From: an uncultured Candidatus Saccharibacteria bacterium
Lineage (GTDB): Bacteria > Patescibacteriota > Minisyncoccia > Phycocordibacterales > Zambryskibacteraceae
Direction: 5' to 3'
Length of the DNA: 55,480 bases
NCBI GenBank assembly: GCA_964603485.1
Contig: CAZRVE010000002.1
Span: 1 to 55,480 of the forward strand
In this document: positions 1 to 55,480 of the stretch, one piece after another
Layout of the letters: every line of letters begins with the position of its first letter
How positions within the stretch are numbered: the stretch's first letter is position 1
Notes under the pieces: generated by a model
What the model was told of the DNA's origin: nothing
What the model saw: the letters and a program-made list of their open reading frames with translations, nothing else
Database searches by the model: none
Program-made: the position numbers and the translations under genes

Positions 1-119
1 CGGAAATTTCCGGATCAAAGGTTGCTAGGCACCTCCCCGAAACTTATCGCAGCCACGCTACGTCCTTCATCGCTTTTCAGAGCCAAGGCATCCACCATGC
101 GCCCTTACATTCCCATTAG
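1..119 (-). rRNA. rrl: 23S rRNA, 5' terminal segment (partial; gene continues past window start)
   Basis: Reverse complement reads AAGGGCGCATGGTGGATGCCTTGGCTCTGAAAAGCGATGAAGGACGTAGCGTGGCTGCGATAAG..., the conserved 5' domain I of bacterial 23S rRNA. The 5' boundary (~115-120) is estimated by analogy to E. coli. Confidence 0.9.
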
Positions 120-487
120 GAAATGTAAAAACCGCTTCTCACATAACGCCTACAGCATTATGTGAGATGTTTGTTTTCTTCACGTTCGCTACGTGAAGAA
201 AACGTTTTTGCTTTGTCCTGTTTTATGAAATAAATCACAAAACAGAATTGTGTCTTACACTCCATACAATCAAGAGTGCAAGACGTTGTCGTTCCTATCT
301 CCAGAAGCGAAGACCCCCTCCATTTAGATGGAGAGAAACGCATACTGTGATAGGCATTCAGTTGTCAAAGAACATGTCCCTATGAAATGAAAGCACCGCC
401 CCTTTCGAAGCGGTGCTTGGCAACACGAAATTATCGGCTACCGGTTCCGCTTTGAAATAGGCTTTGAGTTCGTATACATAGTGACAG
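120..487 (-). other. Putative 23S rRNA 5' leader (hairpin-rich, no tRNA or 16S recognisable)
   Basis: Lies between the candidate promoter (494-521) and the 23S 5' end. Contains several clean hairpins: 141-169, 175-202, 328-343, 393-418. No tRNA T-arm consensus seen. Confidence 0.4.
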
Positions 488-493
488 AGGTAT

Positions 494-521
494 AGTATAC
501 CCATACAAAAACAAGTGTCAA
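494..521 (-). promoter_or_regulatory. Sigma70-type promoter TTGACA-N16-TATACT pointing at the 23S rRNA
   Basis: Minus strand: TTGACA (521-516), 16-nt spacer, TATACT (499-494). Confidence 0.5.
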
Positions 522-562
522 CAGAGGTAAAACTGACCCTCAAATAAGCCCTTTTTACCCCT

Positions 563-600
563 AAAAACAAAACCGCCCCGAGGTATTACCCAGGGCGGTT
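563..600 (-). terminator. Rho-independent terminator after CDS 623-1312
   Basis: Stem AACCGCCC (571-578) / GGGCGGTT (593-600), followed on the minus strand by a T-run. Confidence 0.7.
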
Positions 601-622
601 TTGTATATACACAGAGAGAAGA

Positions 623-1312
623 CTATTCGTGACTATGCATCTCGTTTCGCATCTTCTTGATGAAATCAGAAGCTGCCTCTTGACCACCGAGACCAAATGA
701 AAGTCCCACCGCAAGAGAAAGTGCGATCACAAATCCAGTAAAGAGAGTCTGGAAGAATGGAGCTGCGATACCAAGTTGTGCGAGTGCAATGAGGAATGCA
801 AAAATCCAGATTGACCATCGAGCAACTGCACCGAGCATACCAGCTGACCTTATGTCAGCTGCACGTGCAGAAGCAAGAACCGCTTTCTGCACTGCGTCTC
901 CAAGTACTCCTGCTACGAGAAGAACGAGTACTGCAACAATCACCTTCGGCAAGTACTCAAGAACTACTCCACGTAGGAAAAGATTTACCTCAGCCAAATT
1001 CAATACATCAAATGCAGCAACGAGGAACACAAGGATGATAAACCACTTAATGAGTCCACCAACAAATGCTCCAGAGTTTAGGTTAAGACCTCCTCGGTGA
1101 ACCATTTCATCTGCACCAGCTCTTTTAAGTGCTTCGTCAACACGAACAGAACGGAAAAGCTGAGCGATACCACGGCCCACTATTGTTCCTACCACCCACC
1201 CCAAAACGAAGATGATGATAGCGACAATAATATTCGGGAGATAACTTACAATTCCCATCCAGAGATTCTGAAACGATGCTTGGAGCGCAGAGCCCCATGT
1301 ATTAACAATCAT
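623..1312 (-). CDS. Multi-pass membrane protein with repeated TM-helix motif (mechanosensitive-channel-like 'conserved TM helix' family)
   Basis: Long ORF of alternating hydrophobic helices and short charged loops. ATG at 1312 preferred over the TTG at 1333; GGAGG lies upstream. Confidence 0.6.
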   Translation of the reverse strand: MIVNTWGSALQASFQNLWMGIVSYLPNIIVAIIIFVLGWVVGTIVGRGIAQLFRSVRVDEALKRAGADEMVHRGGLNLNSGAFVGGLIKWFIILVFLVAAFDVLNLAEVNLFLRGVVLEYLPKVIVAVLVLLVAGVLGDAVQKAVLASARAADIRSAGMLGAVARWSIWIFAFLIALAQLGIAAPFFQTLFTGFVIALSLAVGLSFGLGGQEAASDFIKKMRNEMHSHE

Positions 1313-1484
1313 GATACGTGCATACCTCCGCAAGGAGGGGTGTGAAAGCTTTTACGCTTCACGGTTACTAATAAACTGACCTTTAAACTTTTAAAGGAAT
1401 TAATAAAAGTGCTCTGAAACCATTATATCATCTCCCTATCCCCCTCTAGGGCTAAAAACCTGAAATGTGGATTACTTATATGAC

Positions 1485-1694
1485 CTAATTCCAAGATGCT
1501 AAATCAGCAGGAAGGACGTGCTTACGCATTACTTTTCCTGATTCATCCTCTTTTAAAACAAGGTATCGTCCGTCTTCTTCATCGAAACCCCTTACTATCC
1601 ATCCGTTCTCAATTTCTCCTGAGGATCTCCGTACGTTTACAACCTGTTCATTTTCAAAAACTCTTTCTTGAGGGCTATCAGAACCTTCGTTCAT
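1485..1694 (-). CDS. Small hypothetical protein (69 aa)
   Basis: ORF in an otherwise empty gap, co-directional with neighbours; no recognisable motif. Confidence 0.45.
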   Translation of the reverse strand: MNEGSDSPQERVFENEQVVNVRRSSGEIENGWIVRGFDEEDGRYLVLKEDESGKVMRKHVLPADLASWN

Positions 1695-1735
1695 ATATGT
1701 AAAACTATGCTAATAACAAAGGATTGAAATTGTGT

Positions 1736-2356
1736 TTATATAACCCCAATCTTATTCACAATTTTTTCATGTGGAAAATCGAGGATGTCACGAATGAGTT
1801 TGTCGTAAAGACCTAAACGATACTGGAAATCCGCAGTTTCAAATACAGCATAACGAATCTCCTTTCCCATTTCAGCTTCTATATTTCGAATTGCATTTTC
1901 AACAGAACCTTTCTTTATATGATCCCCTACCACGAGAAGATCAACCCGACTCTCTGAGTCTTGAATAAAAATACCTGCAGTAATCACAAGCTTCATATTG
2001 CCCGCTTTAGAAAGTTTGCGTGCAATATCTTTAGGGCTCAGATGATTAAGATTTACGAGAAACTGTTGGAGTGGAATAAGGAATTCAAAATCTGTATTGA
2101 GTATCCACCCACTTGTCTTTACCTTCCCTACAATTGTTCTGTTCCCTTTTTTTCGATGAACCGTTTTATAAAATACTCGTCGCTTAATGAGGTCCATCTT
2201 TTCTAATACGTGAACCTCTCGACGAACCTTTGATGAGCTCTCCTTTGTTCTGTCCGAAATCTGAGCCACATCATATGCGGTCCCAGAATTGAAGAGAAAC
2301 ATTTTTATAATTTTTACCTTTGCAGCCGATCCGAAGAGTTTCGTAAGCGTTTCCAT
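1736..2356 (-). CDS. Winged-helix DNA-binding protein, hypothetical function
   Basis: 206-aa ORF. The N-terminal 70 aa have a wHTH-like pattern (AYDVAQISDRTKESSSKVRREVHVLEKMDLIKRR). Confidence 0.55.
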   Translation of the reverse strand: METLTKLFGSAAKVKIIKMFLFNSGTAYDVAQISDRTKESSSKVRREVHVLEKMDLIKRRVFYKTVHRKKGNRTIVGKVKTSGWILNTDFEFLIPLQQFLVNLNHLSPKDIARKLSKAGNMKLVITAGIFIQDSESRVDLLVVGDHIKKGSVENAIRNIEAEMGKEIRYAVFETADFQYRLGLYDKLIRDILDFPHEKIVNKIGVI

Positions 2357-2462
2357 GACCTCCCGATTTTACCACCTTAAGGCCCTATTCGAAACTTATT
2401 GACTATTTCATAAAAAAATGACATAACTGGACAAGAACAGTCCCTCAATATAGGAGTTTCCA

Positions 2463-3041
2463 GTGAGTAAGCGTCGATTCGTGTTCTCCGTTCCCTATGC
2501 ATACGACTATGTGTTGCCGAGAGTATCTGGTGGCACTACCGAGAGGTGCGCGCAGGCACTCCACTTCGCAAGCGAAGAACTGAGCTCAGATGTCGACAGT
2601 ATTCGCTATACGATTCTCACCGCGGGCTACAGCAAAAAAAGCCCCCAAGAAGCTACCGAGGATCATCCCGTTTCTCTTGCAGCTCAGCAAAGCAACTATC
2701 TGAACTCACTCGGAGATACATCGAGACACCTCATCGACCCTTCGGGTTGGGGTACGTTTGCTGAAACGTTTCATTCAATACGTGTCATCAAACGAATTCT
2801 TCAGATGTACTCCATGGAGGACTCCGAAGTCCACGTGGTGGTAAGCTCAAACCCCTTCCACCTCTACGGTCGAGTTGCGCTCTGCTGGAAAGTAATGAAA
2901 CCTGAGGGTGGGAAAATTCAGTTCGTGGAAGCACATAATCGCTTCACATGGAAAGACCGCGTTCAGGAAGTTTTCCTGAAGATTCCGAACTACGCGTGGA
3001 GACTCTTCGTGAAAAAAGAACACCTCACCGCCTTGAGCTAA
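2463..3041 (+). CDS. DUF218/YdcF(SanA/ElyC)-like protein (GTG start)
   Basis: Pattern ...ILTAGYS...SLAAQ...VVVSSNPFHLYGR resembles the DUF218 core. Function assignment is weak. Confidence 0.45.
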   Translation: MSKRRFVFSVPYAYDYVLPRVSGGTTERCAQALHFASEELSSDVDSIRYTILTAGYSKKSPQEATEDHPVSLAAQQSNYLNSLGDTSRHLIDPSGWGTFAETFHSIRVIKRILQMYSMEDSEVHVVVSSNPFHLYGRVALCWKVMKPEGGKIQFVEAHNRFTWKDRVQEVFLKIPNYAWRLFVKKEHLTALS

Positions 3042-3059
3042 CGCTCTCGGCGGTTTTTT
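3027..3059 (+). terminator. Terminator overlapping the stop of CDS 2463-3041
   Basis: Stem ACCGCC / GGCGGT with inner GAGC/GCTC pairs, followed by TTTTTT. Confidence 0.55.
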
Positions 3060-3115
3060 ATTGATTTACTTTTATAAATAACTAGAATACCGAAAGACCC
3101 CCTCAAGGAGAACCT

Positions 3116-3553
3116 GTGAATCCTTTCGCGCTTAGGACATTATCAGAAGAAGAAGTGTCTCTCTTCCGCAAAATCGAGAAGGTCGTTGATCTTCTTCCGG
3201 ACATCGACCTTGGAACAGAAGGCGGGAAAGAAATCCCACTCTCCTGCCACTTGTTGGCCCAAGCAATCGGTACCTGTTTGCATCTCAAAGTTGAGACCGG
3301 TACGTATCACGACATCTTTGAGCACAGTTGGCTTCGGACACGAAGTGGGAAAATCATCGACGTGTATCCAGTCGCAACACTCGGCGGTCCTCTACTCATC
3401 GACAATCGACTACGCCTTGGACAGCTCTACCGCCCCACCTTTATTCGTGGAGTTTCTCGAGGAAATTCTCGTGACAAGAACTTCAGTAAATCTCTCCGTG
3501 AAGTCGAGAGAGTGGTGAAGAAAACTCTCGAAGACTTCGACCGAGAAAAATAG
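3116..3553 (+). CDS. Hypothetical protein (145 aa, GTG start)
   Basis: ORF followed by a strong terminator. An ordered Cys...His...Asp (SCHLL, EHSW, IIDVYP) hints at a papain/transglutaminase-like fold; this is speculative. Confidence 0.5.
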   Translation: MNPFALRTLSEEEVSLFRKIEKVVDLLPDIDLGTEGGKEIPLSCHLLAQAIGTCLHLKVETGTYHDIFEHSWLRTRSGKIIDVYPVATLGGPLLIDNRLRLGQLYRPTFIRGVSRGNSRDKNFSKSLREVERVVKKTLEDFDREK

Positions 3554-3565
3554 GTTCACACCAAT

Positions 3566-3594
3566 ATACCGAAGAAATTCTTCGGTATTTTTTT
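3566..3594 (+). terminator. Rho-independent terminator
   Basis: 9-bp stem ATACCGAAG / CTTCGGTAT, 5-nt loop, T7 run. Confidence 0.75.
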
Positions 3595-3597
3595 ACA

Positions 3598-3631
3598 ACA
3601 AAAAATCCCCCCGATTTATCCAGGGAGATTT
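3598..3631 (-). terminator. Terminator after rplL
   Basis: Stem AATCTCCC / GGGGGATT (one mismatch), followed by a T-run on the minus strand. Confidence 0.55.
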
Positions 3632-3654
3632 TTTCGTATTCAGATGAAAGAAGA

Positions 3655-4041
3655 TTACTTAAGTGTTACCTTTCCTCCAGCCTCTTCAACTTGCTTCTTA
3701 ATTGCCTCTGCCTCTTCCTTCTTCACGTCAGTCTTGAGCATTGCAGGAGCGCCATCAACGAGATCCTTTGCCTCCTTAAGACCAAGTCCCAAAACTTCCT
3801 TTACTACCTTGATCACTGCAATCTTGTTTGCACCACTATCAGTGAGCTCAATGTTTGCAGTATCCTTTGCCTCTTCAGCTGCGCCCGCTGCTGCAGGAGC
3901 TGCTGCAACCGCAGTTGCAGAAACACCAAACTTTGCCTCAAAAACCTTTACGAGTTCGTTCAAATCAAGAACGGACATCTTCTCGATTTCCTCGACAATT
4001 CCTTTGAATTTCGCAGGAACTTCTACTTTTGTTTCTTCCAT
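3655..4041 (-). CDS. rplL: 50S ribosomal protein L7/L12
   Basis: Ala-rich hinge ([12 protein letters not shown]) and C-terminal [27 protein letters not shown]... Confidence 0.95.
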
Positions 4042-4069
4042 AATTGTTTAATAAATTTGGATTAATAAA

Positions 4070-4558
4070 TTACGCTTTCTTTGATGCGATCTGATCAAGT
4101 GCAATAACAAATCTTTGAATCGGCGAATTGATGATATTCACAAACTTGCCGTGGAGTACTGGAAGTGGAGGAATCGTTGCGATTTCCATCATGTCCACTT
4201 GTCCAAGAATTTTCCCTTCAAAGATACCACCCAAGATCTTGAGATTGTCTGGACTCTTCTTTTGGAATCCATAGACTTCTCGCGCTGGTGCAATGAGGTC
4301 TTGTGACCATGCAATCGCAAGCTCTCCAGGAAGCTCAGGAATTTCTCCCTCAAGCTTTGCCTCAGCGAGCGCTCGGCGAACGAGTGTTTTCTTTGCTACA
4401 AAATATGTGACACCTGCATTCTTCAAAGCTCTTCGCATTTCGCTGATTCCTGCGACATTGAGTCCGTGAAAGTTTACGAATACGAACGACTTTGCGTGTG
4501 CAAATGCATCATGAAGTTTTGCAACAATTTCTTGTTTCTTCTCTTTTGTAATTGCCAT
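4070..4558 (-). CDS. rplJ: 50S ribosomal protein L10
   Basis: N-terminal KEKKQEIVAKL...FVFVNFHGLNVAGISEMRRALK pattern; sits immediately upstream of rplL. Confidence 0.9.
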   Translation of the reverse strand: MAITKEKKQEIVAKLHDAFAHAKSFVFVNFHGLNVAGISEMRRALKNAGVTYFVAKKTLVRRALAEAKLEGEIPELPGELAIAWSQDLIAPAREVYGFQKKSPDNLKILGGIFEGKILGQVDMMEIATIPPLPVLHGKFVNIINSPIQRFVIALDQIASKKA

Positions 4559-4692
4559 AAAATGTTTTTTTAAAAAACAAACGACCTTTAATAAGGCCGC
4601 AGGAGTTGCGACGAATCGTATTCGATTCGTTTGCCTCGGTAGGGCCTCTGTCCCAAATGGAACTGCCTACTGTCTTTGGCCTTATGGGCATA
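4559..4692 (-). promoter_or_regulatory. Structured rplJL 5' leader (candidate L10-leader-type autoregulatory RNA)
   Basis: Long-range helix ATAAGGCC / GGCCTTAT encloses internal hairpins (for example ACGAATCG-AATA-CGATTCGT), between the promoter and the rplJ ATG. Confidence 0.35.
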
Positions 4693-4720
4693 ACTCTACT
4701 GATTTATAGTTTTCTGTCAA
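4693..4720 (-). promoter_or_regulatory. Promoter TTGACA-N16-TAGAGT for rplJL
   Basis: Minus strand: TTGACA (4720-4715), 16-nt spacer, TAGAGT (4698-4693). Confidence 0.5.
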
Positions 4721-4753
4721 ACAAAAACCGCCCCTCCAAAAGCTGGGGCGGTT
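4721..4753 (-). terminator. Rho-independent terminator after CDS 4758-5042
   Basis: 9-bp stem AACCGCCCC / GGGGCGGTT, followed by a T-run on the minus strand. Confidence 0.7.
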
Positions 4754-4757
4754 CACG

Positions 4758-5042
4758 TTATGGCACGAGCGTAATCGGGATGACGTCGGCATGAGGGATG
4801 ACGGCCTTCAGAGCCTCCTCCGAAAGTGGGTGGAGAAACTCCTTGCACTTCGGGCAGGCTGGCCGGACAAGAACCGCCTCTTCGGGCTTACCTTCCACAT
4901 CCTCCACTTGGACAGGCGTCTCAGCTCCTACCAAGATTCGAGCGCCCGAGGCCTTGCAGGTCCAGCGATCAACTTCCTTCTCATCCGTGTTACGGTGTGC
5001 ATGACCTACGAGCCACGCCCAATCCGTCTTGAGAACGAACAT
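4758..5042 (-). CDS. Hypothetical protein, G+C-rich cassette (94 aa; C...CPKC motif)
   Basis: GGAGG sits 5 nt upstream of the ATG and the gene has its own terminator. All frames are open in this stretch, which indicates locally high G+C. Confidence 0.55.
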   Translation of the reverse strand: MFVLKTDWAWLVGHAHRNTDEKEVDRWTCKASGARILVGAETPVQVEDVEGKPEEAVLVRPACPKCKEFLHPLSEEALKAVIPHADVIPITLVP

Positions 5043-5148
5043 AATCCCTCCGAGGGGTGAGAGTAACGTTCTATTTCCTACCCTACCCTCCCCTCAAAAT
5101 CTGTCAATAATTATGTCTCGAGTATTATTTCTTATTGAAGGTCCTAAC

Positions 5149-5182
5149 GGAACAATTTGTTGCGACCGCAACAAATTGTTCC
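5149..5182. repeat. 34-bp perfect palindrome, copy 1 (GGAACAATTTGTTGCG-AC-CGCAACAAATTGTTCC)
   Basis: Read directly from the sequence: 16-bp arms with a 2-nt centre. Flanking AAC/GTT extends the arms to 19 bp. Confidence 0.95.
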
Positions 5183-5203
5183 GTTCTGTAGTTAGTGTAA
5201 AAT
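5176..5203 (+). promoter_or_regulatory. Candidate promoter TTGTTC-N16-TAAAAT overlapping the right arm of palindrome copy 1
   Basis: TTGTTC 5176-5181, 16-nt spacer, TAAAAT 5198-5203; ATG at 5218. Confidence 0.4.
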
Positions 5204-5217
5204 AATAAAATATAAAT

Positions 5218-5781
5218 ATGGAACGCTTAGAGGAAACAACCAGAAAAAATTCCCGTAAAAAGAAACTCAAAAATGCAGTGCTTTCAAGTATAAAAGTTGC
5301 AGGTCTTTTAAGCGTTGCGCTACTAGCACCAAACGCTTTACAGGTATTTGGGAAGAAGGGACTTCTTACTCAAAAAGAAGAGGATAGTGTACGGAGTGTT
5401 CGGAATCGTCTTATCAAGCAGGGCCTCATTGAATATTCTGGGAAAAACCTGGCACTTACTGCTAAAGGTGTTGCATTCATAAATAAATTAGAAGAAAGAA
5501 ATTTCCACATCACAAAGCCTAGAAAGTGGGATAAAAAATGGAGAATCATTATCTTTGACATAAAAGAGGGACGTAAAACCACTAGGGAAAAACTGCGCAG
5601 AACTTTAATTCAAATCGGATTTAAGAAACTGCAGAATAGCGTCTGGATATTCCCATACGACTGCGAGGATCTCGTAACTTTACTTAAAGCAGACTTCAAA
5701 ATCGGAAAGGAAGTCTTATATATAATCGCCGAGCACATTGAGTACGACAAGCGGCTGAAAGCTTTGTTCAGTTTAGGATAA
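5218..5781 (+). CDS. Stand-alone wHTH + Cas2-like (PaaX-C-like) domain protein
   Basis: The C-terminal WRIIIFDIKEGRKTTREKLRRTLIQIGFKKLQNSVWIFP matches the Cas2/PaaX ferredoxin-fold signature. The N-terminal half is basic and wHTH-like. No Cas1 gene or CRISPR array is present. Confidence 0.65.
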   Translation: MERLEETTRKNSRKKKLKNAVLSSIKVAGLLSVALLAPNALQVFGKKGLLTQKEEDSVRSVRNRLIKQGLIEYSGKNLALTAKGVAFINKLEERNFHITKPRKWDKKWRIIIFDIKEGRKTTREKLRRTLIQIGFKKLQNSVWIFPYDCEDLVTLLKADFKIGKEVLYIIAEHIEYDKRLKALFSLG

Positions 5782-5800
5782 CGAGCAATCCAGCACATCC

Positions 5801-5834
5801 GGAACAATTTGTTGCGGTCGCAACAAATTGTTCC
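5801..5834. repeat. 34-bp perfect palindrome, copy 2 (inverted relative to copy 1; centre GT)
   Basis: Exact reverse complement of copy 1. Lies between the convergent genes 5218-5781 (+) and 5850-6197 (-). Confidence 0.95.
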
Positions 5835-5849
5835 AACAACTTTAATGTA

Positions 5850-6197
5850 CTATTTTCTAAGTCTTTTCTTAAGGTACTTCACTCCGAACCAAATCAATAT
5901 AAGTACTACATATACCAGTACAGCCACAAGAATTGTTTGATCCCTGCTAGGGCCAAACATATTCTGGTCCGCATCGCGAGCTATAAGCCATGTAAGAGGT
6001 ATGTAGAATAGGGTAAATAATAAAAACAATCTATAGCTTGAGGTGGCCAGAGCCCATACTCCTGAGATACACATAAAAATAAACACAAGTAAACCAAATA
6101 CCCCCGCTTCGTCTGCCATTAAAAAAGATTCTAAAAGCGGAAAAGTTAAAATTCCTAAAATGATGTAAACAATAGTAAGTAAAGCAAATTTATTCAT
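5850..6197 (-). CDS. Small integral membrane protein (4 predicted TM helices)
   Basis: Hydrophobic 115-aa ORF; 4-nt overlap (ATGA-type coupling) with the upstream lipase gene. Confidence 0.6.
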   Translation of the reverse strand: MNKFALLTIVYIILGILTFPLLESFLMADEAGVFGLLVFIFMCISGVWALATSSYRLFLLFTLFYIPLTWLIARDADQNMFGPSRDQTILVAVLVYVVLILIWFGVKYLKKRLRK

Positions 6198-8965
6198 TTA
6201 AATTTTAAATTGCTATTTAATATATCTAGATACTTAATAAGTAATTGTACCTCATCTTCACTAAAACCTCCCCTATCCTTTTCTTTCAATAAAAGCTGAT
6301 TTAGATACTTAGTTAATTTGTCTATTCTCTCTATTGTTTTTTCTAGTTTTTTATTTTTTAGAAACTCCCTTATAGAATTTATCTCCTTTAGCAACTTACT
6401 TTCTTGTGTTTTTTTGAGATCAAAACTGCCTATAATATCCTCAACAATCTCAAGATAAAGATTTGGCCTAAATTCAGTTTGAGGAGTTATTACTGTATCA
6501 ATAACGCCATCCCCCTCTATATCAATACTAATATCACCAACTACATTATGAGTATCAATATCTACTTTGGCTTCGAGTGATTCAGTCACCGGAATATCAA
6601 TAAAACTTTGAGTCGCAACATTTCCGTTATTGTACTGATCAACATTTAAAGTAAATATTCCCGAGCCCTCTCCTTTAACATGGACTGTATAAGCCGTATC
6701 CATGGGAACAATAATATATTTTTGATCATTAATCTCACTGTAATCACTATTCGGGACATCTTCACGTATAAATACAAAATCTCCCCCATCTCTTATTGGG
6801 TCTCTACCAACAATCTCTCCTTGTCCATTAGAGACAGTCAAAGAAACTGGAGAGTGCGTACTTATCCGTTGATATGAATTTGAAAGTGGTGGCTTTGATT
6901 GACTGACGTAAGAAGGAAGTGGCTCAGTTACTCTAGAGAGAACAATGTTCTCAAGTAATTCTATTACGTTCAAGTTTTCAAGAATGTCAGAATGTTTTCT
7001 ATTTATTAATAAATTTTTATTGCTATTAAAAATATCCAGAAAATAAATATTTGGATTGTTTACATTTGCATATTCAGCACTCTGGGCCATAACTGTACCA
7101 TCGCCATCAAAACTTCTTAACAAGATACGATCCCAAAAATACTCACTTTGGCAGCCATAAAGACCGCTCCGTGTGGCGCAGACCACTTCTTCCTTGGCTC
7201 TATACTCAATGCCACTAATCGTCGCCCCGCCAACCCCCACAATCTGCTGTGTGTTTATAAAATTAGGAACTACCCACTGGGAAAGACTTTCAATATCGGC
7301 ATTTGCGCCATTAATCAAATCCGCTCTTAAAGTGAGGGGTATATCTATTGGGTCCCTAGTAGCACCGCTCCTATTTGCAGAAGTGACAAAAGAAACTAAA
7401 TCAGCATAAGAGGAGATTGTTTGTGGAAAATTATACAAGGTGTAATCAAAAACATTACGAATCGAAGGATTGAAATCAATAACGTTTGATATATTGTTCT
7501 GAAAATAAACACTTGAAGGCAAAAGATTATGCGCACTTTTCATATTAAACCCTAGATCTCTAGCGGAATTATTCCTAAGTAAGAATCTCATTAAGAAACC
7601 TTGTCCATCCCCATGTAATAAACCGGTGATTGCCTTAGGTGTTCCTAATTGTGGAACAGCAACCATCGTAAACTGATCTACAAGATCTCCTTTCCCCTGA
7701 CTTACCAGTTCTCTAATTAGGTATTTGCCAACAAGCCCGCCATTACTATGCCCAATAATAGTTATCTTGCCAGTAGGAGATCTTTGAGCTAGAGAGACGG
7801 CTTCATCAATAAGCTTTTTATTTTCAAAATTATTACCTACTTTTACTAAAGTAAAATTATTTACAATCTCAGATAAATCTCTCCTCCAGTCATATGGAAA
7901 AGGCAACCATTCTTCTATATCTTGAACCTGCACAAGAGATCTCATTTTATCTGCAAAACTCTTGTAAATATTCACCCCAAAAGCTTCTTCAATAATATTC
8001 TTTGTATAAATACCAGAAGTTATGGAATTTCCCTGTGAATCAAATCTGAGCTTATCAACATCCTGTTGCAACAAACTTGTGGGCGGCCACAACTGATTCT
8101 CAGAAATGCCCTCCTGAACGTACAGGTCACTTGCCATGAATCCAGGAAGAAACAGAACGCTAGAACAGCAGAGCGAAGGTTGTGAAGAAGAAGCATATCT
8201 ACCAGAAAGCCAGGGAATAAAGTTTACGTTATCATCCACAGGCACACCCGTACCGCTTGAATTCAGTTGTAAATGAAACGGGCCAGATGCATCATTCCAC
8301 CAATTGTTAGTAGCCGAAATAACATTAGAACTTTGATTTATCACACCAACACTCGCTGCTTCGATATTTGAATATTCTATAGACACATCGCCACCTGTAG
8401 AAAGGATACCCGTATCGTGCCTGAGAACATCCAGTTTTTGCAATACAGAAGTTCCTGATCTATTGTGAACTCCAACAATTCCATCAGATAATGTCGAACT
8501 ACTTATATTTAAAATCCCATCATTAAGAATAGTTGACTGCGTAAACTGCATTCCTCCTGCATAGCGAATAAAAACATTATCTAAATCTGCTCGAGATCCC
8601 GATTCTATTTCTATCCCTAACCACTCTCCTTTATCCGGCATGGTGCTATTTCCATCTAAGTTAGTATCACCAAAAACAGAATCATCCTTATCAGAGGTGA
8701 TGTATATCGGTTGGTTAGCGGCACCACTTGCAACAAGATTTCCTCCACGGAGGATGAACACCCCTTGGCTTCTTACTTTCACCACAACCCCAGGATCAAT
8801 CGTGAGAGTTACCCCTGGGTAAATAATAAAGGGATCATTGAGAAGGTATGGGCTATCTTGAATAGTCCAAGTAGTATCGACTTGGACATCATCGACAACC
8901 GTTACCCCATAAACAGCAGACGGAAAGATGAACATCACAACTATAAGAAATAAAGATGGTTTCAT
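6194..8965 (-). CDS. Secreted protein: signal peptide + right-handed beta-helix region + alpha/beta-hydrolase (lipase/PGAP1/LCAT-like) domain
   Basis: N-terminal signal MKPSLFLIVVMFIFPSAVYG; beta-helix-like repeats; nucleophile elbow ITIIGHSNGGLVG (GxSxG). Confidence 0.75.
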   Translation of the reverse strand: MKPSLFLIVVMFIFPSAVYGVTVVDDVQVDTTWTIQDSPYLLNDPFIIYPGVTLTIDPGVVVKVRSQGVFILRGGNLVASGAANQPIYITSDKDDSVFGDTNLDGNSTMPDKGEWLGIEIESGSRADLDNVFIRYAGGMQFTQSTILNDGILNISSSTLSDGIVGVHNRSGTSVLQKLDVLRHDTGILSTGGDVSIEYSNIEAASVGVINQSSNVISATNNWWNDASGPFHLQLNSSGTGVPVDDNVNFIPWLSGRYASSSQPSLCCSSVLFLPGFMASDLYVQEGISENQLWPPTSLLQQDVDKLRFDSQGNSITSGIYTKNIIEEAFGVNIYKSFADKMRSLVQVQDIEEWLPFPYDWRRDLSEIVNNFTLVKVGNNFENKKLIDEAVSLAQRSPTGKITIIGHSNGGLVGKYLIRELVSQGKGDLVDQFTMVAVPQLGTPKAITGLLHGDGQGFLMRFLLRNNSARDLGFNMKSAHNLLPSSVYFQNNISNVIDFNPSIRNVFDYTLYNFPQTISSYADLVSFVTSANRSGATRDPIDIPLTLRADLINGANADIESLSQWVVPNFINTQQIVGVGGATISGIEYRAKEEVVCATRSGLYGCQSEYFWDRILLRSFDGDGTVMAQSAEYANVNNPNIYFLDIFNSNKNLLINRKHSDILENLNVIELLENIVLSRVTEPLPSYVSQSKPPLSNSYQRISTHSPVSLTVSNGQGEIVGRDPIRDGGDFVFIREDVPNSDYSEINDQKYIIVPMDTAYTVHVKGEGSGIFTLNVDQYNNGNVATQSFIDIPVTESLEAKVDIDTHNVVGDISIDIEGDGVIDTVITPQTEFRPNLYLEIVEDIIGSFDLKKTQESKLLKEINSIREFLKNKKLEKTIERIDKLTKYLNQLLLKEKDRGGFSEDEVQLLIKYLDILNSNLKFK

Positions 8966-8966
8966 G

Positions 8967-10385
8967 TTAATCGAATAGCCGTTTAAAGAAATTTACAAAA
9001 CCAATCCAAAATCCTTTCGGCTTACTCACCTCGAAAGCTTGGGAAACCGCTGCCGGTTGAGGTGATATTTCTTCTACAATAGATCCTGTGCTGTTATCAG
9101 CCTCTGAAGCAGCGGTATTTTCTATCTTGTCAGCTAATAATATTTTTGGATTTTCTTTAGAGCCTGGAACACTCTCCGGTTTTACCGTTACGTCTGAAGA
9201 TTTTGAAACCTCCTCCACGATAATCTTCTCTTTACCCGTGTAGACATAAGCAAGTCCAAGTGGATTTTTGATTTTAATAGGAAAAGCTGGAGTAAGGATT
9301 ATCCCCAAAGCGGAAGGTGGGATAACAACCGAAACCTTCCCTTTAATAAGGGTATCTTGAGGAAAGGTAAAAACTTGATCCAGAGATTCTATCTTCCATC
9401 GATGTAAATTTATCTCATCTTTCCCATGATTAACTACCTTCACAGAACCATCAGGAAGAATGGTCATCTCAACTTCGGGTTCAACAACCTTTACAAGGAC
9501 CCGAGAGACGACACTATCTTCACCGCGAGATGCGTTAAGTACGACAATATAATCACCAGGGTATCGATAATTATAGGTAATAACCTGACCGTTTTTTTGC
9601 GACCCATCACCCATCGACCAAGAAAAGGAGGCGCTTCTACCGGTGTAAGAATGTTGATTCTTAACCTCAGCACGAAACATTACTTCATTTCCAACAGCAA
9701 CCAGACGATCCTTGCCTATAGAAACAGAGAAAGGCTGACTACTTTCCACTTTAGATTCTTGAGCAGAAGTGGAATATGTAGAAATAGACACAGTCTGCGC
9801 ATTAGAGAGTGGCGTTGTATTATTTTGATCGCTGACTAAATTTACCCTACCTGGATTTGGAATTCCTGGCTTCCACTCATTTGATATTTTTTGCAAAGAC
9901 GTTCCATCTCCATTAGATCCCATATCGGAGGTGTAAGAAAACGTATCGATGTCCAAAAGCAAAGAATCTCTGATAGCAAGAGTCTCTCCTGTGTTCGACA
10001 GACTAAAAGAGCTATCAAATATAGTTCCAGTAAAACCTGCGTGCTCAGCAAGAAATGCATTTGGATCATCACTAATAATTGCAAAACTATTCGGTGCTAA
10101 ATTTTGATTTCCTTGGAATATCTTTAGTCCATGGTTTGAATTCCCTTCAAACAGTTTCCAAGTGGAGAAATCGACATCTTGTGAACCTACATTTTGCACC
10201 TCAATCCACTCATTCGAATCAGTCCCCGATAGGTCATACATAACCTCAGTTATAATCACCTGCCCATAAGAAACCAGAGGCAACAATAAGAAGACTGCAA
10301 TCGTTAGTGTTTGTAAACAAAACCTCTCACGCGGTGCGTGAGAGGTTTGTGATTTAATATTGGATTTGTATCGAAGCCCCGGCAT
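8967..10385 (-). CDS. Secreted lamin-tail-domain (LTD) + PKD-domain protein (start uncertain)
   Basis: LTD signature VIITEVMYDLSGTDSNEWIEVQNVGSQDVDFSTWKL; PKD-like FSWSMGDGSQKNGQVITYNYRYPGDYIVVLNA. The start is taken as MPGLRYK, but the ORF is open up to 10445. Confidence 0.7.
   Translation of the reverse strand: MPGLRYKSNIKSQTSHAPRERFCLQTLTIAVFLLLPLVSYGQVIITEVMYDLSGTDSNEWIEVQNVGSQDVDFSTWKLFEGNSNHGLKIFQGNQNLAPNSFAIISDDPNAFLAEHAGFTGTIFDSSFSLSNTGETLAIRDSLLLDIDTFSYTSDMGSNGDGTSLQKISNEWKPGIPNPGRVNLVSDQNNTTPLSNAQTVSISTYSTSAQESKVESSQPFSVSIGKDRLVAVGNEVMFRAEVKNQHSYTGRSASFSWSMGDGSQKNGQVITYNYRYPGDYIVVLNASRGEDSVVSRVLVKVVEPEVEMTILPDGSVKVVNHGKDEINLHRWKIESLDQVFTFPQDTLIKGKVSVVIPPSALGIILTPAFPIKIKNPLGLAYVYTGKEKIIVEEVSKSSDVTVKPESVPGSKENPKILLADKIENTAASEADNSTGSIVEEISPQPAAVSQAFEVSKPKGFWIGFVNFFKRLFD
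10321..10347 (-). terminator. Strong hairpin (terminator/attenuator) between the small TM ORF and the LTD gene body
   Basis: 11-12-bp stem AACCTCTCACG(C) / (G)CGTGAGAGGTT, followed on the minus strand by TTGTTTAC. Confidence 0.45.
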
Positions 10386-10515
10386 TGTTTGTGTTGGCGG
10401 TGGCCTGTTGCTCACCCCACCATTGAGTAAACAAGAGAACGGCAAAGCTTACCGCTAAAATTGCGAGAAACCCAAAAAGAAACTTGAAAAACGTATTATC
10501 GAAATATTTCAGCAT
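10354..10515 (-). CDS. Small membrane protein (53 aa)
   Basis: MLKYFDNTFFKFLFGFLAILAVSFAVLLF... contains a single TM helix. The stop lies just upstream of the 10321-10347 hairpin. Confidence 0.4.
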   Translation of the reverse strand: MLKYFDNTFFKFLFGFLAILAVSFAVLLFTQWWGEQQATANTNNAGASIQIQY

Positions 10516-10547
10516 TAAATAATATTGTACCGCAGTATTTTTATGAG

Positions 10548-10575
10548 TAAATACGGCCTCTCCCCTCCGGAACAA
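10548..10575 (-). promoter_or_regulatory. Candidate promoter TTGTTC-N16-TATTTA overlapping an arm of palindrome copy 3
   Basis: Minus strand: TTGTTC (10575-10570), 16-nt spacer, TATTTA (10553-10548). Same geometry as at copy 1. Confidence 0.35.
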
Positions 10576-10602
10576 TTTGTTGCGACCGCAACAAATTGTT
10601 CC
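10569..10602. repeat. 34-bp perfect palindrome, copy 3 (same orientation as copy 1)
   Basis: Identical 34 nt; flanking CC/GG extends the arms to 18 bp. Confidence 0.95.
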
Positions 10603-10653
10603 GGGAGTCTCTTGAGCACATCGTAGACTAAGCCCTCCCCTTACTACCCCCTA

Positions 10654-11628
10654 CTAATAAGAAAGCTCATCCACTACCCTACCCAGATTGTCATAAAGCG
10701 TAATAGTTTCTCGGGTTTTTGCCCAAAGCTCCCAAGGGCGATTCAAGAATATTCTCCACTCATTTTTCAAGAAATCTGAATCTGTACCATGCATCGCAAC
10801 ACACGAATTATAGTTAAAGTTAGTTTTCAAAATGGCCTTACACTGATTCGAAAGCCCTCCTACCCCATCCACATAGCCGTATTCATAGCGATCCCCTACT
10901 CTCGTCCGTTCCGGGAATTCTGGAGTTCTGCAGGTGCGAAGCGAGCGAACAAATTTATAGCAACTATCATCCAGAGTATCCACATCAACTTCTTTTTCTG
11001 GATCTGGACATGATGAGCTTACTGTTGGAAAAAAACGATAATTATCCATCTGCTCAATATAGCCACTACACTTATTTACCTGAAAACTTGTGACCTCGAA
11101 GGGTAATTTATTTGGAACGTTTCCAGTGAGCAGTACAATCTTTGAGCTCGGACCTACTACTACTGGGCTTGCATAATTTTTCCCTGTAGTGAGAAAGACT
11201 TTTGAAGCCTGTGGGATATAGACTCTATCTGACCTTCCGCGAACTTGAGTATCGTTTAACTGATAGAAACGAGCACCTTTTCCATTGGTGAGACTCCACC
11301 CAGTGAGATTAATTGTCTCTCCCTTCTTGAGGCCGGTGGTGCGCAAAGAAATATACTCTTTATAAGGTTGGTACTCAGAAGAAGCGGTACCTCTTTCAAT
11401 CTGGACCTTACCCATCCAAGGAGATTTTTCTCCCTGAATACTCGTCGTATCTGAATCCTTACTTACATTTTTGGAAGAAACACTCCTCGAAGAAGAGCTC
11501 CCGGAAGATACGCTCCCATCATCACCGAATGATCCTCCTCCAAATAGAGAAAGTAGGATAATTCCAATAAGCCCCATAAAAAAGAGCGCATCACTACTTC
11601 CCGCCGGCTTCTTTTCTTTATCTGCCAT
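10654..11628 (-). CDS. Membrane-anchored/secreted Cys-rich protein with LTD-like segment
   Basis: Start moved to MADKEKK (11628), because the upstream part of the ORF covers the terminator of the preceding gene. One TM segment; an ...ETINLTGWSLTNGKG... LTD-like motif. Confidence 0.6.
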   Translation of the reverse strand: MADKEKKPAGSSDALFFMGLIGIILLSLFGGGSFGDDGSVSSGSSSSRSVSSKNVSKDSDTTSIQGEKSPWMGKVQIERGTASSEYQPYKEYISLRTTGLKKGETINLTGWSLTNGKGARFYQLNDTQVRGRSDRVYIPQASKVFLTTGKNYASPVVVGPSSKIVLLTGNVPNKLPFEVTSFQVNKCSGYIEQMDNYRFFPTVSSSCPDPEKEVDVDTLDDSCYKFVRSLRTCRTPEFPERTRVGDRYEYGYVDGVGGLSNQCKAILKTNFNYNSCVAMHGTDSDFLKNEWRIFLNRPWELWAKTRETITLYDNLGRVVDELSY

Positions 11629-11683
11629 ATATAAAAAGTATACGGCAGAGAAAGCGAAAAGAGAATGCGGAACATTTTTCAGG

Positions 11684-11716
11684 CAAAACAAAAACCACCC
11701 CGAAGGGTGGTTTTTG
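11684..11716 (-). terminator. Rho-independent terminator after CDS 11765-13666
   Basis: Stem AAAAACCACCC / GGGTGGTTTTT with a CGAA loop. Confidence 0.75.
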
Positions 11717-11764
11717 TTTGCAATCCCCAACTAACCGAAGTCAGTTAAGAAAAGCGAGAATCCG

Positions 11765-13666
11765 TTAAGGCAAGCTTACGCCTGAAGTCCTCCAATCTGT
11801 CTCTCCAGCCATAAAGGTTGAAGTTTGCATTGTAGCACCGTCGTTAGTTGACCATCGGATAGACTCGATACCAATTGCGTAAGTATCAGTTGAAACGAGA
11901 GATCCAAGAACTGTTCGTCCCTCGAAGAGGTATTCAACAGTTAATGTAACTTCGTTGTTCTCCTGCAACTTGAAGCTTGCTGCGCCAACACCTGATGTAA
12001 CTACACCTGATGAAGGAATTGTGTAACTTGAAGTTGAAGCAACGAGCAAGGTTGTGTTAGCTGAACCCTTGTACGTACCGAAGGTAAAGGTTGTTGAAGC
12101 CGTACCTGAAGCTTGTGTACCGAAGGTCAAGTCACCACCAAGAGCTTTCACCTTAACTGTAAAGATACCCTTTGCAGTTGAAGTTGAAGTGTTGCTCTGA
12201 GAAGCAGTAGCTGATTTCTCAATTGTCTTTGAAACCAAAGTGAACTGAGGACCAACATTTCGGATAGTCATTGCCTCACCAGTAGCTGAACCAGTTGGAG
12301 TAATTGTGTCTCCATCTGAAGCTTCTGCAACTGCACTTGTTGAAGATGCAGATGCTGTGAATACAGCGGCTGTTCCGTTTGCTGAATCGATGTCAACTTT
12401 TACCATAAGACTCTTTGTAGAATCCTTTGATACAGTGAAATCAATATCATCAAACACTGCGAAACCACTTGTTGTGTTAACAGTTGCACTACCTACGAGA
12501 GTTGAACCGTCGTAAAGGTAAGCAGTAGTTGCAGTAGCTGCACCTGTTCCTGTCTTCTGGATAGAAGCAGTGAAATCAGTAACGAGGATATCGTCATCTT
12601 CTGCTTTGAGATCAAAGGTCAAGAGATGAAGACCATCGAGTTCGTTTTCTGAAGAACCTTGTGAAGCAACAGCCTCACCTGACTGTGGAGTTCCAGAGTT
12701 CAAAGAAAGCTGGAGAGCTGCACTATCAGCAAGATCTGCTGTAACTGCGATTGTTCGTGAGAACGCTGATGAAGGACCGTACTGGTTTACACCTGCACCG
12801 TCGATACCTCGTACTCCGTCAACTGGGATAGTAACAACCTTGTTACCAATATCACCTGAGTCAATAGAACCGTAGAGATCGAAGTGAACTGTAAGAACCT
12901 TTGTTGCGTCCTTAGGAACGATGAAGTTAAGACCTGAAACAGTGATGAAGTAGTTTGAACCCTCCTTCACAACTGTTGAAGAATTAAGATCAGATGAACC
13001 AACTACGTTTCCGTTATCTGCAATGTAGATTCTGTTTGCAATCTTATTGTAGAAAGAAGCGTTTGGAAGCTGAACCTTAATGCGCTCGATCTTGATATCA
13101 GAAAGCTTTGCTTCAAGCTCGATACCAACTGCAGCGGCCTTTGAATCACCTTCGTAAACCTTTACTCCTGAAGCTGGGCTTGGGTTAAGGTCAACTGTAA
13201 GTGTTCCCTCAACACCTGGAGTTGTAATACCAGTTGTTGAACCTGGAACTGAAGGAACTGTAGGAACTGAAACCATTGCGTTCAATGCTGCCCGTGACTT
13301 AGGACCAACATATCCAACAGATGGAGTGATTCCGTTTGCAGCCTGCCAAGCAGCAACTGCATTCTTTGTCAAAGTTCCAAAGTATCCCATAGCTACACCT
13401 GCTGGCATAACAAGGTATCCCTTAGAAACCAAAACCTTCTGGAGCTCAGTTACCGCCATGCCGGTTGAACCAACAGTGAGATCAGTTGTGAACATGTATC
13501 CACTTGTTGATGATGAACCGCCCATGAGTGAAGCGAGCTGTGCTGTTAATTGTGCGATCATCGCCTGGAGCTCTTCAACGGTAGCAGCCTGTGCCGGAGC
13601 AACAGTACTTCCAACGAGAGTGAGGACCATTGCGATTGCAACGAAACCTGCAAAAATTCTTTTCAT
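11765..13666 (-). CDS. Secreted surface (S-layer-like) protein with N-terminal peptidoglycan-binding domain and long Thr/Ser/Val-rich beta-repeat region
   Basis: Signal peptide ...TVAPAQA. PG_binding_1-like segment GSTGMAVTELQKVLVSKGYL...GYFGTLTKNAVAAWQAANGI. Confidence 0.75.
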   Translation of the reverse strand: MKRIFAGFVAIAMVLTLVGSTVAPAQAATVEELQAMIAQLTAQLASLMGGSSSTSGYMFTTDLTVGSTGMAVTELQKVLVSKGYLVMPAGVAMGYFGTLTKNAVAAWQAANGITPSVGYVGPKSRAALNAMVSVPTVPSVPGSTTGITTPGVEGTLTVDLNPSPASGVKVYEGDSKAAAVGIELEAKLSDIKIERIKVQLPNASFYNKIANRIYIADNGNVVGSSDLNSSTVVKEGSNYFITVSGLNFIVPKDATKVLTVHFDLYGSIDSGDIGNKVVTIPVDGVRGIDGAGVNQYGPSSAFSRTIAVTADLADSAALQLSLNSGTPQSGEAVASQGSSENELDGLHLLTFDLKAEDDDILVTDFTASIQKTGTGAATATTAYLYDGSTLVGSATVNTTSGFAVFDDIDFTVSKDSTKSLMVKVDIDSANGTAAVFTASASSTSAVAEASDGDTITPTGSATGEAMTIRNVGPQFTLVSKTIEKSATASQSNTSTSTAKGIFTVKVKALGGDLTFGTQASGTASTTFTFGTYKGSANTTLLVASTSSYTIPSSGVVTSGVGAASFKLQENNEVTLTVEYLFEGRTVLGSLVSTDTYAIGIESIRWSTNDGATMQTSTFMAGETDWRTSGVSLP

Positions 13667-14153
13667 GACTAAATTTTGTTTTGAACGTATATCTATAGAA
13701 ATTACTAATAACGGAACTATAGATGTACGGCCCTATATCTTTTTAAGGACATAAGGCTTGTTAATAAATAACGTCTTCTAATTTCTTCCTAATAATCCAT
13801 CAACTCCCCATTCCAATCCCGACACATTTTTTAAAGAATGAATCGGGATCGACTTGGAACGAGAAGAGAGTTGGTAAGGGTGTGGGTATTTCAGAATTTC
13901 AGACAAATACGGAAAAAAGAGTTCGGTAGAAAATATTCGCTATGTAGTATGTCAAAGATCCGAGACACTGTTTCTACAAACAGAGACGCACGAGAACCTT
14001 GTCTCTTACACGCATACTTTCGCACGCGTATACACATTATAGGCCCCATGTCTTTTGTTCGCAAAAAACCGTGTGGATAAGTACGAAATGGCCTTTTTGG
14101 GCCATTTCACACTTCCCTCTATATTAGCCCGAATAGGCCCCTAAGTCAACGGC

Positions 14154-15029
14154 TTAGCTTGCCACCAGGCTATACCTAGTCCACCTACGTTCTCCTTCTT
14201 TTTTTAGAAGGCCAGAATCCACGAGCATAGAGAGCTCTCGCTGAATGGTCTTTTCACTACAGTCCGTGATAAGTCCGACCACGTCCTTTATCATAATTTC
14301 CCTCTTTCTCTTCAAGAGGCCGATAATAAGACTCTGTCTTCGATTCTTCTTTACAGCCACAGAGCCAAAGTCCTTTAGTTTCTCTTTCTTTTCCTCCTCA
14401 TGCATAGGTTGAGCGGTCACGCTAGAACCGTGTTCTTCACGATTTTGTTTATAAAGGGCAAAACTTTTAACACCCGTTCCGATGCTCTCTTTAAGGACAT
14501 TTTTTGTAGCCACGCTCTCTCCTCTCTGCATGATACTTGTAGGTATCTCGGCTTCTTTTGTAATAAAAAATTGTGGCTCAAGCACAAGCGCTTCTTCTTT
14601 TGCCCCCTCAATAAGAGCATGCAAACGGGCGGTGAGATCTGAGAATTCTCTCTTGAGAATTGAAAGGTTCATAGGAGAAATAAGTCCATTCAAAGAAGCG
14701 ACCTCAAGAAGAGATAGTGTCTCGAGAATAAGGGACTCCAAGTTTGTATGCATGCCCGAAAGAGTACGAGACTCAGCGCGATACATGCGAGCACTTACAG
14801 ACAAAAACGATGTAGCCAGAACTCGTAAAGAATTCTTCAGTGGCTCTGTTTCTTCAAAGAAGTTTGTGATGAGATAAAGTGCCGCAGAAAGTTTTTTTAT
14901 CTTTTGATAAATAAAGAAAAAGTTTTTGTCCTTATGAGAAAACAGGACCATCTCCAAATCTTTATTTGTAGACACCTCTTTTGAAACATCCTGCGCCTCT
15001 ATTTCTTTTTTGTCTGAAAAAGAATCCAT
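14154..15029 (-). CDS. Putative transcriptional regulator with C-terminal wHTH (DeoR-type HTH)
   Basis: C-terminus RQSLIIGLLKRKREIMIKDVVGLITDCSEKTIQRELSMLVDSGLLKKEGERRWTRY. Confidence 0.6.
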   Translation of the reverse strand: MDSFSDKKEIEAQDVSKEVSTNKDLEMVLFSHKDKNFFFIYQKIKKLSAALYLITNFFEETEPLKNSLRVLATSFLSVSARMYRAESRTLSGMHTNLESLILETLSLLEVASLNGLISPMNLSILKREFSDLTARLHALIEGAKEEALVLEPQFFITKEAEIPTSIMQRGESVATKNVLKESIGTGVKSFALYKQNREEHGSSVTAQPMHEEEKKEKLKDFGSVAVKKNRRQSLIIGLLKRKREIMIKDVVGLITDCSEKTIQRELSMLVDSGLLKKEGERRWTRYSLVAS

Positions 15030-15040
15030 TTATATTTTTA

Positions 15041-15138
15041 TGCCCTTTATTACTTCTTAGTATGTCTTTTATAGACTTATATACTGTCCCTTAAATAATA
15101 TCATGTCCTTTAGATAAAATCAAGGTGTCCTATATAGC
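15041..15138. promoter_or_regulatory. Array of five direct repeats TG(T/C)CCyTTAnATA at ~21-bp phasing in a divergent promoter region
   Basis: Repeat starts at 15041, 15063, 15085, 15104 and 15126 (spacings 22, 22, 19, 22). Confidence 0.45.
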
Positions 15139-15247
15139 AAATAAACGCCCTTGTTAAGCCATTTTTACTTTTCCCCAGAATCCACCCTCTTCAATCCCCC
15201 GCTCTCCCTCATGGTATGATGAACCAGTTGTTATTAGCGTCACCCCC

Positions 15248-17437
15248 ATGGGCAGAAAGAAGAAAGAAGAAAGTCTAAAAGAAACCATAAAAAAACCGTT
15301 CTCAAGCCTTAAAGAAGAGACTCTTCAGGGAGTGCTTGCGGTAGTATTTTTTGTAATAGGCGTGTTCCTACTCCTCGCAGCGTTCCATAAAGCTGGCCTT
15401 GTTGGAGAGAAGGTTTTTTCTCTTCTCACCGCCCTTTTCGGCTATGGGTACTATGTACTGTCCCTCTTCTTCTTTATGCTTTGTGTGTCGTTTTTTCAAA
15501 GCCTCGAAAGAAGATTTGCCCTTACCCAAACAATTGGCTCAGTGGTCTTCTTCTCTTCTGTTCTTGGAATCATCGATATACTTCTCCCTCAAGGTGGTGG
15601 GATCATCGGAAGATTTATCGCCCACCCATTAGTTGCTCTCTTTGAGGTATACGCCGCAAGCATCATCCTGGTAGCACTCCTCGTAATCTCGTTCCTGATC
15701 GTATTTGATACAACTCTTAAACTAGATTTCATTCTTGGCTGGAGAAAGTTCTTCTCAAAAAAACCGAAGGTGATTTCTGCTACAGAAGAAACCTCTGAAG
15801 AAGATACCCCTCCGCCACAGGATGAAGACACCGAAGAAGACAAGACATCCGCCCGTGGAAAGATGTTTGAGAGGAAAAAAGAAACAAAGGAAGAGGAGGA
15901 GGTTTTTGTAGCTCCAGCCAAGAGAAGAGTTATATCACTTACCCCTTTCTCTCCCCCGCCTCTCTCTCTTCTTGAAAGAGATCGAGGAAAACCTGGCGTC
16001 GGTGATGTGAAAGCCAATGCAAACATCATAAAAAGAACACTTCAAAACTTCGGTATTGCAGTTGAGATGGACGAAGTCTCTATTGGACCATCAGTAACTC
16101 GTTATGCACTTAAACCTGCAGAAGGAGTGAAGCTTTCAAAAATTTTAGGCCTTCAGAACAACCTCGAGCTTGCGCTTGCTGCTCACCCTGTTCGTATCGA
16201 GGCTCCTATTCCAGGAAAGTCGCTCGTGGGTATTGAAATGCCAAATACCACCAAAACAACAGTGGGGCTTGGAAGCCTTCTTGCGGAGCCTGAGTTCCAA
16301 GGATCAGACAAACCTCTCCTCGCCTCTTTGGGAAAGGGTATCTCTGGAAAATCTCACTTTGCAAATATCGCAAAGATGCCACATCTTCTGATTGCGGGCG
16401 CAACAGGGTCAGGAAAATCTGTGACAATACACGCAATCATTGCCTCCCTTCTCTTCCGCTCATCCCCTGAAACCTTGAAACTCATCATGATCGACCCAAA
16501 GCGGGTGGAACTTACTCTTTACAATAAGATCCCGCATCTCCTGACTCCGGTAATTACTGAAGCAAAGAAAGCGATTCTCGCACTCAAATGGGCTGCTAAA
16601 GAAATGGATCGCCGATATAACGTACTTGAAGAGTGCTCAGTAAGAGATATTGAGTCATATCATAAGAATATCCTCGAACCCGAGCTTGATAAGATGAAGG
16701 CGAAAGGTAAAACAGAAGGCGAAGACCTTCCAGAGACGATGCCTTATATCGTCATTATTATCGACGAGCTCGCAGATATCATGCAGGCTTACCCACGAGA
16801 ACTTGAATCTGCAATTGTAAGACTCGCTCAAATGAGTCGTGCAGTGGGAATCCACCTCATCCTCTCAACCCAACGCCCTTCAGTAAATGTCATTACTGGT
16901 CTCATTAAGGCGAACATCCCTTCTCGAATTGCACTTCAGGTGGCATCCCAAATCGATTCACGAACCATTCTTGATATGGCAGGGGCAGAAAAACTTCTTG
17001 GAGCCGGAGATATGCTCTTTATGTCTGGTGAAATGTCCAAGCCTCAGCGTATTCAATCAGCGTTTATTACTGAAGTAGAAGTAAAGAAACTTGCGAAGTA
17101 CCTTACTGAAAACTACGAAAACGAAATTCCTAGCGAACTCAACTTCGCAGAAGAAGGTTCAAGGAATTCTATCTTTGAAGCAACTCTTGGAGACGACGGG
17201 GAGGACGGAGATGATCTCTACGAAGAAGCCCGTGAAGTCGTCGTTGCAACAGGGAAAGCCTCGACCTCTTACCTCCAAAGAAAACTCGGAGTGGGATATG
17301 CTCGGGCTGCTCGACTCATGGACATGCTCGAAGAACGAGGAGTTGTGGGCCCAGGATCTGGATCAAAGCCAAGAGATGTGCTTATAAAAAATGACCATGC
17401 AATAACCGATCCAGGAGAAGAGGAACATGCGGGGTAA
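15248..17437 (+). CDS. ftsK: DNA translocase FtsK/SpoIIIE
   Basis: N-terminal TM segments, acidic linker, Walker A GATGSGKS, IIDELADIM, and a C-terminal gamma wHTH (ASTSYLQRKLGVGYARAARLMDMLEERGVVG). Confidence 0.9.
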   Translation: MGRKKKEESLKETIKKPFSSLKEETLQGVLAVVFFVIGVFLLLAAFHKAGLVGEKVFSLLTALFGYGYYVLSLFFFMLCVSFFQSLERRFALTQTIGSVVFFSSVLGIIDILLPQGGGIIGRFIAHPLVALFEVYAASIILVALLVISFLIVFDTTLKLDFILGWRKFFSKKPKVISATEETSEEDTPPPQDEDTEEDKTSARGKMFERKKETKEEEEVFVAPAKRRVISLTPFSPPPLSLLERDRGKPGVGDVKANANIIKRTLQNFGIAVEMDEVSIGPSVTRYALKPAEGVKLSKILGLQNNLELALAAHPVRIEAPIPGKSLVGIEMPNTTKTTVGLGSLLAEPEFQGSDKPLLASLGKGISGKSHFANIAKMPHLLIAGATGSGKSVTIHAIIASLLFRSSPETLKLIMIDPKRVELTLYNKIPHLLTPVITEAKKAILALKWAAKEMDRRYNVLEECSVRDIESYHKNILEPELDKMKAKGKTEGEDLPETMPYIVIIIDELADIMQAYPRELESAIVRLAQMSRAVGIHLILSTQRPSVNVITGLIKANIPSRIALQVASQIDSRTILDMAGAEKLLGAGDMLFMSGEMSKPQRIQSAFITEVEVKKLAKYLTENYENEIPSELNFAEEGSRNSIFEATLGDDGEDGDDLYEEAREVVVATGKASTSYLQRKLGVGYARAARLMDMLEERGVVGPGSGSKPRDVLIKNDHAITDPGEEEHAG

Positions 17438-17789
17438 TATCAAAAAAATCATACAGGTAGGTGGCATCTCCTTTATCGTGTTGATTATCTTCGGATACAG
17501 CCTCTTCCAGGCAAAAAACCTAATCATTGGGCCAACTTTCACCATAGAAACACCTCAAGATGGAGCGACTTTAGGAAATGAAGTATTTACCGTCAAAGGT
17601 GTAGCGCATAACGTAGCCTCAATTACCCTCAATGACTCCCCTATCTTTATCGATGAACAGGGGGTGTTTGAAGAGAAATTGATAGCCCCCCTCGGCTACT
17701 CTATAATAGAGCTCTCCGTCGCAGATCGTTTTGGAAGAAGGAAAACAGAGTACCTCCACTTAATTCAGAATAACAAAAACGATTTTTAG
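17427..17789 (+). CDS. Membrane-anchored hypothetical protein (Ig-like extracellular part)
   Basis: One N-terminal TM helix; 11-nt overlap with the ftsK stop. Confidence 0.5.
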
Positions 17790-17806
17790 CAATAAACCCC
17801 ATTATT

Positions 17807-18817
17807 ATGAAAAAAACCAAACCGCCTCAGGAAACAAAAGAAGAAAAAAATATCGAAGAGACCCTTCGGCAAATAAAAACAAAGTTTGGTGATGATGCAA
17901 TTATGAAGCTTGGTGAAAAGCCACGTGTTGACGTTCACGCGATCTCAACCGGATCCATTGGCCTTGATGTAGCGCTTGGCATTGGCGGTCTCCCTCGTGG
18001 AAGAATCATTGAAATATTTGGCCCAGAATCTTCAGGAAAAACCACCCTTTCCCTCCATGTGATTGCAGAGGCACAAAAGACGAATGGCATTTGCGCATTT
18101 ATTGACGCAGAACATGCAATGGATCCCGAATACGCAAAACGTCTTGGAGTAAAAATAGACGAACTCCTAATTTCTCAACCAGACACAGGAGAACAAGCGC
18201 TTGAAATTGTAGAGAGTCTTGTACGAAGCGGAAAGATGGACGTAATCGTCATCGACTCAGTCGCAGCGCTTACTCCCCGAGATGAAATAGAGGGTGACAT
18301 GGGGGCGCACCACGTAGGAAAACAGGCCCGTCTCATGTCGCAAGCCCTTCGAAAGCTTACCGCAATCGTCGCCCGATCAAAGACCATCGTAATTTTCATT
18401 AACCAAATTAGAATGCAAATCGGCGTAATGTTTGGAAATCCAGAAACGACACCTGGAGGAAAAGCTCTAAAATTCTACACATCAGTACGACTTGATATCC
18501 GCCGTATCGCCCAAATTAAAAAAGGAGATGAGGTCATGGGCGGACGGGTGCGGGTTAAGGTAGTAAAAAATAAAGTTGCCGCTCCTTTTAAACAGACAGA
18601 GTTTGACCTCATGTATAACGAAGGAATATCTCATGAGGGAGAGCTCATCGCGCTTGGAGAAAAATACGGCATCATCACAAAATCAGGAACTTCCTACTCA
18701 TACGGAGAAGAGAAAATTGGACGTGGATATGATTCAACAAGGCAATTCTTGAAAGAAAACACAAAAGTTGGCGCACAAATACTCAAAGATATCCTCAAAA
18801 AACTCAAGGAAGAATAA
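17807..18817 (+). CDS. recA: Recombinase RecA
   Basis: [59 protein letters not shown]. Confidence 0.97.
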
Positions 18818-18845
18818 TTGACATATTCCCTCTTTCGGATAGAGT
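18818..18845 (+). promoter_or_regulatory. Promoter TTGACA-N16-TAGAGT immediately after the recA stop
   Basis: TTGACA 18818-18823, 16-nt spacer, TAGAGT 18840-18845. Same architecture as the rplJ promoter. Confidence 0.45.
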
Positions 18846-18847
18846 AG

Positions 18848-19072
18848 CTCTACCAAACGGACCTGTAGAGCCTGTGGAACCCTAGAGAGGATTTGGTTTG
18901 TAAAAACCTCTAGGACACCCGCCCCACAAGAGCAACCTACGAAAGTAGGATGGGAGGCATCCGATGTTTTGGCCCCGGGACCGAATTTCCGGACTAAGCC
19001 CAAAGGGCTCACCGTCATATGTTTGGGAGACGCATGTCGACCACAGAGAGCTCACTCTGTGGTTCTTTTTTT
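18848..19072 (+). ncRNA. Candidate structured small RNA (~200-225 nt), class unknown
   Basis: Bounded by its own promoter and a plus-strand-specific intrinsic terminator. Closing helix 18849-18858 / 19021-19030. Internal hairpins at 18881-18914, 18936-18949 (GAAA loop), 18975-18992 and 18997-19009. Confidence 0.45.
19040..19072 (+). terminator. Rho-independent terminator (plus-strand specific)
   Basis: Stem ACCACAGAG / CTCTGTGGT followed by TCTTTTTTT. The reverse complement has no T-tract. Confidence 0.75.
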
Positions 19073-19421
19073 ATTCCAATTCTCTCGCCTCTTCCATTCG
19101 AGACGTCGCAATAGATTTTATGAGATCAGCAATTTCCTTTGCTCTCATTACCTGCTGGTCACCTTTCAAGTCAAAGTAATCGGCAGAAATTGCAATAACC
19201 CTTGTAACATCCTCATCGGGAATATATTGAACTTGCAAGAGTTCCACTCCGTTCCTCTCAAAAACATCTTGGATAAAATCCTTCATTTGCTTTGAGTCAA
19301 AACACATTCTAAAACCTTCTGCGAGAGGACCTGACAAAGATTCCATAGAATCAGCTGGCATCTTCTCAAAATGAGCCTCGTCTTCACCTTCTGGAATGTG
19401 TGTGGGGGCTTCAAATGTCAT
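19071..19421 (-). CDS. Acidic hypothetical protein (116 aa)
   Basis: ORF with no recognisable motif; its stop codon overlaps the T-tract of the convergent terminator. Confidence 0.5.
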   Translation of the reverse strand: MTFEAPTHIPEGEDEAHFEKMPADSMESLSGPLAEGFRMCFDSKQMKDFIQDVFERNGVELLQVQYIPDEDVTRVIAISADYFDLKGDQQVMRAKEIADLIKSIATSRMEEARELE

Positions 19422-19516
19422 AGTGTAATAGTACCTCGCCCTTCATCCTATATCAAAGCCGAAACATGGACTTTTTCCCTTATCCTGTTAAAATCTAGCT
19501 CTAAAAAAACGCTTAT

Positions 19517-20089
19517 ATGCTTGAATACAACGAAATTACTGAGAGAAAATACATAGTTCTAGACGGAGCTCCCTATGAAGTAATAGGCTCCCATGTATTC
19601 CGAAAACAGCAAAGAAAGCCGGTAAATGCAACAAAGCTCAAAAACCTCATCACCGGAAAAGTAACCGAGCGATCATTCCATGTATCTGAAAAGGCGGAGG
19701 AAGCAGATATTGCCTATCGAGATATAAAATACCTTTATAACAACCGCGGAGAATGGTGGTTCTGTGAAACGAGCGATCCTTCGAAACGATTCCAACTTAC
19801 GACAGAAATGCTCGGAACCGCAAGTCAGTTTCTAAAAGCAAACGCCCTTATTGAGGCAATGATTTTTGATGATCAGATTATTGGAGTAAAACTTCCTATA
19901 AAAGTCGACCTCAAAGTAACCGAGGCTCATCCCGCAGTACGGGGAGATACCGCAAAAGGTGGATCCAAACAAGTGGTACTCGAAACTGGAGCAACGATAC
20001 TAGTCCCTATGTTCGTAAAAGAAGGAGATGTGATTCGCATCAACACAGAAACTGGAGAATATACAGACCGTGTAGGAAATTCTTTCTAA
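19517..20089 (+). CDS. efp: Elongation factor P
   Basis: ...YIVLDGAPYEVIGSHVFRKQQRKPVNATKLKNLITGK... matches the EF-P N-terminal KOW/OB pattern; 190 aa. Confidence 0.9.
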   Translation: MLEYNEITERKYIVLDGAPYEVIGSHVFRKQQRKPVNATKLKNLITGKVTERSFHVSEKAEEADIAYRDIKYLYNNRGEWWFCETSDPSKRFQLTTEMLGTASQFLKANALIEAMIFDDQIIGVKLPIKVDLKVTEAHPAVRGDTAKGGSKQVVLETGATILVPMFVKEGDVIRINTETGEYTDRVGNSF

Positions 20090-20388
20090 GAAACTTCCTC
20101 CTCACCCTCCTCCCTCATCTGCTTTTTCATTAAGTTTCCAAACAAGTGCGCCACGAGTGAAGCGACGAGTGCCCAAAAAAGAGTGATAAACATAACCTCA
20201 CCTTTTATTGATGCATAGTCTGGACCTAAAAAAGCTTCAAGTAAAAAAAGTGGTGAAAATATAGGGACAAGAAAAGGATCGACCAAACATCCACTATAAA
20301 GTGGGCATGTTATTTTAAGAAAAAATATAAGAGGGATTAAGAAAAATCCAAAAATTCCTCCCTGAGCCCAGTAAGGCAAACGTGTCAT
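20086..20388 (-). CDS. Small membrane protein
   Basis: Hydrophobic ORF. Start moved to M12 (20388) because the upstream Met lies inside the rpsR terminator hairpin. Confidence 0.45.
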   Translation of the reverse strand: MTRLPYWAQGGIFGFFLIPLIFFLKITCPLYSGCLVDPFLVPIFSPLFLLEAFLGPDYASIKGEVMFITLFWALVASLVAHLFGNLMKKQMREEGEEEVS

Positions 20389-20403
20389 ATGAGATATTCT
20401 ACA

Positions 20404-20437
20404 CGAAAAACCCCTGCCCATTCATCATGGGCAGGGG
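20404..20437 (-). terminator. Rho-independent terminator after rpsR
   Basis: 10-bp stem CCCCTGCCCA / TGGGCAGGGG with a T-run on the minus strand. Confidence 0.7.
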
Positions 20438-20452
20438 TTTTCGCATTTGTAA

Positions 20453-20647
20453 CTATTGTGCAACAAACGGAAGGAGTCCCAAAAAGCGAGCTCGCTTAAT
20501 TGCAAGTGCAATCTGTCTCTGGTTCTTTGCAGAAAGCCCAGTCTTACGACGCGAAATGATTCGAGCGTGAGGATTGAGGAATTTCTTTAAAAGCTCCGTG
20601 TCCTTATAGTCAACATACGTAACAATAGGGGTTTGAGTCTGTTTCAT
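20453..20647 (-). CDS. rpsR: 30S ribosomal protein S18
   Basis: ...[31 protein letters not shown]. Confidence 0.9.
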
Positions 20648-20664
20648 TTTTTATTTTTGAATCT

Positions 20665-21117
20665 CTAAAACGGAATATCGTCAGGGTTTATCTCTTCTTC
20701 AGGATACTCGATAGTATCGAGAGCCTCCTTCTCTACCGCTCCAGATTTCTGAGGAGCACTTGGTGCTTTTGAGAAAGAGGAATCCCCCTCTCTTCGTGGT
20801 CCAAACTGTACCCTCTCGGCAACAAGCTCTGTACGGTACTTCTTTGTACCATCCTGGGCGTCCCAAGACCTGGTCTGCATTCTTCCTTCAACATAGACCG
20901 AGCTACCCTTTCGAAGGTACTGCGACACAGTTTCTGCCTGACGTCCGAAGACCACTACATTGTGGTAATCTACGCTTTCTTGGCGAGCACCATTCTTATC
21001 TTTCCATACACGATTTGTAGCAACAGAGAAACTTGTCACCTGGATACCAGATGGGAGGGCCTTTGTTTCTGGATCTCTCGTGAGATTCCCGAAAATAATT
21101 GCTTTGTTGATATACAT
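20665..21117 (-). CDS. ssb: Single-stranded DNA-binding protein
   Basis: MYINKAIIFGNLTRDPE...; OB-fold pattern; acidic tail ending DDIPF. Confidence 0.9.
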   Translation of the reverse strand: MYINKAIIFGNLTRDPETKALPSGIQVTSFSVATNRVWKDKNGARQESVDYHNVVVFGRQAETVSQYLRKGSSVYVEGRMQTRSWDAQDGTKKYRTELVAERVQFGPRREGDSSFSKAPSAPQKSGAVEKEALDTIEYPEEEINPDDIPF

Positions 21118-21146
21118 TCTAGAGAAGTTAGCTTATTACTATCTCC

Positions 21147-21626
21147 TTATTCTATCACGAGCTCATCAATGCTCTTGTCAATCGAAACCTCAGCAACCTT
21201 TGGACTCAAAGGAGGTGCTTCTGGAGCCTGTTCTCCCTCTTCGCCGTCTAAAGCAGGTCGGACAACTACTGGAGTCTCTCTTGTGGTCTTGATGAGAATG
21301 AAGCGCAAAACGGTTTCCATACTGTCGAGAACCTTCTTCACTTCAACTGCCCCACTTGGAGTGGTCTCAAACTTAACCCAACCAAAATAAGCCGTATCAA
21401 AGCGCTCATTTTTGGTTCCTACAGACTTTACCATCTCATACGCAAGAGGCCTCATGAGAGGCGCCTCTTCGGAGAGAATTGCTCCATTACCCTTGGTAAT
21501 GGCATCTTTCACACGGAGAACTGATTCAGGAATATGCTCTTCTGGAACGGAAGGAAGCAATAGATAGCCTACTTCATAGACCCGAAGAGCGTTCGATTCC
21601 TGATCGCCCTCAAATACTTCGGTCAT
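21147..21626 (-). CDS. rpsF: 30S ribosomal protein S6 (with N- and C-terminal extensions)
   Basis: YEVGYLLLP...LAYEM...VLRFILIKT pattern; rpsF-ssb-rpsR synteny. Confidence 0.7.
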   Translation of the reverse strand: MTEVFEGDQESNALRVYEVGYLLLPSVPEEHIPESVLRVKDAITKGNGAILSEEAPLMRPLAYEMVKSVGTKNERFDTAYFGWVKFETTPSGAVEVKKVLDSMETVLRFILIKTTRETPVVVRPALDGEEGEQAPEAPPLSPKVAEVSIDKSIDELVIE

Positions 21627-21691
21627 ATTCGGTCATTCCTTAATTAATAATTCCCAAAATAGGGATGCCCCACATTACCACAGAGTCTGTC

Positions 21692-22483
21692 CTATTGGCA
21701 ATCCAGCCCAAATAACACCCCTGCATTCTCTAAAAGTTGAACTTTGAATGAGTTTTTATCTTCTCCCCGAATCTCGGAAAGAACGTCTGCAACATAAGAA
21801 ACATACGCAGGCTCATTTCTCTTGCCTCGAAAAGGGACTGGGGCAACGTATGGAGCGTCGGTCTCAGAGAGGATTTTATCTCGAGGAGCAAAGCGAACTA
21901 TCTCATCATAATCTCGTGCAAAAGTCACAACCCCCGTAAACGAAATACTGAAACCTATTTCAAAAAGCCTTCGCGCAATATCAAGTGACCCTGCGAAAAA
22001 GTGAGCGTTACCTCGGAGCCTGTCACCAAAGTCCCTTGCGTATACCTCCAAAATATCGAGCGAATCCCCGTATGCATCACGACAATGAAGCATCAAGGGC
22101 TTATTGTGTGTAATTGCAAAATTGATTTGCTTCTCAAACAAATCTTTTTGCCTCTTTTTTTCCGATAATAAATCTCCTTCAAACCTAAAGTAATCGAGCC
22201 CGCACTCACCAACTGCAACCGTCTTTGAACTTTTTACTAAAATCTCAAAAGATTTTTCATCAAATTCTTCATCTGTCCGATCGCGAGGATGAATCCCTAC
22301 ACAGGCAAACACTCCCTCATTTTGCTCGGCAATCTCTACCGCACGAGTAGAACTCTTCAGATCTGTTCCGATTGTGGTAGCCCAAGTATTGGATTCTTTA
22401 AGGCGCTTGATCACCTCTTCCCTGTCAGCGTCATACTTCTCATCATCTATATGACAATGAATATCAAAATATTCTGGTTTCAT
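21692..22483 (-). CDS. TatD-family metal-dependent hydrolase/DNase
   Basis: FDIHCHID at the N-terminus, GECGLDY, HCRDA, ETDAPY motifs. Confidence 0.85.
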   Translation of the reverse strand: MKPEYFDIHCHIDDEKYDADREEVIKRLKESNTWATTIGTDLKSSTRAVEIAEQNEGVFACVGIHPRDRTDEEFDEKSFEILVKSSKTVAVGECGLDYFRFEGDLLSEKKRQKDLFEKQINFAITHNKPLMLHCRDAYGDSLDILEVYARDFGDRLRGNAHFFAGSLDIARRLFEIGFSISFTGVVTFARDYDEIVRFAPRDKILSETDAPYVAPVPFRGKRNEPAYVSYVADVLSEIRGEDKNSFKVQLLENAGVLFGLDCQ

Positions 22484-23952
22484 TAGTCTTTTCGAACAAA
22501 TAGAGGCTCAGTAGGTGTTGAGTTATTCTTCACACAACTGATTATTTTCTCTGCAGTAAATGGCAAAACTGGAGTGAGCATAAGAGCTATCTTATGCAAC
22601 TCAACCACCAAATCTGATATTACCTGTTTACCTTTTTCTGGATCCGTCTTCACGAGCTTAAATGGTGTTTGGGTTTGAATCATCAAATCTAGAGCGGAGA
22701 TCTGTTGCCAAATTATATCTGTAGCCTTACCTATTTCAAATTTTTCTAAATGTTTTGTGAATTCTGGAAATGCGAAATTATTTAAAACATCTACCGGATG
22801 ATCTAAATTATCAGCCGCCATTTTCATGATACGGCTGGTAAGGTTGCCGATACCATTCGCAAGATTTGCATTGTATACCTCCTTAAATCTTTCAGGAGTA
22901 AAATCGGAATCTTCAAAAGTTGAAAGTTCTCGTGCGACAAAATACCGCAACGCATCGACTCCATACCCATCGATAATGTTCTGTGGGCTTATGACATTAC
23001 CTAGACTCTTACTCATCTTCTGCCCACCACTTGTGATAAAACCATTTACCACAATTGTGTGGCTACTAGGCAAGCCTGCTGCCATAAGCATGGCCTGCCA
23101 CATAACTGATTGAAAACGAGTATTGTCCTTTCCACAGTACTGCACCGGGGTTCCCTTTACCCAAAATTTCTCAAATTGGGTCTCATCATCAGGCCAACCT
23201 AGAGTTGAAATGTAATTTACTAGTGCATCAAACCATACGTACATCACATGATCTTCATCATTTGGCACAGGAACCCCCCAAGACATTTTTGATTTAAGAC
23301 GTGAAATGCTGAAATCCTCAAGTCCCCTTTTTACAAACTCTCGCATTTCATTTAGACGAAAATCTGGCACTACAAAACTTCTTCCCCCTTTTTCTGTTTT
23401 GTCATAAAGATCTAGAAGACGAGTTCCAAATTCACTAAATTTAAAGAAATAATTCTCCTCCTCAAGAACTTGTATTTCAAGATTTGGATGAATAAGACAA
23501 TGGCCATCTGCGAGCTCTGATTCTGTCTTATTCTCCTCGCACCCAACACAATATTTTGCAGTATAGTTTTTCTTATAAATATATCCCGCATCGTATACCC
23601 TCTTCCAAAATTCCTGAGCTGCTCTCTCATGGTGCGTATCTGTTGTTCGCACAAAATGGACATCTTCTGAAATACCAAGAAGTGGTGCGAGCTTTTTAAA
23701 GCTTAAAGCATATTGATCCACATATTCTTTTACATCTCTACCCGCCTTCTTTGCAGTATCGAACAGTTTCTGCCCATGTTCATCTGTGCCGGTATTAAAA
23801 AACACATCAAAGCCTTGTAGTTTTTTGTACCGCGCAATAATGTCTGCGCGAATAAGTTCCATCGCAAATCCAATATGCGGTTCTGCATTCACATACGGAA
23901 GAGTCGTAGTGATATAGAAATATTTTTTTTGCTCACCCGGATCAGTCGGCAT
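22483..23952 (-). CDS. metG: Methionyl-tRNA synthetase (short form)
   Basis: YITTTLPYVNAEPHIGF (HIGH-type) and KMSKSLGN motifs. Confidence 0.95.
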   Translation of the reverse strand: MPTDPGEQKKYFYITTTLPYVNAEPHIGFAMELIRADIIARYKKLQGFDVFFNTGTDEHGQKLFDTAKKAGRDVKEYVDQYALSFKKLAPLLGISEDVHFVRTTDTHHERAAQEFWKRVYDAGYIYKKNYTAKYCVGCEENKTESELADGHCLIHPNLEIQVLEEENYFFKFSEFGTRLLDLYDKTEKGGRSFVVPDFRLNEMREFVKRGLEDFSISRLKSKMSWGVPVPNDEDHVMYVWFDALVNYISTLGWPDDETQFEKFWVKGTPVQYCGKDNTRFQSVMWQAMLMAAGLPSSHTIVVNGFITSGGQKMSKSLGNVISPQNIIDGYGVDALRYFVARELSTFEDSDFTPERFKEVYNANLANGIGNLTSRIMKMAADNLDHPVDVLNNFAFPEFTKHLEKFEIGKATDIIWQQISALDLMIQTQTPFKLVKTDPEKGKQVISDLVVELHKIALMLTPVLPFTAEKIISCVKNNSTPTEPLFVRKD

Positions 23953-23963
23953 AACAAAAGGGA

Positions 23964-25028
23964 TTATTCAGAATTTTTTTCTCGAGCTTTACTCTTTTCG
24001 AGATCATTTATAAGTTCCATAAATACCGCAGCGATAGGAACGGAAAGAAGTACCCCAAGGAAACCCGCAAGCTTTCCTCCAATGATAATTGCGAGAATAG
24101 AAATAATCGGTGGAACTCCTACTACTTTTTTTACTACAAGCGGATAGATTAGCTGACCCTCAAATTGATTAATCACCACAAAAAGCCCTGTCGTGAGAAG
24201 TGCAGGAGTGATACCTCCATCAAGAAAAGCGATAAGCATTGCAGGTGCCGCAGCCAAGAACGAACCGAAAAGAGGAATAAGCTCAAAGACTCCTGCTAAT
24301 ACTGAAAGAAGAAGTGCGTTCGGAACCCCAAGCAAGGTGAGGCCTAGGAATACCAGAACCGCAACGATTACCGACAAAAGGAGTTGTCCCTGCATCCATA
24401 ACCCGATTTTTTCCTTCGAACGACGCCATAGATCAATCACGTATCGCTCGTGCTGAATCGGCGTTACGATACGAAGAAACTTCCCTACTCCATCCTCCTG
24501 CACTGCGAGATAGAAAGAAAGAATCACGATAAGGAAGAAGCTCACAATACCTCCAAAGATCACATCAATAGTTCCCAGGAAGCCCGAAGAGAAGCTTGCA
24601 AAAACACGATTCACCACCTCAATGATTGACGAGAGAGAGAAACTGTTAGAAAAATCAGAAAGAAATCCATCTGCCATTTCTGCAGGAATAGATTGTCCTG
24701 AAGGAATCACCGGAGCAGAAGTCGGGAAATTTTTTAAGAGCCCAGCTGACTCACTAATAAGAGGCAGGAGAAAGAAGTAAAACATAGAAACAAGAAGAGC
24801 CGCTGCCCCAACGTAAATCACGAGAACCGCAGGAAGGCGCGATATTTTTCTCTGAGAAAACCACCGTGCGCCTGGCTCTACTGCGGATGCGATTACAATT
24901 GCCGAAAGAATAATCAATACAATATCTTTGATAAAGTACAGGAAGTAGAAAAACACAAGAATAAGCACGGCACGCACTATTGTTCCGGTGCTAATTGAAA
25001 GAGTTACGTCTCCAGAATTTCGAGGCAT
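23964..25028 (-). CDS. AI-2E family transporter (PerM/YhhT-like permease)
   Basis: ~8 TM helices; family-typical length and C-terminal ...GVPPIISILAIIIGGKLAGFLGVLLSVP. Confidence 0.75.
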   Translation of the reverse strand: MPRNSGDVTLSISTGTIVRAVLILVFFYFLYFIKDIVLIILSAIVIASAVEPGARWFSQRKISRLPAVLVIYVGAAALLVSMFYFFLLPLISESAGLLKNFPTSAPVIPSGQSIPAEMADGFLSDFSNSFSLSSIIEVVNRVFASFSSGFLGTIDVIFGGIVSFFLIVILSFYLAVQEDGVGKFLRIVTPIQHERYVIDLWRRSKEKIGLWMQGQLLLSVIVAVLVFLGLTLLGVPNALLLSVLAGVFELIPLFGSFLAAAPAMLIAFLDGGITPALLTTGLFVVINQFEGQLIYPLVVKKVVGVPPIISILAIIIGGKLAGFLGVLLSVPIAAVFMELINDLEKSKAREKNSE

Positions 25029-25041
25029 ATGCTCTATAGTA

Positions 25042-26319
25042 TCACTCTGTATCTACTTTTAAAATCGATTTGAGCGCTTTAGTTTCCTTCACATTCCCCA
25101 CAATGGCCAGATTAAGGTTTTTGTCAGAGAAAATGGTTCTCGCAAGGGCACGAACGTCTTCTGAACTGACCTCCCGAATCTTACGCTCGATATCCTTTGG
25201 ATCTTCTATTTTACCCTTGAGGATTTCTTGATCTGCAACAAAAGTAGCGACAGAATCAGAGGATTCAAGTCCCATCACAAAATTTCCAATCAAGCTTTCT
25301 TGAGATTTTTTAAGCTCCTCTTTTGAAACGAGATTTTCTTTTAATTCTTTACAGAGAGAAACGATCGCTTCTACCACCTCCAAAACTCTCGAAGTATCAA
25401 CTCCTGTGGCAACTGCGAAATAGCCGTGATCCGTGAGCTCGTCAACACCAGACCTCACGTAGTATCCTACCCCCATTTCTTCGCGGAGTTTCTGGAAAAG
25501 TCGAGAACTCATCCCTGACCCAAGCACTGCATTTAATACCTGAAGAGTTGCATTTCGTTTATCAGAAACAGGAAAAGTGCGAAAGCCAAGCACAAGATGA
25601 GCTTGGTCGGTTTTCTTGAAATGGATTTTAATATTGGGAGCGTTTTGTTTTTCTACAACCCCTACCTTCTTTCTCTTTTTTGTAACAGGAATCGTCTTGA
25701 AATATTTAGAGACCAAACGCTCTACTGTGGGTGCGGTCACATTCCCCGCAACGATTACCACCGTAGAAGACGCGCAATAATGGGCCTTGCGATATTCGAC
25801 GAGGTCGCGAACTTTAGCTCCAGTAATAACTTCTTTGCGTCCAAGAATCGTCCAACCTGCTGGCTGGTCTCCATAGAGAAGCTCGGTAAAAACCTCCTGA
25901 ACTTTCCGCTGAGGAAGGTCCTCGTACATATTCATCTCTTCGAGCACAACACCCTTCTCCTTCTCGAGCTCTTCTTCTGGAAAACGTGGATTAAGATACA
26001 AGTCGGAGATTACATCAATCAACTGCTCAGTATGCTTTGGATGCGCTTTTGCATAGTAGCCTGTGTACTCAGTGCTCGTAAATGCATTACTCTCCGCACC
26101 AAGAGAATCGAGCTCATGTGATATGTCGAGTGATCGTGGGCGCTTCGTAGTTCCCTTAAAACACATATGTTCAAGGAAATGAGAGAGGCCATTTTGTTTC
26201 TTTGTCTCATACTTCGAACCCGCCTCAACCATTACGAGCGCGGTTACTGTAGGACTTTCAGGCATTGGCACCACCACAAGCCGCAAACCATTTGGAAATA
26301 TTTTCTTTTTTACTTTCAT
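25042..26319 (-). CDS. M16 (pitrilysin/insulinase) family zinc peptidase
   Basis: Inverted zinc motif HFLEH followed by ...E; 425 aa. Confidence 0.85.
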   Translation of the reverse strand: MKVKKKIFPNGLRLVVVPMPESPTVTALVMVEAGSKYETKKQNGLSHFLEHMCFKGTTKRPRSLDISHELDSLGAESNAFTSTEYTGYYAKAHPKHTEQLIDVISDLYLNPRFPEEELEKEKGVVLEEMNMYEDLPQRKVQEVFTELLYGDQPAGWTILGRKEVITGAKVRDLVEYRKAHYCASSTVVIVAGNVTAPTVERLVSKYFKTIPVTKKRKKVGVVEKQNAPNIKIHFKKTDQAHLVLGFRTFPVSDKRNATLQVLNAVLGSGMSSRLFQKLREEMGVGYYVRSGVDELTDHGYFAVATGVDTSRVLEVVEAIVSLCKELKENLVSKEELKKSQESLIGNFVMGLESSDSVATFVADQEILKGKIEDPKDIERKIREVSSEDVRALARTIFSDKNLNLAIVGNVKETKALKSILKVDTE

Positions 26320-26384
26320 AGATGATGAGTGTATACAAAATCAGACAATTCCTCAAGAAAAAAGTCCCGTTGAAACGAGACCAT

Positions 26385-26573
26385 TTAGATCATGAACATT
26401 ACACGAATCGGACCGTAACCAGAGATGCTCAGTCCATTGTATAAACAGTGCGGTTCTGCCGATCCAGAAAAAATCTCTCTCACCTGACACCCCCTCATAC
26501 GAAGATCCCAAGCAAGATTCCGTGCAAGTTGCGACCAGTCAGAGCGCAAGACAATCATCCTAAGATCCTCCAA
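26385..26573 (-). CDS. Doubtful small ORF (62 aa)
   Basis: ORF only; no motif, no clear SD. Confidence 0.15.
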   Translation of the reverse strand: MEDLRMIVLRSDWSQLARNLAWDLRMRGCQVREIFSGSAEPHCLYNGLSISGYGPIRVMFMI

Positions 26574-26621
26574 AAGTAAAAGTCCACGATAAAGATACCA
26601 TAAAAAAAGACCGCGAGCTCA

Positions 26622-26897
26622 TTACTCGCAGTCTAGCATCTTCGATGGATTGGCCCGCAAATAAAGCACTCGAGCGCTTACTGCATCTGATAAGGCTGGG
26701 TCAAGAAGACATCTTCCAAAAACCTCGAGAAAAATTGCCTCCGTATTCCCCACGCCCTCTCGAATCAGTCGGGTTGCCGCCCTATCAAGTTTTTCCTTTT
26801 CCCCTTCCAGCCGTATCTGATTCCCTCGACGACGCTCCCTCATTGCAGTAGCTTGTATTTGATTACAGCCCCGTGTTCCCTGACCAACTTCAGACAT
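26622..26897 (-). CDS. Hypothetical small protein (91 aa from internal ATG)
   Basis: The ORF was trimmed to MSEVGQG to remove the overlap with glyQS. No motif recognised. Confidence 0.3.
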   Translation of the reverse strand: MSEVGQGTRGCNQIQATAMRERRRGNQIRLEGEKEKLDRAATRLIREGVGNTEAIFLEVFGRCLLDPALSDAVSARVLYLRANPSKMLDCE

Positions 26898-26955
26898 ACC
26901 ATCTCCATAAAAGAGTTGGAAAATACTACAATATATTGTCTCGAGCAACAAGAAT

Positions 26956-28266
26956 CTAGGAGAGCTTCGCAAGAAGCTCATCAATAGCGACTCTTTCTTG
27001 CTCCCCAGAATCTCGATCACGAAGAGTTACGGTATTGTTTTCAAGCGTTTCAAAATCAACTGTCACACAATGTGGAGTTCCGATCTCATCCTGTCGACGA
27101 TATCTTTTGCCGATATTTCCATTATCGTCAAACGATGCTGATGGAATTTGTTTCTTTATCATCTCAAAAAGCTCTCGAGCTTTTGATACAAGTTCTGGTT
27201 TGTTTTTAAGTAATGGAAATACTGCCACTCTTACAGGGGCAAGCCTTGTAGGTAATTTCAAATAAGACCTCGTCTCCCCTCCTAATTCGTCCTCTTTATA
27301 GGATTCGGAAAGTATTGCAAGCACTGTTCGATCAAGGCCAAACGTTGGCTCAATCACATGTGGAACGAAACGCTCCTTTGTCTCTTCGTCGTAGTACTCA
27401 AGATTTACCTGAGAGGCCCCTTGGTGGTTTGTAAGATCAAAATCAGTTCTGTAAGCCAATCCATAAAGCTCTTTTGTTCCAAATGGGAATTCATACTCAA
27501 AATCAATAGTGCGCTTTGAATAATGCGCTCTGTCTTGAGCCTCAACTTCCACCTCGTGAACCTTTGAAGAAGGAAGCCCGATAGCCTCTATCCATTCAAT
27601 CATCCCCTTCCTCCATAATTCGAAATGGGTTTCCCACTCAGAGCTCCGGACAAAATACTCCACTTCCATCTGCTCAAATTCGCGCGCTCTAAAAAGAAAA
27701 TCTCTCGGGGCAATTTCATTTCTAAATGCTTTTCCAATTTGAGCCATGCCAAACGGTAATCTTGGGTGAAACGTATCGAGAATATTTTTAAAATTCACGA
27801 ACATACCTTGCGCAGTCTCTGGTCGCAAATATGAAACGGAAGATTCATCCTCTGACGCACCAATGCTCGTCTTAAACATCATATTGAACTGTCGAGATTC
27901 TCCTAGATGTCCTCCACACTCCGGACAGGTGGTTGGATCAGAAAGAGTATCTGCTCGAAATCTTCTTTTACATTTTTGACACTCCACAAGTGGATCAGAA
28001 AAACCTGAAACATGACCACTTGCCTCCCAAACCTTAGGGTTCATCAAAAGAGCTGCGTCAACTTCATACATATCCCCTCGGCTGGAGACGAACATCTCGC
28101 GCCATAGGTTCTTAATATTATTTTTCAAAAGCACACCCAAAGGTCCATAATCCCAGGTTCCTGCAAGTCCGCCATATATTTCTGATCCCTGAAATACAAA
28201 ACCTCGTCGCTTCGCAAGAGAAACGATTTTTTCCATATGAGTATTTTCTTCTCTCTTTTCTGACAT
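26956..28266 (-). CDS. glyQS: Glycyl-tRNA synthetase (class II, dimeric GlyQS type)
   Basis: ...AKRRGFVFQGSEIYGGLAGTWDYGPLG..., FRNEIAPR, and a C-terminal anticodon-binding domain. Confidence 0.95.
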   Translation of the reverse strand: MSEKREENTHMEKIVSLAKRRGFVFQGSEIYGGLAGTWDYGPLGVLLKNNIKNLWREMFVSSRGDMYEVDAALLMNPKVWEASGHVSGFSDPLVECQKCKRRFRADTLSDPTTCPECGGHLGESRQFNMMFKTSIGASEDESSVSYLRPETAQGMFVNFKNILDTFHPRLPFGMAQIGKAFRNEIAPRDFLFRAREFEQMEVEYFVRSSEWETHFELWRKGMIEWIEAIGLPSSKVHEVEVEAQDRAHYSKRTIDFEYEFPFGTKELYGLAYRTDFDLTNHQGASQVNLEYYDEETKERFVPHVIEPTFGLDRTVLAILSESYKEDELGGETRSYLKLPTRLAPVRVAVFPLLKNKPELVSKARELFEMIKKQIPSASFDDNGNIGKRYRRQDEIGTPHCVTVDFETLENNTVTLRDRDSGEQERVAIDELLAKLS

Positions 28267-28290
28267 AAAGGCTATCCTACGCTAAAAGAC

Positions 28291-30216
28291 CTACTTTTCA
28301 ACCGTCTCGTCCCCCTGTCGATACATAGGGTCTGTAAGAAACCGGGTAGAAATAGCAGGGGCCATCCCTGAAACCGACTTACCTGTAAAGCGATCATCTC
28401 CTACAAAATTAGATGCTTGAAGAATTGTTGCAGCATTCCCTACCTGAGAAAGTGACGGCTCAACGATTACCTGGAAAGCGACTTCCCGAGGGCTCGTCAC
28501 AAATCCAGTACCAGAGCGGAGATCCCCTACATTCCACACCACCTCTCGAGTATTTTCGTCATAGGTAATACTTTCCACAAGAGGATCCGCAAGCCCTGCC
28601 CATTTTACATATGGCGGCAACTCCCCACGAACTCGTGTCTGAGAAAGAGTATTTAAAGAGTTTGTAAGACTCCACACAATCGTGTACGTAGTCTCCTGAT
28701 CAGCTTTTGGAGGTATTGGCCCACTATTCTCAAAGGGGCCGATGCTTCGCAGAGTTCGAGCGGTCAGATTTGCATTCGAAGCAATTTTCACAATACGGCC
28801 AACCTTTGTTTCAACCACTTCAGGTTTACCCAAGTCATTAATCTGACTTCCTGATACGGTTACCGCAACCGCAATCTGCTCATTTTGAGCACTTGCAGGG
28901 AGAGAAGAAAGTGGAGAAAAGGTGAAGCCTACGACTCCTCGTTCACCGGGTTCAAGACTTCCAAGCTCAGCATTTACCGCTTTATCCCAAACAATGGTGC
29001 TATCAAGAGATCGATAGTATCCACCGCCCGACGCAGAAACTGAAGATTTATCAAATGCATTGCCAGACAACTTTACCTCAACCCGACCATTCAACAATTG
29101 ACTTGGAAGGTTATTTGTCCAAATCACATTCGTTTGAATCTTGTCGCCAAGCGCATGGACCACTGTGTCAGAATTCTGTCCTGCAAGAGAGACATCTACT
29201 GCTAGAAATGGACGTCTAATACGAACAGATTGAGAGAGTATAGAAAACGTTGCCCCGAGCTCTTCTTGCTTCCCCTCATTTGCAATTCCTGTTGAGAAAC
29301 GGAATGTGCGCTCCTCATCATTTTGACCTTGGAGGCGGCCTTTTATGGTGATTGTTCTCTTATCGTTAGGAGTTAAATTTCCAATATTCCACAAAGAATT
29401 ATCACGAAGTGGCTTAGGATCTGCGCTTCCAAAAACAAAACCAAACGGATATTCAGCCTTAAACAAAAGATTTTGTAATGTCTCCCCACTATTTGAAGTG
29501 AGATCTATCACAAACTCGATGTCCTGATTTGAATTAATCTCTGAAGGATTTTTTATTGTGACTATTACTGGAGAAGTTTTAATTGCTGTCTCATACTTTT
29601 TATCTTTAAAGAACGTTGCGCTTGATCCCTGAATACGGTATTCGAGAGTGATTGATATTTCTTTAATTGTTTCCTTCTCTCCAAAAAGGACTGATTTAAC
29701 TGTTTTTCTCACCTCTCCTCGTGCTGGAACCTTACCCACAGTTTCTCGCTGTCTTTCTAGTGGCTCTGTCACATTCCCCGCAACTCGAGTTCCGTCTGGA
29801 TACACCACCAAAAGATTTACCCCCTCAAGATCAGCTCGATTATTATTCTTAATCACAATATCAAGGGAAAGCTCTTCCCCACCAGACACACTTGATGGCC
29901 CCACTACCTGAATATCAATATTATTTGCCGATACTAGATTGCCTCCTCCGAAAAACATAAAAAGTGCGGCTCCGATTGCGAGGATACAGAAAACAACAGA
30001 GCCAAGTAGGATTTTCTTAAAAAGCGAACTCTTATCTTCTTTTCTTTTTAACTGCTCCGCAGTAATTAAATCAGTGATTTTTTCCTCCTCCTTCCACTTC
30101 TCCCCCACCTCAAATTCAGCCGGAGTCTGCAAAGACCGGTCATCATGGGGCTCCTGCGTATGCTTTCTTGAGTAGAGACCCTGCTCAAGACGATCAATGT
30201 GATTATTGTCACTCAT
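28291..30216 (-). CDS. Large membrane-anchored extracytoplasmic protein, hypothetical
   Basis: One TM helix (~residues 67-89) followed by ~550 aa of beta-rich repeats. Confidence 0.65.
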   Translation of the reverse strand: MSDNNHIDRLEQGLYSRKHTQEPHDDRSLQTPAEFEVGEKWKEEEKITDLITAEQLKRKEDKSSLFKKILLGSVVFCILAIGAALFMFFGGGNLVSANNIDIQVVGPSSVSGGEELSLDIVIKNNNRADLEGVNLLVVYPDGTRVAGNVTEPLERQRETVGKVPARGEVRKTVKSVLFGEKETIKEISITLEYRIQGSSATFFKDKKYETAIKTSPVIVTIKNPSEINSNQDIEFVIDLTSNSGETLQNLLFKAEYPFGFVFGSADPKPLRDNSLWNIGNLTPNDKRTITIKGRLQGQNDEERTFRFSTGIANEGKQEELGATFSILSQSVRIRRPFLAVDVSLAGQNSDTVVHALGDKIQTNVIWTNNLPSQLLNGRVEVKLSGNAFDKSSVSASGGGYYRSLDSTIVWDKAVNAELGSLEPGERGVVGFTFSPLSSLPASAQNEQIAVAVTVSGSQINDLGKPEVVETKVGRIVKIASNANLTARTLRSIGPFENSGPIPPKADQETTYTIVWSLTNSLNTLSQTRVRGELPPYVKWAGLADPLVESITYDENTREVVWNVGDLRSGTGFVTSPREVAFQVIVEPSLSQVGNAATILQASNFVGDDRFTGKSVSGMAPAISTRFLTDPMYRQGDETVEK

Positions 30217-30243
30217 GGATACAAAGAATTATACCCCAACTCA

Positions 30244-30837
30244 TCAACTCTGACTTGCTGACAATGCCCTGTTTAGATCACTCACGAGAAGTGGTTTTAC
30301 CTTTATTGCAGCCTGAATCGAATCTTCCGAGAAAAGATCTCCAGAGAAAAAAGCTTCATATTCGGATCTCTCGTGTGCATAGCCGAGCTCGCACATTAGA
30401 TGAAAAATTCCCAAGCATTCAAGAGCAGACAACTCTTGAGGGTTAAAATTTCGACGATCTAAGCTCTGACGAAAACTCAGCGCCAATGGCAGTAATGCGT
30501 ATTCACGCTCTTCCCCACTCACAAGAAGTCGCAGTGTATTTAAGAAATGAAACCAAACAACCTTAGCTTCAAATTGTTCCAGAGAAAACCGAGCAGTATT
30601 TGCAATAGGCGTCCCGCCAATAATCCTCCATATATTTTTACCCCGCACTAAAGAAAGGACCGAGTGTGAAGAGTCTAGAAGCGCAGGGGCTAATTTTGAC
30701 TTCATAAGACGTACCCCTGTTGCGCTTGCATGAATCACCCCCATATCCCGAGTGAGGATAGAGAAGTTTCCATCAGCCTCTCTGTTTGAGTAGCTTTTTA
30801 GTATGAGGCTTTCCGTAGTGTATACGTGATAACTCAT
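30244..30837 (-). CDS. recO: DNA repair protein RecO (short form)
   Basis: N-terminal OB-fold pattern TESLILKSYSNREADGNFSILTRDMGVIHASATGVRLMKSKL. Confidence 0.55.
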   Translation of the reverse strand: MSYHVYTTESLILKSYSNREADGNFSILTRDMGVIHASATGVRLMKSKLAPALLDSSHSVLSLVRGKNIWRIIGGTPIANTARFSLEQFEAKVVWFHFLNTLRLLVSGEEREYALLPLALSFRQSLDRRNFNPQELSALECLGIFHLMCELGYAHERSEYEAFFSGDLFSEDSIQAAIKVKPLLVSDLNRALSASQS

Positions 30838-33800
30838 GCGCGAGAAATGGAAACCCCAAAAGAAACTTCTTCTGCACTAGAGGAATTGATGGAAATTTTA
30901 ATATTTCTTATATTACACACCTTTTTAATCTCTTCGCTAAACAGCGTTATTGTCTCCTCGCCATCAGAGGTTGTCTCAACCGAAACATCGATTACATCGC
31001 CTGGAACAAGAGAGTTCTGTTTACGCGACTCCTGAATTGCACGGATAAGCTCGCGAGAATCCCCTTCTCTACGAAGATTCTCGTCAATCTTTCCATCAAG
31101 AACAATTTCGACATCTTGATTTGAATCGAAAAATGCATCCTTTACATTAATTTCTTGAAGAAGGACCTGTACCAAATCGGGATAGTCTTTAAGCTCCTCA
31201 TTTCGAAGGGTCACCCCACGAAGCGGTTGACGGATTTTGATACCAAGAGTTGCTCGCGCCTCAAGAGAGAGAGTCACGAGACTTCGTAAGGTTTGCATTC
31301 GATCAAGTTCTTTACTCTCATCATCAGAAAGGACTCTTCCTCCTGACCAAGACTCAAGATGCACACTGTCGTAAAAAGTATTTCCTCCAATTTTCTGGTA
31401 AATATATTCTGAAAGGAATGGAGTGAACGGCGCTAAAACTTTGGAAACCCTAAGCAACACAAAGCTGAGCGTTTCTATCGCCATCTTTTTATCTTCCTCG
31501 TCGTCGCCTTTGAAACGGTCACGTGACCTCCGGACATACCACTGAGAAAGATCAGCAATAAAATCACGTATTACCCGAGCGCCCTCAAGAGGACGGTACT
31601 CATCGAGAGAATTTGTAACTTGAAGTTCAAGCTTCTCAAGAGAGATTGTAATCCAGCGATCAAGAGGATGGGTACTTTGAGGTTTCTCTTTTAAAGGAGA
31701 GCCTGTCTTATACATTTCGTAAAAAGAAACTACATTCAAGAGAAGATTGAATACTTTTTTCACCACATCATCAACCGTTCGCTCGTCAAAATTCTTAGAT
31801 TCTCCAGGCTGATTCACGCTATACATCCAGAAGCGCAATACATCCGCGCCGTACTGATCTATTTTTTCCCAAGGGTTGAGTGTATTGCCTCGAGACTTAG
31901 ACATCTTTTGTCCATCCTTATCGAGGATATGCCCTAAGCAAATAACATTTTTAAAAGCCTTCCCCTTCCCCAGAAGAGTACCTATTGCATGAAGAGTGTA
32001 AAACCAACCGCGCGTTTGATCGATGGCTTCACAAATAAAATCTGCGGGATAACCAAACTCATCAAACCATTCTTTATTCTCAAATGGATAATGATGTTGA
32101 GCATATGGCATTGCACCAGAGTCAAACCACACGTCCATTACCTCAAGAACGCGCTTCATAGGTTTTCCCTGAGAGTCAGGGAATGTGATCGTGTCAATAT
32201 GCGGACGGTGAAGATCAAGCTCGTATGAGCTACTGTGAGGAAGCTCAACAAAATTAAAACGACGCACCCCTGCAGTCCTCACAAACTCCTTCGAACCCCC
32301 ACGAAGCCTTAGCGCTTGCGCCTTTGTAAGCCCCAGCCCCGAAGACTCCAGAAGCCACAAAGGCACTTCGTGACTTATTACTAAAATAGTTTCTTTCTCG
32401 TGTTTTTTATTTATCTCATGAAGAAACTCTCCCACTCTTTGCCGGACGTCACTAAAACTTTCTCCATGAGGATACGCTTTCTCGAAACGCTCTTCATCAC
32501 TAGAAAAAAACTTCCACGTTTCTTCAGTAGATTTTCCATTTAAATCTCCAAATGACATCTCCCTAAGTCTCGCATCATAGAAAATTTGATCGTTTGGAAT
32601 TCCAAGTATAGACGCCACAATTTCTGCAGTCTCCTTTGTTCTCACAAAATCAGAAACGTATATTGCATCGATTTTTTCTGATTTTAAATTTTCTGCTGCC
32701 TTTTTTACTTCACCCTTACCCTCTTCAGTAAGCGTATGAGGATATTCAGGGTCAGAACTTAGAACATTTTTCACATTATGGATCGCTCCACCATGACGCA
32801 TAAGAAAAAACTTATTTCGACTCCCCACCCTTGCGCGCAAATCATCAACAGAGCCGATGACGACCCTTTCCTGTTTATCCTCCGACTCCCAAATAGGAAG
32901 CGGCGTTCCCCAATACCTCTCGCGAGAGATGGCCCAATCTTTAACTTCTTTAAGCCACTCCCCAAAACGTCCGTCACGAGTATGTTCTGGCTCCCAATGA
33001 ATTGTTTGGTTTTCTCTCATTAATTCATCCCGAAGAGAAGACATTCTTATGTACCAAGAATCTCTCGCATAATAGATAAGTGGAGTCTTACACCTCCAGC
33101 AGAAAGGATACGAGTGCTCGTATTTTTCTTTTTTAAGAAGCAGTCCTCGATGAGCAAGATCCTTTATCACATCAACCGCAACCTCTTCATCCTTTACAAA
33201 CCGCCTAGAGAAAATTCCAGTGTTCTCAATAAAAAGTCCCGTCTCGTCTACAAGATGAAATTTTGGAAGTCCTATTTGCGTACCAAGCTCAAAGTCATCT
33301 TGTCCATACATCACCGCAGTATGCACAATACCTGTTCCATCCTCAGTACTCACAAATGAGGCAGGATAAATCTTCCACGCTTTTTCTATGTTTTCCTTTT
33401 GATCTTGAGGAACAAGGTTTTTCAAAAAAGGATACAAGGATTCATACTCTCTGCCAACGAGCTCGCTCCCTAAAGCAGTCTTCACAACTTCTGCACCTGG
33501 ATAGAGGATCTTTGCACGATCGTTTGCCATCCATATATTTTTATCTTCAACGCGAACCAATACGTATTCAATCTTTCCCCCAACAGCAAGCGCACAGTTG
33601 CCCGGAAGGGTCCAAGGAGTGGTGGTCCATGCAGAGAAATATTCTTCCGAATTTACATCCTTAAAAAGGACATACACCGAGAGATCTTTTACATCAGCAT
33701 AGCCTTGCGCTAATTCGTGAGAAGAAAGAGCGGTTCCGCATCGTGGACACCAAGGAACCACTTTGTAATCTTTATAAAGAAGTTTCTTACTCTCAATCTG

Positions 33801-34331
33801 AGAAAAAATATTCCAGATTGACTCAATGTAATCAGGTGTATAGGTAATATAAGGATGTTTTAAATCAACCCAATAGCCAATACGTTCGGTGAAACGCTCC
33901 CATTCATCCACGTACTTCCACACACTCTTTTTGCACTCTTCATTAAACCGAGCAATACCGTAAGCTTCAATCTCCTTCTTTGAAGTAACGCCAATTTGTT
34001 TTTCAACCTCAAGCTCCACAGGAAGTCCATGTGTATCCCATCCTGCTTTACGCAAAACTCGATAGCCCTGCATAGTTTTATAGCGAGGAAATAAATCCTT
34101 AAATGCACGCGACTCAAGATGGTGAATACCAGGACGACCGTTTGCAGTTGGCGGTCCTTCATAAAAAACAAAATCGCCTCGGGGAGAGTCTTTCTTTAGG
34201 GTTTTCTCGAAAATACCCTTTTCTTTCCAATAAGCAAGAATTGCCTCTTCGGCTTCTACCACCAAATTCTTTTTAACTTCCTTGGATAATATTTCCTCCT
34301 TATTTTCCTTAAGGTCTTTATTTTGAGCCAT
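30834..34331 (-). CDS. ileS: Isoleucyl-tRNA synthetase with an inserted histidine-phosphatase domain (1165 aa)
   Basis: PPTANGRPGIHH, editing-domain TTTPWTLPGN, KMSKSRGN. Start set at MAQNKD (34331), downstream of the sigma-factor stop. Confidence 0.95.
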   Translation of the reverse strand: MAQNKDLKENKEEILSKEVKKNLVVEAEEAILAYWKEKGIFEKTLKKDSPRGDFVFYEGPPTANGRPGIHHLESRAFKDLFPRYKTMQGYRVLRKAGWDTHGLPVELEVEKQIGVTSKKEIEAYGIARFNEECKKSVWKYVDEWERFTERIGYWVDLKHPYITYTPDYIESIWNIFSQIESKKLLYKDYKVVPWCPRCGTALSSHELAQGYADVKDLSVYVLFKDVNSEEYFSAWTTTPWTLPGNCALAVGGKIEYVLVRVEDKNIWMANDRAKILYPGAEVVKTALGSELVGREYESLYPFLKNLVPQDQKENIEKAWKIYPASFVSTEDGTGIVHTAVMYGQDDFELGTQIGLPKFHLVDETGLFIENTGIFSRRFVKDEEVAVDVIKDLAHRGLLLKKEKYEHSYPFCWRCKTPLIYYARDSWYIRMSSLRDELMRENQTIHWEPEHTRDGRFGEWLKEVKDWAISRERYWGTPLPIWESEDKQERVVIGSVDDLRARVGSRNKFFLMRHGGAIHNVKNVLSSDPEYPHTLTEEGKGEVKKAAENLKSEKIDAIYVSDFVRTKETAEIVASILGIPNDQIFYDARLREMSFGDLNGKSTEETWKFFSSDEERFEKAYPHGESFSDVRQRVGEFLHEINKKHEKETILVISHEVPLWLLESSGLGLTKAQALRLRGGSKEFVRTAGVRRFNFVELPHSSSYELDLHRPHIDTITFPDSQGKPMKRVLEVMDVWFDSGAMPYAQHHYPFENKEWFDEFGYPADFICEAIDQTRGWFYTLHAIGTLLGKGKAFKNVICLGHILDKDGQKMSKSRGNTLNPWEKIDQYGADVLRFWMYSVNQPGESKNFDERTVDDVVKKVFNLLLNVVSFYEMYKTGSPLKEKPQSTHPLDRWITISLEKLELQVTNSLDEYRPLEGARVIRDFIADLSQWYVRRSRDRFKGDDEEDKKMAIETLSFVLLRVSKVLAPFTPFLSEYIYQKIGGNTFYDSVHLESWSGGRVLSDDESKELDRMQTLRSLVTLSLEARATLGIKIRQPLRGVTLRNEELKDYPDLVQVLLQEINVKDAFFDSNQDVEIVLDGKIDENLRREGDSRELIRAIQESRKQNSLVPGDVIDVSVETTSDGEETITLFSEEIKKVCNIRNIKISINSSSAEEVSFGVSISRA
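32225..32826 (-). other. In-frame histidine phosphatase (PGAM/RHG superfamily) module inside ileS
   Basis: FFLMRHGGAIHN (RHG codons 32798-32790), SDFVRTKETAEIV, RLREMSFGDLNGK, PHGESF, LVISHE (His codon 32372-32370). Flanked by the IleRS segments YWGTPLPIW...VIGSVDDL and DLHRPHID. Confidence 0.8.
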
Positions 34332-34401
34332 ATTATAACAGTATGCTAACACGTTTCGAAGAAAAGATAAAAAATACCACCGCCAGAGAAGACGGTGGTT
34401 C

Positions 34402-35094
34402 TTATGCAATATACGGGCCAATAATTGCCACAAAAGCATTCCTTGCGCGGTTGAGCCGAGACTTTACCGTACCAAGGTTTACCCCTGTGATCTGTGCGAT
34501 TTCTTCGTATGATCTGCCCTCGAGCTCTCGGAGGATAAATACCTCTCTAAAATGAGGGGTTGTCATGCGAGCAATTGCATCTTCCACCAAAACACGAAGA
34601 TCTCGCTTTTGGAGAAGCCGTTCTGGTCCCAAACGACTGTCCTCAAACTGGAGTGGCAATTCCGTGTAATCGCGCGTATTGTTTGCCTCGAGAGCCGCGA
34701 AGAAAACGAGAGGGTTACGCGATCGATTCCGCAACTCGTTTTTTGCGAGGTTTGAGGCGATCGTATAAATCCATGTCGAGAACTTCTTTGAGCGATCAAA
34801 TCGATGTAGGTTTCTCCACACTCGAATGAAAACCTCCTGCACAAGATCCTCAGATCGCTCGCGGTCACCTACTGTTCGGTAGATGAAGTTGAAGAGGCGT
34901 GTCTGGTAACGTCGAACAAGCTCCTCAAACGCTTTCTCCTCCCCTTGCAGAAACATGGAAACAAGTTCTGTTTCCTCGGCAACCTCCAGTTTTCTTGCAA
35001 GCGAAGCGGAGGGTGAAAAAACTAAAACTTCTTTCTCGACCGACAAAACTCGTCTAGTTTGACCTCTTTGAGAAGTTCTCTCTCCTGTCTTCAT
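34402..35094 (-). CDS. RNA polymerase sigma factor, ECF/sigma-24 type
   Basis: Region 2 DLVQEVFIRVWRNLHRF...STWIYTIASNLAKN; region 4 SYEEIAQITGVNLGTVKSRLNRAR. Confidence 0.85.
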   Translation of the reverse strand: MKTGERTSQRGQTRRVLSVEKEVLVFSPSASLARKLEVAEETELVSMFLQGEEKAFEELVRRYQTRLFNFIYRTVGDRERSEDLVQEVFIRVWRNLHRFDRSKKFSTWIYTIASNLAKNELRNRSRNPLVFFAALEANNTRDYTELPLQFEDSRLGPERLLQKRDLRVLVEDAIARMTTPHFREVFILRELEGRSYEEIAQITGVNLGTVKSRLNRARNAFVAIIGPYIA

Positions 35095-35190
35095 GATCCT
35101 TTCTCCCTATTAAGGATGAGAAGAGCTCTGATGGTACCGTCCTTAACCTACTATACTCTCTCTAAAAGAAAATCAAATAAATAATTGGGC

Positions 35191-35220
35191 AAGAAGAAAC
35201 CCCCATCCGATGGATGGGGG
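35191..35220 (-). terminator. Rho-independent terminator after CDS 35250-35738
   Basis: 9-bp stem CCCCCATCC / GGATGGGGG with a T-rich tail on the minus strand. Confidence 0.7.
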
Positions 35221-35249
35221 TTGTCCCGCGCCCTGAAACCGAGAAGGTC

Positions 35250-35738
35250 TCAGAGGTTAAGGTGGAGAAGCGTATCCTGCTCCCGGGTCGACGAAGTGGC
35301 GATGAGGGGCGACGGGTTCGTGCGCGGCGTGACAGACGCGGTCATGGAACTTCGCCAGAGCGCGTCGCGTGCCGTGGGCGCCGGTTCGTTCGTCATGTTG
35401 GACTGGCTGGCCGATGGTCGAGCGGAAGCGTACGTACTCGCGTGTACGACAGCGATGTCACGAGTGACGGTATCCGGTGGCTCCGGAGCTTCGGCGATCT
35501 GGACGGCCGGAATCGGGCTCTTCTCGACGACGAGAAGTTCGATCGTGACCACGCCGATGGTGTCGAGGCCGGCGGAGGTCTGAACGACGACGGTGATGTT
35601 CTCGATCGTGATCGGTACGGCGGTGACAGCTTCGTTATAAGCGGTGTTGCCTTGGGCCTGTGCGGTGACAGGTGGCCCGACCGCTGCGATAGCAGCGACC
35701 AAGCCCAGCGCGACGAACGCTCGGGTCAGCTTGACCAT
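35250..35738 (-). CDS. Secreted hypothetical protein, strongly G+C-rich cassette (162 aa)
   Basis: AGGAGG upstream of the ATG; signal peptide MVKLTRAFVALGLVAAIAAVGPPVTAQAQG. The antisense strand is also open for >130 codons, which is a sign of high G+C. Confidence 0.65.
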   Translation of the reverse strand: MVKLTRAFVALGLVAAIAAVGPPVTAQAQGNTAYNEAVTAVPITIENITVVVQTSAGLDTIGVVTIELLVVEKSPIPAVQIAEAPEPPDTVTRDIAVVHASTYASARPSASQSNMTNEPAPTARDALWRSSMTASVTPRTNPSPLIATSSTREQDTLLHLNL

Positions 35739-35875
35739 GTCCCCTCCTGGGGCTACGGGTGGAAAGATCGACTACATTTATAACTGTACCGATTATAGTT
35801 TTTATGTCAAATAAACAAATTCCTGAGTATCAAAATAATTTACCAACGCATAACTTCATCACAAAGTCCTTCGAG

Positions 35876-37564
35876 TTACATCGCAAGAGGAGCCGGGATA
35901 CCAAGAAAAGCTAAGCCATTTTTGAGCACTTCTCCCACCGCTTCAGTAATTGCTACTTTTGTCCCTGAAGAAGCATCATTCTGGTTCACAATCTGCTCCT
36001 CTGCATAAAATCGATTGAAGAGCGCGCAGATTTCCGTGAGATACGTAACTATATAGTGAGAGGCAAGTTCTTTCCCAGAGCGTTCAACAACTTCCGGAAA
36101 ACGATAAAGCTTTTGCACTAAATCATTCACAAGAAATGACTCGACTGAGACGTGAGAGTTCACCCCCGCATCATGGGCCTTTCGTAATATTGATTGAGTA
36201 CGAGCAAATGTATATTGAAGATACGGACCAGAATCCCCTTCGAAAGAGATAGATTTATTAAAATCAAAAATAATATCTTTTCCTGGTGCCTGTTTTAGGA
36301 TCGAGTACTTTATTGCTGCAACCGCAACGTCGAGAGCGAGTTTTTCCTTATCTTCAATTCCTCGGTCACTTTCAAAAATTTTTTCCAAGGTTCTTTTCTT
36401 AGTTTCTTCAATCAACCATTGTGCGGTGATTACATCCCCTGTTCGTGAAGACATCTTGCCACTCGCAAGTCGAAGCATTCCATGAGGAACGTGCTCAGTT
36501 TTTTTCGCAAGCTCAGGAAATATTTCTCCCATCGCACAAAGAAGCACTCGGAAGTAATCGTTGATTTCATTTCCTGTAATCACAATTGAACGATCGTAGG
36601 GATAAATGTCATATTTAATCTTTGCAAGACCCAGCTCTTTAGCCTCGTAAGTCGGGAGGCCTTCCTTGTTTATAAACACTCGCGTGTGAAGAGTAGTGTC
36701 ACGCTTCTCTCCTCGGAAAATAATCGCCCCTTCGCTTTCCTCAAAAACTTCTCCGTGTTTATGCACAAGAGCTTTGCCAAATTCTCCTGAAGTAGATTCG
36801 AAGAAATAAAAATCAAATTTTGTTCCGAGCGTTTGATATATGGTCTCAAAATAGTCGAGTGCGAGCTTGCGACCCAGTTGATACACCTCGTTGACCTCCT
36901 CTTCTTCTTTGTTGTAAATAAGTTTATTTGTTTCAACTACCTTCTTTTTGAAATCTTCATCAGCGTCATATCTCTTAGATCCTTCAGCGTACGTGTGCGC
37001 AACATCTTGTACCGTATTCCATGAAATATTTTTGTCGATTTTTTGAGCCACAGCTTTTGCAACATGAAGACCCATGTCCCCTTGGTAGCATGCCCGTTTC
37101 ACCTCAGCTCCGTTACCAGAAATAATAGTTGCAATAGATTCGCCAATCGCATTACTCATCAGATGCCCAATATGAAACTCCTTAATGGGATTAGGGTCTG
37201 TATACTCAACGATTGTCTTCTGCCCTTCTAGAGAATTATTCTTCCCAAATTCCCCCGGACGAGAAAGAATTGTCTCAATACTTTTACTAAAAAAATCTTT
37301 TGTAAGAAAAAAATTAATAAAACCCGGGCCCGCAATAGTCATTGTTTGAACAGAATCCGGCTTACCCTTCTCTAGCTCAAGAAGAATCTTCTCAGATATT
37401 TCTTTGGGATTTGCACCAATCTGCTTTGCCACCACAAGAGCAACATTAGTTGAATAATCGCCGTGAAGGAGATCCGCGGGATGCTCGACGACAAAATCGA
37501 CCTCCGGCAAATCGAGGTCTTTTGTGGTCTTTTCTATAAGGGTACGGATCTCAAAAGCAATCAT
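35876..37564 (-). CDS. argS: Arginyl-tRNA synthetase
   Basis: EYTDPNPIKEFHIGHLMSN (HIGH) motif; C-terminal DALR-type domain; terminal Met. Confidence 0.95.
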   Translation of the reverse strand: MIAFEIRTLIEKTTKDLDLPEVDFVVEHPADLLHGDYSTNVALVVAKQIGANPKEISEKILLELEKGKPDSVQTMTIAGPGFINFFLTKDFFSKSIETILSRPGEFGKNNSLEGQKTIVEYTDPNPIKEFHIGHLMSNAIGESIATIISGNGAEVKRACYQGDMGLHVAKAVAQKIDKNISWNTVQDVAHTYAEGSKRYDADEDFKKKVVETNKLIYNKEEEEVNEVYQLGRKLALDYFETIYQTLGTKFDFYFFESTSGEFGKALVHKHGEVFEESEGAIIFRGEKRDTTLHTRVFINKEGLPTYEAKELGLAKIKYDIYPYDRSIVITGNEINDYFRVLLCAMGEIFPELAKKTEHVPHGMLRLASGKMSSRTGDVITAQWLIEETKKRTLEKIFESDRGIEDKEKLALDVAVAAIKYSILKQAPGKDIIFDFNKSISFEGDSGPYLQYTFARTQSILRKAHDAGVNSHVSVESFLVNDLVQKLYRFPEVVERSGKELASHYIVTYLTEICALFNRFYAEEQIVNQNDASSGTKVAITEAVGEVLKNGLAFLGIPAPLAM

Positions 37565-37678
37565 ACCGCCAATGATAGCAAAGAATTTTAGAGAAAAGAA
37601 AAATCATAGACAAAGGGATGAAAATACATAGTATGGGACTTGGAATGCCGTCCCTTCACAACCAATAAGGAGTGTCAC

Positions 37679-38584
37679 ATGACCGGAACGCCTCAAGAGC
37701 CTCAAGGCTCATTTGACGGACAGTACGCTGGTATTCTTTTGCATCTACTCAACGAGGGTGTCCACAGTCGACATCCACATCAGGACAAGAGCCGTATCAC
37801 GAGCCTCACAACGGCCAACATGGTGTTTAATCTCGCGGACGGCTTTCCGATGATTCCCAATCGAGACGTCAGCAAGTTCTGGCGCCGACCAATTGCCGAA
37901 CTCATCGCCTTCATCAACGGCGCGCGTACCCTCGAACAACTGAAAGAGTACGGGGGGAAGTATTGGGCAAGTTGGTGGGATCGCTGGGCAACAGAAGAGA
38001 AGTGCCGAACGTTTGGATTGCCTCCTGGTGATCTCGGCCCAGGATCTTATGGTCCTGGCTTCGTACGTGTTCAACGAGATGGCACAACTTTCAACCAGGT
38101 TGAGCATCTCGTCCAAGAAATTCGCGACATGCCCGGCCTTTCCACCCATCGCATCACACCCTGGATTCCAGAACTCACACTGCAACACCATGGCCGTAAA
38201 AGGCAGGTAGTTGTGGCTCCGTGCCATGGAGATGTGCAGGTAACGATCCTCGGTGGAAAACTTCACCTGCGCATGGACCAAAGATCTGGGGATGTGCCCG
38301 TGGGAGTTCCTTCAAACATGATTCAATGGGCAGCCTTTGCCTTGATGCTTGCTCAGGTCACTGGATACGAGCCGGGCCTCTTCATTCATTCGATTCACGA
38401 CGCTCACATGTATTCTGATCAGGTCGAGCGCGTGAAAGAACTTGTCGGAAGAGTCGCACGCCCCCTCCCTACGGTTCGCATCACCAGAACGGATGTCACA
38501 AATATTTTCGACTTCCGTCCTGAAGATTTTGAGGTCGAGGGCTATCACCCGCTTCCGGCGATGGAAATTCCCGTTACGGAGTAA
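37679..38584 (+). CDS. thyA: Thymidylate synthase ThyA-family enzyme (divergent)
   Basis: AAGGAG sits 6 nt before the ATG at 37679. Catalytic APCH, DQRSGDVPVGVPSNMIQW (the R-S-D and Asn of the ThyA core), and DAHMY. Confidence 0.75.
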   Translation: MTGTPQEPQGSFDGQYAGILLHLLNEGVHSRHPHQDKSRITSLTTANMVFNLADGFPMIPNRDVSKFWRRPIAELIAFINGARTLEQLKEYGGKYWASWWDRWATEEKCRTFGLPPGDLGPGSYGPGFVRVQRDGTTFNQVEHLVQEIRDMPGLSTHRITPWIPELTLQHHGRKRQVVVAPCHGDVQVTILGGKLHLRMDQRSGDVPVGVPSNMIQWAAFALMLAQVTGYEPGLFIHSIHDAHMYSDQVERVKELVGRVARPLPTVRITRTDVTNIFDFRPEDFEVEGYHPLPAMEIPVTE

Positions 38585-38586
38585 TC

Positions 38587-39516
38587 ATGCGAACCGCGCT
38601 TATTGCAGCAATTTCAGATAACGGAGTGATCGGAAATAATAGATCACTCCCGTGGGCTAAGATCTCCGCTGACATGAAATGGTTCAGAGAAAGAACCGGC
38701 GGACACTCAGTGATCATGGGCAGAAAAACTTGGGAATCACTTCCTAAAGAATTCCGCCCACTTCACGGCAGGCAGAATATCGTAGTCTCAACGCAAAGCT
38801 TGAAACTTCCGGGAGATGTCCTGGTTGTCTCATCGCTTGAAAATGCGCTCGAGGTTGCAAGAGATAGGCCGTTCATTATTGGCGGAGAGTCAATCTACCG
38901 CCAAGCCCTCCCCCTCGTTGACGAAATGTATCTCACAAGGGTACACCAAGACGTAGAGGGTGATGTAAGATTTCCCGACTGGAACCAAGACGAATGGAAT
39001 CTGGTCTGGAGGAAAGATGACGCGCTCGGTAGGATCACTTGGGAAGTGTACTATCGCAAAACTCCACTCTACGAGTTTTCAGCGACTCGAGATCCGAAAC
39101 AGTACCAAATCATGGAAGGCCTCCTCGCAAAGGGTCAGTGTCATTTTTGCCCGGAGGCATTTGCAGAACATCACAAAGCTCCGATACTTTGGAAAGGGAT
39201 TCACTGGTTCGTCACAGAGAATGATTTCCCTTACAAAGGAGCTCGATGTCACTTCATGATGGTTCTCCAAAATCATGTGGAAACTCTTTCGGGAGTGCCA
39301 CCTGGAGCTTGGGAGGAAATGGGCACAATTCTCAGGTGGCTCGAGCAACACTACGGGATTGAAGGTGGAGCTTTGGGTTTTCGCTTTGGCGAACCTGTAC
39401 GTTCAGGAGCAAGCATCCGACACGTGCACGCTCATGTCATTGTGCCTGAAGTTGGAGCGCCACCCGTACCTTTCTTTATTGGCTGTTACAAAGCTTCTCA
39501 AATCACCCTTCCATAG
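38587..39516 (+). CDS. folA: Dihydrofolate reductase fused to a C-terminal HIT-family (HxHxHxx) domain
   Basis: DHFR: LIAAISDNGVIGNNRSLPW, VIMGRKTWESLP, IIGGESIY. HIT: CHFCPEAF and RHVHAHVIVP (39421-39435). Confidence 0.8.
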   Translation: MRTALIAAISDNGVIGNNRSLPWAKISADMKWFRERTGGHSVIMGRKTWESLPKEFRPLHGRQNIVVSTQSLKLPGDVLVVSSLENALEVARDRPFIIGGESIYRQALPLVDEMYLTRVHQDVEGDVRFPDWNQDEWNLVWRKDDALGRITWEVYYRKTPLYEFSATRDPKQYQIMEGLLAKGQCHFCPEAFAEHHKAPILWKGIHWFVTENDFPYKGARCHFMMVLQNHVETLSGVPPGAWEEMGTILRWLEQHYGIEGGALGFRFGEPVRSGASIRHVHAHVIVPEVGAPPVPFFIGCYKASQITLP

Positions 39517-39528
39517 GAAGGGTGATTT

Positions 39529-40356
39529 TTATTTACTTACTCTTATTATTTTTATACCGTTCTTTTGAAATACATCTTTCGCATTTAAAAGAGAGTACCC
39601 ATCAGAGTAGTACACGGTTTTAATGCCAGCCTTAGCGATAAGCATTGCGCAAGTAGGACACGGAAAAGTGGTAACAAAAATTTCTGATTCCAGAAGCGAA
39701 CATCCTTTTTGTGCAGCAAGTGCAATGATCGCAGCTTCACCATGGATCGCGGTGTATAAATCAAGGTGCGTTCCTGCATCAACATTTGACCTAGGGTCTC
39801 CATCGATATTCACCGACTCTTCTGATGGCATGTGTTGATTGTGAGAAGTGAGCACCTCCCCGCTCTTAAGCCTTACCGCAACGCCAACCTGCCTCCACCA
39901 ATCACTACTCCTCTTCGCCTCATTAAACGCGGCCCTCATTAATTTTTTATGAACTTCATCTTGAGAAATTACCTCAAAAGAATCTGGAATATCTTTAGAA
40001 AAAGCCTTTACCGCACTCCAACGAATAAAACTTGTATCGAGAGTAATCTTTTTGCCAGAAAAATACTTTTCCTTTAATCCGTCACTGACCTCGTCTTCAG
40101 GTAAAATTATTTCATCATAGGTCTCAATTTCAGAAAGCGAATCCTTTTCTAGGACTTTGACTTCGGGAGCAAGAGAAATCGCTCGGGCTTGAAGGGCGAT
40201 TTGTTCAGGAGATAAAGCCCTAAGATCCCTCTCGAGAAGAGAGAACTCTTGTTTAAGACTTTGACCGAGAACGTAGAGGCAGTCTGGCTTTTGCCTTTGG
40301 CACATTTCTAGATGACCTGTGTGTATTACCGGAATGTATGCGATGAGTGCTTTCAT
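39529..40356 (-). CDS. Two-domain protein: N-terminal HxGH-containing (nucleotidyltransferase-like?) region + C-terminal dCMP/cytidine deaminase
   Basis: C-terminal zinc motifs HGEAAII and PCPTCAMLIAKAGI. N-terminus has IPVIHTGH. Confidence 0.7.
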   Translation of the reverse strand: MKALIAYIPVIHTGHLEMCQRQKPDCLYVLGQSLKQEFSLLERDLRALSPEQIALQARAISLAPEVKVLEKDSLSEIETYDEIILPEDEVSDGLKEKYFSGKKITLDTSFIRWSAVKAFSKDIPDSFEVISQDEVHKKLMRAAFNEAKRSSDWWRQVGVAVRLKSGEVLTSHNQHMPSEESVNIDGDPRSNVDAGTHLDLYTAIHGEAAIIALAAQKGCSLLESEIFVTTFPCPTCAMLIAKAGIKTVYYSDGYSLLNAKDVFQKNGIKIIRVSK

Positions 40357-40966
40357 TACTATTCATACTACTTAAGAAATCCCCAATAAGCTGTGTCATT
40401 CTGCGGCCAAGATCCTCAGCGCCCTCAACCATCATCCTCCGTAATTTTGCAGTAGTTGACGTTGAAGCTTGTGAAGGAAGAATCTTTATCTCGCCACAAT
40501 ATCGAATAAGATTCTTTTGATCTTTGTCAGTAAAACTCGACGTGGTCTGAGACATCACAAGAACATCCGGCTTTACCAACTTGATAAGCTGGTACATATG
40601 CTCGTGCTCATGACGAGGAGTAACGATGTCTACAGCCTTAAGACTTGCCAAAATCTCAAGTCTATCTTCGAAACGATCAAATGGTCTCGTGGGACCTTTC
40701 ATCTTCCTCGTAAGCTCATCGGTGTCCAAACCGACAATAAGAATATCACCATGACCTTTTGCCGTCTCCAGATAACGCTTATGTCCTACATGAAAAAGGT
40801 CGTACACCCCTTGAGTAAGTACTATTCTGTAACCAGCCTGTTTAAGTGTTCGCACTGCAACATCAAGAGTTTTTTTATCAGGAACGTATCGGTCTTCTAA
40901 CCGAAGCCCCCCGCTTAGGATATTTTTTACAACCTTTGAATCATTTGAAGAGATTACCTTCCCCAT
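40253..40966 (-). CDS. Cytidylyltransferase-like (HxGH) nucleotidyltransferase (TagD/RfaE-II/RibL-like)
   Basis: GVYDLFHVGHKRYLETAKGHGDILIVGLDTD...; ...TSTTAKLRR. Start set at MGKVISS (40966), below the rplK terminator. The 3' tail overlaps the next gene by 104 nt. Confidence 0.6.
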   Translation of the reverse strand: MGKVISSNDSKVVKNILSGGLRLEDRYVPDKKTLDVAVRTLKQAGYRIVLTQGVYDLFHVGHKRYLETAKGHGDILIVGLDTDELTRKMKGPTRPFDRFEDRLEILASLKAVDIVTPRHEHEHMYQLIKLVKPDVLVMSQTTSSFTDKDQKNLIRYCGEIKILPSQASTSTTAKLRRMMVEGAEDLGRRMTQLIGDFLSSMNSNESTHRIHSGNTHRSSRNVPKAKARLPLRSRSKS

Positions 40967-40990
40967 AGATATAACTATAATATCGACTTC

Positions 40991-41018
40991 TAAAAACAAA
41001 ACCCCTTGACGGGGTTTT
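40991..41018 (-). terminator. Rho-independent terminator directly after rplK
   Basis: Stem AAAACCCC / GGGGTTTT, TTGAC loop, flanking A/T runs. Confidence 0.7.
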
Positions 41019-41022
41019 GTTT

Positions 41023-41448
41023 TTATTCCTTGATGTCTACTCCCATACTTCGGGCAGTCCCAGCAATGATCTTCATTGCGGCTTCAACATCATTTGCATT
41101 AAGATCCGGCATCTTTGTTTCTGCAATTTCTCGTAGTTGTGCCTTAGAGAGTTTTCCTATCTTTGCTGTATTAGGTTTTCCTGACCCCTTCTCTACTCCC
41201 AAAGCGCGAGTGATGAGACTTGATGCAGGAGGTGTTTTTAGTATAAATGTGAAGCTTCGGTCTTCGTATACAGTAATTTCTGCAGGAATAGTCTGCCCCA
41301 TCATCTCCCGAGTTGCATCATTGAATTGCTTGATAAACTCTCCAATGTTAATACCCGCCTGACCAAGAATTGGACCTGCTGGTGGTGCGGGTGTTGCCTT
41401 ACCTGCGGGGAAGACGATTTTTAGCTTTTTTGTTACCTTCTTTGCCAT
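41023..41448 (-). CDS. rplK: 50S ribosomal protein L11
   Basis: [27 protein letters not shown]... is the canonical L11 N-terminus. Confidence 0.95.
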
Positions 41449-41469
41449 ATAAGTACGAGAAAGACTACC

Positions 41470-42015
41470 TTAAATTCTTTTAACCTGCAAGAAGTCGAGT
41501 TCAACCGGAGTCTCTCGTCCGAACATTGAAACGAGGACTTTAACCTTACCTCGCTCTGTATCAACCTCTTTTACCTTACCTTCAAGATCCTTAAATGGAC
41601 CGTCAACAATCAGAACCGCATCGTCAATCGAGAGATCCATTGCATGCTCAGCTTTATCTGCATTCATTCGAGAGAAGATTGAGTCCACCTCCTTCTTATC
41701 AATAGGCACCGGATATACCCCAGACCCTACGAATCCAGTAACTCGAGGAGTGTTGCGAACTACATACCAAGAATCATCCGTAACAACCATATCTACCAAC
41801 ACATACCCAGGATATATCTTTTCCTCTTCCTCAACACGCTTCCCTGCCTTTATTTTTATTTTCTTTTCTGTAGGAACGATTACTGCAAAAATTTTATCTT
41901 CCATCCCAAGAGACTCAACTCGTTGTTTGAGGTTTCGAAGTACCGCATTTTCATACCCTGCATAAGTATGAATCGCATACCAATTTCTTCCTTCTTGAAT
42001 TTTTTGTTTAGACAT
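41470..42015 (-). CDS. nusG: Transcription termination/antitermination factor NusG
   Basis: WYAIHTYAGYENAV..., C-terminal KOW (GPFKDLEGKVKEVD). Start at MSKQK chosen to avoid overlapping secE. Confidence 0.9.
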   Translation of the reverse strand: MSKQKIQEGRNWYAIHTYAGYENAVLRNLKQRVESLGMEDKIFAVIVPTEKKIKIKAGKRVEEEEKIYPGYVLVDMVVTDDSWYVVRNTPRVTGFVGSGVYPVPIDKKEVDSIFSRMNADKAEHAMDLSIDDAVLIVDGPFKDLEGKVKEVDTERGKVKVLVSMFGRETPVELDFLQVKRI

Positions 42016-42034
42016 AGGAAAAGAGGGTTTATTT

Positions 42035-42214
42035 TTAAGAAACAATAAGCTTCAAAGCCTCGGAGAAGAGGGCGTCAAAAAGGCCCAAATAGATAGCTGT
42101 GATAATTGAAATTGCCACAACCAAAACAGTGAACGCAATCGCTTGCCTGCGAGTTGGCCAACTTACATGTTTCAATTCCCCTTTTGTTTCTCGAAGATAT
42201 TCGGCGATTTTCAT
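42035..42214 (-). CDS. secE: Preprotein translocase subunit SecE
   Basis: MKIAEYLRETKGELKHVSWPTRRQ plus a single TM helix. Start trimmed to sit below the upstream terminators. Confidence 0.8.
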   Translation of the reverse strand: MKIAEYLRETKGELKHVSWPTRRQAIAFTVLVVAISIITAIYLGLFDALFSEALKLIVS

Positions 42215-42290
42215 AATAGTGAGAGATTCTGGTACTAAAAAACGCCTCGGAGGCGCTTTTTGTATACTACCCTTAAAGGCATTTCCTGTC

Positions 42291-42316
42291 AAAGAAAAAG
42301 CCCCTTCGTGAGGGGC
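42291..42316 (-). terminator. Terminator after CDS 42332-43108
   Basis: Stem GCCCCT / AGGGGC with a T-rich tail on the minus strand. Confidence 0.55.
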
Positions 42317-42331
42317 CTTTTCTAATACCTA

Positions 42332-43108
42332 TTAACGAATTTCGTAAGTGATAGAAACTGTAGACCTAATGGTATTTTCCCCTGTTGGGATTGCCGGTGC
42401 ACTTTGTGCAGATTCCGCTCGTACAGACATCGCATCCGCTTTATAAAGCATTGGGTATGGCATACCCCCTCCGTTCTCAGAGAAGTTCACTATGCGAATA
42501 AGTCTTACATCAAGATCTCGTGCAAGCACTTCTGCTTTCTCGCGAGCCTCATCAATTGCTTGTTTTCGTGCCTCACGAATGAGTTCGTCTTCCCCATCAA
42601 TAGTAAATGAGATGCCGCTCACATTCGAAGCGCCCGCTGTAGTAACTGCATCAATAGCCTTTCCAGAGTCACTAATGTTACGAACTTTTACGGTAATAGT
42701 TTGTGTCACTTCATAGCCCACGATCTCCTGCTTGCCCTGAGGACAAGGGGTTGTAATACAGTAGATTTGATTAAACTCATATTTTGGATATGCATTAAAA
42801 CCAGCGGTCTTAATATCCTTTTCTGAAATACCCATCCCCTTAAGAGCGGCGAGTGCCGCTTCCGTCTTTACCGTTGCTTTATCTTGCGCAGACTTCACGT
42901 CTTTCGCTTCTTCAACGATGCTGAAAGAAAACTCGGCAACATCGGGAGCGGCGAACACTTCCCCGTCTCCACTGACAGTAATAACGTTTTGAGGAGTTCC
43001 TTCACTTCCTATGTATCGATATTCTTTAAGCTCACCTACTATGGTAACCACGAGAAACGCACACAAAAGCAACACGAGGGCCGGCACATATTTCATTATT
43101 CTATCCAT
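42332..43108 (-). CDS. SIMPL/DUF541-domain periplasmic protein
   Basis: Signal/TM at the N-terminus; ITVSGDGEVFAAPDVAEFSFSI...; C-terminal ...GENTIRSTVSITYEI pattern. Alternative start at 43096. Confidence 0.7.
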   Translation of the reverse strand: MDRIMKYVPALVLLLCAFLVVTIVGELKEYRYIGSEGTPQNVITVSGDGEVFAAPDVAEFSFSIVEEAKDVKSAQDKATVKTEAALAALKGMGISEKDIKTAGFNAYPKYEFNQIYCITTPCPQGKQEIVGYEVTQTITVKVRNISDSGKAIDAVTTAGASNVSGISFTIDGEDELIREARKQAIDEAREKAEVLARDLDVRLIRIVNFSENGGGMPYPMLYKADAMSVRAESAQSAPAIPTGENTIRSTVSITYEIR

Positions 43109-43158
43109 GATAGTTTATTAATTATTACTCTCTGTAAGACGCATTGTATCATTTTTTC

Positions 43159-44019
43159 TTACACACCCCCTGAAAAAGACCTTTCATAGGCATCACATAG
43201 ATTTGCGAATAGTGCATAGACTGTCATGGGGCCTACCCCGCCAGGAACGGGTGTAATATACGAAACTTTGTCATACACTTCTTCAAAAGAGACATCTCCC
43301 ACAAGAGTATTTCCTTGGTCACTGGCTCTTACATTAATACCAATATCAATCACGACCTGACCCTCTCGTACATATTCCCTACCGATAAAATGAGGCTTGC
43401 CAATTGCAACACAAAGAATATCGGCCTGATTTGTAATGTCTTTAAGGTTCTTTGTGTGTGAATGCGCGATAGTAACAGTTGCGTCTTTGTGCATGAAAGA
43501 AAGCGCCAGTGGCGTTCCCACCAAAGCCGAACGTCCCACGACTACAACTCTTTTCCTCGAAACAGGTATCTGGTAAGCATTCAACAGCTCATGCACCCCT
43601 CGAACTGTTGCGGGGGTAAAACCACCTTCCTTCCTGACCAAGCTCCCAAGATTCTCAGGATGGAGACCGTCAACATCTTTTTTCGGATCAATAAATTTCA
43701 CGACCCCAGCAGATATGTGATCCGGTAAAGGTAATTGAATAATAATTCCGTGAACCTCCGGATCTTTATTGTATTCACACACTTTTGACATCACGTCTTT
43801 CTCCTCAGTTCGCAGAGGAAGTGTAACGTGAGATACACGCACACCAATTTTTTCTCCAAAGAGAATTTTTTGTTTTACGTACGTATCTGATCTTTCATCT
43901 TGAGAAAGAGATAGGATCACCAAATTTGGAATACTTTTATAAGAAGCTACTTTCTTTTTAAGAGCCCCTGCAAGCAAATCTCTTACTCCTTTCCCATTAA
44001 GAATTTTCTTGTTTTCCAT
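43159..44019 (-). CDS. folD: Bifunctional methylene-THF dehydrogenase/methenyl-THF cyclohydrolase
   Basis: YVKQKILFGEKIG, HGIIIQLPLP, DVDG, VVVGRSALVG, PVPGGVGPMT. Confidence 0.9.
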   Translation of the reverse strand: MENKKILNGKGVRDLLAGALKKKVASYKSIPNLVILSLSQDERSDTYVKQKILFGEKIGVRVSHVTLPLRTEEKDVMSKVCEYNKDPEVHGIIIQLPLPDHISAGVVKFIDPKKDVDGLHPENLGSLVRKEGGFTPATVRGVHELLNAYQIPVSRKRVVVVGRSALVGTPLALSFMHKDATVTIAHSHTKNLKDITNQADILCVAIGKPHFIGREYVREGQVVIDIGINVRASDQGNTLVGDVSFEEVYDKVSYITPVPGGVGPMTVYALFANLCDAYERSFSGGV

Positions 44020-44650
44020 ATAGGTTACGGATGTAGTGATAGAGCAAAAATGCCAAAGTAACCCAGAAAGTTCCTAGCGCGAACCCCGCGATTACATCCG
44101 TTGCAAAATGATAGCCCAAATATACACGGCTTACTCCGGTAGCAAATATAAGTGCGAAGCCCACAAAAATCGCAAGTGAGTGAACTGCCCTATCTTTAAG
44201 TTTAGGGTCAAGCGCAAAGAGAAAAGAGAGCAAAAACACCGCAACTGCCGTTGCATGAGTACTTGGAAAACCAAACCCCCACTCTGAAGGATCCCCCATT
44301 GGGCGGGAAATCTCGAAGAAATCTTTTAACACAAGACTTGAGGATATTGCACACAGTAGACTCGCAAGAAAAACTCCAGCAATAATCTTTCTCCCAAGCG
44401 CCGCAAGAAAAGAGAAGCCCATTACAGAAACTATCATGATAAGCCCTGGATGGAATAGAAATGAGAGCGTTTCCATGATGGAGGTAATCGTCTCAGAAAC
44501 AGTAAGAGAGTAAATACCAAGAGCCCACATGTCGACCCTAGTAAGAGAAGGAGAGGTGATAACAAAAAATGCGAGGGTTGCAAAAAGACACAAAGAAAAA
44601 ATGTTTAAGAAAACAAGTTTCCTATGGAGCTTAAAAAATCCCCCATTCAT
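43997..44650 (-). CDS. PAP2-family membrane phosphatase
   Basis: PAP2 motifs ...FPSTHAT... and SRVYLGYHFATDV. Confidence 0.8.
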   Translation of the reverse strand: MNGGFFKLHRKLVFLNIFSLCLFATLAFFVITSPSLTRVDMWALGIYSLTVSETITSIMETLSFLFHPGLIMIVSVMGFSFLAALGRKIIAGVFLASLLCAISSSLVLKDFFEISRPMGDPSEWGFGFPSTHATAVAVFLLSFLFALDPKLKDRAVHSLAIFVGFALIFATGVSRVYLGYHFATDVIAGFALGTFWVTLAFLLYHYIRNLYGKQENS

Positions 44651-45741
44651 CGCCCTCGGATTTCTAAAGTATCCTCAAGGGTCTCTATTGAATGCTCGGG
44701 AGAAATTACAGAACTTTCTTTAACATCCTCTCTATTTTTTTCTTTTTGCGACGAATCGGTTTCTTTCACCTCAGCTTCAACTGACCCACCGAGCACCTTC
44801 CCTGCCGTAGAGTCTTCCGTCAAGGGAATCATCGCGTCAAGAGATCGTTCGATATCAAAAACACTTTTTGTAATAGATCCAATTTTTTTCTCTAGTTCGG
44901 CAGGATCCCCATTTTCAAGCGAAATCAAAGTCTTCTGAGATTGTAGAAGTCGGGCTTCAAGACGAAGCACCTTCCCTCTATCAAGTGACTCCATTGCTTT
45001 CGCATTTCGAAGAGTTTTCCTCAGCGTCCTTATGCGTTCTTTAAGATCCTCCACTTGAGCAAGTATCCGCGCATCATCACGCTCCTTACTCTTTTCAATG
45101 CGGATATCGAGCTCACTATCCGAAACTTTTTCTTCCGCTTTCATAAAAGTAGAAGCAGCTTCTGGGGCAATAGACCGCGTGGTAAGACTTGCTTCTTGAG
45201 ATGCTTCTGAAGAGGTCATGAGAGTGGCCTGCTCCAATGTTCCACTTATTTCAGAATCTTCTAATTCAGATTCATACTTGCGAGTATTTTGTTCAGCTTG
45301 TTCCACCTGAAGCGCAAACTTGTCCTCAAGAGATCTTTGCATTTCTGGAGAGAGAATTACATGCTCTCGGATTGATTCCAGCTCATAAAGACGTCGTTCT
45401 GCGAGACGAATAGACCACTCAGCCTTTGCAATGGGGGTCTTACTAAACCAGCCTCGAACTTCTTCATTTACTCCAACCTTGAAGGGATACAAGACATCTC
45501 CGGGAAACGAATATTCTGCCGATGCAGAAGTCACTCCGCCAACAAGAAAAAGAACCACGAAAGCGAGCCCTGCGATTCGTTGATAACCGAAAAAAGAAAA
45601 ACTGGCGTACGGAGAAGTTACAGGTCTTGAAGATGATTCCATCACCTTCTTTAGGTTCGCAAAGATAGCTTCCTTTTCTAAGGAAGTCATGGAAACCTGT
45701 TGTCCTACATCATGTAAGTATGTTTCAAAATCTTTTTTCAT
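44647..45741 (-). CDS. Putative anti-sigma factor/DUF5667-like membrane protein
   Basis: One TM helix after ~50 cytoplasmic residues. Translationally coupled (4-nt overlap) to the upstream ECF sigma gene. Confidence 0.45.
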   Translation of the reverse strand: MKKDFETYLHDVGQQVSMTSLEKEAIFANLKKVMESSSRPVTSPYASFSFFGYQRIAGLAFVVLFLVGGVTSASAEYSFPGDVLYPFKVGVNEEVRGWFSKTPIAKAEWSIRLAERRLYELESIREHVILSPEMQRSLEDKFALQVEQAEQNTRKYESELEDSEISGTLEQATLMTSSEASQEASLTTRSIAPEAASTFMKAEEKVSDSELDIRIEKSKERDDARILAQVEDLKERIRTLRKTLRNAKAMESLDRGKVLRLEARLLQSQKTLISLENGDPAELEKKIGSITKSVFDIERSLDAMIPLTEDSTAGKVLGGSVEAEVKETDSSQKEKNREDVKESSVISPEHSIETLEDTLEIRGR

Positions 45742-46241
45742 GGCTTTATAATTTCTTTTGCCTTTTTGAGCGCCCTATGCAGTCGGACCGATACTGCATT
45801 TTCGCTCTCATTAAGAGTCTCCGCAATCTCTTGCAACGTGAGTCCGTCAATATAACGCATCACCACCACCTCACGGTCCTTCTCTGGAAGTAAGGCAATT
45901 CCTTTTTTCACCAGAGAAATTTCTGCGGAATCCATAATTGAATCCTGTCCGTCCCCCTGTGGATCAAATCCTTCTTCAAGAAGATTATCAAGAGAAGACG
46001 ATTTGCTTTTTCGATAATAGTCGATAATAAGATTGTTTATCACTCGATATAAAAATGATTTCATATTATCGATGTCATTCCCCAAGGAGATGTGATTCCA
46101 GGTCTTCATGAATGCATCCTGCACAAGGTCAAGTGCAACCTCGCGATTAGAGACTCGAAAAAAAGAATGCCTGAAAAGCGCATCTGACAATTCGCCATAT
46201 GCCGCAGCAAATTCTTTTTCTTGTATATCTCTTTTCTTCAT
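45738..46241 (-). CDS. RNA polymerase sigma factor, ECF type
   Basis: Region 2 DLVQDAFMKTWNHI; region 4 TLQEIAETLNESENAVSVRLHRALKK. Start at MKKRDIQ, below the stop of the preceding gene. Confidence 0.8.
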   Translation of the reverse strand: MKKRDIQEKEFAAAYGELSDALFRHSFFRVSNREVALDLVQDAFMKTWNHISLGNDIDNMKSFLYRVINNLIIDYYRKSKSSSLDNLLEEGFDPQGDGQDSIMDSAEISLVKKGIALLPEKDREVVVMRYIDGLTLQEIAETLNESENAVSVRLHRALKKAKEIIKP

Positions 46242-46267
46242 GATAAGACGTATTTTGTACCTGTTTC

Positions 46268-47131
46268 TTACATAGTAGGAAGAGTTGTCCACCGTGCAGA
46301 TATCCCGGCCGGAAGGGTTATCCCACGAATAGACTCCTCGATGGCAATCTCACCATGAGACACCTCTCCTCCAAAGCGGTCCTTAAAGAAAAGGAGAAGG
46401 TTGCCGTATGCAAGAGAAGAATACCCGGATGCATAACCATTAAGAAGGATAAAAAGGGGTTTCTCGGAAAGAACCTCTCCGAGAAGTGTTATGAGCGTAG
46501 GAAGATGCGTTTCTATTTTCCAAACTTCACCCTCTGGTCCCCTACCAAAAGACGGGGGGTCAAGCACGATTGCATCATAACGATTCCCGCGACGAATCTC
46601 ACGCCGAACAAAAGCAATTGCATCATCTAAAATCCACCGGATAGGTTTATCACTGAGACCTGAAGCTGCCGCATTATCCCGGGCCCAAGAAAGAGCGGTC
46701 TTCGACCCGTCGACATGGGTTACATCAGCCCCCGCACGAGAAGCGAACATTGTCGCTCCGCCGGTATAGCCAAACAAATTAAGAACTTTCACCTCCCTCT
46801 TTGAAGCGCCTATCTGCGACTCAATCCAACTCCAGTTACCCGCTTGCTCGGGAAAAACCCCAACGTGTTTAAAAGCCGATAATTTTAATAAAAAAGTTAT
46901 TTCTGAAAAAGAAACATTCCAATCAGAAGGGGTGACCTTCTTAGGAACCCATTCCTTTGTAAAATGTACGTCTGCCTTTTCCCACAGAGCATCATTCCCC
47001 TTTTGCCATACCGCCTGTGGATCTGGGCGTCTTGTAACCACCTGATTAAAACGTTCGAGTTTTTCACCCGCTCCGCTGTCGAGTAACTCATACTCATGAG
47101 TCGGCTTTGTCACAAAGAGTAAACTTTCCAT
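46268..47131 (-). CDS. Class I SAM-dependent methyltransferase (COG1092/RlmI-like, no PUA domain)
   Basis: VLNLFGYTGGATMFASRAGA.VTHVDGS and YDAIVLDPPSFGRG motifs. Confidence 0.65.
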   Translation of the reverse strand: MESLLFVTKPTHEYELLDSGAGEKLERFNQVVTRRPDPQAVWQKGNDALWEKADVHFTKEWVPKKVTPSDWNVSFSEITFLLKLSAFKHVGVFPEQAGNWSWIESQIGASKREVKVLNLFGYTGGATMFASRAGADVTHVDGSKTALSWARDNAAASGLSDKPIRWILDDAIAFVRREIRRGNRYDAIVLDPPSFGRGPEGEVWKIETHLPTLITLLGEVLSEKPLFILLNGYASGYSSLAYGNLLLFFKDRFGGEVSHGEIAIEESIRGITLPAGISARWTTLPTM

Positions 47132-47148
47132 TCCTTAAGGATAACAGG

Positions 47149-47181
47149 AAAAGAAAAAGGCCCCAACGTTTCGTTGGGACC
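47149..47181 (-). terminator. Rho-independent terminator after CDS 47192-47611
   Basis: Stem GGCCCCAAC / GTTGGGACC (one mismatch) plus a T-run on the minus strand. Confidence 0.65.
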
Positions 47182-47191
47182 TTGAGCGTTG

Positions 47192-47611
47192 CTAGGATAC
47201 CGAGGTCGTGCGGGCTCGAAGAATGTCCCCGAGCTTTGTGTTCACTTCCCCTGGTCCCCTTAGGCCGTTACGGTAGGTTGCGGTCAGGGCACCAATGCCG
47301 TGTCCGCGACGATCCGCGAGTCCGTACTTCGTCTCGAGATGACGACGAATTGCCGAGAGGTACTCTGCCCGAAGCTCCTCAGGTACCGACCTGGGAATTC
47401 GACAGTACTGCGGTCCTGTCAGGACCCCGACGAGAAAAGTATCGTCAGACACGGTATTGGAAGCGAAGCCCTTCAAGAACTTTGCTTCCGGACCTTGCAG
47501 GTCCTCTTCCCTTACGGTTCGTACAGTGCGTCCTCCTCTGCGTTGAGTGTGGTTGTGCAAGCTTCCGTGAGCTTGCGCACTCTCGCCTGCCGGTGCGAGG
47601 CTTGTTGCCAT
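47192..47611 (-). CDS. Hypothetical protein, G+C-rich cassette (139 aa)
   Basis: SD-like GAGGGG upstream and its own terminator. Competing long antisense ORFs indicate high G+C; the strand was chosen by SD plus terminator. Confidence 0.5.
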   Translation of the reverse strand: MATSLAPAGESAQAHGSLHNHTQRRGGRTVRTVREEDLQGPEAKFLKGFASNTVSDDTFLVGVLTGPQYCRIPRSVPEELRAEYLSAIRRHLETKYGLADRRGHGIGALTATYRNGLRGPGEVNTKLGDILRARTTSVS

Positions 47612-47694
47612 TGCTACCCCTCTGTGAAAGAGCCATGCAGCACCCCGATGTGCTACAAGGTTTTACTATATCGCTCGTGCGAAAACTGTCAAAG

Positions 47695-48567
47695 CTAAAA
47701 GACGATAAGAAGTGTCCCCATAATGATCACGAGACTTGCGATAGCTTTCCTCGTAATATTTTTTTCATGGAATAACTCTCCTCCAACTAACGTGGTGAAA
47801 AAATTAGAAGAGCGCTTGATGGCAGAAACAAGACCTACCGAAGCGAGTCGCAGAGCCTCCATCTGAAAGAATCGATACCCCACGGTAAAAATGGAAGCAA
47901 CTATTACGTAAGGGCCTGCCGTTCGAAAAGTTTTTACAATCCCTGAAAAAGAACCGCCGTATATAAGACCGATTGGGGCATAAACAATTGATATAAATAA
48001 ATGTGCAAAAAATATGTATACAGGAATAGGAACCACAAAGACATGAATAATGGCCCTATCAAGAATAGCTCCACACGAATAAAGGACCAGAGACAACAAT
48101 ACAAAGTGTACATATCGAGAGCGTACGAAAAAGCGGAAAGGTTCTGTTAGACCCTTATCTGGATCCATAGAAAGAATATAGGAACCAACCACCATAAGAA
48201 CAATTCCTGTGATGTGTTGAGCATCAAGTGCTTCTCCTAAAACAAAGAAAGCGAGAAGAGAGGTTGTCCCCGGAGAAAGAGCGAGCAAAGGAGAAACCGT
48301 TGATATTTCTAAATGCCGAGTCCCCTTCGCAACAAGGTAAAAAGCCATTGCTCCAAATATTGATGCAATGAATATAAGGAGAAGCGGAAAAGGGGTAAGC
48401 GCCCTAAAGTCGATAATAAAAAGAAAAGGCAGAGAAACAACAAGATTTGTGATCGCAAGGGCTGCAGAGTAATCAATCGCATGCACCTTAGAGAGAACTC
48501 TTTTCTCAATAAGAGCTGAGGCTGAAAGGAGTACCGCACAAATAAAAGCGTATGCAAACCAAGGCAT
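47695..48567 (-). CDS. EamA/DMT-superfamily transporter
   Basis: 10 TM helices in two EamA-like halves; 290 aa. Confidence 0.75.
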   Translation of the reverse strand: MPWFAYAFICAVLLSASALIEKRVLSKVHAIDYSAALAITNLVVSLPFLFIIDFRALTPFPLLLIFIASIFGAMAFYLVAKGTRHLEISTVSPLLALSPGTTSLLAFFVLGEALDAQHITGIVLMVVGSYILSMDPDKGLTEPFRFFVRSRYVHFVLLSLVLYSCGAILDRAIIHVFVVPIPVYIFFAHLFISIVYAPIGLIYGGSFSGIVKTFRTAGPYVIVASIFTVGYRFFQMEALRLASVGLVSAIKRSSNFFTTLVGGELFHEKNITRKAIASLVIIMGTLLIVF

Positions 48568-48573
48568 GGAATT

Positions 48574-49083
48574 TTATTTATTTATTTCATTACACATAAG
48601 AAGTGCCGCCTCACAAGTTTCTTTTAGAGAAGAGCAGAGAGGAATGTTTGGTGTTTTCTCTTTTAAACTTTTTGTAATGTATCGACGATTAGAAAATCCA
48701 TCTTCAATCCCTACCACTACTCGAATTCCTGTAAATATATGCCGAGTAATCGTTTCTCCAAGCTCAAACCTTGTTGTTTGAGCATATGCGCGCCCAGGCA
48801 CTTCTACTCCCGGGCTCGCAAGCCAAAAAAGAATAACTCCGTTCTGACCGGCGCGAGTCATGTGCTCCCATTCCCAAAGTATTTGCTCTGAGTAATCGCC
48901 GTCATTAAAGTCCCCCCTTGCCTGATGAGCCCTTCGGGGTGAAGCGATGGACACATGAGGATTTACAGAAAGAAAACCGATTGCTTCACTGTGCCAATCT
49001 GGAGCCCCTTGTATTGGGCCGGCAAGAAAGATAAGTGACCCTTCGATTTCTTCTCGATTTGGAGCGATGAGGATTTTGCCCAT
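48574..49083 (-). CDS. Nucleoside 2-deoxyribosyltransferase-like protein
   Basis: LIFLAGPIQGAPDW...ILWEWEHM...VILFWL pattern, typical of the NDT/DNPH1-like fold. Moderate confidence. Confidence 0.5.
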   Translation of the reverse strand: MGKILIAPNREEIEGSLIFLAGPIQGAPDWHSEAIGFLSVNPHVSIASPRRAHQARGDFNDGDYSEQILWEWEHMTRAGQNGVILFWLASPGVEVPGRAYAQTTRFELGETITRHIFTGIRVVVGIEDGFSNRRYITKSLKEKTPNIPLCSSLKETCEAALLMCNEINK

Positions 49084-49086
49084 ATA

Positions 49087-49845
49087 TTACTCAAACAACT
49101 TGGTGTAAGTACCAATACCGTCCCACCAAAGATCGTTGTTGGTATCACGAAGATTTGGATTAGTCTTTGTGCATTCCGAAAGCACGATAAGATTGTCGGG
49201 AAAAATACAATTCTCAAAATTATCCGTAATACCATCCTGGTCAGAATCAGTCATATCTTTTTTTGCATTTTCTAGAAGCATCTCCCTTGAGGTAGTAGCA
49301 TTTTTCTTCACAAGCCAAATGCGCTTTGGATCGAGCGCAAGAAGGCCAAATTTTCCATCCTTATTTTTTGCAAAAAAGATTACCGCGCGAGAAAAACCAA
49401 TACTCTGAGAGTCTTCCGTCTCTTTAGGTGTAGTCATTAAAATCGCCTGTCGTTCATCAGCCCAAAGAGAAGTGAACTCCTTTTGAGAAAGATTTTTACC
49501 CGCCTCATACACGGCATCCATTCTTTGAATACAGTCCTTTGAAACAGGGCTTCCCACGCAGGCAGGAGATAGAGCGAATGCAAATGTCTTTAGTGCATCA
49601 CGGTCGTGATCTTGGGCAGCTTTCAAATACCGAGAAAAGATATTCCACAAATCTAGAGAACTTGGGACACCGCCCACCTGAGCATTTTGCACTTTACCAA
49701 CTTCCCCTTCCCCAGAATCAACTGGTAAATTTTGATTTAGATTAGGAATATCTATTCCAGAATTATCACCTTGCCGCATGAAGAAAAATCCTCCAACAAG
49801 GGCGACTAGAACGAACCCTAGAATAAAAAAATATTCCTTCCTCAT
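49087..49845 (-). CDS. Membrane-anchored hypothetical protein with C-terminal Ca-binding (thrombospondin-type-3-like) Asp-rich repeats
   Basis: N-terminal TM helix; DSDQDGITDNFE and DTNNDLWWDG motifs. Confidence 0.55.
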   Translation of the reverse strand: MRKEYFFILGFVLVALVGGFFFMRQGDNSGIDIPNLNQNLPVDSGEGEVGKVQNAQVGGVPSSLDLWNIFSRYLKAAQDHDRDALKTFAFALSPACVGSPVSKDCIQRMDAVYEAGKNLSQKEFTSLWADERQAILMTTPKETEDSQSIGFSRAVIFFAKNKDGKFGLLALDPKRIWLVKKNATTSREMLLENAKKDMTDSDQDGITDNFENCIFPDNLIVLSECTKTNPNLRDTNNDLWWDGIGTYTKLFE

Positions 49846-49847
49846 TG

Positions 49848-50441
49848 TTATTCTTTTATCCTCACCAAAGATCCTTCTACAACCTCAAGATGGAGTGTCT
49901 TTTCAAGAGAAGGCTGGGCGACCATCGGTTCACCTTCTTTCCTATCAAGAATCACAATCGATATCTTGCCTTGAGAAAAAGAGATCTCTTTTATACGAAT
50001 CCTATCCCCAAGAAGCACCGCATTTGTGCTCACAAGAGGGTTTGAGTTTGCAAGAAGCACAGATGCGTAATAGAAAATTCCAGTACCTCCTGGCTCGTCG
50101 CGAAGAATCGCAATAGCATCCTTTTTTCCGTCACCATCAATATCAGCGAATGCTGGACCCTCAAGTACTGAGGTTCTAATGGTCGATGCAGATCCTGAAT
50201 TTGATTCAGTCGCGATACCGTCACGAATAGCCACCTTTCGAGACTCAATAGTGTAATCAGCGTTTTTTACATCCAAAGCCTGCTCCAAGGAATTAGGTTT
50301 TGGCGTATTAAATTCCAATAACATCTCGTCGTTTTCCTCAACACTTGGCGCGTCCGCATTTTGAGTAGTTCCCCACCAAATAAGAGCTCCGATTATCGCG
50401 GCCGTAATAAGTCCTACTGCCCATTTCTTTTTCGTGTCCAT
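49848..50441 (-). CDS. Membrane-anchored hypothetical protein (FG-GAP/VCBS-like DIDGDGKKD motif)
   Basis: N-terminal TM helix followed by a beta-rich domain. Confidence 0.55.
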   Translation of the reverse strand: MDTKKKWAVGLITAAIIGALIWWGTTQNADAPSVEENDEMLLEFNTPKPNSLEQALDVKNADYTIESRKVAIRDGIATESNSGSASTIRTSVLEGPAFADIDGDGKKDAIAILRDEPGGTGIFYYASVLLANSNPLVSTNAVLLGDRIRIKEISFSQGKISIVILDRKEGEPMVAQPSLEKTLHLEVVEGSLVRIKE

Positions 50442-50523
50442 ACCTGAAATTACTATTCGTTAATCAATATATGGACAGTATACCATCTAGACAAAAACCC
50501 ACTGCAAATCCCTCTTCGGCCGA

Positions 50524-50967
50524 TTAAAGATATTCTTTTCGGACTTCCATCCAAAGCTTACCTAAATGATTATGCCCATCCTTATTTGGACCCCAACCCC
50601 AGAAATCATCCCTCCAAGAATCCTCGATAATTTCCCTTTCATCAGACTGGAGAAGCTTCTTCTTTACATATGGGTGTTGCTCAACCTTCAATCTAAGTAT
50701 TTCCTTCATTATCTTAAGCTTAACTTCGTCCCAGTCTTTTCTGTATTTCTCTCTATTTTCCTTTGCGATAGTAAAAGCGTCATGCGCAGATTTTGCAGTA
50801 CGAATCTGTTCTTTTAAATTTTCATCCTCAAATTTCTCTGATTGGTAGGCCTGTTCGGAAGTGGGCCAAAGTTTCCCCCTCCATTCCAGGTTAAAAGCAG
50901 AAAAGTTTGAGAATACATAAAACTCATGCTCGTAAAAAAGTATTGGATTTGATGAATCGTCGCTCAT
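50524..50967 (-). CDS. NADAR (YbiA/DUF1768) family protein
   Basis: FYVFSNFSAFNLEWRGKLWPTSEQAYQSEKF...W...FWG pattern. ATG at 50967 preferred over the TTG at 50991. Confidence 0.75.
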   Translation of the reverse strand: MSDDSSNPILFYEHEFYVFSNFSAFNLEWRGKLWPTSEQAYQSEKFEDENLKEQIRTAKSAHDAFTIAKENREKYRKDWDEVKLKIMKEILRLKVEQHPYVKKKLLQSDEREIIEDSWRDDFWGWGPNKDGHNHLGKLWMEVRKEYL

Positions 50968-51071
50968 ACAAGTGATTATACCAACTACCAATCGTCATCT
51001 ACAAACATAAGCCACTGTAATACCGGAGGAGTACAAACGGCTTAAAGAATGTAGATAAGAAAATTAAAACC

Positions 51072-51311
51072 ATGACTACAGTTATAAACAACCCGGGAGA
51101 AAACAGAGAAACGCCAAGTAGTGGCGTCAGCGGAGGATCAGGTGTGGTAATCGGTGCAGTAATAGTAATTTTGATATTAATTGTTGTGATTGTCCTCGCT
51201 CTCCCCTACATGCGGGAGCAAGTAGAAGGTATGCGTAGTCCGGGAAATCCAACGATAAACGTCCAGCTACCAAACCTCCCGTCCCCCAGTGCTTCTACTA
51301 CCACCCCTTAG
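51072..51311 (+). CDS. Small membrane protein (79 aa)
   Basis: Single strong TM helix (VVIGAVIVILILIVVIVLAL), followed by a bidirectional terminator. Confidence 0.4.
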   Translation: MTTVINNPGENRETPSSGVSGGSGVVIGAVIVILILIVVIVLALPYMREQVEGMRSPGNPTINVQLPNLPSPSASTTTP

Positions 51312-51330
51312 ATATTAGTTAGACGAAACT

Positions 51331-51366
51331 AAAAACCATCCTTTGAGAATCTCAGGATGGTTTTTT
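51331..51366. terminator. Bidirectional rho-independent terminator
   Basis: Stem AAAAACCATCCT / AGGATGGTTTTT, between convergent genes. Confidence 0.7.
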
Positions 51367-51370
51367 ATTA

Positions 51371-51862
51371 TCAGCTTTGCTTCGGTGGAGTATCGATTCC
51401 CATCCAAACATCGTAGGTGCTTACATGCACTCCGCCTGCTTTTACATAGAGGAAAAGTTGCATCCGATATGCGGCGAAGGTTTTTAAAACTCCTTCGATT
51501 ATATGTTCCGCCTTGGTACGCAAACCGTAGTAATCAAACTCTTTTTTAAAGTCTTCGTCCGAGAACTTCCCGAACATCTCTTTCATATCTGCGAGTTGCA
51601 GATCCATCTTTTCTGCAAAATTTTCAACTGTCACTCCACTTTTAAACTCCAGGTAATCTTCGCCAGCCTTAGTATTTTCTGTAAGAACCGCCTTCATTGT
51701 CGAAGCACCTGCCGCACTTAAATACTGCAAAAGCTCGAGCGTACTCCTCTGAGACTCGGATGGTCGGTATGATTCTCCCCCACTCGGAATCTTTGTTCCC
51801 AAGTGCTTGATAATACGAATTTCGTTTTCAATAGATTTCCAGCACTGCTCTTTTGTATACAT
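51371..51862 (-). CDS. DinB-superfamily (four-helix bundle) protein
   Basis: Length and helix pattern with conserved His positions; weak assignment. Confidence 0.5.
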   Translation of the reverse strand: MYTKEQCWKSIENEIRIIKHLGTKIPSGGESYRPSESQRSTLELLQYLSAAGASTMKAVLTENTKAGEDYLEFKSGVTVENFAEKMDLQLADMKEMFGKFSDEDFKKEFDYYGLRTKAEHIIEGVLKTFAAYRMQLFLYVKAGGVHVSTYDVWMGIDTPPKQS

Positions 51863-51902
51863 ATTTTCTTGATTATGGACTGACAGTATAACAGATGACT
51901 CA

Positions 51903-51940
51903 CAAAAATAGGCATGACCTTGCGGTCATACCTATTTTTG
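51903..51940 (-). terminator. Terminator hairpin downstream of tRNA-His
   Basis: 13-bp stem AATAGGCATGACC / GGTCATACCTATT (one mismatch) with flanking A/T runs. Confidence 0.6.
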
Positions 51941-51946
51941 ATCTTG

Positions 51947-52019
51947 GGTGCCTATCGGGATTTGAACCCGAACTGGAAGTTCCACAAACTTCAGTGCTAA
52001 CCATTACACCATAGGCACC
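51947..52019 (-). tRNA. tRNA-His (GTG), with encoded G-1
   Basis: Manual fold: G-1 pairs with C73; acceptor GTGCCTA/TAGGCAC; anticodon loop TTGTGGA; T-arm TCGGG-TTCAAAT-CCCGA. CCA is not fully encoded. Confidence 0.9.
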
Positions 52020-52091
52020 ATGTGGGAAGGAGTGTAGCAAAATATGGAAATAAAGAAAGCCACAAACTTCTACGTTTATGGCTTTTATTCT

Positions 52092-52727
52092 CTAGAAAAC
52101 AACAGCGAGTCTCAGCTGCTGAGAGGATTGTCGATACACAGGACGTATCGCCCCCTCCTTCTTCGCAAGGCAGAAGTAATTTGGACACCAATGCCAATCA
52201 GCGAGAACAGGAAGGCCAATGCCTACCGCATAATCCTCTTCCAATGAATATCCTAGGTCCCCAAGTGCTGAGACAACGATTACCCTGAGATCATCCAGAG
52301 CATCCATGTCCCTAAGATGACTAAAGCCTTCTCGGACGAACAGACATCCAAAACACGCAGTGAGCGCATTTACCTCTTCTAGGTGAATGGGAACGTCCCG
52401 ACTGCGAGGTCTTGGGAATGTGCGCTGGTCAGCTTGAGAAATCAGGCGACACGGCACGAAAAACCTCTTTCTCACCTTGAGATTGAGTGGAATCTGCCCA
52501 AGGCTTTCAAGATCCGAGCACCTCCAGAGCTGGTGAGTGTCTAGAAATTCTCGAACCCTTCTTTCAAGATCAGCGCTGAAAGTCGCGTTTGCTTCACCTG
52601 CGGTTTTCATCTGCTGCCTTGTCGCCCTGGGTAGAAAACGAGTGCTTATCCCCTTTACCCGGAGGAAAGAAAGAAAGCTCTGCGCAATCTCCTCAACGGG
52701 GTCGCGTGGCTTCAAGCAAGAAGTCAT
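52092..52727 (-). CDS. Hypothetical protein, G+C-elevated cassette next to tRNA-His (211 aa)
   Basis: ORF with SD-like GGAGA upstream; no recognisable domain. Confidence 0.5.
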   Translation of the reverse strand: MTSCLKPRDPVEEIAQSFLSFLRVKGISTRFLPRATRQQMKTAGEANATFSADLERRVREFLDTHQLWRCSDLESLGQIPLNLKVRKRFFVPCRLISQADQRTFPRPRSRDVPIHLEEVNALTACFGCLFVREGFSHLRDMDALDDLRVIVVSALGDLGYSLEEDYAVGIGLPVLADWHWCPNYFCLAKKEGAIRPVYRQSSQQLRLAVVF

Positions 52728-52850
52728 AAGGTTCTCCGTATGTTCAGGTCTTTCCTTATCCTACAAGACCCTTGGGTATATTTTCCTGTGCATATAGAAC
52801 CAGAGAACAAAAAAACAAAATGTCGATACAAATGTAGCCAATCTCCAGCA

Positions 52851-52879
52851 AGAAAACCGCCCTTGGGCGGTTTTCTTGT
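52851..52879. terminator. Terminator-like hairpin with T/A runs on both sides
   Basis: Stem AAAACCGCCC / GGGCGGTTTT with a TTG loop. Confidence 0.5.
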
Positions 52880-53054
52880 GAAAGAATATTAAAAAAATAA
52901 ATATAGGCCACGTAACACGCGCGATGTGACACGTATTTATAATTTTAATAAGTCTTTCGGAAAGAACAGGTCGGGGTACATCATATCGGAATAAACAAAA
53001 AACTCTAGTGTGGATTACGTATTACAAATAATAAAAAGCTTTGAGTCGAGGGTT

Positions 53055-53091
53055 ATAAAAAACATCCTTGAAATTTCAAAGATGTTTTTTC
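53055..53091 (-). terminator. Terminator hairpin immediately downstream of tRNA-Leu(GAG)
   Basis: Stem AAAAAACATC / GATGTTTTTT with additional inner pairing. Confidence 0.6.
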
Positions 53092-53094
53092 ATG

Positions 53095-53176
53095 TGCCCG
53101 GGACAGGACTCGAACCTGCATGCCTTTCGGCGCTACCACCTCAAGGTAGTAAGTCTACCAATTTCTCCACCCGGGC
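53095..53176 (-). tRNA. tRNA-Leu (GAG), type II with long variable arm
   Basis: Manual fold: acceptor GCCCGGG/CCCGGGC; anticodon loop TTGAGGT; variable arm GCC-GAAA-GGC; T-arm CAGG-TTCGAGT-CCTG. No encoded CCA. Confidence 0.9.
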
Positions 53177-53262
53177 ATAAAAATGCTCAAACACTATAAC
53201 GAATAGACTACGACTTTTCAACCCAAAGAAAAATCCGCCCTGAGTTTGTCAGATGGCGGATT

Positions 53263-53706
53263 TTATTCTTCCTTAGCAACTGCTACTTCTTCTGCGATAA
53301 CTTCTGGGGCTTCTACCTCAACCTCTTCTTCCTCTGCAACCGGAGCGACACTTCGTGTGTGTCTCATCTGTCGCTTTATTTCCTTCGCAGCTTTTTTGCG
53401 GATGTGGTAAAGCTTCGCAGTTCGAATCTGTGCTCGCTTTGTAATAGTGATCTTGTCGATAAGCGGAGAATAGAGTGGGAATATCTTTTCTACCCCAACA
53501 CCACTTGCAACACGACGAACGGTGAAAGTGGCTCCCGCTTCTTTGCCATGCTTCACCGCAAGAACAAGACCCTCAAAAAGTTGAAGTCGTGTTTTACCTT
53601 TTTCTTGAATTTTTTGCCAAACCTTTACCGTGTCTCCTGCGTGCAGGTCGAGCTTTGCTCGCTCAGACATGTTTACGGGAGAGGTGTTTGCTCTTACCTT
53701 AGTCAT
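53263..53706 (-). CDS. rplS: 50S ribosomal protein L19 (with acidic C-terminal extension)
   Basis: AGDTVKVWQKIQEKGKTRLQLFEGLVLAVKHG...FTVRR...GVEKIFPLYSPLI. Confidence 0.9.
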   Translation of the reverse strand: MTKVRANTSPVNMSERAKLDLHAGDTVKVWQKIQEKGKTRLQLFEGLVLAVKHGKEAGATFTVRRVASGVGVEKIFPLYSPLIDKITITKRAQIRTAKLYHIRKKAAKEIKRQMRHTRSVAPVAEEEEVEVEAPEVIAEEVAVAKEE

Positions 53707-53747
53707 ATATAGGCAACCAATCTACCACAAGGCTCCCTGTGGTGCAA

Positions 53748-54485
53748 CTAGAGAGTTACCCCAATCAAACTCAAAGCGTTTTCAAAATCCTCTGGATATG
53801 GAGCGCTGACAGAGTGCCTCTCTCCCTTTCTATCGAAGAATTCTAGTGTGTAGGCGTGAAGTGCGAGGCGTTTGAAACCTAATAGAGGCGGCAACTTAGG
53901 TGCATAGAGCGCGTCACCCACCAACGGATGATTGATGGCTTTAAAGTGAACACGTATTTGATGCGTTCTTCCCGTAAGAGGCTTTGCCACCACAAACGTA
54001 ACACCTTCCCCCCTCTTTCCTACCTCGTAACGGGTAATTGCCTCTCGAAGCTCTCCTCGAGCTCCCCTCTGTGCTGACCATTGTCTGAAATCACTTCGCG
54101 AGCGTCCAATAGGACGATCAATAGTTCCAAACTCTTGAGAAATATTCCCGTGAACAAAAACATGGTATTCCTTTCCAATATCCCTCTCCTTAAATTGACT
54201 CTTGAAGAAAGTGAAGGCTTCTTGGTTTTTAGTAATGAGGAGTGCGCCCGATGTCTCCCTATCAATTCTATGAACGATTCCGGGACGTGGAACAACTTTC
54301 TCAGAAGAGAGGACTAGGGGCTCCCCTACATCTTTAGATTCTGGATACTTCTCAAGAATCCAGTCGACAACCGACTCTTCTTCTCTTTTTCCATCAGAAT
54401 GAACAATAAGCCCCGCAGGCTTATTAATCACCACACAATCTTCGTCTTCGTAGAGGATAGGAATCTCCGTAGTCATACCTGCCAC
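53748..54485 (-). CDS. RluA-family pseudouridine synthase
   Basis: VVINKPAGLIVH and the catalytic HRIDRETSGALL motif. Confidence 0.85.
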   Translation of the reverse strand: MAGMTTEIPILYEDEDCVVINKPAGLIVHSDGKREEESVVDWILEKYPESKDVGEPLVLSSEKVVPRPGIVHRIDRETSGALLITKNQEAFTFFKSQFKERDIGKEYHVFVHGNISQEFGTIDRPIGRSRSDFRQWSAQRGARGELREAITRYEVGKRGEGVTFVVAKPLTGRTHQIRVHFKAINHPLVGDALYAPKLPPLLGFKRLALHAYTLEFFDRKGERHSVSAPYPEDFENALSLIGVTL

Positions 54486-54590
54486 TCTAACAGAGAGCCT
54501 CTCTTGATAAAAGGCCTTCTTTGCTATACTCTAGCTACATTCAATCTTTTTAAGATTTTAAAAAAGTTGAAATTATATAGAGACGTTGGG

Positions 54591-54660
54591 TGTCTTGGTA
54601 GTTATTTTGAGAAATATAGGTGCGGTTAGCTGTCTTGGTAGTTTTTTGAATAAATAATAG
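54591..54660 (+). repeat. Tandem ~40-bp repeat units containing degenerate copies of the tRNA-Val 5' half plus an AT-rich -10-like box
   Basis: TGTCTTGGTAGTT at 54591 and 54631. GCGGTTAGCTGTCTTGGTAG (54622-54641) versus genuine GCGATTAGCTCAGTTGGTAG (54663-54682). Confidence 0.6.
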
Positions 54661-54733
54661 GGGCGATTAGCTCAGTTGGTAGAGCAACCCGTTTACACCG
54701 GGAAGGTCATAGGTTCGAGTCCTGTATCGCCCA
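54661..54733 (+). tRNA. tRNA-Val (TAC)
   Basis: Manual fold: acceptor GGGCGAT/ATCGCCC; D-arm GCTC-AGTTGGTA-GAGC; anticodon loop TTTACAC; T-loop TTCGAGT. Confidence 0.9.
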
Positions 54734-54752
54734 CCCTTTTAATTTAAGCAGA

Positions 54753-54834
54753 GAGCGCGTGGCGGAATTGGTATACGCGTACGTCTCAGAAGCGTATGGG
54801 GAAACCCTTGGGAGTTCAAGTCTCCCCGTGCTCA
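54753..54834 (+). tRNA. tRNA-Leu (CAG), type II
   Basis: Manual fold: acceptor GAGCGCG/CGTGCTC (one G-U pair); anticodon loop CTCAGAA; long variable arm; T-arm GGGAG-TTCAAGT-CTCCC; discriminator A. Confidence 0.9.
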
Positions 54835-54835
54835 C

Positions 54836-55405
54836 ATGAAAAAAAGATGCGCTTGGCCAAGTAACGATCCTCTCATGATCAAATATCATGATATTGAGTG
54901 GGGGCTTCCAATTACGACAGACAAAAAAATATTTGAATTTCTTGTGCTTGAAAGTGCTCAGGCTGGCTTATCGTGGCGAACAATTCTTTATAAACGAGAA
55001 GGTTACCGAAAGTGCTTTGCTCAATTTGACCCAGAGAAAGTTGCCCAATTTACCAAACGAGATGTTGCTCGCCTGGTAAAAGATGCTTCAATCATTCGCA
55101 ATCGCTTAAAAATCGAAGCAACCATCAATAATGCGCAACGTTTTCTTGAAGTAAAAAAAGAATTTGGAAGCTTCTCGTCATATATGTGGAACTTCGTGAA
55201 TAATAAGCAAATTGATGGCAAAAGAAGGGACTTAAAAGAACTTCCCGTAATGACTGAAGAAGCTGTTCTTTTTGCAAGAGATTTAAAGAAAAGGGGTTTT
55301 AAATTTCTCGGACCCACAACAATATACGCTCACATGCAGGCGGTGGGAATGGTAAACGATCATGTAAAAAACTGCTTTCGATATAAAGAGGTAAAGGGAA
55401 AATAA
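54836..55405 (+). CDS. tag: DNA-3-methyladenine glycosylase I
   Basis: MKKRCAWPSNDPLMIKYHDIEWGLP aligns from residue 1 with E. coli Tag (MERCGWVSQDPLYIAYHDNEWGVP). Also QAGLSWRTIL and the C-terminal GMVNDH. Confidence 0.9.
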   Translation: MKKRCAWPSNDPLMIKYHDIEWGLPITTDKKIFEFLVLESAQAGLSWRTILYKREGYRKCFAQFDPEKVAQFTKRDVARLVKDASIIRNRLKIEATINNAQRFLEVKKEFGSFSSYMWNFVNNKQIDGKRRDLKELPVMTEEAVLFARDLKKRGFKFLGPTTIYAHMQAVGMVNDHVKNCFRYKEVKGK

Positions 55406-55449
55406 TAGCTATTTCACTTCCCTCTCGTCGTGTAGTATAAAAGATACCT

Positions 55450-55480
55450 GTCCCCGTAGCTCAATGGATAGAGCAGTGCT
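55450..55480 (+). tRNA. tRNA 5' fragment (truncated by window end; identity unresolved)
   Basis: GTCCCCG-TA-GCTC-AATGGATA-GAGC is a canonical acceptor/D-arm start. The anticodon lies beyond the window. Confidence 0.6.

Follow-up and report, generated by a model that had tools for sequence, protein, structure and literature searches.

The PaaX regulators of Escherichia coli W and Pseudomonas (structures 8a39 and 3l09), which repress the catabolism of phenylacetate, and their relative Rv0674 (3kfw) have a winged helix at the N-terminus and, next to it, a dimerisation domain of the Cas2 type. E. coli PaaX recognises the site TGATTC(N27)GAATCA and represses its own promoter, Px, through steric hindrance (PMC9493321). 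The stretch of DNA analysed here (55,480 nucleotides, hereafter the window) encodes a short protein of the PaaX family, which combines a PaaX-type winged helix with a Cas2-like domain, is devoid of the effector-binding PaaX_C domain and is referred to below as mini-PaaX. The palindromes around its gene resemble the PaaX site, since short inverted boxes lie about three helical turns apart (N27 in PaaX, approximately 29 bp here) and the site, here a predicted operator, overlaps the promoter of the gene, as does the site of PaaX autorepression at Px. In contrast to PaaX, mini-PaaX measures 187 aa instead of approximately 305 aa and lacks PaaX_C, so that it has no obvious means of sensing phenylacetyl-CoA, and no paa genes are found near its gene. 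Moreover, the spacer between the boxes forms a palindrome as well, built around an invariant C-N4-G, a second copy of the element lies downstream of the gene, and mini-PaaX is confined to Patescibacteria (Paceibacteria), in which several paralogues occur per genome.

Operators on both sides of a repressor's own gene are known from lambda CI with OL and OR, and LacI, DeoR and GalR are looping repressors. As in these systems, similar putative operators flank the mini-PaaX gene with a spacing of 0.6-5 kb that would permit cooperative long-range bridging, but the folds are different, single long palindromes take the place of clusters of 17-bp operators, and mini-PaaX is proposed to act as a dimer. 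With Cas2, mini-PaaX shares the ferredoxin-like fold, the xxFDI motif of beta1 and the conserved Asp with which this strand ends, whereas its fusion to a winged helix and the absence of cas1, a CRISPR array and other cas genes nearby set it apart. REP elements with their RAYT genes and the ends of IS200/IS605 likewise place a gene between hairpin-forming palindromes specific to the gene lineage. However, mini-PaaX has no HUH/Y1 domain, its element is found in a few local copies (within 55 kb) rather than dispersed genome-wide, and the locus differs further by random copy orientation, syntenic vertical inheritance and phasing with promoter and start codon. Finally, in Vibrio parahaemolyticus HlyU is reported to target a palindrome of the exsA promoter that forms a cruciform (bioRxiv 10.1101/2022.03.07.483294), which also pairs a winged-helix regulator with a perfect palindrome able to extrude near a promoter; HlyU is of the ArsR/SmtB type and acts at a single site, and extrusion at our locus is hypothetical. 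Our literature search returned no paper joining PaaX with Cas2 or describing the mini-PaaX family or its palindromes.

The mini-PaaX protein and the palindromes of the window

The features of the locus are as follows.

5146..5185, no strand: palindrome P1, core 5149-5182, centre GCG-AC-CGC; candidate operator for autoregulation at the promoter of the regulator gene
5176..5211, plus strand: putative regulator promoter, a consensus-level reading of the sequence
5218..5781, plus strand: mini-PaaX gene, 187 aa; winged helix at residues ~15-98, Cas2-like PaaX_M domain at ~100-185
5801..5834, no strand: palindrome P2, centre GCG-GT-CGC; proposed second operator
5850..10445, minus strand: three-gene operon between P2 and P3, from ORFs and Pfam
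5850-6197, minus strand: gene of a 115-aa protein, operon member
6194-8965, minus strand: gene of an LCAT-like lipase/esterase, 923 aa, operon member
8967-10445, minus strand: gene of an LTD+PKD protein, operon member
10524..10551, minus strand: operon promoter-like site (TTTACT, 16 nt, TACAAT), from a consensus scan
10567..10604, no strand: palindrome P3, core 10569-10602, centre AC

The 187-aa protein is closer to PaaX_M than to Cas2: it matches Pfam PaaX_M (PF20803) at 2e-21 over residues 102-177 (76.3 bits, cut-off 24) and Pfam Cas2 (PF09827) at 4.9e-05 (23.9 bits, barely above the cut-off of 23.8). Pfam HTH_45 matches at 0.0024, while neither the N-terminal PaaX model nor PaaX_C of Pfam gave a match, the protein stopping at residue 187. 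The NCBIfam model for PaaX (TIGR02277) aligns residues 54-161 with profile positions 33-140 at 1.1e-10 and 41.6 bits, far under its cut-off of 264.55, and the NCBIfam cas2 model (TIGR01573) scores 28.5 bits and passes its cut-off of 24.5. The AlphaFold model (pLDDT 72) found E. coli PaaX (8a39) as its best Foldseek match (E 6e-6, 180 columns), followed by Rv0674 (3kfw); winged-helix proteins and Cas2 were among the lower matches, and VapD nucleases were also structural neighbours. These results confirm the winged helix and the Cas2/PaaX-type fold that a first-pass annotation of this DNA had proposed, as well as its statement that the protein is not a Y1 transposase, since Pfam detected neither Y1_Tnp nor a further HUH/Y1 or transposase domain in its sequence. 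A transmembrane helix at the hydrophobic residues 20-44 was considered and rejected, because this segment corresponds to helices 1-2 in the winged helix of PaaX and the structural match to PaaX extends over 180 columns.

More than 1,400 homologues of approximately 188 aa were found, the close relatives all measuring about 180-200 aa, and the family comprises around 1,500 clusters at 50% identity. D114, equivalent in position to the Cas2 Asp, shows a conservation of at least 90%, and numerous further positions in the Cas2-like domain are also invariant or nearly so, in view of which the domain may have an enzymatic role. Public records often name family members "CRISPR-associated endonuclease Cas2". 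As already noted in the first reading of the locus, the window contains no cas1 and no CRISPR array, on which the repeat search and the domain search agree, and no Cas domains were detected in the neighbouring proteins; for the mini-PaaX family, the label Cas2 is most reasonably seen as a misannotation.

The core of P1 is the 34-mer GGAACAATTTGTTGCG-AC-CGCAACAAATTGTTCC, P2 is its reverse complement with GT at the centre, and the core of P3 is a third identical copy. All three had been located correctly before; no further copy was found in the 55,480 bases of the window with up to 3 mismatches allowed, the 34-mer occurred in 0 of 100 shuffled controls, and each copy lies within 5.5 kb of the regulator gene. 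The earlier description as 34-bp palindromes holds for the core, but perfect complementarity reaches further, giving arms of 19 nt in P1 and 18 nt in P3. Similarly, P1 and P2 are inverted as claimed in having AC and GT centres, but the inversion concerns the central dinucleotide alone, and the relative orientation of the copies is random across the family. The spacings agree with those first given, namely 35 nt from the P1 34-mer to the ATG at 5218 (52 nt when counted from the dyad centre), 19 nt from the stop at 5781 to P2 and 19 bp between the AACAAWTTGTT dyads nested in the arms. These nested dyads are confined to the locus in the window and are not a feature of the family in the homologous loci compared, and the idea of a double operator built on them does not extend to the relatives. 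As single-stranded DNA, P1 is predicted to fold with -20.2 kcal/mol (z = -10.4). Metagenome scans returned nothing for the palindrome core of the window or for the element of a homologous locus on a 752-kb contig (L085).

Two readings of the regulator promoter are possible at the consensus level. One pairs a -35 hexamer TTGTTC (5176-5181), supplied by the right arm of P1, over 16 nt with a -10 hexamer TAAAAT (5198-5203), a spacing that had been correctly recognised; the other uses a second TAAAAT (5206-5211), which precedes the ATG by 6 nt in agreement with the leaderless arrangement of the relatives. Since P1 overlaps the putative -35 region, its occupancy would control transcription of the regulator. 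The regulator gene and the 115-aa gene converge with their 3' ends, and P2 is situated between them. P3 is found 52 nt downstream of the stop of a conserved 358-aa gene and 17 nt upstream of the -35-like hexamer of the operon, the -10 box of which is followed after 8 nt by an ATG at 10515-10513. Judged solely by the position of P3, the three-gene operon is a candidate local target of the regulator. The neighbours at the locus are rplJ, small ORFs, the LTD/PKD and LCAT-like lipase genes and a gene for a PG_binding protein.

Association of the element with mini-PaaX genes

A survey of 80 homologous loci from Paceibacteria genomes revealed a matching palindromic element both upstream and downstream of the gene at 66 loci, as compared to none of 400 control window pairs. 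The element has a tripartite layout, in which an invariant C-N4-G forms the centre, the inner spacer is of lower symmetry and the outer boxes are separated by about 29 bp; its symmetry is 0.91-1.0 at positions 2-4 from the dyad, 0.62-0.77 at positions 5-10 and 0.89-1.0 at positions 11-18. A G occupies position 3 in 132 of 132 arms, and the centre takes the form of a G/C clamp enclosing a variable 4-nt core. Perfect palindromes of the whole 32-58 bp (arms of 16-29 nt) are present in the window and in about half of the loci, whereas in approximately one third neither copy is self-complementary at positions 5-10 and the centre and outer boxes are kept. Upstream copies that carry a -10 box are asymmetric and still retained.

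When the two copies of a locus were compared, 50 differences were mirrored in both arms, 2 were same-side, none were cross and 33 were single. Mirrored symmetry of this extent exceeds what a dimeric protein would need, and may reflect formation of hairpins or cruciforms or correction by template switching. Pairing at the RNA level was examined and rejected: sense-strand mismatches of the G.T and A.C types numbered 13:11 in upstream and 22:13 in downstream copies, without a convincing strand bias, and the Rfam search of the region gave no family match apart from a sub-threshold L10 leader.

The arms differ between paralogues of one genome, and their similarity follows the winged-helix region of the protein (partial r 0.21) rather than the Cas2-like region (partial r 0.03), the mean identities of which are 40% and 63%, respectively. 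Upstream elements overlap the predicted promoter, and those of many relatives extend to the start codon; at 29 of the 66 loci the distance between dyad centre and start codon is exactly 17 nt, and a -10-like TAnnnT box precedes the start codon by 6 nt. The downstream copy was considered as the promoter of the next gene, yet an ORF starts at its +17 position at only 1 of 66 loci and the copy is present whether the neighbour is convergent (43 loci) or co-directional (35 loci); a simple promoter-operator role thus does not account for this copy. Third copies occur 0.4-6.7 kb away at L018, L031, L035, L039, L081 and L085, the last having three copies in 20.5 kb, and tblastn found no extra paralogues beside "solo" elements of the loci. 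Whole units are enclosed by elements in the case of the operon in the window, an operon in L018 and a RelE toxin-antitoxin pair in L041.

Proposed operator function and alternative explanations

We consider it probable that the three palindromes are binding sites of the mini-PaaX protein that they flank, and that this protein is an autoregulated local transcription factor; across Patescibacteria, mini-PaaX most likely represents a widespread self-regulating gene family. An autoregulated repressor with its operators was one of two original proposals for the locus, and it is well supported, at the level of sequence and predicted structure, by the fold, the geometry, the promoter overlap and the co-variation of the arms. 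We infer that a mini-PaaX dimer would recognise a tripartite site of about 34-40 bp on double-stranded DNA, in which two variable winged helices would read the outer boxes (here TTGTTCC/GGAACAA, with centres approximately 29 bp apart) and the conserved Cas2-like dimer core would sit above the invariant C-N4-G (here GCG-AC-CGC). Occupancy of P1 would then control transcription of the regulator, most likely by repression, rather than activation, as for PaaX at Px. P3, upstream of the promoter of the LTD/PKD-lipase operon, would link this operon to mini-PaaX, and P2 may provide a second site between the convergent units, at which the protein could either bridge or loop cooperatively to P1 and P3 or form a roadblock or terminator.

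The hairpin potential of the elements suggests a different explanation, in which a DNA cruciform or hairpin, or an RNA hairpin in the untranslated region, is bound or cut by the Cas2-like domain for self-control at the post-transcriptional level or in dependence on DNA topology, possibly with nuclease activity. The perfect arms at about half of the loci, the excess of mirrored over same-side differences and the G/C clamp around a variable core are in line with this idea, as are the predicted stabilities of the hairpins (-16 to -20 kcal/mol, z -6 to -10). The same applies to the conservation of Asp114 and the surrounding Cas2-like motif, the structural proximity to Cas2 and VapD nucleases and the HlyU precedent, in which a DNA cruciform is reported as the target of a winged-helix regulator. 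However, pairing is not a conserved feature, because in roughly one third of the loci positions 5-10 of both copies are not self-complementary although centre and boxes are kept, and the -10-bearing upstream copies are maintained in spite of their asymmetry. Furthermore, the lack of a clear G.T excess over A.C gives no sign of selection on RNA, the region has no Rfam family match, and P1 would fall outside the transcript given the likely promoters, which makes a structure-dependent mechanism unlikely. We place slightly less credence still in a variant in which the protein recognises a cruciform or hairpin, or processes it through Asp114, at sites that enclose transcription units, to form a boundary or insulator of protein and structured DNA that would be specific to Patescibacteria and based on a Cas2 fold, with the mirrored substitutions as a trace of hairpin-templated correction. 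The position of P2 between convergent 3' ends, the bracketing of whole transcription units in the window, L018 and L041 and the very stable hairpins could also point to terminators or insulators of a generic, bidirectional kind in these genomes that are not specifically tied to the protein. Yet the ordinary terminators of the window have a GC-rich stem between A and T runs, whereas T runs are absent from the flanks of P1-P3 and the terminator scan picked up none of them. In addition, the elements are locus-specific, matched across the gene and co-varying with the winged-helix region, the upstream copy is phased with promoter and start codon, and just three copies exist in 55 kb, all of which renders this explanation improbable.

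Identical palindromes framing a gene, several paralogues per genome, a toxin-antitoxin pair between similar palindromes in L041 and a P2-P3 interval holding a surface-protein operon in the window and a restriction-modification system in L081 might indicate a selfish or mobile unit, copying itself in the manner of REP/RAYT, IS200 or homing elements or capturing cassettes between its palindromes. The REP/RAYT-like hairpin-nuclease module that had been put forward as the second hypothesis belongs here, and it finds no support in view of the number of copies (three in 55 kb, all local), the synteny, the random orientation, the unconserved hairpin and a search of viral contigs that gave no relatives. 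Orthologues of 74%, 64% and 56% identity are located next to rplJ at the equivalent position and carry individually diverged versions of the palindrome, and the paralogues of one genome are not recent copies, since they are only about 45-50% identical and have separate elements. Where the elements are asymmetric, upstream and downstream copies were direct at 23 loci, inverted at 19 and tied at 22; terminal inverted repeats, which exact inverted copies in L005 had seemed to indicate, were abandoned after this systematic test. A role of P2 and P3 as recombination sites for cassette exchange was likewise rejected by comparison with the 74%-identical orthologous locus L081, where P3' has the relative position of P3, P2' is adjoined by the C-terminal half of the 115-aa gene and P3' by the N-terminal end of the LTD gene. 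These remnants of both operon ends imply that the restriction-modification genes replaced the interior of the operon and did not land at the palindromes; in another orthologous locus (L082) the genes for the 115-aa protein and the lipase are retained, and by these comparisons the three-gene operon is ancestral at the rplJ-side site. As the ORF also has no transposase domain, a selfish or mobile unit is largely refuted and highly improbable.

Meaning for Patescibacteria

Few regulators can be recognised in the small genomes of Patescibacteria (CPR), and we know of no genetic systems for these bacteria. If mini-PaaX binds DNA as proposed, it would be among the main transcription-factor families of these bacteria. 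Since its cognate site can be read from both flanks of the gene, the family would provide ready pairs of protein and operator for an uncultivated lineage, useful for the study of regulation, of leaderless promoters and of the evolution of specificity. Many of the "CRISPR-associated endonuclease Cas2" labels in Patescibacteria genomes do not denote CRISPR components. To our knowledge, no structure exists of a PaaX-type protein in complex with DNA, and the two-domain form with its conserved operator centre could clarify how a Cas2-like dimer of the PaaX type spans about 30-40 bp of DNA.

Palindromes of the window and the element across homologous loci

All three copies of the 34-bp palindrome were found where the first-pass annotation had placed them, and every spacing it reported was correct:

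5149-5182, P1, 34-mer GGAACAATTTGTTGCG-AC-CGCAACAAATTGTTCC; 19-nt perfectly complementary arms span 5146-5185
5218-5781, + strand, gene of the 187-aa PaaX-like regulator
5801-5834, P2, reverse complement of the 34-mer (centre GT)
5850-10445, - strand, operon of the LTD/PKD protein, LCAT-like lipase and 115-aa protein
10569-10602, P3, third 34-mer copy; 18-nt perfectly complementary arms span 10567-10604

P1 and P2 thus bracket the regulator gene, and P2 and P3 bracket the operon. Even with up to three mismatches allowed, the 55,480 bases of the window contain no fourth copy, none occurred in 100 shuffled sequences, and a window-wide scan for the same element class returned P1-P3 and one marginal site. 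Every other hairpin of the window is an ordinary terminator, with A and T runs on either side of a GC-rich stem, and P1-P3 were not among the matches of the terminator scan. At 54591-54682, about two copies of a ~40-nt unit (82-86% matches) extend into the beginning of tRNA-Val (54661-54735).

In 80 homologous loci, the 120 nt preceding the gene and the 150 nt following it were each searched for their best dyad. A matching element was present on both sides in 66 of the 80, as compared to none of 400 control window pairs drawn from other parts of the same loci. The arms are wholly different between genomes and between paralogues of one genome; those upstream and downstream of any one gene match. 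Going outwards from the dyad, symmetry is 0.91-1.0 (positions 2-4), falls to 0.62-0.77 (positions 5-10), rises again to 0.89-1.0 (positions 11-18) and then decays, and position 3 is G in 132 of 132 arms (centres such as GCTATAGC, GCGRYCGC and CGATCG). When upstream and downstream copies are compared, their identity shows the same three parts, and from these two profiles the conserved object is a tripartite site, comprising a centre and two outer boxes with midpoints ~29 bp apart, of which the fully perfect palindrome of the window is one variant. In about one third of the loci the inner spacer is non-self-complementary in both copies. The window and about half of the loci have a perfect palindrome over all 32-58 bp, with an outer limit that varies among copies.

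Among within-locus differences between copies, 50 were mirrored on both arms, two were same-side, none was cross and 33 were unpaired. The palindromes have predicted DNA hairpins of -16 to -20 kcal/mol, and the mismatch types in the element gave no clear RNA-strand signature. Template switching is a mutational process that symmetrises long quasi-palindromes, and the mirrored differences may reflect either this or selected pairing in a hairpin or cruciform.

A PaaX-like protein and its putative operator

The 187-aa protein matches Pfam PaaX_M ('PaaX central Cas2-like domain') at 2e-21; the Pfam Cas2 match is barely at cut-off and the winged-helix match is weak. In an AlphaFold model (117 sequences, pLDDT 72), a beta-alpha-beta-beta-alpha-beta domain comes after a winged helix. 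The closest PDB structures are PaaX of E. coli (8a39; E 6e-6 over 180 aligned columns) and Rv0674 (3kfw), ahead of winged-helix domains and Cas2 proteins. These matches support the proposed wHTH-like and Cas2/PaaX-type fold. The protein lacks the C-terminal domain of PaaX.

PaaX of E. coli binds the site TGATTC(N27)GAATCA and, through steric hindrance, acts as a repressor of its own promoter (review PMC9493321), and its long-spaced inverted boxes have the same geometry as the element of the family. Among 2,145 locus pairs, arm similarity tracked identity of the winged-helix region (partial r 0.21) and was uncorrelated with that of the Cas2-like region (partial r 0.03). These pairs are phylogenetically non-independent, so that the correlation is supportive and not proof. 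Mean identity is 40% in the winged-helix region as compared to 63% in the Cas2-like region. This fits a reading in which variable winged helices would read the variable boxes and the conserved dimer core would sit over the conserved centre.

The start codon and the dyad centre are exactly 17 nt apart in 29 of the 66 loci. Here, the outer box reads ...GTGT ATG GG, the protein starts MG.LE, and a TAnnnT box 6 nt ahead of the ATG forms the right inner segment, suggesting that the element itself includes a promoter of leaderless type. In the window the ATG follows the dyad centre by 52 nt; TTGTTC, contributed by the right arm of P1, lies 16 nt ahead of TAAAAT (5198-5203), as proposed, and a second TAAAAT (5206-5211) lies 6 nt ahead of the ATG. 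Under either choice, protein bound to P1 would overlap the -35 region. The PaaX-like geometry, the correlation with the winged helix and this predicted overlap all argue for the autoregulated repressor with operators suggested in the first-pass annotation.

Among loci L001-L085, many family genes are preceded by a TATAAT-like box that lies 6-8 nt before the ATG with no Shine-Dalgarno sequence, which suggests that leaderless mRNAs are common in the family. A promoter-like TTTACT-16-TACAAT begins 17 nt beyond P3, and an ATG at the head of the operon follows 8 nt past the -10 box, the same box-near-ATG layout. This ATG (10515) opens a frame (10354-10575, - strand) whose N-terminus (MLKYFDNTFFKFLFGFLAILAVSFAVLLF...) is hydrophobic and signal- or TM-like, different from the frame of the 492-aa LTD/PKD ORF (8967-10445, - strand; listed start TTG 10445); the mismatch could reflect a small membrane protein encoded separately, or a frameshift or assembly error where the LTD gene starts.

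Additional copies, synteny and the downstream element

Third copies of the locus-specific element occur 0.4-6.7 kb away in six loci (L018, L031, L035, L039, L081 and L085). The L018 copy lies at the far 3' end of a divergent operon, and the L085 copy (CCCTCCAACTATTGCTAAGCTATAGCTTAGCAATAGTTGGAGGG; L085:16583-16627, 752-kb JGI contig), 6 kb from the PaaX-like gene, lies between the rpsS-rplV-rpsC ribosomal protein operon, which it precedes, and an FAD/NAD-binding oxidoreductase gene. Elements with other arms were also found away from any family gene. At L041:9381-10132, a RelE-type toxin/antitoxin pair adjoining dprA lies between two palindromes that share the GCTATAGC centre and differ in their shorter arms (TTTCAGCTATAGCTGARAT), and L020:8098-8194 carries one at the same dprA-side position; no PaaX-like gene is near either. 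No paralogues were found near such solo elements in the loci, and these elements may be targets of paralogues encoded elsewhere.

A REP/RAYT-like selfish hairpin-nuclease module had also been suggested, and is unsupported. Orthologues occupy the same position, divergent from the rplJ operon, in L081 (74% identity), L082 (64%) and L083/84 (56%), each with diverged palindromes of its own; between the window and L081, 5 of the 16 arm positions differ, with mirrored changes. Among the asymmetric-spacer elements, upstream and downstream copies showed random relative orientation (23 direct, 19 inverted, 22 ties), which fits neither transposon ends nor REP/RAYT geometry. ORF 5218-5781 has no transposase domain. 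Upstream of rplJ (4070-4558), a full-length ribosomal protein L10 leader match (RF00557; 4565-4697, - strand) scored 32.8 bits, below the gathering score of 44.

L081 also has three copies, and P3', its counterpart of P3, keeps its position relative to conserved 358-aa and PG_binding genes. Between P2' and P3' (L081:2269-5728; window 5801-10602), genes for a 440-aa DNA methylase and a 463-aa MutH-like endonuclease stand where the window has the LTD/PKD-lipase operon. Since two remnants are left in L081, one from the 115-aa gene (C-terminal half, residues 59-115) and one from the LTD gene (N-terminus, residues 8-55), these restriction-modification genes replaced the interior of an ancestral operon. 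The palindromes were rejected as junctions of this replacement, as the remnants persist inside P2' and P3'.

The downstream copy is nearly universal whether the next gene is convergent (43) or co-directional (35), and an ORF almost never starts from it, so a simple promoter-operator role fails to explain it. It might serve cooperative bridging or looping, or act as a roadblock. The Cas2-equivalent Asp114 and many other residues of the Cas2-like domain are invariant or nearly so, and the domain may be catalytic; we consider it improbable that the structured DNA and this domain do something beyond repression.

A two-domain branch of the PaaX family

The family comprises 1,401 clusters at 90% identity, 1,496 clusters at 50% identity (E ≤ 1e-10) and at least 555 matches in species-representative genomes. 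Its members are uniform in length and come almost all from Paceibacteria/Parcubacteria MAGs, often with at least three paralogues per genome; none were found in the viral contigs searched. The 187-aa protein scores 1.1e-10 against NCBIfam PaaX, far short of the equivalog cut-off, and passes TIGR01573 cas2 (28.5 bits; cut-off 24.5). Because of such matches to both, relatives are named 'PaaX' or 'CRISPR-associated endonuclease Cas2' in public records, and many carry the latter label in NCBI and JGI without CRISPR-Cas context; the array search confirmed that the window has no CRISPR array. No paper describing this two-domain branch was found in the literature library searched, and the branch appears to be undescribed. 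In conclusion, the locus belongs to a large, CPR-specific two-domain branch of the PaaX family, with a characteristic operator-gene-operator layout and frequent misannotation as Cas2.

Follow-up and report, generated by a model that had tools for sequence, protein, structure and literature searches.

Organization of the recA-efp region

The locus lies in a window of 55,480 nt, the whole stretch of DNA that was analysed, and comprises recA, a candidate RNA gene between promoter and terminator signals, a convergent orphan open reading frame (ORF116) and efp (Table 1). The host genome (G000) has 648,619 bp (~649 kb) in 27 contigs and is 99.5% complete; genomes of CPR/Patescibacteria are generally about 0.6 Mb in size. 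The host, an ultra-small groundwater bacterium, belongs to the Paceibacteria (CPR), and its nearest recA loci are those of Parcubacteria/Paceibacteria-type CPR genomes. The sole other species of the genus (G001) was the comparison partner for all two-species figures given here. Its locus has the same layout, with recA, promoter, RNA, terminator and a convergent ORF of 108 aa. The RecA proteins of the two species are 90% identical (301/336), and the overall nucleotide identity of their recA genes is 77%.

Table 1. Genes, transcription signals and predicted RNA elements of the recA-efp region (positions in the window)
Feature	Position	Strand	Remarks
recA	17807..18817	+	336 aa; Pfam RecA 2.8e-138; ORF ends at 18817
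Sigma-70-type promoter	18818..18845	+	-35 TTGACA 18818-18823, N16, -10 TAGAGT 18840-18845; 10/12 consensus
Predicted primary transcript	18852..19072	+	~220 nt; both ends predicted
Predicted closing stem, 5' strand	18853..18872	+	P1 18853-18857, P1b 18860-18862, P2 18868-18872
Predicted arm P3	18874..18922	+	base 18874-18877 with 18919-18922
Predicted arm P4	18923..18954	+	base CCCA/UGGG, 18923-18926 with 18951-18954
P4 asymmetric internal loop	18927-18935	+	CAAGAGCAA opposite one A (9 nt vs 1 nt)
P4 distal stem	18936-18940 with 18945-18949	+	GAAA loop
Junction strand P4-P5	18955..18959	+	AGGCA, invariant in G001
Predicted arm P5	18960..18993	+	base UCCG/CGGA, 18960-18963 with 18990-18993; 4x4 internal loop AUGU/UUUC
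P5 distal stem	18968-18972 with 18981-18985	+	tip variable, replaced in G001
Junction strand P5-closing stem	18994..19005	+	CUAAGCCCAAAG; partly conserved (UAAG, CC, AG)
Predicted closing stem, 3' strand	19006..19026	+	P2 19006-19010, P1b 19014-19016, internal loop AUAUG, P1 19022-19026
Linker hairpin, core-terminator	19029..19038	+	short, variable; longer, different hairpin in G001
Intrinsic terminator	19039..19072	+ only	stem-loop 19039-19064, 10 pairs, 6-nt loop, then CTTTTTTT
ORF116 (convergent orphan ORF)	19071..19421	-	116 aa, fast-evolving, hydrophilic
efp (EF-P)	19517..20089	+	own promoter-like site 19467-19494

The sequence-only reading had placed a near-consensus promoter one nucleotide after the recA stop. 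This was borne out: the -35 hexamer begins one base past the stop, and G001 carries TTGACT-N16-TAGAGT at the same position relative to its own recA stop. Promoter-like sites as a class were not enriched in the 3-kb region (6 versus 4.4 +/- 1.9 in shuffled sequences), so the weight of the promoter call rests on its conservation in G001 despite saturated neutral sites. Among environmental variants, a substitution at 18842 (G>A) turns the -10 element into TAAAGT. The start of the predicted transcript, at about 18852, was set from the spacing to the -10 element and from the onset of conservation at 18851/18852, and its end from the U-run of the terminator.

The strong, plus-strand-only terminator that had been reported some 200 nt downstream of the promoter was also recovered. 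It lies ~190 nt from the promoter, and none of the other terminator-like sites in a 3-kb scan (11 in all) came near it in strength. G001 has retained it, with one compensatory pair (A-U to G-C). The terminator scan gave no site separating the recA stop from the RNA gene; upstream of 19039, the plus strand has only one weak candidate of this kind, a 5-bp hairpin (18948-18962) that is lost in G001. Because recA has no terminator of its own, its transcripts probably continue through the RNA gene to the same terminator, and the RNA structure probably doubles as the 3' end of the recA mRNA. The GC content of the RNA interval is 51-53%, versus 43% for the genome.

ORF116 and its counterpart in G001 share 33% protein identity (32/97). 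The RNA and ORF116 abut in the host (19071/19072) and are 17 nt apart in G001. ORF116 has a promoter-like site at 19456-19428, and no U-run terminator follows it on the minus strand; its transcript may run antisense into the RNA gene. Pfam, PHROGs and ESM Atlas gave no family or function for ORF116, and PADLOC gave only a match at E=0.02. Searches of 301 genomes of the order and of 80 recA loci returned no relatives of it.

Farther downstream, efp follows recA on the same strand in 52 of the 80 recA loci, with HSP-to-HSP gaps of 52 to 1408 nt. Nineteen of these gaps are 150 nt or less and twenty exceed 400 nt. This spread of sizes indicated that the recA-efp spacer is a variable slot, filled in the host genus by the RNA and the orphan ORF. 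The repeats flanking the insert, examined for a target-site duplication, were just short ones at chance level.

Coding potential and sequence constraint

The earlier statement that the interval has no plausible plus-strand CDS and is followed by a convergent gene held up. Within the interval a 71-aa plus-strand ORF begins (18964-19179), whose ATG is ACG in G001 and whose frame is broken in the environmental variants by a deletion at 18973. Between the two species, the RNA differs by indels of 29, 1, 2, 3, 1 and 4 nt. Judged from these alignments, the interval holds no conserved CDS.

Neutral sites are saturated between the two species: at four-fold degenerate positions, 49 of 144 sites in recA (34%) and 27 of 70 in efp (39%) are identical. 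Over the aligned columns of the RNA core, identity is 74% (115/155), with 36 gap columns. The RNA evolves as slowly as recA at a distance where neutral sites are saturated, so it must do something. The long invariant blocks comprise the 5' end, the P4-loop sequence AGAGCAA, the junction strand with the P5 base, and the 3' strands of both P5 and the closing stem.

A variant lineage, represented by contigs from three further studies (runs X5, X6 and X11), allowed a comparison at shorter distance. Seven substitutions fall within the 44 nt from 18805 to 18848, which cover the end of recA and the promoter spacer. The core (18852-19029) has one substitution, 18884 A>G, which changes an A-U to a G-U and keeps the P3 pair, and one 2-nt deletion at 18973 in the tip of P5. 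Several insertions are clustered in the linker (19030-19036). The 3' half of ORF116 has been replaced in this lineage, and the RNA is nearly unchanged. These comparisons show the RNA to be under strong purifying selection.

Predicted secondary structure

The interval folded with a minimum free energy of -80.3 kcal/mol (z = -3.2), and the RNA of G001 with -74.0 (z = -3.75). The reverse strand folds about equally well (z = -2.76), so the energy is uninformative on the strand, which was assigned from the promoter, the U-run and the G-U pairs; eight G-U cells would become A-C on the opposite strand. Consensus helices were derived with RNAalifold on the two species and a count of pairs over the full alignment. 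In the predicted consensus, the three arms P3, P4 and P5 extend from a four-way junction that is closed by a long stem with interruptions (P1/P1b/P2).

The closing stem was predicted with 13 pairs, all of which are paired in both species; two of them vary on one side (G-C to G-U and C-G to U-G). The sequence-only reading had described a terminal helix of 10 bp at this place. Its conserved part is 5 bp (18853-18857 with 19022-19026), and the outer 3 bp lie upstream of the likely start at ~18852. That reading had also seen at least four hairpins enclosed by the helix. The closed, multi-arm character of the fold was retained in the consensus, and the conserved core was reduced to three arms and the closing stem. 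Some hairpins of the single-sequence minimum-energy fold, such as 18975-18994, are not kept in G001.

The arms differ in how much of them is preserved. The distal hairpin of P3 (18881-18889 with 18907-18914) is present in the host only, 29 nt being missing at this place in G001. The distal stem of P4, proposed earlier as a GNRA hairpin at 18936-18949, is real and has two compensatory pairs in G001; its GAAA loop is not conserved, and this sole GNRA hairpin of the RNA has a 6-nt, non-GNRA loop in G001. Three fully compensatory pairs were counted for P4 (or for P4 and P5 jointly).

Across both species, all 90 cells of the 45 consensus pairs were paired, a count that is partly circular since the structure was derived from the same two sequences, the only full ones. 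Ten of the 45 pairs vary and all ten are still paired, with four changed on both sides and six on one. When the partners were moved by 1-3 columns, 31-51% of the cells were paired and the number of compensatory pairs fell to zero. Shuffling was a weak control, as 27 of 500 shuffles reached the observed pairing values.

Transcript evidence

The sediment metatranscriptome run X8 yielded a 156-nt contig on 18889..19033, with a depth of 9.3 and 0 differences. The same run had zero cover on 18600-18888, which includes the last 218 nt of recA, and on 19056-19300. Contaminating DNA should cover the flanks too, so the contig hints at a discrete and abundant RNA; this evidence is a single contig about one read long, and level, strand and ends are not readable from contigs. 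The uncovered part of X8 and the other small-share runs were excluded as evidence of habitat or absence.

Distribution and searches against known families

BLAST found the RNA in 2 of 41 relatives, and the covariance model R1 found it in 2 of 86 genomes of the family. When R1 was applied to a sample of 151 genomes of the order, it recovered the host only; the other row was a partial match of 11 bits (E=0.94). None of the 80 recA loci had the RNA according to nhmmer, and the best R1 score there was 7.5 bits. The RNA occurs once in the host genome, which has no paralogue of it. Weak matches may have been lost at the first-look filter of the genome search.

A pattern scan of metagenomes gave 24 stretches, all of which were scanned with R1 and none of which was a homologue (best score 14 bits, and partial); the nine stretches that were inspected were protein-coding look-alikes. 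Viral contigs gave 6 and 0 pattern stretches and no homologue, with R1 scores of at most 4.6 bits. As far as searched, the RNA was found in only one genus. This distribution, 2 of 86 family genomes and nowhere else that was searched, fits the option of a lineage-specific sRNA that the sequence-only reading had kept in view.

The Rfam search that had been proposed returned no family match for the RNA in either species. With Rfam 15 at gathering scores, the only matches in the whole window were four tRNAs and an rRNA end. When matches up to E<=10 were admitted, the locus had only two unrelated sub-threshold ones, both on the minus strand, and the G001 locus had five sub-threshold matches that differ from those of the host. 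ARAGORN found nothing at the locus. The stated lack of a match to SRP RNA, RNase P RNA, tmRNA and riboswitches was thereby upheld by the Rfam searches of both species, RNase P RNA and tmRNA being encoded elsewhere in the host genome.

Two other elements of these genomes were considered as possible sources. Both closing-stem halves of an element beside ruvB are present in 27 of 30 ruvB loci, those of the host and G001 included, and the motif pair of an element beside ndk is present in 20 of 29 ndk loci, again including both species. Relocation of the Paceibacteria RNA from the ruvB side was rejected, as the host and G001 have their own copies beside ruvB and R1 scored at most 6.6 bits there. 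Relocation of the RNA downstream of ndk was likewise rejected, as the host and G001 carry that RNA after ndk.

Interpretation

Synteny, conservation of the promoter and terminator, compensatory changes, sequence constraint and the X8 contig together bear out the earlier proposal of a stand-alone structured RNA of no known class. We are confident that the interval is a real ncRNA gene, with a core of ~180 nt and a length of ~220 nt with the terminator. The gene is new and solid as a gene: it is real, restricted to one genus, structured, and matches no known family. The statement as a whole, that an independently transcribed ncRNA gene has a fold-dependent binding function, has in our judgement about an even chance of being correct. 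Its mechanistic part, fold-dependent binding of a protein or ligand, is tentative and falls short of probable; its sole basis is the pattern of conservation.

Under this interpretation, one Paceibacteria genus would carry the RNA as lineage-specific cargo in its variable recA-efp spacer. Selection appears to target the strands of the junction and, in the neighbouring arms P4 and P5, the internal loops; the hairpin tips and the whole distal P3 seem free to change or be lost. Since the constraint falls on the junction and internal loops and the tips are free, the RNA would most likely act via its three-dimensional fold, and linear pairing with mRNAs is a less likely mode of action. It might be a stable RNA with a protein or small-ligand partner, serving as a decoy, a scaffold or an RNP-type regulator.

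Restriction to one genus implied that the function is dispensable for the relatives. The insert may be of selfish or neutral origin; the strong constraint argues against neutrality now. The host devotes ~250 bp of a 649-kb genome to this RNA gene. Being young and genus-specific, the RNA offers a natural case for how new structured RNAs arise and become fixed, and its position identifies the recA-efp spacer as a site where lineage-specific cargo is accommodated. To our knowledge, almost nothing is known of the RNA biology of CPR/Patescibacteria.

Alternative explanations

The RNA might be a cis-antisense regulator of ORF116, lowering its expression through pairing with a 3' extension of the ORF116 transcript or through transcription collision. 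The two genes are convergent and close together in both species, and they co-occur, neither being found outside the genus. The U-run of the terminator is on the plus strand only and ORF116 has a promoter-like site. However, such a regulator needs no conserved fold, junction or internal loops, yet those are conserved here, and the RNA stayed nearly identical in the strain variants while the 3' half of ORF116 was replaced. ORF116 itself is hydrophilic, has 116 aa and no family match, and is unlike type I toxins. Inside the RNA gene, the minus strand has only weak terminator-like sites, which G001 does not share. We consider this explanation unlikely.

Still less likely is a trans-acting, base-pairing sRNA, derived from the 3' UTR with its own promoter and acting by a short seed on distant mRNAs. 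As in own-promoter 3'-UTR sRNAs, the promoter follows directly on the upstream CDS, and recA and the RNA have one terminator in common; the size and stand-alone architecture would fit as well. Conserved positions extend along 180 nt of helices and junction strands and are not gathered in one accessible seed; no obvious seed was seen, and it is the apical loops, where seeds usually sit, that vary. When 880 start regions were scanned for duplexes by a crude procedure, no interpretable target emerged, recA ranking 863rd and efp 765th. The duplexfold energies were dominated by unrealistic long loops, which made the target prediction unusable.

In a further reading, the RNA would be the founding member of a new class of fold-dependent RNAs, in which the internal loops of P4 and P5 dock across the junction and create a ligand pocket or active site, the gene having been acquired recently together with a hypervariable orphan protein. 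Junction-organised aptamers and the hairpin ribozyme have an architecture similar to the predicted one. We give this reading little credence.

A divergent 6S-type RNA, which would bind the housekeeping RNA polymerase holoenzyme as an open-promoter mimic, had been named as an option by the sequence-only reading and is now disfavoured. The RNA does have a suitable size (~150-200 nt), a strong promoter of the sigma-70 type and a long closing stem, and the X8 contig gives a hint of the abundance expected of 6S; the host genome otherwise has no Rfam 6S match. With the 6S model (RF00013), a 501-nt search of the locus yielded nothing up to E<=10, and the whole host genome gave no match at E<=0.001 or E<=10. 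The predicted consensus is a closed four-way junction with covariation in P4/P5, not a rod with an open central bubble. A housekeeping 6S would be expected in the relatives too, yet this RNA is limited to a single genus; canonical 6S of the phylum is Rfam-detectable, as in 20 of 151 sampled genomes of Patescibacteria (7 above the cut-off). A literature search turned up no paper on 6S RNA or SRP RNA in CPR. The 6S reading is very unlikely.

A riboswitch-like aptamer, whose terminator would gate antisense read-through into ORF116, has a similarly slight probability. The succession of promoter, conserved multi-helix junction, variable linker, terminator and convergent gene would suit it, and conservation centred on junctions and internal loops is aptamer-like. 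Against this, the aptamer families of Rfam gave no match in either species, and inspection of both species revealed no conserved anti-terminator pairing between the 3' strand of P1 and the terminator, which looks constitutive with its 10 bp and U-run. A riboswitch would also have a regulated gene downstream on the same strand; the next gene here is convergent.

The RNA could also be merely the structured 3' end of the recA mRNA, a stabiliser or processing product, and no separate gene. Between the recA stop and 19039 there is no terminator, so the recA mRNA must include the RNA. This reading is at odds with a near-consensus promoter kept across saturated divergence, with an X8 contig that covers the RNA and not the last 218 nt of recA, and with relatives whose recA manages without the RNA; we consider it highly improbable.

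The weakest explanation, a divergent SRP RNA, RNase P RNA or tmRNA, has a negligible chance: RNase P RNA (C11:4607-4973, 119.6 bits) and tmRNA (C6:40123-40530, 98.2 bits) are present elsewhere in the host, which refutes these two forms, and the SRP form, for which the lack of a detectable SRP RNA in either small or large form (RF00169/RF01854) at the locus or anywhere in the host genome might have spoken, is countered by the non-conserved GNRA hairpin and by SRP proteins that were not found, with no match to PF02978 or PF00448 (Ffh/FtsY) in the genome (99.5% complete, 27 contigs) and no host ORF with the SRP-GTPase motif set.

Comparison with known systems

Convergent antisense RNAs are known from type I toxin-antitoxin loci, such as RatA/txpA and SR4/bsrG, and riboswitch-controlled antisense RNAs from Listeria pocR and Clostridium ubiG; the cis-antisense reading would resemble the former and the aptamer reading the latter. 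The RNA described here is similar to RatA and SR4 as a structured RNA of ~180-220 nt that is convergent with a small lineage-specific ORF, with a possible 3' overlap. Unlike in type I toxin-antitoxin loci, ORF116 is no small hydrophobic toxin and the overlap is only possible.

DapZ and MicL are 3'-UTR-derived sRNAs with their own promoters. In the present RNA, too, the promoter is placed right where the upstream gene ends, and the terminator serves the mRNA of that gene as well. DapZ and MicL have a short conserved seed and a chaperone; in the recA-side RNA, conservation extends over the entire fold and the loops are variable. To 6S RNA (SsrS, RF00013) the likeness lies in size, a sigma-70-type promoter, a long closing stem in which the 5' end pairs with the 3' end, and likely abundance; the differences are the missing model match, the closed junction in place of an open bubble and the lack of conservation beyond the genus.

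The RNA on the ruvB side comes from the same host class and also neighbours a DNA-repair gene. It belongs to a different sequence family, and it is class-wide in Paceibacteria, whereas the RNA on the recA side is confined to the genus.

The raiA-motif RNA, OLE, ROOL and GOLLD are orphan classes of structured bacterial ncRNA without an assigned function. Like them, the recA-side RNA appears as a stand-alone gene that is GC-richer than its genome, with a predicted multi-helix fold and conserved junctions; it is lineage-restricted, and no neighbouring gene explains it. It differs from these classes in having no Rfam 15 match to them and in its far narrower distribution over one genus; OLE, ROOL and GOLLD are also larger.

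The spacer between recA and efp

We compared the spacer between recA and the EF-P gene efp (window 18818-19516) with the 80 recA loci of relatives (L012-L091). In 52 of these, efp also lay downstream of recA on the same strand. The gap between the two genes ranged from ~50 to ~1400 nt, and was filled by unrelated small ORFs or by non-coding stretches. The recA-efp spacer is thus a variable slot. The recA-downstream spacers of two relatives (loci L046 and L038) had a different conserved element of ~120 nt in common. This element included a TTGACA-type box as well as a terminator, and was unrelated to the structured RNA next to recA in the genome studied here (G000).

The convergent gene in this spacer encodes an acidic orphan protein, which shared 33% identity with its counterpart in G001, the only other species of the genus. 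In close strain variants the 3' half of the ORF was swapped for ~182 other letters. Family, defence-system and phage searches with this ORF gave no match.

Features located in the genome and in the loci of relatives
Feature	Location	Strand	Description
Orphan ORF	window 19071-19421	-	116 aa, acidic
Conserved spacer element	L046:2475-2718
Conserved spacer element	L038:2481-2700
ruvB-side RNA	ruvB upstream region, G000 contig C22 (locus L134)	opposite to ruvB
ndk-downstream RNA	G000 contig C6 (locus L194), ~125-300 nt past ndk stop
ndk gene	G000 contig C6:15490-16008		single 203-aa frame

Class-wide RNAs beside ruvB and ndk

An unannotated structured RNA, found class-wide, adjoined ruvB in both G000 and G001. 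Its promoter was strong and its closing stem long, and 27 of the 30 ruvB loci of relatives had both halves of this stem. The 94-aa ORF overlapping this RNA in G000 is spurious.

A second unannotated class-wide RNA was located 3' of ndk in the same two genomes. It had a TATAAT box and a terminator, and its motif pair occurred in 20 of 29 ndk loci, with G000 and G001 included in the count. The predicted fold in G000 consisted of a closing stem and a multi-branch centre. Against the NDK model, the adjacent ndk gene aligned as two separate segments, covering positions 1-50 and 52-135. Both segments lay within one frame, which points to an insertion of ~30 aa in the G000 protein, a feature common to most relatives.

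The SRP pathway

No component of the SRP pathway was found in the whole G000 genome or in samples of its order and phylum. The controls were positive in 12-14 of 14 genomes. The SRP RNA model RF00169 matched none of 41 order genomes and none of 151 phylum genomes, and the Ffh M domain (PF02978) none of 101 genomes. Matches to the SRP54 GTPase domain (PF00448), seen in 42 of 101 genomes, were all short, partial and at P-loop level, the best scoring 25.9 bits over model positions 3-56 of 196; G000 had none. Our literature search found no paper reporting absence of the pathway in Patescibacteria. If this absence is not a tool artefact, a Patescibacteria-wide lack of co-translational targeting would be remarkable.

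What the first reader, a model, noticed from the sequence alone, without database searches (positions are those of the whole stretch)
32225..32826. Complete histidine-phosphatase (RHG/PGAM-superfamily) domain inserted in frame inside isoleucyl-tRNA synthetase
The ileS ORF (1165 aa from ATG 34331) is continuous. Between the conserved IleRS blocks YWGTPLPIW...VIGSVDDLRAR and ELDLHRPHID, most IleRSs have only a few tens of residues. Here that position carries about 200 aa with every catalytic hallmark of the histidine phosphatase superfamily:
- LMRHGGAIHN (R512-H513-G514)
- SDFVRTKETAEI
- RLREMSFGDLNGK
- PHGESF
- LVISHE (H654)

The motifs appear intact, which suggests a functional second active site embedded in an essential aaRS. 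I do not know of a described IleRS with this architecture.

Possible roles, all speculative:
- Hydrolysis of a phosphorylated nucleotide by-product or alarmone made by the synthetase (Ap4A-type).
- Repair of the tRNA 3'-phosphate end.
- Resistance to a phosphorylated IleRS inhibitor.
- A moonlighting metabolic phosphatase in a reduced genome.
Basis: partly seen in the sequence, partly recalled or inferred. Interest (0 to 1): 0.78.

Follow-up and report, generated by a model that had tools for sequence, protein, structure and literature searches.

The report
Phosphatase domain nested inside isoleucyl-tRNA synthetase
The cell's essential isoleucine-charging enzyme carries a complete, apparently active phosphatase inside one of its surface loops; in related bacteria the same phosphatase is a separate gene just upstream, so the pairing is old, widespread and undescribed, but its chemical purpose is still unknown.

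Summary
One continuous 1165-aa ORF (minus strand, 34331..30834) is a complete type-2 IleRS. About 200 aa (residues ~502-705) are a full His_Phos_1 domain (E 4e-34) replacing a 7-10 aa loop of subdomain CP3.

It is not a chimera. All 119 best homologues (52-66% identity; Paceibacteria/Parcubacteria, CPR) share the architecture, and R512, H513, R564, E624 and H654 are invariant in all 120 sequences (E591 in 115). AlphaFold gives a confident separate lobe closest to PhoE and iPSP-type small-molecule phosphatases, not to dPGM.

New finding: in sister lineages the same phosphatase is a free ~190-aa gene directly upstream of an insert-less ileS, inside the same argS-HP-ileS-recO block (58 of 80 loci; 21 nested; none with both). 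Histidine phosphatase domains also sit at two other IleRS sites, at the homologous CP3 site of ValRS, and once fused to TsaC.

Best reading: a bifunctional enzyme whose phosphatase is a long-standing companion of class Ia synthetases. The substrate is unknown. I favour a small phosphate-bearing by-product of adenylation (PPi or a nucleotide). The main rival is an unrelated housekeeping phosphatase captured in a permissive loop. No description was found in the literature.

The parts
30834..34331 (-). ileS ORF, 1165 aa plus stop; type-2 IleRS with a nested phosphatase
   Evidence: TIGR00392 scores 852.8 bits. 119 homologues of 1117-1216 aa share the architecture.
32829..34331 (-). IleRS N-part (aa 1-501): first Rossmann half, CP core, CP1 editing domain, CP2, start of CP3
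   Evidence: tRNA-synt_1 31-501. (aligns to 8C8W 11-476). One search gives the CP3 boundaries.
34119..34130 (-). G68-I-H-H71, non-canonical G-X-H-H form of the class I HIGH signature
   Evidence: In the family H70 and H71 are invariant and G68 and I69 are at least 90% conserved. The motif is described in PMC10485003.
33609..33629 (-). W235-TTTPWT241, Thr-rich editing-site motif of CP1
   Evidence: Invariant in the 119-sequence alignment; translation checked.
32217..32828 (-). Inserted segment (aa 502-705): HP domain plus its two short linkers, inside CP3
   Evidence: Alignment with insert-less sister IleRSs. pLDDT 88-98 in the full model.
32301..32807 (-). His_Phos_1 (PF00300) match, aa 509-677
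   Evidence: E 4e-34. Domain model pLDDT 95.8. Foldseek best matches are 4IJ6, 1H2E and 4QIH at TM 0.75-0.80.
32790..32798 (-). R512-H513-G514; H513 is the predicted phospho-accepting nucleophile
   Evidence: R512 and H513 invariant in 120/120, G514 in 116/120. Aligns to R10-H11 of PhoE.
32640..32642 (-). R564, second phosphate-binding arginine
   Evidence: 120/120.
32559..32561 (-). E591, predicted general acid
   Evidence: 115/120. Aligns with the LREIHLGDWEG Glu of PhoE.
32370..32372 (-). H654, second active-site histidine
   Evidence: 120/120.
30837..32216 (-). IleRS C-part (aa 706-1165): end of CP3 (DLHRPHID), second Rossmann half with KMSKS (31893-31907), anticodon-binding and C-terminal domains
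30244..30837 (-). recO, start overlapping the ileS stop by 4 nt; downstream member of the conserved block
   Evidence: recO lies downstream in 43 related loci.
35876..37564 (-). argS, upstream member of the conserved argS-[HP]-ileS-recO block
   Evidence: argS lies upstream in 59 of 69 related loci with a scoreable upstream ORF.

Best explanation
HP below means histidine phosphatase.

Shown:
- This is the organism's orthologous housekeeping type-2 IleRS. It is complete in its synthetic signatures (G-I-H-H, KMSKS), editing motif and anticodon-binding parts.
- Its CP3 surface loop carries a whole PhoE/iPSP-like HP domain.
- The HP domain is the internal form of a separate ~190-aa gene. In sister Paceibacteria that gene lies directly upstream of an insert-less ileS, often 1-7 nt away or overlapping by 4 nt, within the same argS-HP-ileS-recO block.
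- 79 of 80 loci sampled hold one form or the other, and none holds both.

Inferred:
- The polypeptide has two independent active sites. The IleRS body charges tRNA-Ile.
- The HP lobe hydrolyses a terminal phosphate through a phospho-H513 intermediate. R512, R564 and H654 hold the phosphate and E591 protonates the leaving group.

My commitment on function, the weakest step:
- The phosphatase is a functional companion of adenylate-forming class Ia synthetases rather than a stray passenger.
- It acts on a small soluble phosphate-bearing product or inhibitor of the activation step, with PPi or a nucleotide as leading candidates.
- Nesting secures 1:1 co-production, not substrate channelling.
For: Architecture is real and old:
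- All 119 best full-length hits carry PF00300 inside IleRS, and dozens of fragments do too.
- Synteny is the same in the window, L002 and the GTDB loci.

Active site is under selection:
- N506, R512, H513, N519, G538, S560, R564, E624 and H654 are 100% conserved and E591 is 96%, while the domain as a whole is only 40% identical pairwise.

Fold:
- Full model pLDDT 91.2, pTM 0.84. Domain model pLDDT 95.8.
- The nearest solved structures are small-molecule phosphatases: iPSP1, PhoE, HFP, GpgP.

Companion gene:
- 58 loci have a free HP directly upstream of an insert-less ileS, 44 of them with a gap of 138 nt or less. 21 loci are nested, 1 has HP only, and none has both.

Recurrent association:
- IleRS with HPs at two non-CP3 sites was seen in 6 assemblies, in a gene context that does not look CPR-like.
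- Tandem HPs occur at CP3 (P0355).
- ValRS carries 1-4 HPs at the homologous site in 11 metagenome loci.
- There is one TsaC-HP fusion.
- Nearly all copies keep R, H, R, E, H.
- Among the 150 proteins most similar to the insert, the only non-HP partners are IleRS, ValRS and TsaC, all of which run ATP -> X-AMP + PPi.

Charge: the nested HP is mildly acidic (median pI 6.1), which does not suggest an RNA-binding module.
Against: - No substrate evidence of any kind exists.
- Branch-1 HPs are mostly phosphomonoesterases. Activity on anhydrides rests on my own recollection of a few enzymes (MutT1 C-terminal domain, AppA), not on a test here.
- A freely diffusing small substrate gives no kinetic reason for tethering.
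- All synthetases release PPi and AMP, yet only IleRS and ValRS (and TsaC once) were seen with HP.
- recO is as conserved a neighbour as HP, so adjacency may be inherited synteny rather than functional coupling.
- ValRS and IleRS are paralogues and are adjacent in L092, so gene conversion could spread the insert without selection.
- The multi-HP proteins entered the hit list partly through summed domain scores.
- The TsaC fusion is a single 3.7-kb contig.
Confidence: 0.45

Rival explanations
1. Passenger domain. The HP is an ordinary housekeeping phosphatase (for example of phosphoserine, sugar phosphates or another metabolite) that happened to be encoded between argS and ileS. It was captured by a local rearrangement in a structurally permissive loop. 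Its chemistry has nothing to do with aminoacylation, and nesting is neutral or only aids co-expression.
For: - The nearest solved relatives are metabolic phosphatases.
- CP3 varies in topology among IleRSs (PMC7191050). IleRS in these lineages also hosts GNAT and IS200-like domains and NCBIfam has NF040702 ileS_w_GNAT, so permissive insertion is plausible.
- The free and nested forms are interchangeable across lineages, so covalent linkage is not required.
- recO is an equally conserved but functionally unrelated neighbour.
- The HP evolves much faster than the IleRS core.
Against: - HP insertions appear independently at three or more IleRS sites and in ValRS, in different lineages.
- Copy number rises to 4 with catalytic residues kept.
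- The free gene is almost always tightly or translationally coupled to ileS specifically.
Confidence: 0.3
2. Macromolecular substrate. The tethered HP dephosphorylates something that the synthetase holds. That could be tRNA (a 3'-terminal or other phosphate), or the synthetase itself, as a cis protein phosphatase reversing an inhibitory phosphorylation.
For: - Tethering, and tandem copies, make kinetic sense only for a bound macromolecule.
- From my own knowledge, the HP superfamily includes protein phosphatases (SixA, PGAM5, Sts-1) and fusions to RNase H; the insert hits NF005567.
- Insertion at several different surface sites fits a need for proximity without precise geometry.
Against: - The nested HP is acidic, with no RNA-binding signature.
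- tRNA end-healing has no reason to be specific to Ile and Val.
- TsaC does not carry tRNA.
- The closest folds are small-molecule enzymes with a short cap.
- From my own knowledge, no kinase is known to target bacterial IleRS or ValRS.
Confidence: 0.13
3. Missing glycolytic enzyme. The HP is the cell's divergent cofactor-dependent phosphoglycerate mutase, moonlighting from inside IleRS.
For: - The best NCBIfam hit of the insert is the short archaeal dPGM model NF038349 (86-90 bits).
- Jaffe et al. 2020 report PGM as undetected in several shallow Parcubacteria clades, possibly because it is too divergent (PMC7304191).
Against: - Scores fall far below every dPGM cut-off: 90 against 225, TIGR01258 32 against 81.7, and the canonical dPGM models match only the N-terminal half.
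- Positions that align with the ERHYG/Lys substrate-binding residues of dPGM are variable in the family. Residues 594 and 602 have entropy of about 3 bits; the mapping to dPGM residues is from my own knowledge.
- The nearest folds are phosphatases.
Confidence: 0.07
4. Non-catalytic module. The domain serves only as a structural or phosphate-binding appendage of CP3.
For: - A few ValRS copies have lost the Glu and second His equivalents (L086, L091).
- The window protein has lost the CP3 zinc knuckle that most relatives keep, so the HP might stabilise CP3.
Against: - The full catalytic set is invariant in 120 IleRS homologues and conserved in the free genes.
- That set is conserved far above the 40% domain background.
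Confidence: 0.04
5. Assembly chimera or frameshifted pseudogene.
For: Some relatives appear split (L002, L097, L098).
Against: - The window ORF is continuous and its composition is uniform.
- The architecture recurs in hundreds of independent assemblies, on contigs up to 761 kb.
- The splits are homopolymer or long-read frameshifts.
Confidence: 0.01

Closest known systems
Bacterial type-2 IleRS (Priestia megaterium IleRS2, PDB 8C8W; Thermus thermophilus IleRS, 1ILE)
   Same: The whole IleRS body matches: E 5.6e-231 by sequence and Foldseek TM 0.79-0.90 on the target. It has the type-2 C-terminal organisation and the G-X-H-H signature variant described for IleRS2.
   Different: No solved or described IleRS has ~200 aa in the CP3 loop; 8C8W has about 6 residues there. 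The window protein has also lost the CP3 Cys4 zinc knuckle.
PhoE (Bacillus stearothermophilus, 1H2E/1EBB) and iPSP1 phosphoserine phosphatase (Hydrogenobacter thermophilus, 4IJ5/4IJ6)
   Same: Short branch-1 histidine phosphatases of about 200 aa. Best sequence match E 4e-16 and best structural matches TM 0.75-0.77. The catalytic residues R, H, R, E, H are the same.
   Different: Those are free-standing metabolic enzymes. This one is nested in, or operon-coupled to, ileS. It has family-specific features (N506, an H-x-x-P-L-W segment after the second His) and an extra C-terminal strand that brings the chain back to its starting point.
NCBIfam NF040702, IleRS containing an N-acetyltransferase domain
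   Same: A precedent for an unrelated enzyme domain carried inside an IleRS. P0319 combines HP and GNAT in one IleRS.
   Different: The guest domain is different (GNAT). The window protein scores 290 against a cut-off of 1999, so it is not a member.
HP domains fused to nucleic-acid or nucleotide enzymes (bifunctional RNase H/acid phosphatase NF005567; mycobacterial MutT1 Nudix-HP NF052459)
   Same: A CobC/PhoE-like HP is joined to an enzyme of nucleic-acid or nucleotide metabolism. The insert hits NF005567 at 79-82 bits.
   Different: Those are end-to-end fusions. Here the domain is nested within a loop, and the scores are far below the family cut-offs.
CP1 editing domain of class Ia synthetases
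   Same: A catalytic domain inserted into the Rossmann fold through a connective-peptide loop, giving a second hydrolytic site on the synthetase.
   Different: CP1 is universal in IleRS, ValRS and LeuRS and acts on mischarged tRNA. The HP is lineage-specific, can be replaced by a free gene, and performs phosphoryl rather than ester hydrolysis.

Membership tests
Histidine phosphatase superfamily, branch 1 (PF00300) | Profile match above the curated cut-off | tested here: met
   118-123 bits against a cut-off of 21.7.
Histidine phosphatase superfamily, branch 1 (PF00300) | RHG motif with nucleophilic His, second Arg, acid Glu and second His | tested here: met
   R512, H513, R564, E591 and H654 align to the PhoE catalytic residues. 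They are invariant or 96% conserved in 120 homologues.
Histidine phosphatase superfamily, branch 1 (PF00300) | Alpha/beta fold of the superfamily | tested here: met
   Domain model pLDDT 95.8. Foldseek TM 0.75-0.80 to 4IJ6, 1H2E and 4QIH.
Histidine phosphatase superfamily, branch 1 (PF00300) | Phosphatase activity through a phospho-histidine intermediate | not testable with these tools
   Needs an enzyme assay with an H513A control.
Isoleucine--tRNA ligase, type 2 | Equivalog model above cut-off | tested here: met
   TIGR00392 scores 852.8 against 621.4.
Isoleucine--tRNA ligase, type 2 | Class I signatures (HIGH-type and KMSKS), CP1 editing motif, anticodon-binding domain | tested here: met
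   G-I-H-H at 68-71 (the IleRS2 variant), KMSKS at 809-813, WTTTPWT at 235-241, and Anticodon_1.
Isoleucine--tRNA ligase, type 2 | Sole, orthologous housekeeping copy | tested here: inconclusive
   The argS-ileS-recO synteny is the same as for insert-less orthologues. Whole genomes could not be inspected.
Cofactor-dependent phosphoglycerate mutase (dPGM) | Equivalog or subfamily models above cut-off, full-length match | tested here: not met
   NF038349 scores 90 against 225, TIGR01258 32 against 81.7, and NF010713 29 against 305 with only an N-terminal match.
Alpha-ribazole phosphatase CobC / phosphoserine phosphatase PspA / SixA | Equivalog models above cut-off | tested here: not met
   TIGR03162 scores 80 against 162.9, NF045917 78 against 350, and TIGR00249 43 against 74.5.
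IleRS with GNAT domain (NF040702) | Model above cut-off; GNAT domain present | tested here: not met
   290 against 1999, and no acetyltransferase Pfam hit in the window protein.
Intein | Cys/Ser at insert residue 1, His-Asn followed by Cys/Ser/Thr at the C-junction, HINT fold | tested here: not met
   There is no conserved nucleophile at the N-junction. The family has P-H-N at 698-700, but the next residue is mostly Glu. The fold is HP, not HINT.

The most novel reading that the evidence does not exclude
The histidine phosphatase is a mechanistically required accessory activity of IleRS and ValRS in several bacterial lineages. It would be a third catalytic site beside synthesis and editing, clearing a phosphate-bearing product or inhibitor of amino-acid activation, or dephosphorylating the synthetase or its tRNA. 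It has been recruited repeatedly as a free partner, as a CP3 insert and at other loops. That would define a new class of synthetase-associated enzyme.
Probability: 0.35. Interest if true: 0.85.

Novelty: new variant of a known kind. Interest (0 to 1): 0.68.

Why it matters
- Aminoacyl-tRNA synthetases are among the best-studied enzymes. Apart from editing domains, an extra catalytic domain nested inside the catalytic core of a bacterial housekeeping synthetase is unusual.
- Nine literature searches found no description of it, including recent papers on IleRS domain evolution.
- The two interchangeable gene layouts give a clean natural experiment in how a neighbouring gene becomes an internal domain. 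One is a free gene translationally coupled to ileS. The other is the same domain inside CP3.
- These layouts also give a ready experimental system: free HP plus insert-less IleRS against the nested enzyme.
- If the phosphatase is functionally tied to aminoacylation, it reveals an unknown requirement of Ile/Val charging in ultra-small bacteria.
- If it is not, it is still a striking case of domain capture in an essential gene. It also warns that metabolic reconstructions of CPR genomes will miss, or mis-assign, a conserved phosphatase hidden inside 'ileS'.

Tried and rejected
- Chimera or frameshift: rejected.
- Natural split IleRS as an evolutionary intermediate. L097 looked like IleRS-N+HP | IleRS-C with a 4-nt overlap. 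The break lies inside an HP helix at an A5 run, and one extra A restores the consensus, so it is an indel artefact or pseudogene. L002 and L098 are long-read contigs with frameshifts.
- Intein: rejected.
- dPGM: rejected on model scores and variable substrate-binding positions.
- A third conserved operon partner. The genes between HP and ileS in the 14 loci with larger gaps are heterogeneous: a threonine-synthase-like PLP enzyme, Nudix, Fic and others, recognised by eye from sequence motifs.
- A TsaC gene near HP in the 80 loci or the window: none found.
- A second HP elsewhere in the window: none.
- The search for related loci with the 34-sequence alignment A2 failed because no stretch was conserved enough.
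- The metagenome scan with a P0278 fragment chose non-conserved peptides and found nothing. A hand-built degenerate DNA pattern replaced it.
- Geometry of H513 relative to the synthetic and editing sites could not be measured, because model coordinates are not exposed.
- Presence or absence of ppa, gpmI or serB in these genomes could not be tested, because only loci of 20 kb or less are retrievable.
- The NJ tree of the HP domain alone is unresolved.
- Pfam on other window genes gave no clue to the HP substrate.
Full report
HP below means histidine phosphatase.

**1. What is in the window**

- The minus-strand ORF 30834..34439 is uninterrupted. Starting at ATG 34331 it encodes 1165 aa.
- Pfam gives the nested order tRNA-synt_1 (31-501), His_Phos_1 (509-677, E 4e-34, 118 bits against a cut-off of 21.7), tRNA-synt_1 / tRNA-synt_1g, Anticodon_1, DUF5915.
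- NCBIfam calls it IleRS (TIGR00392, 852.8 against 621.4), of the MupA/MupB-like type 2.
The DNA coordinates are off by one base at each end.
- GC content across the insert matches its flanks.
- Against the closest solved IleRS (P. megaterium IleRS2, 8C8W), residue 500 aligns to 476 and residue 702 to 483, so about 200 residues replace a loop of about six.
- Alignment with insert-less relatives places the insert at residues ~502-705, between the 'IGSxxEL' helix and 'DLHRPxID'.
- By the domain boundaries published for Candida albicans IleRS, this is subdomain CP3. Its topology differs among IleRSs, and in T. thermophilus it holds a zinc motif (PMC7191050).

**2. It is real, old and under selection**

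- A full-length search returned 119 homologues (52-66% identity, 1117-1216 aa). Every one carries PF00300 inside IleRS. They lie on contigs up to 761 kb.
- Named members are Zambryskibacteria, Campbellbacteria, Taylorbacteria, Paceibacterota and Pacebacteria.
- A search with the junction region found dozens more fragments from Uhrbacteria, Niyogibacteria, Nealsonbacteria, Sungbacteria and Colwellbacteria.
- In this family N506, R512, H513, N519, G538, S560, R564, E624 and H654 are invariant, and E591 is conserved in 115 of 120.
- The domain as a whole is only 40% identical pairwise, against 71-72% for the Rossmann halves. The active site is therefore specifically conserved.
- The IleRS itself is complete:
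  - G-I-H-H at 68-71. This is the non-canonical G-X-H-H signature that Brkic et al. linked to mupirocin hyper-resistance in IleRS2 (PMC10485003).
  - KMSKS at 809-813.
  - The CP1 editing motif WTTTPWT.

**3. Structure**

- AlphaFold2 with the family alignment gives mean pLDDT 91.2 and pTM 0.84. The insert is a compact alpha/beta lobe with pLDDT 88-98.
- The IleRS body matches type-2 IleRS structures, none of which has the insert.
- The insert modelled alone reaches pLDDT 95.8.
- Its best structural neighbours are short small-molecule phosphatases at TM 0.75-0.80: iPSP1 phosphoserine phosphatase, PhoE, a riboflavin-pathway HFP and mycobacterial GpgP. By sequence the closest is PhoE (E 4e-16).
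- All function-specific NCBIfam models (dPGM, CobC, PspA, SixA) fall well below their cut-offs.

**4. The phosphatase also exists as the gene next door**

- An exhaustive phmmer search with the insert alone found nested IleRSs and also about 50 free proteins of 185-215 aa. These are 40-52% identical to the nested domain.
- I scanned one genome per GTDB species with an alignment of 11 of these free HPs. The scan found 348 relatives, and 80 loci were kept. Most are labelled Staskawiczbacteria, Nealsonbacteria, Portnoybacteria, Paceibacter or Parcubacteria. Many carry a generic 'uncultured Saccharibacteria' label.
- Six-frame ORFs scored with my own profiles classify the 80 loci as follows:
  - 58 loci have a free HP ORF directly upstream, on the same strand, of an insert-less ileS.
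  - 21 loci are nested.
  - 1 locus has HP only.
  - No locus has both forms.
- Of the 58 adjacent loci, 44 have a gap of 138 nt or less, many of 1-7 nt or a 4-nt overlap.
- The 14 larger gaps hold heterogeneous accessory genes.
- argS lies upstream in 59 of 69 loci with a scoreable upstream ORF, and recO lies downstream in 43. The blocks are therefore argS-HP-ileS-recO or argS-ileS(HP)-recO. The latter is the arrangement in the window and in L002. L001 shows argS-HP-ileS as well.

**5. Evolutionary pattern**

- I built a bootstrapped NJ tree of 91 IleRS sequences with the HP removed. It places nested enzymes in three well-supported clades, each with adjacent-type sisters:
  - The window's family (23 sequences, bootstrap 100) is sister to L037 and L054 (bootstrap 100).
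  - A GTDB clade of 19 (bootstrap 98) lies inside an otherwise adjacent-type group (bootstrap 99).
  - L080 stands alone inside an adjacent-type clade (bootstrap 100).
- Even so, all nested forms use the same site. They also share a linker motif, LP[HY]N before ELD[LF]HRP, that neither free HPs nor insert-less IleRSs have.
- The simplest reading is one nesting event, an ancestor with both copies, and differential loss. Recombination of a CP3-HP cassette is an alternative.
- Either way, lineages keep exactly one copy in one of two forms. This argues that the phosphatase is needed and that covalent linkage is not mechanistically essential.

**6. The association recurs elsewhere**

- P0279 is a complete 1419-aa IleRS with an empty CP3 and two HPs at other loops, near window residues 748 and 880.
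  - It is found in six assemblies, on contigs up to 1.06 Mb.
  - Its gene context does not look CPR-like: POR, purA, DAHP synthase and an SLH protein.
- P0355 and P0385 have tandem HPs at CP3.
- P0282 has HPs at CP3 and at site 748.
- P0319 adds a GNAT domain and an IS200-like domain.
- P0278 is a ValRS with four HPs.
- A degenerate DNA pattern (WGHRIP, a gap, then RHG[EQ]xxxN) recovered 13 metagenome loci. Eleven are ValRS with one or two HPs right after WGHRIP, the CP3-homologous site. In L092 the neighbouring IleRS also carries an HP.
- Nearly all these copies keep R, H, R, E, H. L086 and L091 have lost the Glu and the second His, and one copy in L092 has Glu replaced by Ala.
- P0310 is a bona fide TsaC (TIGR00057 above its cut-off) fused to an HP of this clade, but it is a single observation.

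**7. What it does**

Shown:
- A complete IleRS and a complete, conserved HP active site sit on one chain.
- The nested domain is equivalent to a free neighbouring gene.

Inferred:
- Phosphoryl transfer to H513, with R512, R564 and H654 binding the phosphate and E591 acting as the acid, as in PhoE and dPGM chemistry.

Unknown:
- The substrate.

Ranking of the alternatives:
- (a) 0.45: a functional companion of adenylate-forming class Ia synthetases, acting on a small phosphate-bearing by-product or inhibitor.
  - PPi or a nucleotide are the leading candidates, because the only partners seen (IleRS, ValRS, TsaC) all convert ATP to an acyl-AMP plus PPi.
  - The domain is acidic (pI 6.1).
  - Its nearest folds are small-molecule enzymes.
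- (b) 0.30: an unrelated housekeeping phosphatase captured in a permissive loop.
  - recO is an equally conserved neighbour.
  - GNAT and transposase-like guest domains show that the host tolerates insertions.
  - The free and nested forms are interchangeable.
- (c) 0.13: a macromolecular substrate, either tRNA or the synthetase itself.
- (d) 0.07: the 'missing' PGM of some Parcubacteria (Jaffe 2020). The dPGM models and variable substrate-binding positions argue against this.
- (e) 0.04: a non-catalytic module.
- (f) 0.01: an artefact.

**8. Novelty**

- Nine full-text searches found no description of a histidine phosphatase in or beside IleRS or ValRS.
- The 2023 and 2026 IleRS evolution papers do not mention it.
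- The sequences are public but annotated only as IleRS or 'class I tRNA ligase family protein'.
- I classify it as a new variant of known kinds: a new, widespread domain architecture with a clear evolutionary origin and an unresolved function.

Noticed in passing
window 35196-35740: A ~540-bp island of 58-65% GC in a ~42% GC genome, between the ECF sigma gene and argS. On the minus strand it encodes a 162-aa protein with a signal-peptide-like N-terminus (35250-35738). A hairpin terminator follows at about 35196-35222. There is no Pfam or Rfam match. It looks like a recent horizontal acquisition from a high-GC organism.
   Followed up: partly
window 34119-34130: The IleRS has G-I-H-H in place of the class I H-x-G-H signature, and this holds across the whole nested family. 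It is the G/AXHH variant that Brkic et al. 2023 tied to mupirocin hyper-resistance in IleRS2.
   Followed up: partly
window ~32883-32894 and ~32169-32177 (IleRS residues 483/486 and 719/721): Most relatives, nested and insert-less, keep a CxxC...CxC zinc knuckle flanking the CP3 insertion point; about one third of the closest family do. The window protein has S, K, D and Q at these positions, so it has lost the zinc site.
   Followed up: partly
loci L083, L085-L093, L095 (metagenome contigs); protein P0278: Valyl-tRNA synthetases with one to four histidine phosphatase domains nested right after WGHRIP, the site homologous to IleRS CP3. P0278 has one more in the CP2 region. The taxa are unknown and GC ranges from 35 to 53%.
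   Followed up: partly
proteins P0319, P0310, P0279 (L096): P0319 is an IleRS carrying an IS200-like Y1 transposase domain, an HP and a GNAT acetyltransferase. P0310 is a TsaC (t6A synthesis) fused to an HP. P0279 is an IleRS with two HPs at non-CP3 loops, in a genome that does not look CPR-like.
   Followed up: partly
window 38587-39516: The DHFR gene encodes 309 aa, but the DHFR_1 match covers only residues 4-144. The C-terminal ~165 aa have no Pfam match.
   Followed up: no
window 5218-5781; L033 1324-1869; L062 upstream ORF: A small protein with a PaaX-central/Cas2-like domain is in the window (Pfam). By eye, similar proteins recur near the argS-ileS block in related loci, one of them lying between HP and ileS in L033.
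   Followed up: no
L097 4990-5004: An apparent split of a nested ileS into two overlapping genes is caused by a run of five A inside the HP coding region. One more A restores the family consensus. It is an assembly indel or a pseudogene.
   Followed up: yes
L005 6922-7944, L027 6575-7597: In two loci a threonine-synthase-like PLP enzyme (NPTGTHKDR motif, recognised by eye) sits between the free HP and ileS. This could hint at phospho-amino-acid chemistry, or it could be coincidence.
   Followed up: no
window 1-118: The 5' end of a 23S rRNA gene (minus strand) is cut by the window edge. Four tRNA genes (His, Leu-GAG, Val-TAC, Leu-CAG) lie at 51.9-54.8 kb.
   Followed up: no
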